From: Prasinococcaceae sp. CCMP 1430
Lineage: Eukaryota > Plantae > Prasinodermophyta
DNA: 24,086 nt
Assembly: GCA_013416795.1 (NCBI GenBank)
Contig: RQSC01000008.1
Location: 170,753 to 194,838, forward strand
Direction of reading: 5' to 3'
Both the position numbers and the translations under genes were made by a program. Position 1 is the stretch's first letter. Every line of letters starts with the position of its first letter. The notes beneath the pieces were generated by a model, which searched no databases, was not told the origin of the DNA, and saw only the letters and a list, made by a program, of their open reading frames with translations. Positions 1 to 24,086 of the stretch are shown here, in pieces.

Positions 1-224
1 CCGGCGGCGCGCCGCGCGGCCGGCGCTGCGGACGGGGGAGCGCGAGCATCTTCCTCTCGCGCAGCCGGCGTGTGCCCCGCCTCCCGCCGACGGCGCGCTC
101 GGGGAACTTCTCGCCTCGCCCCGGAGCGCGCGAACGCCGACGCCTGCCATACCAAACAAGGCCCGCGCAAGGGCCTTTGTAAACCCTCTGACCCTAACTC
201 CGCCGAGGCCTCCGCAACGTCGGT

Positions 225-232
225 TAGGGTTT
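225..232 (+). promoter_or_regulatory. Telo-box-like motif TAGGGTTT (second copy at 9127-9134)
   Basis: Exact 8-mer in non-coding, lower-GC DNA; AAACCCT also occurs at 181 and 263. Confidence 0.3.
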
Positions 233-664
233 GGTCGCGCACGAGCTTCACCGGAGAGATATAAACCCTTTTAATGTTTGACCCTTATTATGCACAACCT
301 GAACTCTCTCGGGGCGCGCCGCAGCCGCGGCGGCGCGCACAGTAGCAGCGGCGGCGGCGGCGGCGGGGGGGGGCCAGCGCGCAGCAAAAGAAGGCGACGT
401 CACCGCCGCCGAAGTCACAGGCAAAGTCCTAAGCGGCGACGCAGCAACAGGCGAAACCGCAAACGGCGATGCCGCAGCAGCAGCAAACAGCGAAGGGCAA
501 ATGAGGGAAGCGCTGGCGGTGCAGCCTGAACTCACACTTACTGGCTAGAGTGCGTGCACTGAGCAAGCGCAGCCGAACCGGCGTGCAAGAAGCAAGGGCT
601 CCCAGTGCTCCGAANCAACCCGTCACTGGGTGGGTGGGGACGCGATGGCCGCGCGCGCGCGCGC

Positions 665-2607
665 ATGCGCGGCGCGGCGACGAGGTCGGACGAGGCGGTC
701 GAGGTCGTCGACGACGGCAAGCGGCCGGACTTCGTGCCCAGCGCACCGGCGGCGGGCGAGGGCACGGGCACCGGCAAGACGGTGGAACAGATCCTCGCAG
801 AGGATGCCGAGCGGGAGGCGGCGATCGAGAGGCTCGGCATGGGCGCCAACTCCCAGATGGGCTCGCCGTGGGCCGCGGGCGACGCCCTCGAGACGCTCGC
901 GCAGCACCCGGAGACCCGCGCGCACCTCGCCGACCCGGGATTCCTCGCCATGGCGGCCGAGCTGAGCCAGCACCCCGAGCGACAGCGCAAGTACATGCGC
1001 GATCCGCGCATGATGCAGGCGATCGCGCGCCTGCAGGGCTTCTCCGTCGCGGTGAGCGAGGAGGAGCTGCGCGAGGCCGAGCGCAAGGGCGACATTCGCC
1101 AGCGGCGCGCTCCGGTGCAGATGGAGCACCTCGACCACGCACGTGGCTTCGAGACGCCCGACGCCGCCAAGGCGGAGGGCAACGCGCGCTTCAAGGCGAA
1201 GGAAAACAGCCTGGCGCTCGCGTGCTACCAGTGGGCGAAGGCGCTGCTCGGCCGCAGCGCCGCTGCCGAGGCCGAGGGGGAGGCGCGCGGCGCCGCCGCG
1301 CTCGGCGGCGTGGCGGTGGGTTTGTCCGGCGACGACGGCTACCCGCCGACGCTGGCGCACGCGCGCGCGATGGAGCTGACCCTCGAGCTGAACAGCGCAG
1401 CGGCGTACCTTGCGCTCAAGCTGCCGGAGGACGCCGAGGCGGCGTGCAGTGCCGTCATCGAGGCCGCGCCCAATCTGCCGCCGGGCGCGCCGCCCTTTGA
1501 CACGTCCAAGGCGTTCTACCGGCGCTGCAAGGCCCGCGAGTCGCGCGGAATGCTCAAGGAGGCAGTGGCGGACCTCAAGGAGGCGCTGGCGCTCGCCCAG
1601 AAGGTATGTGACGACGCCCACGCCGATGGCGGTGTCGCGAACCCCCGCTACAAGGCGCTGCGCAAGGAGGTGGCGCGCATTGCTGAGGAGTACAAGGAGC
1701 TTCAGGAGCGCGAGCACTCCAAGTGGCGCGCGCACCAGGCAGCCAAGGCCCAGGCGAAGCTCGACGCGGAGTGTGAAGCGATGCGCGGAAAGGGAATCGC
1801 ACTCGACTCGGTCGAGGTGAAGGACCCGGAGCCCAAGTTCTCGATCATGGAGCTCGAGTCAGACTCGGACGACGAGCCCGAGGCCAGCGACACGCCTGCG
1901 AATGCCTACGCGCCGGGCGTCGTGCAGGAGACGGACTTCTCCTACTGGTTTAAGAAGGAGCTCGACAAGCGCCTGCGAAAGGTGCGCGTCGCTCGCCAGC
2001 CCCTCGCGTGCGCGCGCGCGCGTCGAGTCGCGCGCGTGCACGTCCTGACGAGCGAGCGCGGCGCGCTTCCGCCCGCCCGTGGCTGCAGGTGCGCCACCGC
2101 TTTCCGAGCGGGGCTGTGATCCGCACGACGGGGCTGCACGAGCCCTCCAATCAGGACGTGGGGGCGACCATCAAGGTGAAGGACGGCAAGCGCGCGCTCT
2201 TCTACGACATTGACGTCACCGTTGGCTGGGAATGCGAAACGGTGAAAGGTGCGTGGCATTGCGCGTGAGTGCGCTCGCTCTCGTGTCGGTGGTCTGCACG
2301 AGGGCACGCTGACGCGGACTGCGGCCGCGCCGCATCCACGCGCGCCGGCTGCGGCACCCCGCGCCCTCCAGGCCGCACCCTGCGCGGCATGTGCCGAATG
2401 TACAACATTGGCCAGGACACGCAGTACTGCCCTGGAGGCGATCAGAACACGAGCTGGATTTTCTCCCTTGGCTACGGCCCTGACCTCTTGCAGGGGCGCG
2501 ACGGGCAGGAGATTCTGGACGAGCAGGGCGACGTGTACGAGGCCAACTCCGAGGCTGTAGGCGAGGCCATTCGCGAGCTCCACAGGAAGGCGCAGCCGCC
2601 ACAATAG
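665..2607 (+). CDS. Hsp90/Hsp70 co-chaperone-like protein: STI1/HOP DP domain + 3 TPR motifs + Aha1 N-terminal-like domain; exons 665-1981, 2089-2248, 2372-2607 (570 aa)
   Basis: LAQHPETRAHLADPGFLAMAAELSQHPERQRKYMRDPRMMQAIARLQG resembles HOP DP1. TPR helices: AKAEGNARF, LNSAAAYLAL, KAFYRRCKARESRG. ETDFSYWFKKELDKRL...ATIKVKDGKRALFYDIDVTVGW...GRTLRGMCRMYNI resembles Aha1_N. Two GT-AG introns (1982-2088 phase 0; 2249-2371 phase 1), each with CTGAC, join three ORF-track frames into one reading frame. Confidence 0.8.
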
Positions 2608-2789
2608 GACGCGCAGAGAGCTGCCGCCAACGGACCCATGCTCGCGCCGTCCTGACTGTTCATTGGCTACTTGTATGATACGCGCACGTCCCGCGCCTCG
2701 CCTCGCGTCCGCTTGACGGCACATCGCGCTGCGACGCGCGCTCTGCTCAGACAAAGGCGACTTTCTTAACGGAGGCGGCGGCTCGCACT

Positions 2790-4022
2790 TCACGCGCCGT
2801 ACGCGCGCCGCGGCGTCAGGTGCCGGCCCGAGCGCGACACCCTCGCGGACGCCTCCGGCGCGGAAGCCGCGCGGCGCTGCGGTCTGCCGCTCGCCGTCGC
2901 TCCGGCCTTGGTTGCACGCGGCGTGCGGGGCGCGCCCGCTGAGCTGCTAGCACCAGCACGCTCTCCCTTCAGCTCCCGCGAGCTCACCAGCGCGGTCCCG
3001 CCGTTGGCCTGCTTGGGCGCAAGCACGAGCCGGCCGGCCTTGAAGCGAACGCCGCACGCGTTGCACAGCGTCTTGGGCCCAGCGGGGCCCGTGCGCCACT
3101 GCGGCGTGTCCGTCACGCCGCAGTGGAGGCACGCGCGCGCGCTCGCAGACTTCCGCGGCGGCGTGCACGTGGGTGAGCTCCGGCGCTTGGAGGCATGCTC
3201 TGGCCCGTCGCACGCGTCGTCCGAGTCGTGCGCCGTGGCGTCCGAGTGCGAGTGGCGCCGCGCCTTGCTCGCGCGAGCGCACGTCTCCGCGCCACTTGTG
3301 GCCGCGCGCCGGCGCTTGGCGCCTGCCGCCCCGCCGGCGCTGCCGGGCGTCTCTTCCCCGGCGGCCTCGCCCTTGGCCGCTTCCATTTCGCGAGTGTCGC
3401 CCCTCCCGACGGCGCGCGCGCCGTCGGCGGGCGCGTTCGGCGCCGTCGGGCTCGACGGCGGCCCTTGAAGGATTTCGAAGCGCGCACGCGCCGGCGGACC
3501 GGGGCGCGCGTGCGGTGCCGCGTCGACCTCCACGAACGTGGCCGCGTGCGCTCCTGCGCCCGCGCCTGCGCGGCCGCCCTCGGCCTCGTACTGCCCGGCG
3601 CCCTGTCGCAACAGCTTGTCGATGGTATCGAGCGCGCTGCCGACGGCTGCGGCCGGGTTGCGGCTCGAGTCGGCGCGCGCGGCCGCTGCCGTGCCCTCGT
3701 CGTGACCCGTCGGCAGGCCCTGCAGCTGGTCGCACGCCATCATGTTGAGGAACGCATCCGCGCTGAAGGCCTCCTGCTGCTCCTCGGCGCCGGCCGCGGC
3801 CTCCCACCCGGGGGCGCGCGCGAACGCGGGCGCCGGCGCGGGCGCCGGCGCTTCCACGAGCTTGTACCGTATCGGCGTGCCCGCCGGGGGCTTGGCCGCG
3901 CGGTCACATGCGGTGCAGCGCACCTCCTTGCGTGCGAACGCGCCGTCGCACCACCACACCAGCACGCTCGCCGGGTCGAGCCGGCAGAGCTCGCACGCGC
4001 CGCGCTGGCTGCCCGCCATCAT
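2790..4022 (-). CDS. GATA-type zinc-finger transcription factor with an N-terminal Cys cluster
   Basis: [30 protein letters not shown] is a C-X2-C-X18-C-X2-C plant-type GATA finger. Uninterrupted ORF; ATG at 4022 or 4019; TGA at 2790-2792. Confidence 0.85.
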
Positions 4023-4750
4023 CGCGCGGGCGAGCTGCTGCGCGGCGCGAGCGGCCGACGAGCGTGCTGCTATCACCCGCACCGCCGGGCGTGGCCGCGC
4101 GCCGCGTGTGCGGCGAGCGGCGCGTTTACTGCTGCTGCGTGTGTTGTGTCCGTGTGTCGCCAAGACTGGNGTGGCGGCGCGCGGGGCGCGCGCCCGCGTG
4201 GATCTCCCTCCGCGCGGCGCCGCCCCCGCAGGTCACGCCGCATGCGAACGCTCGGCGGGAAAACGGGGCGACGCCGCTTCCCGGCAAAAAAAAAACGACC
4301 CCAACCACAGAGCACTCCGAGGAGATTCGGATTGGATTCGGCGTCGATTGGCTCCCTTACGACTGGATTCCATTCCATTCGATCGAGACCGAACTCGTCG
4401 TCTCATCACGCGATGCGTTGTAGATCCGGTCGAAACGCGGATCATTCGGTCGAAGCCTCTGCGGAGGCGCACGTGAATTGAGTCGCGGGCGGGGTCCGGA
4501 CGGGACCGCGGTGGAACCAGGTATATAGAGCTACGTGCCGTGTTTGCCCGGTTCCGCTGTGTAGCTTTTCTGGTTTCTGGTACTGTACTAGGGACTGTAC
4601 TGTACCTGAACACACTTTATCGCAAGTGTGGAACCCCAGTGGAAGTTGCGGATTGGATTCCACGCACCTGACGTGTCACACGTCAGCAGCTGACGCACCG
4701 GCGGGCGCGCGGTGGGAGGCGCGGGCGCGCGCGCGCGGGCCCCGCGCGGC

Positions 4751-4845
4751 NNNNNNNNNNNNNNNNNNNNNNNNNNNNNNNNNNNNNNNNNNNNNNNNNN
4801 NNNNNNNNNNNNNNNNNNNNNNNNNNNNNNNNNNNNNNNNNNNNN
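4751..4845. other. Assembly gap (run of about 95 N)
   Basis: Seen directly; preceded by a (GC)n-rich stretch. Confidence 0.99.
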
Positions 4846-5002
4846 AGCGGCCTACGGCGCGGGCGTGTGTGTGCGTTCGCGCGCGACGGCGGACGGACGG
4901 CGGGCGCGTCGGCCGCACGCAGAGCTCGGCACACCCACACCCACACACGCGGAGGAGCCCAGCACACACACGCACGCGCGTCACACACGCGAGAGCCCAG
5001 CT

Positions 5003-5265
5003 CACACCCACACACCCACACACAGACCCACACCCACACACAGACACCCACCCACACGCACACTCACACTCACCCACACCCACACACACTTAACATTCCC
5101 ACACACAGACCCACACCCACACACAGACACCCACCCACACAGGCACTCACACTCACCCACCCACACACACACCTAAAACACCCACACACAGACCCACACC
5201 CACACACAGACACCCCCCCCACACACACCCACACTCACCCACACACACCCACACTCAACCACACG
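5003..5265. repeat. CA-rich minisatellite, about 3 copies of an 83-bp unit
   Basis: The anchor CAGACCCACACCCACACACAGACACCC recurs at 5023, 5106 and 5189 (83-bp spacing). Confidence 0.85.
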
Positions 5266-5640
5266 CGCGTACGCACGCGCTCGCTCTCTCGCTCCTTCAC
5301 TCGTCTCGCGCTCGCGCGCACGCCGCCGCCGCCGCGTCGATCGAGCGCCCGCGCTCGCGCGCGCCTCCATCTTTTCTCCCCTCGCACGTGCGCGGCTCCA
5401 TTTTTTTTTGTCGAGGAGTGGAGGGCGCCCAACGGGTCAAATCCCGGCCTCGCCCCCGTCGTCGACCCTCCCTTCCCCACCCCCACCAAAAAAAAAACAA
5501 CCAAAAAAAGGCGCCAAAAAAAAGCCGAGAAAATCTCGCGGTACCAGTGGCCAGCCCCGCAACGCCGCGGGCGCTCGCGATGAAATGGGCGCGCGGCCGA
5601 CGGGCGACGTGCGGCGCGGGCATGGCATCGTCGGAATGCC

Positions 5641-8600
5641 TTGCGAAATGGAATCGAAATATTTTACCGTGGTTTTGTGCGTGCCGGCGGGAAAAGCTGC
5701 TGCGGCGGCGGCGGGCGCGTGGTGCAGGTGCGGTGGGGTGGGGGCGGTTTTGACGAGGCGCTGCTGACGCTCGATGGTAGGGGCACCGCCCGCTTGTGGG
5801 TGGCGGCGCCGGACGTGCAATGGTCGGATGCGCGTGCAGCAGGTCCGGACGTCGATACCTCCGCCCAGCCCATGTGCCTGGCCTCGACGACGCCCGCGCT
5901 GCGCAGGGGGGGCGTGTGTGACCGCCTGGTGGCCGTCGAGTGGCTGCTGGAGGCCGCGCGCTGTGGGACGGGCGGTGAACGATCGGCCGCCATCGCCGGC
6001 ATCAGCGCAGCTGGTGACGTGCATGTGTGGGCGGTAGCGTGGTGCGGGAGCGCTGCTGAAGGCGGTGGCGCCGGTGCGTGGAGGGCACCTGCCCTGGTGA
6101 GCGCATGCGTGGTACGGGATGCTCTCGACCCACTCGCAGACGCCCGCGCGTGGCACGTCGCGGGTGTGCCAGGCGACCTGACCATCTCTCGCTTCGACGC
6201 AGAGAGGGAAACGCTTTCGGTCTGCATGCTTCGCGACGATGGCAGTGGCGGTAGCTCCGCGGCAGAGATGGAAGGCCGAGCCAGCAGCTCGGCCGTGCTC
6301 TGCGNCGGCGGGCCGCGGGGGCGCGGGGGCGGCGCGCGCCTCGTCGCCGCCGGCGTCGTGCCGGATGTGTTCGAGGGCTCCACGTACGTCTTCAGCGGGC
6401 GGTGGGCGGTGCACAATCGCTTCGGGCGGCAGGTGGCGCTCGAGTCCGCGCGTTTCGTGCAGCCCACCGGCGTCGCCGAGATTGAGGCCTACCTCGTGTC
6501 GAGCGTCAAGCACGTCGGCAAGGTGACCGCCAAGCGCCTGACGGACGCCTTTGGCATGGATGTGCTGCGCGTGCTGGACATGCCCAACAGCGAGGCCATG
6601 CTCGTCTCGGTGCCCGGCATCGGCGCCAGCACCGCTGCCAAGATCGCCAGTTCCTGGGGGAGCAGTCGCGACTTGCGCGAGGCGCTCGACTTCCTGACCG
6701 ACCACGGCGTGAGCTCGACGATGGCATACCGCATCGCCAACACGTACGGCGAGGACACCCAGCGCGTGGTGAAGGAGCGACCCTTCGGCGCCACATCGGG
6801 CGTCAGGGGCATGCGCTGGGACGATCAGGTCAAGCTCGCGAACGCCCTGCGCATGCCGCCGCACTGCACCGACAGGTACGGCACGGCGCTCCGGAAGGTG
6901 CTTGGGGCGGGCATGGGCTACGGCCACACGTGCCTGCCTCAATCGAGGCTCATGGCCAAGGCCGGGGAGCTCCTCGAGCAGCACCTGCCCCCAGAGGAGG
7001 TTCACAAGCCCGAGCTGTTGGTGGAGGCGCTCGCCGAGCGGGCGGCGCGCACGAGCGACGCTCGCACCCAGCGGGTCGCCAGCAAGGGCAGGGACACCGG
7101 TGCCGGCAGCGGCGTCGAGGTGGTGTCTTTCGATGCGGGTGAGCCCATGTGCTATCTGCCCCACGTGTGGGAGGCCGAGGGTGGCCTCGCGCGCTCTTTC
7201 GTGCAACGCATGACGCGCCAGGCGAGCCCGCGCACGCGCGCCGCCCGCCAAGTGCACGCCAACGAGGCGACCGCGTGGCTGAAGGAGAACTTCACCACCC
7301 TGAGCGACCAACAGCGCGGCGTGGTGGTCGAGGCCGCCCGCAGCGACATGTTGGTCATCAATGGTGGCCCCGGCAGCGGCAAGACGTACCTTCTCGCCGC
7401 CATGAGCAAGTTCTTCAGGAGCGTCGGAAAGGTGCGCGGATGCGCGGGCGCGGGCGCGGGCGCCCGCGCGGCGATCTATCTGCGGTGTGCGCTACGCATA
7501 GATGCCGAGAGATCGCCTGTGCTGACCTCACGCGCGAATCGCCTGCCCCACCCGATGGCTGCGCGCCTCGGAAGGACGTGGCCCTGTGCGCACCGACGGG
7601 GCGCGCAGCAAGGCGCATGGCCGAGTCCGCGAAGCACCCCGCGAGCACCATTCACCGCTTGCTGGGTTTCAAGCCCGCGCCCGACATCGACGGCGACGAT
7701 GACCTGCAGGGCGCCTTCGAGCACAACGCCGAGAATCCTCTGGAGTGCGACGTGCTCATTGTTGACGAGGGCTCCATGCTCGACGCCTCTCTGGCGCACG
7801 CGCTGATGTCCGCGCTGCCCGAGTCGGCCACGCTGATCATGCTTGGCGACGTCGACCAGCTGCCGCCAGTTGGCGCTGGGCAGCCATTCGCGGACCTGGT
7901 GGCGCTGTCGCGTGCACGCACCGACCTCGAGTGCCCCGTGGCATCGCTCGCGGAGAACTTCAGGCAGGCTGCGGGAAGCACGATTCCAGAGGTCGCCGCG
8001 CGCGTCAACACGGGCGATTTCGAGCTCCTCCGCGACTCCATGCACGTGGCGGACTCCCCGGAGCAGCTGCGCGCCTACGCCGGTGCCGATCACCCCGATG
8101 TGCTCTGGGTGCGTGCGCAGGATGGCGCCAGTGCCGCGCAGGCCACGCAAGAGGTTGTGCGCTCGCACCTCATGGGTGAGCTCGGCTTTTCGCCGCGGGA
8201 CATCATGGTGCTTTCACCAATGAAGATCCGCGCGAGTGGCACCGTGGCGCTCAACGGCGTGCTGCGCCCCGTGCTCAACTCCTCGGCGGCTGCTGGCGGC
8301 GCGGCGCACTCGTACACGCGCCTGGAGCACACGTACTGCGTGGGTGACCGCGTGATGCAGATCAAAAATAACGCCGACCAGGACGTGTACAACGGTGACC
8401 TGGGCTACGTGACACACGTCGACCCCATGGCCAAGCGGGTCGAGGTGCGCTTTGAGGATGACGGCACGTATGGCGCCGCTGAGCGGCGCCTCTCATACGT
8501 GGACGGTGGCCAGAAGCCCGGGGGAGACAAGGACTCTGAGGCGCTCCCGCACCTCGGCGAGCTCCAACCCGCGTGGGCGATGACCATTCACAAGAGTCAA

Positions 8601-8831
8601 GGCAGCGAGTTCCCTTGCGTGGTCCTGGTTCTGCTGGGCGACCACAGGCGCATGCACGAGCGGAGGTTGCTCTACACGGCCATGACGCGCGCACGAGAGA
8701 AGCTCGTCGTGGTGTACGACGACGACTCCACTGTCGTCAACGCGATACGCCCTGCGCGCTCGGAGGCGCGCATCTCCATGCTCGGGGAGCTCGTGCAGGG
8801 CGCGCTGAGCGACAGTCGCCGCGCCGACTGA
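5641..8831 (+). CDS. recD2: RecD2-type superfamily 1B 5'-3' DNA helicase; start uncertain; intron 7432-7574
   Basis: N-terminal RecD2 region: GVVPDVFEGSTYVFSGRWAVHNRFGRQ, KHVGKVTAKRL, VPGIGASTAAKI (HhH). Motif I GGPGSGKT; after splicing KDVALCAPTGRAARR; TIHRLLG; IVDEGSM; GDVDQLPPVG; NFRQ; VYNGDLG; AMTIHKSQGSEF; LLYTAMTRAR. Intron AAG|GTGCGC...CTGAC...AAG|GAC (phase 0) restores the frame. TGTAA at 8839. Confidence 0.9.
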
Positions 8832-9154
8832 GGCCTGTTGTAAAACTGTACTCTACCCTGTACACTCAGCCCCGGCGTTGCGTCGAGCTCTGCCTCGCGC
8901 GGCCGTGGCATGCGCCGTCCTCACGCGATCGCCAGCGTGCATTCGCTTCGCCCTCGGATCGCCGCGCGACGTGCCCTCTGACGTCCCCTTTGGGGGCGCA
9001 CGGTCACTGACTTGACGCTGCCCTTGTGGCCCAGGGGGGGGGGGGGGGGGGAGGGAGGGCGCGGGAGGCGTCCTCAGGCGCGGAGTGCGCTTCGACGGGT
9101 TCAGGGGGTTTTAGGGTATTCTATTGTAGGGTTTGGAAGCTTTGGTGCGTTTTG

Positions 9155-9607
9155 ATGGGGCTTTTCGAGCGCCCGGTGCGTTTTGATAGGTTCCCCGAGC
9201 GGCGGGAAAACACCGCCAGCTGTCCCCCGCCCCCCCCGCCGCAGCAGCAGCAGGGGAGGGGGGGGGGAGGGGGGGGGGGGGGGCGCAGGCCCGCACCCGA
9301 CCAAAGGACAGGCGCGGTCGCGCAGGAGGCGGGCGCCGCCGCCGGCGGGGGAAACGCGGAGCCTGAGCGTCAGCAGCCGCCGGCGCAGCAGCGGCAGCAC
9401 CAAGGCGCGGCGGGCGGGGCGGGGCGTCCCGCAGAGCGCGCCGCCGCGGAGGTCGGCGCGGCTGCGGAGGCTGTGGAGGCTGTGGAGGCTGAGGAGGAGT
9501 GCGCCGTTGGTGACGAGAGCTGCGAGAGCGCTGGCAGTGTGCGCGCAGGGCGGCACGTCGCCGGCGAGCGCGAGAGGCAGCGCCAGGGCGTATGGTGGTA
9601 CGTGTGA
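9155..9607 (+). CDS. Possible low-complexity (P/Q/G/A/E-rich) hypothetical exon
   Basis: ATG at 9155 is open to TGA at 9605-9607. There is a possible donor GTACGT at 9598, a possible acceptor at 10011/10014 and TGTAA at 10192. No recognisable family. Confidence 0.25.
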   Translation: MGLFERPVRFDRFPERRENTASCPPPPPPQQQQGRGGGGGGGGRRPAPDQRTGAVAQEAGAAAGGGNAEPERQQPPAQQRQHQGAAGGAGRPAERAAAEVGAAAEAVEAVEAEEECAVGDESCESAGSVRAGRHVAGERERQRQGVWWYV

Positions 9608-9758
9608 GGTGGAAGGCGAGCGCGCTCGAGGGCGCCACTAGGACGCCTGGCTGAACGCTCGATCTTCAGGCCCTGCCTGCCTCTTTCCTCCCTTCGCTGC
9701 CTGCCCGCCTGCCCGCCTGCGCGGGAGCGCGGGTTGCGCGCGTGCCCATGATTTGCAA

Positions 9759-9846
9759 GCGTGTGCGTGCGTGCGTGCATGCGCGCGCGCGTGCATGCGT
9801 GCGTGCGTGCGCGCGTGCGTGCACGCACGCACGCATGCGCATGCAT
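9759..9846. repeat. 88-bp unbroken alternating purine-pyrimidine tract (GT/GC/AT/AC dinucleotides)
   Basis: Read directly: gcgtgtgcgtgcgtgcgtgcatgcgcgc...gcacgcacgcacgcatgcgcatgcat. Confidence 0.9.
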
Positions 9847-10378
9847 GAGAGTGCTGCCGGGCGTGTTCGTCACGCTATTCATGGGTGCCGCGCAGAGCTC
9901 TCGCCGCCACGGCGCGCCTTAGTCATGCGAGTGCGCGTGCGCGCTGCCTCCCCCCTCCCCCCTGCGCGACGTCGCCCTTGGAGCCATCCTTGGGGTCAGT
10001 CGGCAGTGCAGCAGGTGGTGGACGCCGCTGCGGTCGTTGACGGAGGCCAGGGGCGTGTGAAGGCCCTCCTCGTCGATCGCATCACCCTCGGCGGCGACGC
10101 CACCCTCCAGAGCCCCGGCTCCGGGCGCGCTCCTCGGCGCCCTCGTGCCTCAGCGCAATCTCAACTGAACCCTACCACGCGAACTCCGAGATGTAACCGC
10201 AAATCATTGCGGCGAGGTCGCCTGCATGCTGCATGCAGCCGCTGCGAGCCTCTGCGGACTCCGAACATCAACACCAAATCAACATACATTCAGTGCAACT
10301 TCTACTTCTACCGACACGTCCCCCCAATATCTAACCCCTAACTCCCACCAACGCGCTCCGAGGCCGATCGGCGCGCCC

Positions 10379-11685
10379 TCACACCGCGCCCATCGCGGTG
10401 AAGAGGTTGGACAGCCGCAGCCCCTTGGTCCAGTAGTACCAGTACCAGAAGAAGTACACGAGCGCGCCCGTGAAAATGTAGCTGTCGAAGCGGTCGAGGA
10501 TGCCGCCGTGCCCGGGGATGATGTCGCCGCTGTCCTTCATCTTCGCCTCGCGCTTCATGGAGCTTTCGATGAGGTCCCCGAAGAGGCTGCTCACGAAAAC
10601 GCCGCAAGCGAGCGTAATGGACCAGATCGGGTGGGTGGGCCACGCGAACCACCACTGCATGAGAAGCGAGGCCGCGCATGCTGCTACCAAGCCCGCCCAC
10701 GCGCCTTCCCACTGCGGGCGAGCGGCGCGCACGCGCAGCAAGTCGCTCGTCAGCCCACGCCCGGACGCATATGTGCGCGGCAGAGCGAGGGCGCAGCCAT
10801 GCAGCCGTTACTCACCGTTTTCTTGGGGCTGATGCTGATCAGAGGGTTCTGGCCGAACGCCTTGCCGCCAAGGTACGCCCCAGTGTCGGCGGCCACGACG
10901 ATGAGGATGGGCACGAGCGTCGCAACGAGCCCGACGGGCCACAAGTTGCCGGCCGCGTCGAGCACTGTGGTCGCGCTCACGGGCAGCATAGAGCCTATGT
11001 CGCGCAGGCGGATCCAGAAGCTCGGCAGGTAGCCACAGTAAAACAGCCCGAAGACGATGCTGGTCAGCTGCGTCAGGCGTACTCGTTGGTTCTTCGCCTT
11101 CTCCTGGGTGCTGCGCTCGAGCAGGAGCGCGACGAGCAGCACGAAGGCCCCGACCTCGAAGACTCCCGTGCGCACGCCCGCGGCCGTCGCGACGTTGATA
11201 CCCACGCACGTGGCCGTCAGCGCGTTGCGGACCAGCGTGGGCGGCGGGCGGAACTTGCGCCGGCGCGATGTGATGAAGGCTTCATACTCAACCGCGCAGA
11301 AGTACGAGATGAGCGACACCCACAGGCCGTACGGCCAGCCGCCCGCGACGATGCACGTCCCGCCGATGGCCAGGAGACCAAGCCCTGCCACGACGCGCAC
11401 GGTCAGATCCTTCCACTTGCGCCCGGCCTTCGGCTGCGCTGCCTCCTCGGCGGCTCCAGCGCCAGCCCCGTTGGCGACGCCCGCGGTGCCGTTTGCGGCC
11501 ACGGCGCCGTTCCCGGCGGCTGCCGCGACGGTCGCTCCGGGCTCGTCCTCTCCATCGCCATCCACAACATCGACCTTGCCGCCCGCTCCCGCCTCCGCCG
11601 CTCCACCTCCCACGCTGCCCGCCGCGCAGCGCCTGCGCCCGCGCCCCGCCGCGTTCACCAAGAGTGGCCACTTCCGCCTGACCAT
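10379..11685 (-). CDS. CDS: Phosphatidate cytidylyltransferase (CDP-diacylglycerol synthase), probably plastid-type; exons ~11685-10816 and 10711-10379; true 5' end uncertain
   Basis: [12 protein letters not shown]...ISPKKT|[40 protein letters not shown] are CTP_transf_1 signatures. The phase-0 intron 10815-10712 (GTGAGT...CTGAC...CAG) joins KKT to WEG. Confidence 0.92.
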
Positions 11686-11977
11686 CACGGCGCTGGAGAT
11701 CCTCGCGGCGTACGCAAAACACAAGCTCTGGCTCAAGCCCGCAGCGGAGATGAGCTTCCTGTACGGCAACCACGTGCTCAAGAGCGGCCTTGCAAAGATC
11801 ACCGAGGGCACGCCCGCCAACGCGGGCGTCGTAGTCTTCAGCATGAGCGACGTCCCGCTCGGCTTTGGCGTCACCGCCAAGGGCACCACCGACTGCCGCA
11901 AGCTCGACCCCACGGCCATGGTGTGCCTGCACCAGGCGGACGTGGGCGAGTACCTGCGAGCGGAGGAGGAAATGTAA
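11654..11977 (+). CDS. NIP7: NIP7 60S ribosome biogenesis factor, C-terminal part only (5'-truncated, 107 aa)
   Basis: [14 protein letters not shown]...[26 protein letters not shown]...[19 protein letters not shown]...[13 protein letters not shown] matches the recalled NIP7 C-terminal half. The conserved ~70-aa N-terminus is not found in the window. Confidence 0.9.
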
Positions 11978-12300
11978 AGAAAACTGTACGATCAAAGAGT
12001 GTGGGGCCACGGCCCGGCGCGAACGCACGGGCGCCTCGGCTCGGGGCACCAGCGGCGCGAGCGCTGGGGGGGCGACGGTGTCCGGCCTGTGTACTGTCAC
12101 CTCCGCCTCGCACTGCTTGGCGGTGCCGCAGACCTCGCGCACGGGCGCTGTCGCGGCTGCGCCCTCGACCGTAGCGGTGGCGCCTCCCTTGTTGGACCGC
12201 CTCGCGAGCGCACCCACCGCCCGCGTGGCCTCTTCCTTCCCATCCAGGGGGGGGTCCGAACGCCGCACCCGCGCCCGACCGGCGCGCGCGCCCTTCAAAN

Positions 12301-14251
12301 GGGGCCCGCGCGGCGCGCGAGCCCGCTCCCCGCCGCGCCACCGGCCCCTGCCGCGTCGGATGAAGCGGTGGAGCTCGAGGCGCCGCGTCCCGCCACGCGC
12401 GAGGACGTCGCGTCCTTCGTCCAGGCCGCCGGCGTCGGGATGACGACGGGCGGCCTCGTGGTCGTGTTCAACAAGGGTGTGCACGCGCTGCAGGAGGCGC
12501 TCTCGCTGCAGGGGTGGGTGGATGCGGCGACCAAGGGCGCGGGCGCCACCGACGTGACCGCGTCGCTCGGCGCGGGGGCGCCCGCAGCAGCGGTGCTCGT
12601 GCTGCTCCCCGCCGCGGGCGGCCTCGCCAACGCGGCGCTGCGCTTCGCCGCCGAGCTCCGCGAGGGCACATGGGAGGCCACGCGACCGGGGGGGAGCCGC
12701 GGCTGCGCGTGGCGCCGCTGCGCGCGCTCGCCGCGGCGTGCACCCTCGGCACCGGCGGTTCGCTCGGCCCGGAGGGGCCGAGCGTTGAGATTGGCGAGGC
12801 CACGGCTGTGGCGGTCTCGGGGGGCACCATGGGCGGCAGGGCCACCGCGCTCTTCGCGGCCGGCGCCAGCGCCGGCATCGCCGCGGGCTTCAACGCCCCA
12901 GTGGCAGGCGTCTTCTTCGCCGTGGAGGTCGCGCTCAAGCAGGCCGAGGAGCGCGCGGTCCTCACGGCGCTCGACCGTCAGCGCCTGGAGGGCGCGCAGG
13001 GCGGCAGCGCCGAGGTAGCAGGCCCGAGTGGCGGGTCGGGCCAGCAGCAGGAGCTTCCCCCGAGCACGTCGACGGCGATAGCGATGGTGCTCATATCGGC
13101 GGTCACCGCGAGCGTGGTGTCTCAGCAGGGTTTGGGCAGCGCGCCCGCTTTCGTGGTGCCGGAGTTCGACCTGCGCAGCAGCGCGGAGCTCCCGCTGTAC
13201 CTGTTCCTGGGGCTGCTCGGCGGGGGCGTGTCGGCGATGGGGAACCGCCTGGTGGACGCCGCCACCGCGGGCTTTGCCCGAGCAGAGGCGGCGGGCATCG
13301 CCCCGCGCGCGCTCCAGCCCGCCATCGGGGGGGCGTTCGCCGGCGCCGTGGCCATCTTCGCGCCGCAGGTGCTCTACCAGGGCTTCAACAACCTCAACGA
13401 GATACTCACGCTGGCTGCGAGCAGTGGCGAGGCCGCGGCGGGCGAGCTCGCCGGGGCTGTGGCCACCGCGGACGCCGCGAGCGCGCTCGACGCGGGCGCC
13501 GATGCGCCGTCGTCGGCACCCATGTTCCTGCTCATGCTGGAGCTCATGGCCCTCAAGGTGACCACCACCGCTGTGTGCAAGGGCAGCGGGCTGGTGGGCG
13601 GCGTCTACGCGCCCTCCATCTTCATCGGCGCTGCGCTCGGGGCGGGCTACGGGGAGATCGTCGAGGCGCTCGTGCGCGCGGCCGTGGACGCGGAGATGGT
13701 GTCGCCTCAGCTCGTGCAGGTGGCGCCGCCGCAGGCGTACGCCCTGGTGGGCATGGGCGCCGTGCTGGCCGGCTGGTGTCGCATCCCTCTCACTGCCACG
13801 CTGCTGCTCTTTGAGCTCACTCGCGACGATCGCATCATTCTGCCTCTTATGGTGGCGGTGGGCATCAGCGCGTGGGCGGTCGAGGCGCTGCTCCCGAGGT
13901 CCGCCGCGCGCGGGGCGGGCTGCCCTCGCGCCGCCGCGCGCTTCGGCGCGCTTGCAGGCTCGCGCACCGTGTGCTTTGCTTGTCTGACACCGCATCCACC
14001 GCCGCGCTCGTGCGTCACGCGTGCGCAGCAGGAAGTCGGCCTCCGCGCCGGCTGGCGTGGCGATGGCCTCAGCGCTCGGCGCGGCCGCGAGCCCCGCGGG
14101 CGCCAGCGTCGACTCGGACCCAGACGCCGAGTCGCTGTCGATGCGCGCGCGCGCCCTGCGCGCGCAGCTCGCCGCGTCGGAGGCACAGGCCGCTGGGCTG
14201 CGCGACGAGATACGGTTGCTCGAGCGGGAGGCGGATGCCCCGGGCGAGTAG
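12301..14251 (+). CDS. CLC: CLC-family chloride/anion channel, plant CLC-e/f-like; 5' end unclear; frameshift at G7 12688-12694; intron 13899-14028 (or 14031)
   Basis: Motifs TLGTGGSLGPEGPSVEIG, AAGIAAGFNAPVAGVFFAVE, ELPLYLFLG, GLVGGVYAPS, PLTATLLLFELTRD. One extra G joins the upstream helix-B frame to the core frame. A phase-2 GT-AG intron leads to a short last exon ending TAG at 14249-14251. Confidence 0.85.
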
Positions 14252-14510
14252 GGCGCGGGTGCCGCGGCTGCTGGCCCCCGGCGTCGCGTCCATTGCGGCG
14301 CATGTATGTTGATACCCTGTACACACACGCGCGCGCACGCGCGCGCGCGCGCACGCTCGGGCGCTTGCGCGGGTGCGGGCGCGCGCACGCACGCGCGCGC
14401 ACGCGCAGGCGCTCGCTGGTCGCCTCGTGTTGAATATACAACGCGCTCGCGGGGTGTCTTACGACGACGACCGCCCGTCAGGCGAGGCGCGCGGGGGCTG
14501 CAGCTTCTCA

Positions 14511-15089
14511 TCAGGATCGCACGTTGCTCTTGCGATAGCTGCCCGCGTCCATGCTCTTGAGCGTCGACGAGAGCCAGTCGAGCCCCTCGTACAGGCCCTC
14601 GCCCTTGATGGCCACGGCGCTCTGGCAGTGCCATCTTCGGTTGCGCATCTTGAGCAGGCCGAGGTGCTTCGCGACCTGCGCGGGCGGCATGGCATTGGCC
14701 ATGTCTTGCTTGTTCGCGAACACGAGCACGGCGGCGTTCTGCATGAGCGGGTCGTTCACGATGGCCCCGAACTCCTGCGCCGCGCGCGCGATGCGCTCCT
14801 TGTCGAACGAGTCGACGACGTAGATGAGGCCGTCGGTGTTGTTGAAGTAGTGCCTCCACAGCGGCCTGAGCTTCTCCTGGCCTCCGACGTCCCACACGGT
14901 GAACTGTACGTTCTTGTACTGCACCTTCTCCACGTTGAAGCCGATCGTCGGCACGGTCGACAGGATCTCACCGATGTGCAGCTTGTACAGGATGGTCGTC
15001 TTGCCCGCCGCGTCGAGGCCGAGCATGACCACGCGCATCTCCTTGTTGCCGAACATCTTGTCAAACATCTTGCGGAAGGTGTTACCCAT
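14511..15089 (-). CDS. ARF: ADP-ribosylation factor GTPase, plant ARFB1-like (192 aa)
   Basis: MG myristoylation start; [13 protein letters not shown] and NKQD motifs. [25 protein letters not shown] and [18 protein letters not shown] match the recalled ARFB1 class. Confidence 0.96.
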
Positions 15090-15555
15090 GGCTGCGGCGG
15101 GGAATCCGAATCCGGCCCGTCACGTACCCGGCGGCACCCACGAGTCCGAGGTCGCTCCGACCCCCGGCCAAGGCGTCCGCCCGGCCGTGCGAGGCGCCGA
15201 GCGCGCGCCGCCAGCCCGCCGACGTGTCTTACGCGCCGCCCGCCTTAGCGCCGCCCCGCGCGCGCCGCGTTTTTCGCCCTGCCGCTCGCCCGGAAATTTC
15301 ATACTGACAATCCGCACTTTCTAATCACAATGTGTCCTCTGCAGAAACGCAGAATCCAATTTCGAGGAGCGTTGCGGCGGTTGCGCCGAGCGCAGCCCTC
15401 CCAGTGAGCAGGGGCGGCACGGAAAAACTTTTTTATTTTTGTTTTTATTTTTATTTTATTTTTACTTTTTAATCGTCGGCGCCGCTGCAACCAAGAAAAA
15501 CGCGGCATCGCGATGCCATCGGCCGCATCCGCGTTTTTTTTTTTTTTGGCCCCCG

Positions 15556-15922
15556 GCGCGCGCACGCTTCATGCAGCATATGATCCGGTAGGTCAAACGG
15601 CATGCACCCGCTCTTAGTTTTGCCTTTTTTGGGCGGGATTTTCCTCGATTCATTCTTTTTTATGTCTCGTACGCGTGCATCTTGATAGAGGAAGTATTTA
15701 TTTTTATATTTATTTTGTATTTGGTATTTATTATTATTCACGCGGAAAAAGCGCGCGCGCGCACGCGCGCGCGCACACTTCATGCAACGTATGATCCGGT
15801 AGGTCAAACGGCGTGCAACCGCTTTTTGTTTTGCCTTTTGGGGGGGGGATTTTCCTCGATTCATTCTTTTTGATGTGTAGTACGCGTGCATCTTGACGTA
15901 GATATATTTATTTATTATTTTC
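15556..15922. repeat. Diverged 211-bp tandem direct repeat (2 copies), AT-rich, in the ARF/PGAM divergent intergenic region
   Basis: Identical blocks at a 211-bp offset: TATGATCCGGTAGGTCAAACGGC (15579/15790), GGGATTTTCCTCGATTCATTCTTTTT (15635/15846), GTACGCGTGCATCTTGA (15669/15880). Confidence 0.92.
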
Positions 15923-15948
15923 CGGGCGCGCGCGCGCGCGAGTACGGG

Positions 15949-16830
15949 ATGCCCAGTTGGTGCGGCGCGCCAGTTGTCGCGGTGAGCGTGATGCTGGTCG
16001 GAGCGATATCGCGGCCGGTGCGCCGCGCGGCGGCGGCCGCGGACGGCGAGGCCAAGGCCGCGCCGACGCTCGTGCTGATGCGCCACGGCGAGTCGCTGTG
16101 GAACCAGCGCAACCTGTTCACCGGCTGCGTGGACGTGCCGCTGACGGACAACGGCATCGCCGAGGCGATCAAGGCGGGCAAGCGCATCGCCGACGTGCCC
16201 GTCGACGTGATCTACGTGAGCGACCTGATGCGCGCGCAGATGACGGCGCTCATCGCCATGACGCAGCACAACCGCAACAAGGTGCCCGTGGTGGTGCACG
16301 ACGATCCCGAGCTCTCGACGCAGATCTACTCGGAGGCCACCGAGGCCGACACGATCCCCGTCAGGAAGGCGTGGGAGCTCAACGAGCGCATGTACGGCGA
16401 GCTGCAGGGGCTCAACAAGGCCGAGACGGCCGAGAAGTACGGCGACGACCAGGTCAAGGTGTGGAGGCGCTCGTACGACATCCCGCCGCCCAACGGCGAG
16501 TCGCTCGAGATGACCGCCGAGCGCTCCGTCAAATACTTCAAGGAGAACATCGTGCCGCACCTCGAGCGCGGCGAGTCGGTGCTCGTCTCGGCGCACGGCA
16601 ACTCGCTGCGCGCCATCATCATGTACATCGAGAAGCTCTCGCCGGAGGAGGTGGTGCTCCTGGAGCTCTTCACCGGCATCCCGCTCGTGTACGAGCTCCA
16701 AGGGGATGGGCTCAAGCGCATGGGCACGCCGCAGACTGACTGCGCGCCGGGCGTCTACGCGCTGTCGGAGGGGCTTGCAAAGTACAAGGACGCCACCGCC
16801 GCGCTCATGGACCCGAACTACTCGAGCTGA
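15949..16830 (+). CDS. PGAM: 2,3-BPG-dependent phosphoglycerate mutase-like histidine phosphatase (gpmA-type, plant plastid-like)
   Basis: LVLMRHGESLWNQRNLFTGCVDVPLT, LNERMYGELQGLNK, WRRSYDIPPPNGESL, SAHGNSLR. Ala/Arg-rich N-terminal extension. Confidence 0.93.
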   Translation: MPSWCGAPVVAVSVMLVGAISRPVRRAAAAADGEAKAAPTLVLMRHGESLWNQRNLFTGCVDVPLTDNGIAEAIKAGKRIADVPVDVIYVSDLMRAQMTALIAMTQHNRNKVPVVVHDDPELSTQIYSEATEADTIPVRKAWELNERMYGELQGLNKAETAEKYGDDQVKVWRRSYDIPPPNGESLEMTAERSVKYFKENIVPHLERGESVLVSAHGNSLRAIIMYIEKLSPEEVVLLELFTGIPLVYELQGDGLKRMGTPQTDCAPGVYALSEGLAKYKDATAALMDPNYSS

Positions 16831-17131
16831 GCGCGCGCTCGGGGTAGCAGCGGCAGCGAGGGCGGCGGAGTAGTGCGGGCGGCGGATTAAAACCTTACTA
16901 TCATATCTTTTGCACCTCGGGGCAGGGCCGGCCACAGCCCACGGCGCGGGCGCGGGCGCGAGCGCGTGCGCAAGCTGGCAGCGTGCGAGCGCGAGCGCGC
17001 GCGAACAGTGAGCGTGCTCGGCCTTACAAAAATAGACGCGCAATCGGCGTCGCTGTGCATTGTCCGTGCGTTGCGCCGCACCGCGCCGCGCCGCCTATCC
17101 CCTCCTCCCCCGCCACGCTGCGCGCGTCTGC

Positions 17132-18790
17132 TCACGCCGCCACGTTGGTGCCGGCCTCGAGCTTGGGGACGTCGGCGTCCGCGGGGAACATGCCGGCGGC
17201 GGTCATGTCGCACGTGTCGAGGTCTTCTACCACCAGTGCAGCGCCCTGCGCGAGGAACTCCTCGGGAGAGGTCGAGTTGCTGCTGGTGGGCGTGATGATG
17301 CACGGCATGCCCGCGGACACCGCGGCCTTGAGGCCCACGATGGAGTCCTCCACGACGACGCAGCGCTCGCGCGGCACGCCCAGCCGCTCGCGCGCGAGGT
17401 TGTAGATGAGCGGGTCCGGCTTCTTCTTGGAGACGTCGTCGCCCGCCAGGATCACGTCGAAGCGCGCGAGGCGGTCGGGCTTGACGATTGAGTTGACCAC
17501 CTTGTCGAAGCCAGCGCGCGTGGCGGCCGAGCAAATGGCAACCGCCACGTCGCCCCTATCGAGCGCCTCATCCATCAGCCGCAGCACGCCCGGCCGCGCC
17601 TCGGCGGTGGTTTCGACGAGCTCCTTGTAGCAGACCGTCTTCTGGTCCTGGAGGCGGTCCACCAGCGCGGAGCGGTCCTCCTCGCTCTCGGGTGCCGCGC
17701 CCTCGACGCTGGAGGGCCACTGCGCGCGCTCCGTGTTGAAGTAGTACTTCATCTTGGGCTTGCCGCCGCCCACCGTGTTCTGCAGGACGTCGTAGTACTC
17801 GACGGTCCACTCGACCTGCTCGGTGCCGTCCAGCTTGAGCTCGAAGTGCTTGAACGACGCGTTGTACGCCAGCCGGTGGAGCTCCTCGGTCTCGACGATG
17901 ACGCCGTCGCAGTCGAAGAGCAGCGCGAACTTGGGCAGCGGCGGCACCGCGCCGACTTCGGTGAGCCACGCCGTGTGCGTGGGGAAGGGGTCGGCCTCGC
18001 CGTCGGCGACGGCCTTCTTGGTGAGGCTGTGGAAGTACCCGTTGCGCCACTCGAGCTCCTTGACGGCCGTCGGGAAGTGCGCCACCGAGCGCGCGTACGC
18101 GCGCAGCCGCACGGCGACGTCGGGCTTGAAGGTGACGCCCTGCGCCGCGCAGCCCGCGGCGAGCTCGTCGATGAGCTGCGTGACCTCGTCGGTGTGCTGG
18201 GACTCCACGTCGCCCACGGTGGCGCCCGGGTGGCGCGCGCCCACCAGCATGAACGCCGAGATCCAGATGAGCTTCTCGAGCATGCTGGCCTTGAACACGT
18301 CGCCCTCGAGCACGTGGCACGACATGCCGCCGGCGTTGAGGCGCGCGGCGAGCGCCGGCGCCCACTTGCCGCAGGCGGCGGTGAGGCCGTCCGGGTCCGT
18401 GTCGGTGATGCCGTCGGTGGGCGCGTCGCCCAGCTTGGCCACCGCCATGTAGATGAGCGCCTGGGTGTTGTCGCCGAGGCCCTTGGCGTCGAGGTACGGC
18501 TGCAGCATCCCGTTCTGCAGGAAGACGAGGTCCTCGCGGCGCCCCTCGGGCACCGACTCGATGATGCCGTCGAGGGCGTCGTTGCGCGTGCACACGAAGA
18601 TGGGCCCCGCCGGGGCGTCGGCGGGGAACGCGTCGCCGCGCCGCAGCACGACGTCGTCGCCGTTGCCCATCTGCTCGAGCGCCGTGCCGATGCGCCCGCC
18701 GCCGATGATGATGGCGCTCGGCACGGCGCCTTCTGCCGCACCCGCGCTCGCGGTGGCCGGCGGCGCCAGCACGCACGGCGTGCAGGCCAA
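17132..18790 (-). CDS. Fusion protein: ketopantoate-reductase (PanE/ApbA)-like Rossmann domain + CbbY-like HAD phosphatase; 5' end missing (no ATG)
   Basis: Domain 1 (~18720-17950): IIIGGGRIG, VCTRND, FLQNGM, LEKLIW, KELEWRNGY. Domain 2 (~17930-17132): FDCDGVIVETE, CSAA, KKKPDPLIY, VEDSIVG. One continuous ORF; TGTAA on the minus strand at 17024-17028. Confidence 0.85.
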   Translation of the reverse strand: MACTPCVLAPPATASAGAAEGAVPSAIIIGGGRIGTALEQMGNGDDVVLRRGDAFPADAPAGPIFVCTRNDALDGIIESVPEGRREDLVFLQNGMLQPYLDAKGLGDNTQALIYMAVAKLGDAPTDGITDTDPDGLTAACGKWAPALAARLNAGGMSCHVLEGDVFKASMLEKLIWISAFMLVGARHPGATVGDVESQHTDEVTQLIDELAAGCAAQGVTFKPDVAVRLRAYARSVAHFPTAVKELEWRNGYFHSLTKKAVADGEADPFPTHTAWLTEVGAVPPLPKFALLFDCDGVIVETEELHRLAYNASFKHFELKLDGTEQVEWTVEYYDVLQNTVGGGKPKMKYYFNTERAQWPSSVEGAAPESEEDRSALVDRLQDQKTVCYKELVETTAEARPGVLRLMDEALDRGDVAVAICSAATRAGFDKVVNSIVKPDRLARFDVILAGDDVSKKKPDPLIYNLARERLGVPRERCVVVEDSIVGLKAAVSAGMPCIITPTSSNSTSPEEFLAQGAALVVEDLDTCDMTAAGMFPADADVPKLEAGTNVAA

Positions 18791-19748
18791 CGGGGGCTAC
18801 AAACGCCCCAAGGACAGGCCGGTGCCGGTGCCCACCAAGGCGCCCTTCGAGCCCATCGTGCCCACCGAGGCGCCGGTGAGGCCCGTCCCAGTGCCCACGA
18901 AGGCGCCCATCGAGCCCTTCATCCCCACGGACACACCAACTCGCCGCCCGACGCCATCGCCGACTAAGTCGCCCTCGGTGGCACCTACGCCCAGGCCGAC
19001 GCCGCGCCCGACGCCGTCGCCCACCAAGTCGCCGACGAGGCGCCCCACGCCCTCGCCCACCAAGTCGCCCACGGCGTTCCCGACCATCCCGGTCCTGACG
19101 GAGTCCCCGACCAAGTCGCCGACGAGGCGCCCCACGCCCTCGCCCACCAAGTCGCCGACCGAGTCGCCCACGCCCAGGCCGACGCCGCGCCCGACGCCGT
19201 CGCCGACGAAGTCGCCGACGAGGCGCCCGACGCCCTCGCCGACCAAGTCGCCAACGGCGTTCCCGACCATCCCCATCGTGACCGACTCGCCCACCAAGTC
19301 GCCGACGCGCCGCCCCACGCCGTCGCCCACCAAGTCGCCGACCAAGTCGCCGACGCCCAGGCCGACGCCGCGCCCGACGCCCTCGCCGACCAAGTCGCCG
19401 ACGAGGCGCCCGACGCCCTCGCCGACCAAGTCGCCAACGGCGTTCCCGACCATCCCCATCGTGACCGACTCGCCCACCAAGTCGCCGACGCGCCGCCCCA
19501 CGCCGTCGCCCACCAAGTCGCCGACCAAGTCGCCGACGCCCAGGCCGACGCCGCGCCCGACGCCCTCGCCGACCAAGTCGCCCACGCGTCGCCCTGTGCC
19601 AGCGCCGACCAAGGCGCCTTTCGAGCCCATCGTGCCGACGAAGGCTCCCATCGAGCCTTTCAGCCCGACCGATGCACCCACGAGGGCACCCAAGCCTACG
19701 CCCTCCCCGCGCCGCCACGGTGGCCGCTACCGTCGCATGCTCTTCTAG
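18781..19748 (+). CDS. Pro/Thr/Ser-rich tandem-repeat (mucin/HRGP-like) protein, 3' part; N-terminus not visible
   Basis: PTKSPTRRPTPS repeats with a 183-bp (61-aa) super-period (anchor GCGTTCC at 19074, 19257, 19440). Stop TAG at 19746-19748; TGTAA at 19806. Confidence 0.7.
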
Positions 19749-19805
19749 ACTTAACTCGCTGTGTACCAACAACAGGCGCCTGCCCCGGCTGCCCAGTGAG
19801 AGAAG

Positions 19806-19898
19806 TGTAATTGTCAACCTACCTGCAGACACGACACCAAGACCGCTGCGCGCGCACTCATCGCGAGGAGTGTTTATGTGTACATGCGTAGTATTACA
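19806..19898. promoter_or_regulatory. Convergent TGTAA polyadenylation-signal-like motifs (+ at 19806-19810; - at 19894-19898)
   Basis: Each lies 58-80 nt after the stop of its gene. TGTAA also follows RecD2 (8839), the HAD fusion (17024, minus) and the 21753-22725 gene (22760). UGUAA is the established chlorophyte poly(A) signal. Confidence 0.6.
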
Positions 19899-19977
19899 AC
19901 AGTGTTGCGGCAGAGGCAGCCTTCAGCCACGCGCGGGGACGTCCGCGCGCGTCCAGCGCGCTACCGGAAGCTGTCCC

Positions 19978-20466
19978 TCACGCGACCTCCACGGACGCCC
20001 AGAGGCGTTCACCAAAGCCCACGCCGTTGTGCGTGAGGCGGAAGTACACGCTGTACGGCCCGCTCGGCGCGCTCGGCGGCGTGAGCATAGCTCGCGCCTC
20101 GGCGCGGCCGCGCGGCAGGAGCACCACGCGCGCTCCTCTTACCAGCACGCGGCCGTCCGAGTCGGCATCCTCGCGCACGAGCTCCACGTCGGCCACGCCG
20201 CTCCCGCCGCCGTCGCCGCCACTCGAGCGCCGCGGCCACGGGCTGCGCCCTTCGGACTCAACGCACTGACTGAGCAGCCACTTCTTCTCGACGGGCCTCC
20301 CGCCTTGCACCTGGATGCCATCGGGGAGCGTGAGGTCGTCAAGAAAGGCCCCGCCGAGCGCCTCCGAGGGCGCCCCCTCGCTATCCGGCCGCCGCGCGGC
20401 ACTGGCCTCGGCGTGGCCCAGCGGCTCCGACGCCGTCGCCGGGGCCACCCGTGCGAGCGTGCTCAT
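19978..20466 (-). CDS. NBR1-FW / ILRUN-type Ig-like domain protein; start at 20466 tentative, may be 5'-truncated
   Basis: AFLDDLTLPDGIQVQGGRPVEKKWLL...W...LTPPSAPSGPYSVYFRLTHNGVGFGERLWASVEV resembles the recalled FW domain pattern (FV.DVT.PDG...F.K.W...W...AP...G.Y...WRL....FG.R.W..I.V). Confidence 0.7.
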   Translation of the reverse strand: MSTLARVAPATASEPLGHAEASAARRPDSEGAPSEALGGAFLDDLTLPDGIQVQGGRPVEKKWLLSQCVESEGRSPWPRRSSGGDGGGSGVADVELVREDADSDGRVLVRGARVVLLPRGRAEARAMLTPPSAPSGPYSVYFRLTHNGVGFGERLWASVEVA

Positions 20467-20529
20467 CGGACCCCATTCCTCGGGCAGGAGGTGCGTGGGC
20501 TCGACGCACGGTGGCGGCAGCGGGCTCGC

Positions 20530-21610
20530 GGCCGTGAGGTGCGGCGCGCGCGCGCGGTGCCCGGACGCGGCGTCGCCCGCGACGGCCGACCCCGCGCTGC
20601 GCTGGCTCGAGCGGCCGCCGCTGCCGCCCAAGGCGGAGGTGTACGCGCACATCAAGAACTTCGCCAGCGCGGACGGCCGCGTCGCCACCGGCGTGTTCGC
20701 GTCCACCATGTGCGCGCTCTTCGGCGCGTACGCGCTCGCGCACCAGGGGCTGCTGGCGGGCGGTGCCGCCGGCGCCATGGCCGTCGCGGGAGGCCTCGTC
20801 GCGGGCGTGCTGCTCAAGATACGCACCTTCATGTGCTTCCACGACATGGCGCACAAGTCGTTCTGGCCGACGACGAGCGCGACGGGCCGGCTGGCCAACC
20901 GCGTGTTCGGCGCGCTGTCGGGCGCGCTGTGCTACACGTCCTTCACGCGCTGGGACAGGATCCACAACAACCACCACCGCATCTCCAACGACCTCGACGA
21001 GAACCAGCACGCGCAGACGGCGCCCTGGAGCACCCGCGAGCGCGCCGAGAAGACGCAGGCCACGCGCAACCTCTTCGACGCCAAGTACAACCAGTGGGTG
21101 CAGTGGGTGGTGGGGCCGTGGTTCGTCTTCTTCGTCGTGAACCGCAAGTGCCCGCCGCTGGAGAACCTGCTCTGGGCGGCGCCGCTCGCGGCGTGCTACG
21201 CGGTGGGGGGCGCGAAGCTGCTCGCGTTCGAGTTCGCCGTCAGCTACGTGACGGCCTTCCTGGGCATGTGCCTGTTCCACGCGCAGCACACCTTCGACGG
21301 CGTGTACAAGCGGCGTAAGGACGAGTGGGACTACTACGAGAACGGCATGCTCGGCTCGTCCATGCTGCTCATCCCGGAGGCGCTCAAGCCCTTCACGCTG
21401 GGGATCGAGTACCACCACATACACCACCTCTCGGTGGGCGTGCCCTCGTACAAGCTGCGCGCGTGCCACGAGGCCGGCGACGAAAAGGGCCTCTGGGATG
21501 CCGTGCCCACGCTGCCGCTGAGCTCCATCCCCGCCACCATGCCGTACGCCGTGTGGGACGAGGACGACCAGAAGTTCCTCAGCGTGCCGGAGAGCCGCGC
21601 GAGGGACTGA
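20530..21610 (+). CDS. Membrane fatty-acid desaturase, bacterial Des/DesA-like; start unresolved (only upstream in-frame ATG is 20315, antisense to the FW gene)
   Basis: Three His boxes: HDMAH, HNNHH, HHIHH. RTFMCFHD, LFHAQHTF and GIEYHHIHHLSVGVPSYKLRACH resemble Bacillus Des-type enzymes. No intron seen. Confidence 0.88.
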
Positions 21611-21752
21611 GCGCGCGCCCACGCCGTTTTTTTTGTCGCAGCCTCTGCACGGTTAGCCGCTAGCTAATTTAGAGCAAACTGAGACGCGCCCCCGCAGGCG
21701 CCGCGTGTCACGGCTCCCGAACGTGAGGAGACCTAACCCCCCATCCCCCCCN

Positions 21753-22725
21753 CAGCAGCAGAACGGGAGGGGCGGGGCAGGCGCGTCTGCGGGCATCAGC
21801 GGCATGATGGGCATGGGCTCCACGTACGCGTTGGCGGGCCAGCAGCAGCGATCACAGGTGCGATGGCGCGCGCGCGTTGCGCGCGCGCGGCGCGCCCGAC
21901 GGTGCTCGCTCGCACGCGTGCGCTGACGTCTGCAACTGCCTGCGAACGCGCCCCTCGCAGCTCGATCACGTTGCGAACATGCAGCGCCTGCAGGGGCAGC
22001 AGCAGCACGTGGCTCAGGTGCAGATGATGCCGGCAGGCGGCGCGGGCGCGTCTGGCTCGCGAGCGGGGACAGTTCCGATGGGACGGCAGGTGAGCCTCGG
22101 CGACCCGTTGCAGCTCGACGAGCTCCTCGGCCTGCAGGGGCTCGCCGAGAACGGCTACACGGTGCAGGACGTGATGGTGCCCAAGAACGATGCCGATCCA
22201 GACGGGTACCTCTTCGAGGGCCTGGCCGACTTCGACGACGAGGACCTCATGGTCCCTGGCTACGATCCCAACGCAATAGGCGCTCTGTCCAGCCGCGGGT
22301 ACTCGGGCTTTCCGGGCATGCCTGGGGTGGGCGTGGCGGGTGGGAGCGGGCCGTCCAACGGAAGCTTCAACGACGACGGCGTCGTTCCGGACTTCGGCGC
22401 GTCGGGCGCCGCGTCGGGCGGCGCGCGGGGCACGAAGCGACAGAGAGGGCAAGGGCTGGGGCTTGCACAGGCGCTCAGCTCCAGACCGAGGCGCAGCCGC
22501 AGGAGCTGCTCGCAACCCCGGGCCCCTATCACGCACACACACACACACACACACCGCCCCCACCCACCTCAAGCGTGTGGCGGGCGGCTCCAGCGGCGTG
22601 TGGCGCGCGCGCGCGGTGTGGCGCGCCGGCCGCGGTCACTGTGCCTGCGCGGCGCCCGCTGGCCACGCGTTGCGAATCCGAACCAATCATTAAAATCTAC
22701 ATTACATGTACCCACGGGAAAATAA
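21753..22725 (+). CDS. Partial hypothetical Gln/Gly/acidic-rich protein (5' part missing at the single N, 21752); intron 21858-21960
   Basis: Coding-like QQQNGRGG...QQQRSQ is joined by a phase-0 GT...CTGAC...CAG intron to LDHVANMQRLQG...LADFDDEDL. TGTAA at 22760. The C-terminal end is uncertain. Confidence 0.5.
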
Positions 22726-23144
22726 GACCCACCATGCATTGCGCGGATTTGAATTGTCGTGTAATTGGAACTTCGTTCGGTGTTTCGCGTCGGCTTCAAG
22801 AATTGCACGCAATCTAAATTAGTGGAGTGGTCGCATCGCGCCGTGCTCATGGCGTGGCGCCAGGGGGCTGCGAGGGCGCTGAGGAGGTCAAGGCGGTGAG
22901 GAACTTCCTCCGACGGAGTCCTTGCGCTCCAGCGTGACGAGGGCACGCGCGATAGAGCGCGACAGAAGAATGAGAAGATAGCAACGGCTGCGTGCGTCTT
23001 TAAGTGTTGTCATCACGCACGAGCGCGCGTGCCGTCAGCGCACCACCAGGCCACTAGTTAGCGACTAGAGTAGGCCGTCTCTGTTGGCAACTTGAAGCTG
23101 CAGCCAGGCCGGGGAGGAGCGAGTCCTGCGCATGCGCAAAGTCC

Positions 23145-24086
23145 TCAAGGAGGAGGTCTGATCGAGGACTCGGAGGCTCGCGCATCCTCCTCGACTCGGC
23201 CCGGGACGTACGGGTCCCCTTCGGCACGCGTGCTGCTCGCTGCAGCGCCCACTACGCCAGCGCTTGCCACGGCTGAGGCGAAGGCCGCCTCGTAGCTACT
23301 CCTCCCCTCGGCCGCATACGCATTGATCCTGTGAGCGACCACCGCCGTCGTCCCCATCACCGACGCCACCGCGAAGAGTGCGAGCAGGAGAACACCGTTG
23401 CCGCCGCGCCTGCTGCCACGGTTCATGCGCAAGGCGCTGCGCCGCAGCGCTTCGAAGGGGGTAGGCGCTACGATGGCGGCGTTCGCAGCGCTCACATAGC
23501 CGCGCCCGCCGCACGCGTTCGCGACAACACAGCCACCGCCGCCATCTCCGTCCTCGATGTCTACATCTACGTGTGGTCCTAGCACGGGGGGTAGCGGCTC
23601 CCCGCCCGGCCAGGCGGAGAGCGCTGGCCCGCCGACGTGCTGCCGTGGTGGCGCGCACACCGTGCAGCATCCATTGCACGCCCCGGAGCTCGCGCCTGCC
23701 GCGCACGCTGCCTCGCACGCCGCTCCCACGGTCTGCTCGCAGCAGGCGGCGGCCACGCACGGCGGCGCGTCGACGGGCGCCGCCGGCAGGCACAGCCACT
23801 CGGCTGGCGGCGCGCCTTGCAGCATGCGCCGCATGTAATCATCCAGCCGCTGGCGCCCCTCTACGTCGGCGGGCAGGATGCTCGGGGAGTCGGGGGCAAG
23901 GGTCGCCCCAGCGCCGCTCGCGATCTGTGCGCGCTGCTGCGCAGGCGGGCTCGCCAACACTCCCGCCTCGCCGCTGGACGCCCCAGCCGGGGGCTGTTGA
24001 GGGCGCCGCTGCCACCATTCCGTCGCCGCGCCAGCGCCGCCGCCGCGCGCGCGCAACATCCGGGCCCGGGCCACCCGGCCGGACCG
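23145..24086 (-). CDS. Hypothetical protein with a Cys-rich cluster and one predicted transmembrane segment; runs off the window edge
   Basis: Open frame of at least 309 aa containing CVAAACCEQ...CEAAC...CNGCCTVC and the hydrophobic segment VLLLALFAVASVMGTTAVVA. Confidence 0.5.
   Translation of the reverse strand, partial: RSGRVARARMLRARGGGAGAATEWWQRRPQQPPAGASSGEAGVLASPPAQQRAQIASGAGATLAPDSPSILPADVEGRQRLDDYMRRMLQGAPPAEWLCLPAAPVDAPPCVAAACCEQTVGAACEAACAAGASSGACNGCCTVCAPPRQHVGGPALSAWPGGEPLPPVLGPHVDVDIEDGDGGGGCVVANACGGRGYVSAANAAIVAPTPFEALRRSALRMNRGSRRGGNGVLLLALFAVASVMGTTAVVAHRINAYAAEGRSSYEAAFASAVASAGVVGAAASSTRAEGDPYVPGRVEEDARASESSIRPPP

What the first reader, a model, noticed from the sequence alone, without database searches (positions are those of the whole stretch)
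17132..18790. Rosetta-stone fusion: uncharacterised ketopantoate-reductase-like domain + CbbY-like HAD phosphatase
Seen: one ORF in which a Rossmann/PanE-like domain (GxGxxG, QNG, and Lys and Glu at positions corresponding to PanE catalytic residues) ends at TAWLTEVGAV. After a short PPLPK linker, an intact HAD domain begins (DxD, S, K and ED motifs). From recall, the first half closely resembles the Arabidopsis plastid protein of unknown function At1g16080, the second resembles the CbbY-like At4g39970, and these are separate genes in plants. Established: CbbY removes the Rubisco inhibitor xylulose-1,5-bisphosphate. Inference: the fusion suggests a coupled NAD(P)H-dependent reduction and dephosphorylation of a plastid sugar-phosphate by-product. 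That would be a candidate metabolite-repair module and a functional lead for an orphan plant protein. The join falls at clean domain boundaries, which favours a real fusion.
Basis: partly seen in the sequence, partly recalled or inferred. Interest (0 to 1): 0.72.

Follow-up and report, generated by a model that had tools for sequence, protein, structure and literature searches.

The report
Reductase fused to Rubisco-repair phosphatase
A marine green alga makes one protein that joins a conserved chloroplast enzyme of unknown function (the counterpart of Arabidopsis At1g16080) to a phosphatase of the kind that destroys a Rubisco-poisoning sugar, which suggests the orphan enzyme works in the same clean-up pathway.

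Summary
The minus-strand ORF 17132-18790 encodes two intact domains joined by a five-residue linker (PPLPK). Residues ~24-282 have no Pfam family, but the model has the ketopantoate-reductase (PanE) fold (Z 21). They are 57-59% identical over their whole length to Arabidopsis At1g16080, a plastid protein with no published function that I could find. Residues 288-530 are a CbbY-type HAD phosphatase with all four catalytic motifs. In the tree this half falls on the CbbYB (At4g39970) side of the family.

The fusion is real. RNA-library contigs from three studies cross the linker. Both halves are under purifying selection. The same fusion occurs in related marine algae and in Euglena longa transcripts. 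A second lineage carries the two domains in the opposite order, so the fusion arose at least twice.

In Arabidopsis, At1g16080 ranks 20th among genes co-expressed with CbbYA, next to CbbYB. A chlorarachniophyte fuses the same HAD clade to a Rubisco small-subunit domain.

The functional link is well supported. The chemistry is not tested: my lead is reduction of a Rubisco by-product followed by dephosphorylation. The gene's 5' end is unresolved. The scan holds no earlier finding of this elsewhere.

The parts
17132..18721 (-). Conserved coding region of the fusion gene (aa 24-552 plus stop codon 17132-17134). The ORF stays open up to 18790, but no valid start codon lies there.
   Evidence: ORF list. 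Alignment to fusion orthologues and to stand-alone homologues. A 1645-nt contig in run X1 covers 17081-18725 with 0 mismatches.
17945..18721 (-). PanE-fold NAD(P)H-reductase-like domain (aa 24-282), orthologue of Arabidopsis At1g16080. Key residues: GGGRIG 30-35, N93, K173, E245.
   Evidence: AF2 model pLDDT 91. Foldseek and VIA-align top hits are all ketopantoate reductases, Z 18-21, rmsd ~3 A over ~240 residues. 57-59% identity to P0024. dN/dS 0.26 against the 85% orthologue.
17930..17944 (-). Five-residue linker PPLPK (aa 283-287).
   Evidence: Stand-alone N-domain proteins end just before it, and the HAD core starts just after it. It is identical in the 85% orthologue.
17201..17929 (-). 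CbbY-type HAD-IA phosphatase domain (aa 288-530) with motifs I-IV intact.
   Evidence: Pfam and NCBIfam. PDB 4uav (AtCbbYA) E 1e-46 and Rhodobacter CbbY E 9e-25. Tree placement. dN/dS 0.18.
17135..17200 (-). Poorly conserved C-terminal tail (aa 531-552).
   Evidence: Alignment. pLDDT below 50 for the last residues.
17081..17131 (-). 3' UTR. Transcript contigs end at 17081 and 17083 in two independent data sets.
   Evidence: read-laying table 8, runs X1 and X3.
18722..18796 (-). Open but unconserved stretch upstream of the conserved region. It is either intron, 5' UTR or a poorly conserved leader. AG dinucleotides that could be splice acceptors lie at 18734-18733 and 18718-17. RNA contigs stop at 18725 and 18730.
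   Evidence: Sequence. Read laying. Comparison with the relative's donor- and acceptor-like sites in L077/L078.

Best explanation
This is a genuine, expressed nuclear gene of a high-GC marine green alga. The gene encodes a bifunctional protein that is probably plastid-targeted.

The N-terminal domain is a PanE-fold carbonyl reductase, probably NADPH-dependent, orthologous to the uncharacterised Arabidopsis stromal protein At1g16080. A five-residue linker joins it to a CbbY-type HAD phosphatase from the sister clade of land-plant CbbYB (At4g39970). CbbYB removes the C1 phosphate of the Rubisco inhibitor xylulose-1,5-bisphosphate (XuBP).

Shown here: both domains are intact, constrained and co-transcribed, and the pairing has arisen at least twice.

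Inferred: the two activities serve one pathway, most likely consecutive steps in disposing of a phosphorylated Rubisco side-product. My lead is NADPH-dependent reduction of the diketone 2,3-pentodiulose-1,5-bisphosphate (PDBP), or a related keto-bisphosphate, to XuBP or RuBP. The HAD domain would then convert XuBP to xylulose-5-phosphate. This follows the reductase-then-phosphatase logic of MtlD and of Dunaliella GPDH (DsGPDH).

Confidence by tier:
- Real fusion of these two families: about 0.95.
- Functional coupling in plastid sugar-phosphate or Rubisco damage control: about 0.55.
- The specific PDBP route: about 0.15.
For: Integrity of the two domains:
- Domain identities and intact motifs.
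- dN/dS is 0.26 for the N domain and 0.18 for the HAD domain, and the linker is identical, against the 85% orthologue.

Expression:
- RNA-library contigs cross 17900-17980: X1 17081-18725 with 0 mismatches, X3 17083-18085, X6 17645-18290.
- X3 and X6 are recorded metatranscriptomes from other studies.

Recurrence of the fusion:
- The same N-to-HAD fusion occurs at 64-86% identity in independent Tara, JGI and Logan assemblies, and at 55% in Euglena longa transcripts.
- Some relatives are a single ATG-initiated ORF with a transit-peptide-like extension.
- The opposite order, HAD-to-N, occurs in P0008 and P0009.
- An AU test rejects one clade for all fusions (p 0.0003).

Links to CbbY and Rubisco:
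- In the ATTED list for AtCBBYA, AT4G39970 ranks 18 and AT1G16080 ranks 20.
- At1g16080 is recorded as plastid-located.
- The RbcS(PF00101)-HAD fusion in Gymnochlora belongs to the same HAD clade.
- AtCbbYA and AtCbbYB are XuBP phosphatases, and their joint loss impairs photosynthesis (PMC10212915).

Structure and precedent:
- The full-length AF2 model has pTM 0.84, which suggests a defined packing of the two domains.
- MtlD and DsGPDH, both reductase-plus-HAD bifunctional enzymes, appear among the weaker fold matches.
Against: - There is no biochemical evidence for any substrate.
- PanE-family enzymes act on 2-oxo acids, not sugar bisphosphates, and the PanE substrate-binding positions N180 and S244 have no counterpart here.
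- Homologues of the N domain are common in non-photosynthetic Myxococcota. None of the 76 prokaryotic loci has a CbbY-like neighbour, so the ancestral role need not involve Rubisco.
- Co-expression with CbbYA is shared by most photosynthesis genes.
- PDBP already has a reported route through CA1Pase, the 2-carboxyarabinitol-1-phosphate phosphatase (PMC9833046).
- The HAD clade in question showed no land-plant members in the hits listed, so its substrate could differ from that of AtCbbYB.
- The XuBP-binding signature residues were not checked.
- The N-terminus, and therefore the targeting of this particular protein, is unresolved.
Confidence: 0.55

Rival explanations
1. The two domains are independent housekeeping or repair enzymes of the stroma. 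They were fused only for joint expression and targeting, with no shared substrate or sequential catalysis.
For: The linker is very short and neither domain has lost anything. Stand-alone versions are the rule in plants and most algae. Bacterial homologues of the N domain show no link to HAD genes.
Against: The same pairing arose independently in the opposite order. It is retained from prasinodermophyte-like algae to euglenids. Such recurrence is unusual for unrelated activities. Full-length model pTM is 0.84.
Confidence: 0.2
2. It is a biosynthetic reductase-phosphatase like Acinetobacter MtlD or Dunaliella GPDH. It would reduce a ketose or keto-acid phosphate and then dephosphorylate it, releasing a free polyol or hydroxy-acid such as a compatible solute.
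For: The design is the same as MtlD (7ocp) and DsGPDH (6iuy). Both have related reductase folds that appear at Z about 13. NCBIfam bifunc_MtlD matches the HAD part at E 3.5e-11. Marine algae need osmolytes.
Against: The HAD half is nested in the CbbY family next to proven XuBP phosphatases, and in the same clade as an RbcS fusion. The N-domain orthologue is conserved in land plants and co-expressed with photosynthesis genes. The best fold matches are 2-oxo-acid reductases, not polyol-phosphate dehydrogenases.
Confidence: 0.13
3. The PanE-like domain is a non-catalytic NADP(H)-binding sensor. It would tune the phosphatase to the stromal redox state.
For: The glycine loop and a conserved Arg pair after strand 2 (aa 50-51) suggest nucleotide binding. 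The PanE substrate-binding region around S244 is missing.
Against: The catalytic-position Asn, Lys and Glu are invariant across the whole family, including the stand-alone proteins. Conservation of the stand-alone protein in plants argues for a function of its own.
Confidence: 0.06
4. The N domain is the plastid ketopantoate reductase of pantothenate synthesis, and its fusion to a phosphatase is incidental.
For: The best structural matches are ketopantoate reductases, and the catalytic triad positions align.
Against: It fails the Pfam ApbA and ApbA_C thresholds. The pantoate-binding positions are not conserved. Arabidopsis already has a putative KPR, AT5G34780 (PMC8145761). Nothing links pantoate to a CbbY phosphatase.
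Confidence: 0.04
5. It is an assembly or gene-model chimera of two adjacent genes.
For: The 5' end is unresolved, and P0001, a 512-aa model of this protein in the protein collection, starts at an internal Met.
Against: The frame is continuous with no stop. Transcript contigs from three studies cross the junction. The same fusion is found in many independent assemblies and in a cultured euglenid's transcriptome.
Confidence: 0.02

Closest known systems
CbbY xylulose-1,5-bisphosphate phosphatases (Rhodobacter CbbY 4uar/4uat; Arabidopsis CbbYA At3g48420, 4uav; CbbYB At4g39970)
   Same: HAD-IA core plus cap with all four catalytic motifs. Sequence hits to 4uav (E 1e-46) and RsCbbY (E 9e-25). In the tree it falls on the CbbYB side of the family.
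   Different: It is fused to a reductase-like domain. It belongs to an algal sister clade (Chlamydomonas Cre14.g623000, Mesostigma, Ostreococcus, Guillardia and others) that showed no land-plant members in the listed hits. Substrate and XuBP-signature residues were not tested.
Arabidopsis At1g16080 ('nuclear protein', C0Z2K9) and its orthologues in green plants and algae
   Same: 57-59% identity over the whole domain, the same start and end, and the same invariant residues. It is a plastid protein.
   Different: It is stand-alone in plants (about 305-313 aa with transit peptide). No function has been published that I could find.
Ketopantoate reductase PanE/ApbA and D-mandelate dehydrogenase (e.g. 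2ofp, 5hws, 5x20)
   Same: The fold matches (Z 18-21). The glycine loop and the Asn, Lys and Glu at catalytic positions are present.
   Different: Only 13-19% identity. It falls below the Pfam thresholds. The segment holding PanE S244 and residue N180 has no counterpart, so the substrate is probably different.
Bifunctional reductase-HAD phosphatases: Acinetobacter MtlD (7ocp) and Dunaliella salina GPDH (6iuy)
   Same: One polypeptide combines a Rossmann plus helical-domain reductase of the same broad superfamily with a HAD phosphatase. Reduction of a keto-phosphate is followed by dephosphorylation.
   Different: Different reductase and HAD subfamilies, and a different domain order (HAD first). 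Those enzymes make osmolytes. The resemblance is in how it works, not in family membership.
Gymnochlora sp. RbcS-HAD fusion (P0259)
   Same: The same HAD clade, also fused to a partner.
   Different: The partner is a Rubisco small-subunit domain, not the reductase.

Membership tests
HAD superfamily, subfamily IA | Four catalytic motifs (DxD nucleophile; S/T; K; E/D-D) and Pfam HAD models above threshold | tested here: met
   FDCDG 292-296, CSAAT 420-424, KKKPDP 455-460, EDS 481-483. PF00702 76.5 bits against a cut-off of 26.4. PF13419 68.6 bits against 23.8.
CbbY-type XuBP phosphatase | Phylogenetic placement with characterised CbbY proteins | tested here: met
   Best PDB sequence hits are AtCbbYA and RsCbbY. 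In the tree, the window's clade (SH-aLRT 94) is sister to the clade holding the land-plant CbbYB-type cluster (joint support 88), with CbbYA as outgroup. The CbbYB label of P0329 is inferred from its 158 bits to 4uav, against 494 bits for the CbbYA cluster.
CbbY-type XuBP phosphatase | The 13 XuBP-binding signature residues defined on RsCbbY | not tested
   The list of residues was not available. The paper that defines them is not held. PMC10212915 gives only counts.
CbbY-type XuBP phosphatase | Selective hydrolysis of XuBP to Xu5P | not testable with these tools
   Needs an enzyme assay.
PanE/ApbA ketopantoate reductase (PF02558 + PF08546) | Match to the Pfam family models above their gathering scores | tested here: not met
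   ApbA_C scores only 13.7 bits against a cut-off of 22.7 (E 0.08). The N-terminal ApbA model gives no hit. A profile search against PDB sequences finds nothing significant. hhalign to E. coli PanE gives probability 0.2.
PanE/ApbA ketopantoate reductase (PF02558 + PF08546) | Two-domain fold: Rossmann domain plus a helical domain like the 6PGDH C-terminal domain | tested here: met
   Z 18-21, rmsd about 3 A over 236-246 of 262 residues. The next families fall to Z about 14. Foldseek TM 0.6-0.7.
PanE/ApbA ketopantoate reductase (PF02558 + PF08546) | Catalytic Asn98, Lys176 and Glu256 (E. coli numbering) | tested here: inconclusive
   A global pairwise alignment puts N93, K173 and E245 opposite them, and all three are invariant in the family. 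The alignment score is low, and no residue-level structural alignment was available.
PanE/ApbA ketopantoate reductase (PF02558 + PF08546) | Pantoate-binding Asn180 and Ser244 | tested here: not met
   Neither position has an aligned counterpart. The segment around S244 is absent.
At1g16080 orthogroup | Full-length similarity and placement inside the eukaryotic clade | tested here: met
   57-70% identity to plant and algal members with matching ends. The eukaryote clade has support 99 and includes the window and Arabidopsis.

The most novel reading that the evidence does not exclude
The At1g16080 family, conserved from prasinodermophytes to angiosperms, is a missing enzyme of Rubisco metabolite-damage repair. 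It would be an NADPH-dependent reductase that converts an oxygenase- or misprotonation-derived keto-bisphosphate (PDBP or 3-keto-arabinitol-1,5-bisphosphate) into a CbbY substrate or back into RuBP. Reductase and CbbY phosphatase would then form a two-step repair module present in all green plants.
Probability: 0.15. Interest if true: 0.85.

Novelty: new variant of a known kind. Interest (0 to 1): 0.64.

Why it matters
Inhibition of Rubisco by its own misfire products limits photosynthesis. The only dedicated clean-up enzymes known are CbbY/XuBPase and CA1Pase, and no enzyme is assigned to several of the by-products. At1g16080 is an unstudied stromal protein found across green plants. A domain fusion that arose twice, together with co-expression, places it beside the XuBP phosphatases. 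That turns an orphan protein into a directly testable candidate for a new repair step, which is relevant to efforts to improve Rubisco performance in crops.

Tried and rejected
1. A candidate first exon at 19861-19823 (ATG...CAG|GTAGGT) spliced to an AG at 18798-97 gives a plausible transit-peptide-like leader. However, run X1, which covers the gene body at depth 178, has zero depth over 19682-19895. I do not adopt this exon.

2. A colinear 5' UTR. RNA contigs stop at 18725 (X1) and 18730 (X3), and no in-frame ATG lies upstream of the glycine loop.
- In the 85% relative, the collection's 'M' is a TTG chosen by the gene caller.
- There, a donor-like ...CCGGCAG|GTGAAC and an acceptor-like CCCCACGCAG|TC would restore the family's 'PAV' consensus.
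- Yet three JGI contigs of about 1.7-1.9 kb keep that stretch.
- The start remains unresolved.

3. Exact-product look-ups for the window's own protein found nothing.

4. Gene neighbourhoods of 76 prokaryotic homologues show no conserved informative partner and no HAD gene.

5. Sequence-level links to PanE are not significant by profile against PDB or by hhalign.

6. Literature. Nine papers mention At1g16080 and none addresses its function. There are no hits for 'Euglena longa' with CbbY or for the Chlamydomonas identifiers. The Bracher 2015 paper is not held.

7. The 30-letter consensus starts of two loose ends of the high-depth contigs at 18742 and 18844 do not occur elsewhere in the window.
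Full report
**What is there.** The minus strand carries one open frame from 18790 to the stop at 17134-17132, in a window of about 70% G+C.
- Pfam sees only the C-terminal half: Hydrolase E 5e-21, HAD_2 E 9e-19, Hydrolase_like E 6e-7, over aa 289-525.
- For the N-terminal half Pfam gives only a sub-threshold ApbA_C match (E 0.08, 13.7 bits against a cut-off of 22.7).
- NCBIfam places the C half in HAD-IA and the beta-phosphoglucomutase-like subfamily.

**The C-terminal half.**
- Against PDB sequences the best hits are Arabidopsis At3g48420 (4uav, E 1e-46, 163 bits) and Rhodobacter CbbY (E 9e-25).
- PMC10212915 shows that At3g48420 (CbbYA) and At4g39970 (CbbYB) both hydrolyse XuBP, and that the double mutant is impaired.
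- In the 1.8-billion-protein representative search, a land-plant 'CBBY-like' cluster (P0391) scores 162 bits to the window. P0391 scores 494 bits to 4uav, so it is CbbYA.
- A second land-plant cluster (P0329) scores 214 bits to the window. It scores only 158 bits to 4uav, so I take it to be the CbbYB type.
- Stand-alone green-algal, cryptophyte and chlorarachniophyte proteins score 300-355 bits. These include Chlamydomonas Cre14.g623000, Mesostigma, Ostreococcus, Guillardia, Teleaulax and Partenskyella.
- In a maximum-likelihood tree rooted on CbbYA, the window lies in a 42-row clade (SH-aLRT 94). That clade is sister to the 9-row clade holding P0329, Mesotaenium and Chloropicon (joint support 88).
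- No land plant appeared among the 120 best hits listed, even with the Mesostigma protein as query.
- So 'CbbYB-like' is right in the broad sense, but the domain belongs to an algal sister clade.

**The N-terminal half.**
- It is 57-59% identical over its whole length to land-plant proteins of about 305-313 aa annotated 'nuclear protein' or uncharacterised.
- P0024 is At1g16080: its residues 44/45 onward match the mature N-terminal peptides reported for AT1G16080.1, a plastid protein, in PMC11546460.
- None of the nine papers that mention the gene deals with its function. P0024 has no Pfam family at E 0.01 or better.
- An AlphaFold model from a 25-sequence alignment is confident (pLDDT 91, pTM 0.87).
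- Foldseek's top 50 matches are all ketopantoate reductases or D-mandelate dehydrogenases.
- VIA-align gives Z 18-21 (rmsd about 3 A, about 240 residues) for these. It drops to about 14 for opine, glycerol-3-phosphate and mannitol-1-phosphate dehydrogenases.
- A global alignment to E. coli PanE, taken from NC_000913.3, puts G30, N93, K173 and E245 opposite G7, N98, K176 and E256. PanE N180 and S244 have no counterpart.
- Profile methods do not reach significance.
- The domain therefore has the PanE fold and probably its chemistry, but it is not a PanE-family member by sequence criteria and probably has another substrate.
- From general knowledge of Rossmann folds, the conserved Arg pair just after strand 2 suggests NADPH.

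**Is the fusion real?**
- Run X1 has a 1645-nt contig covering 17081-18725 with no mismatch. X1 is from the same organism as the best DNA holders, and its RNA label is a guess.
- The recorded metatranscriptomes X3 and X6, from two other studies, have contigs 17083-18085, 18056-18730 and 17645-18290. All of these cross or abut the linker at 17930-17944.
- Against the 85%-identical orthologue, dN/dS is 0.26 for the N domain and 0.18 for the HAD domain, and the linker is unchanged.
- The same N-to-HAD architecture occurs in P0002-P0006 (64-86% identity; Tara, JGI and Logan assemblies) and in two Euglena longa transcripts (55%).
- The 85% relative also keeps the neighbouring phosphoglycerate-mutase gene.
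- In a 64% relative the gene is a single ATG-initiated ORF with an extension of about 75 residues rich in Arg, Ser and Thr.
- The full-length model has pLDDT 90 and pTM 0.84.

**Recurrence.**
- P0008 and P0009 carry the domains in the opposite order, HAD then PanE-like. P0009 represents 95 sequences, including a 410-kb contig and an NCBI assembly. It starts with a signal-peptide-like N-terminus.
- In both domain trees these sit apart from the N-to-HAD fusions.
- An AU test rejects a single clade of all fusions (p 0.0003). It does not reject one origin for the prasinodermophyte-like and euglenid N-to-HAD fusions (p 0.077).
- The fusion therefore arose at least twice.

**Other links to Rubisco.**
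- In the ATTED list of genes co-expressed with AtCBBYA, AT4G39970 is rank 18 (z 8.2) and AT1G16080 is rank 20 (z 8.14). This is suggestive but not specific, because the list is dominated by photosynthesis genes.
- In the chlorarachniophyte Gymnochlora, a member of the same HAD clade is fused to a Rubisco small-subunit domain (PF00101, E 7.5e-33).

**Distribution of the N domain.**
- It occurs in land plants, green algae, chlorarachniophytes, Paulinella and euglenids.
- Among prokaryotes, 76 loci were found. Most are Myxococcota (Nannocystaceae, Plesiocystis, Enhygromyxa). Four are cyanobacterial MAG sequences that form the sister group of the eukaryotic clade and sit among genuine cyanobacterial genes.
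- None has a CbbY-like neighbour, and no neighbour is conserved.
- This weakens any claim that the family's role is intrinsically about Rubisco.

**Mechanism.**
- Shown: two intact, constrained catalytic-type domains in one transcript, and a repeated, independent pairing.
- Inferred: they act in one pathway.
- Known bifunctional enzymes of this design reduce a keto-phosphate and then remove the phosphate. Examples are MtlD and Dunaliella GPDH, both visible as weaker fold matches.
- The CbbY substrate XuBP is a 2-keto-pentose bisphosphate. The oxygenase by-product PDBP is the corresponding 2,3-diketone, and reducing its C3 carbonyl would give XuBP or RuBP.
- My lead is therefore a PDBP (or related keto-bisphosphate) reductase feeding the phosphatase. 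I give that specific route only about 0.15.
- The rivals are incidental co-targeting, polyol synthesis, a redox-sensing role, and ketopantoate reductase. Arabidopsis already has a putative KPR, AT5G34780.

**Unresolved 5' end.**
- There is no in-frame ATG between the upstream stop (18799-97) and the glycine loop.
- The stretch just before M41 is nevertheless coding: 14 of 15 residues are identical to the relative, with dN/dS 0.11.
- RNA contigs end at 18725 and 18730.
- The relative has convincing donor- and acceptor-like sites whose use would restore the family's consensus. But JGI contigs keep that stretch.
- A candidate exon at 19861-19823 has no coverage in X1.
- Plastid targeting of this particular protein is therefore inferred from its relatives, not shown.

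**Organism.**
- The published 69.8% G+C (PMC7455551) fits the window. I did not verify the identity otherwise.
- A word search of earlier findings for this fusion returned nothing.

Noticed in passing
window 18742-19806 (tandem array 18942-19618): A Pro/Thr-rich repeat lies immediately upstream of, and overlapping, the 5' end of the fusion gene. The unit is 183 bp, 3.7 copies, 91% matches. It sits in a plus-strand ORF (18453-19748) that matches Pfam 'PT disordered repeat'. Contig depth there is 10^3-10^5 in organism-A runs, against 178 for the fusion gene. Many contigs fit two places, and one joins at 18742 to 58 letters whose 30-letter consensus start is not found in the window. Highly expressed paralogues therefore exist elsewhere. 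Run X2 also covers the unique 3' end, 19675-19806.
   Followed up: partly
window 15886-16830 (+): A canonical 2,3-bisphosphoglycerate-dependent phosphoglycerate mutase (NCBIfam PRK01112, 324 bits against a cut-off of 320) lies convergent with the fusion gene. The same neighbour, a His_Phos_1 gene, follows the fusion gene in the 85% relative (L077-L079).
   Followed up: partly
P0259 (Gymnochlora sp. CCMP2014 transcript): A signal-peptide-like leader, then a Rubisco small-subunit domain (aa 77-184), then a CbbY-type HAD domain of the same clade as the window's. This is a second kind of natural fusion tying this phosphatase clade to Rubisco.
   Followed up: partly
L001-L076 (e.g. L017 Plesiocystis pacifica, L024 Enhygromyxa salina, L013 Synechococcus MAG): Stand-alone homologues of the At1g16080-type domain (33-47% identity, about 240-260 aa) are widespread in Myxococcota and present in a few cyanobacterial MAGs. 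The cyanobacterial ones are sister to the eukaryotic clade. No neighbour is conserved.
   Followed up: partly
P0316 (NCBI CAK9079364.1, 909 aa): A protein annotated as a voltage-gated calcium-channel subunit carries an Ion_trans domain (aa 320-572) and a partial At1g16080-type domain at its C-terminus (aa 732-909). It may be a merged gene model.
   Followed up: no
P0015 (NCBI, 867 aa): Two tandem CbbY-type HAD domains in one protein, each preceded by copies of a module of about 40 residues (DISIPYDAT...). The organism was not identified.
   Followed up: no
window 20315-21610 (+): An ORF with a fatty-acid desaturase domain (PF00487, E 5e-21), the next gene beyond the repeat.
   Followed up: no
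L078 104-250 / L087 104-: In the 85% relative, the only ATG upstream of the glycine loop opens an out-of-frame upstream ORF of about 46 codons that overlaps the start of the conserved coding region.
   Followed up: no
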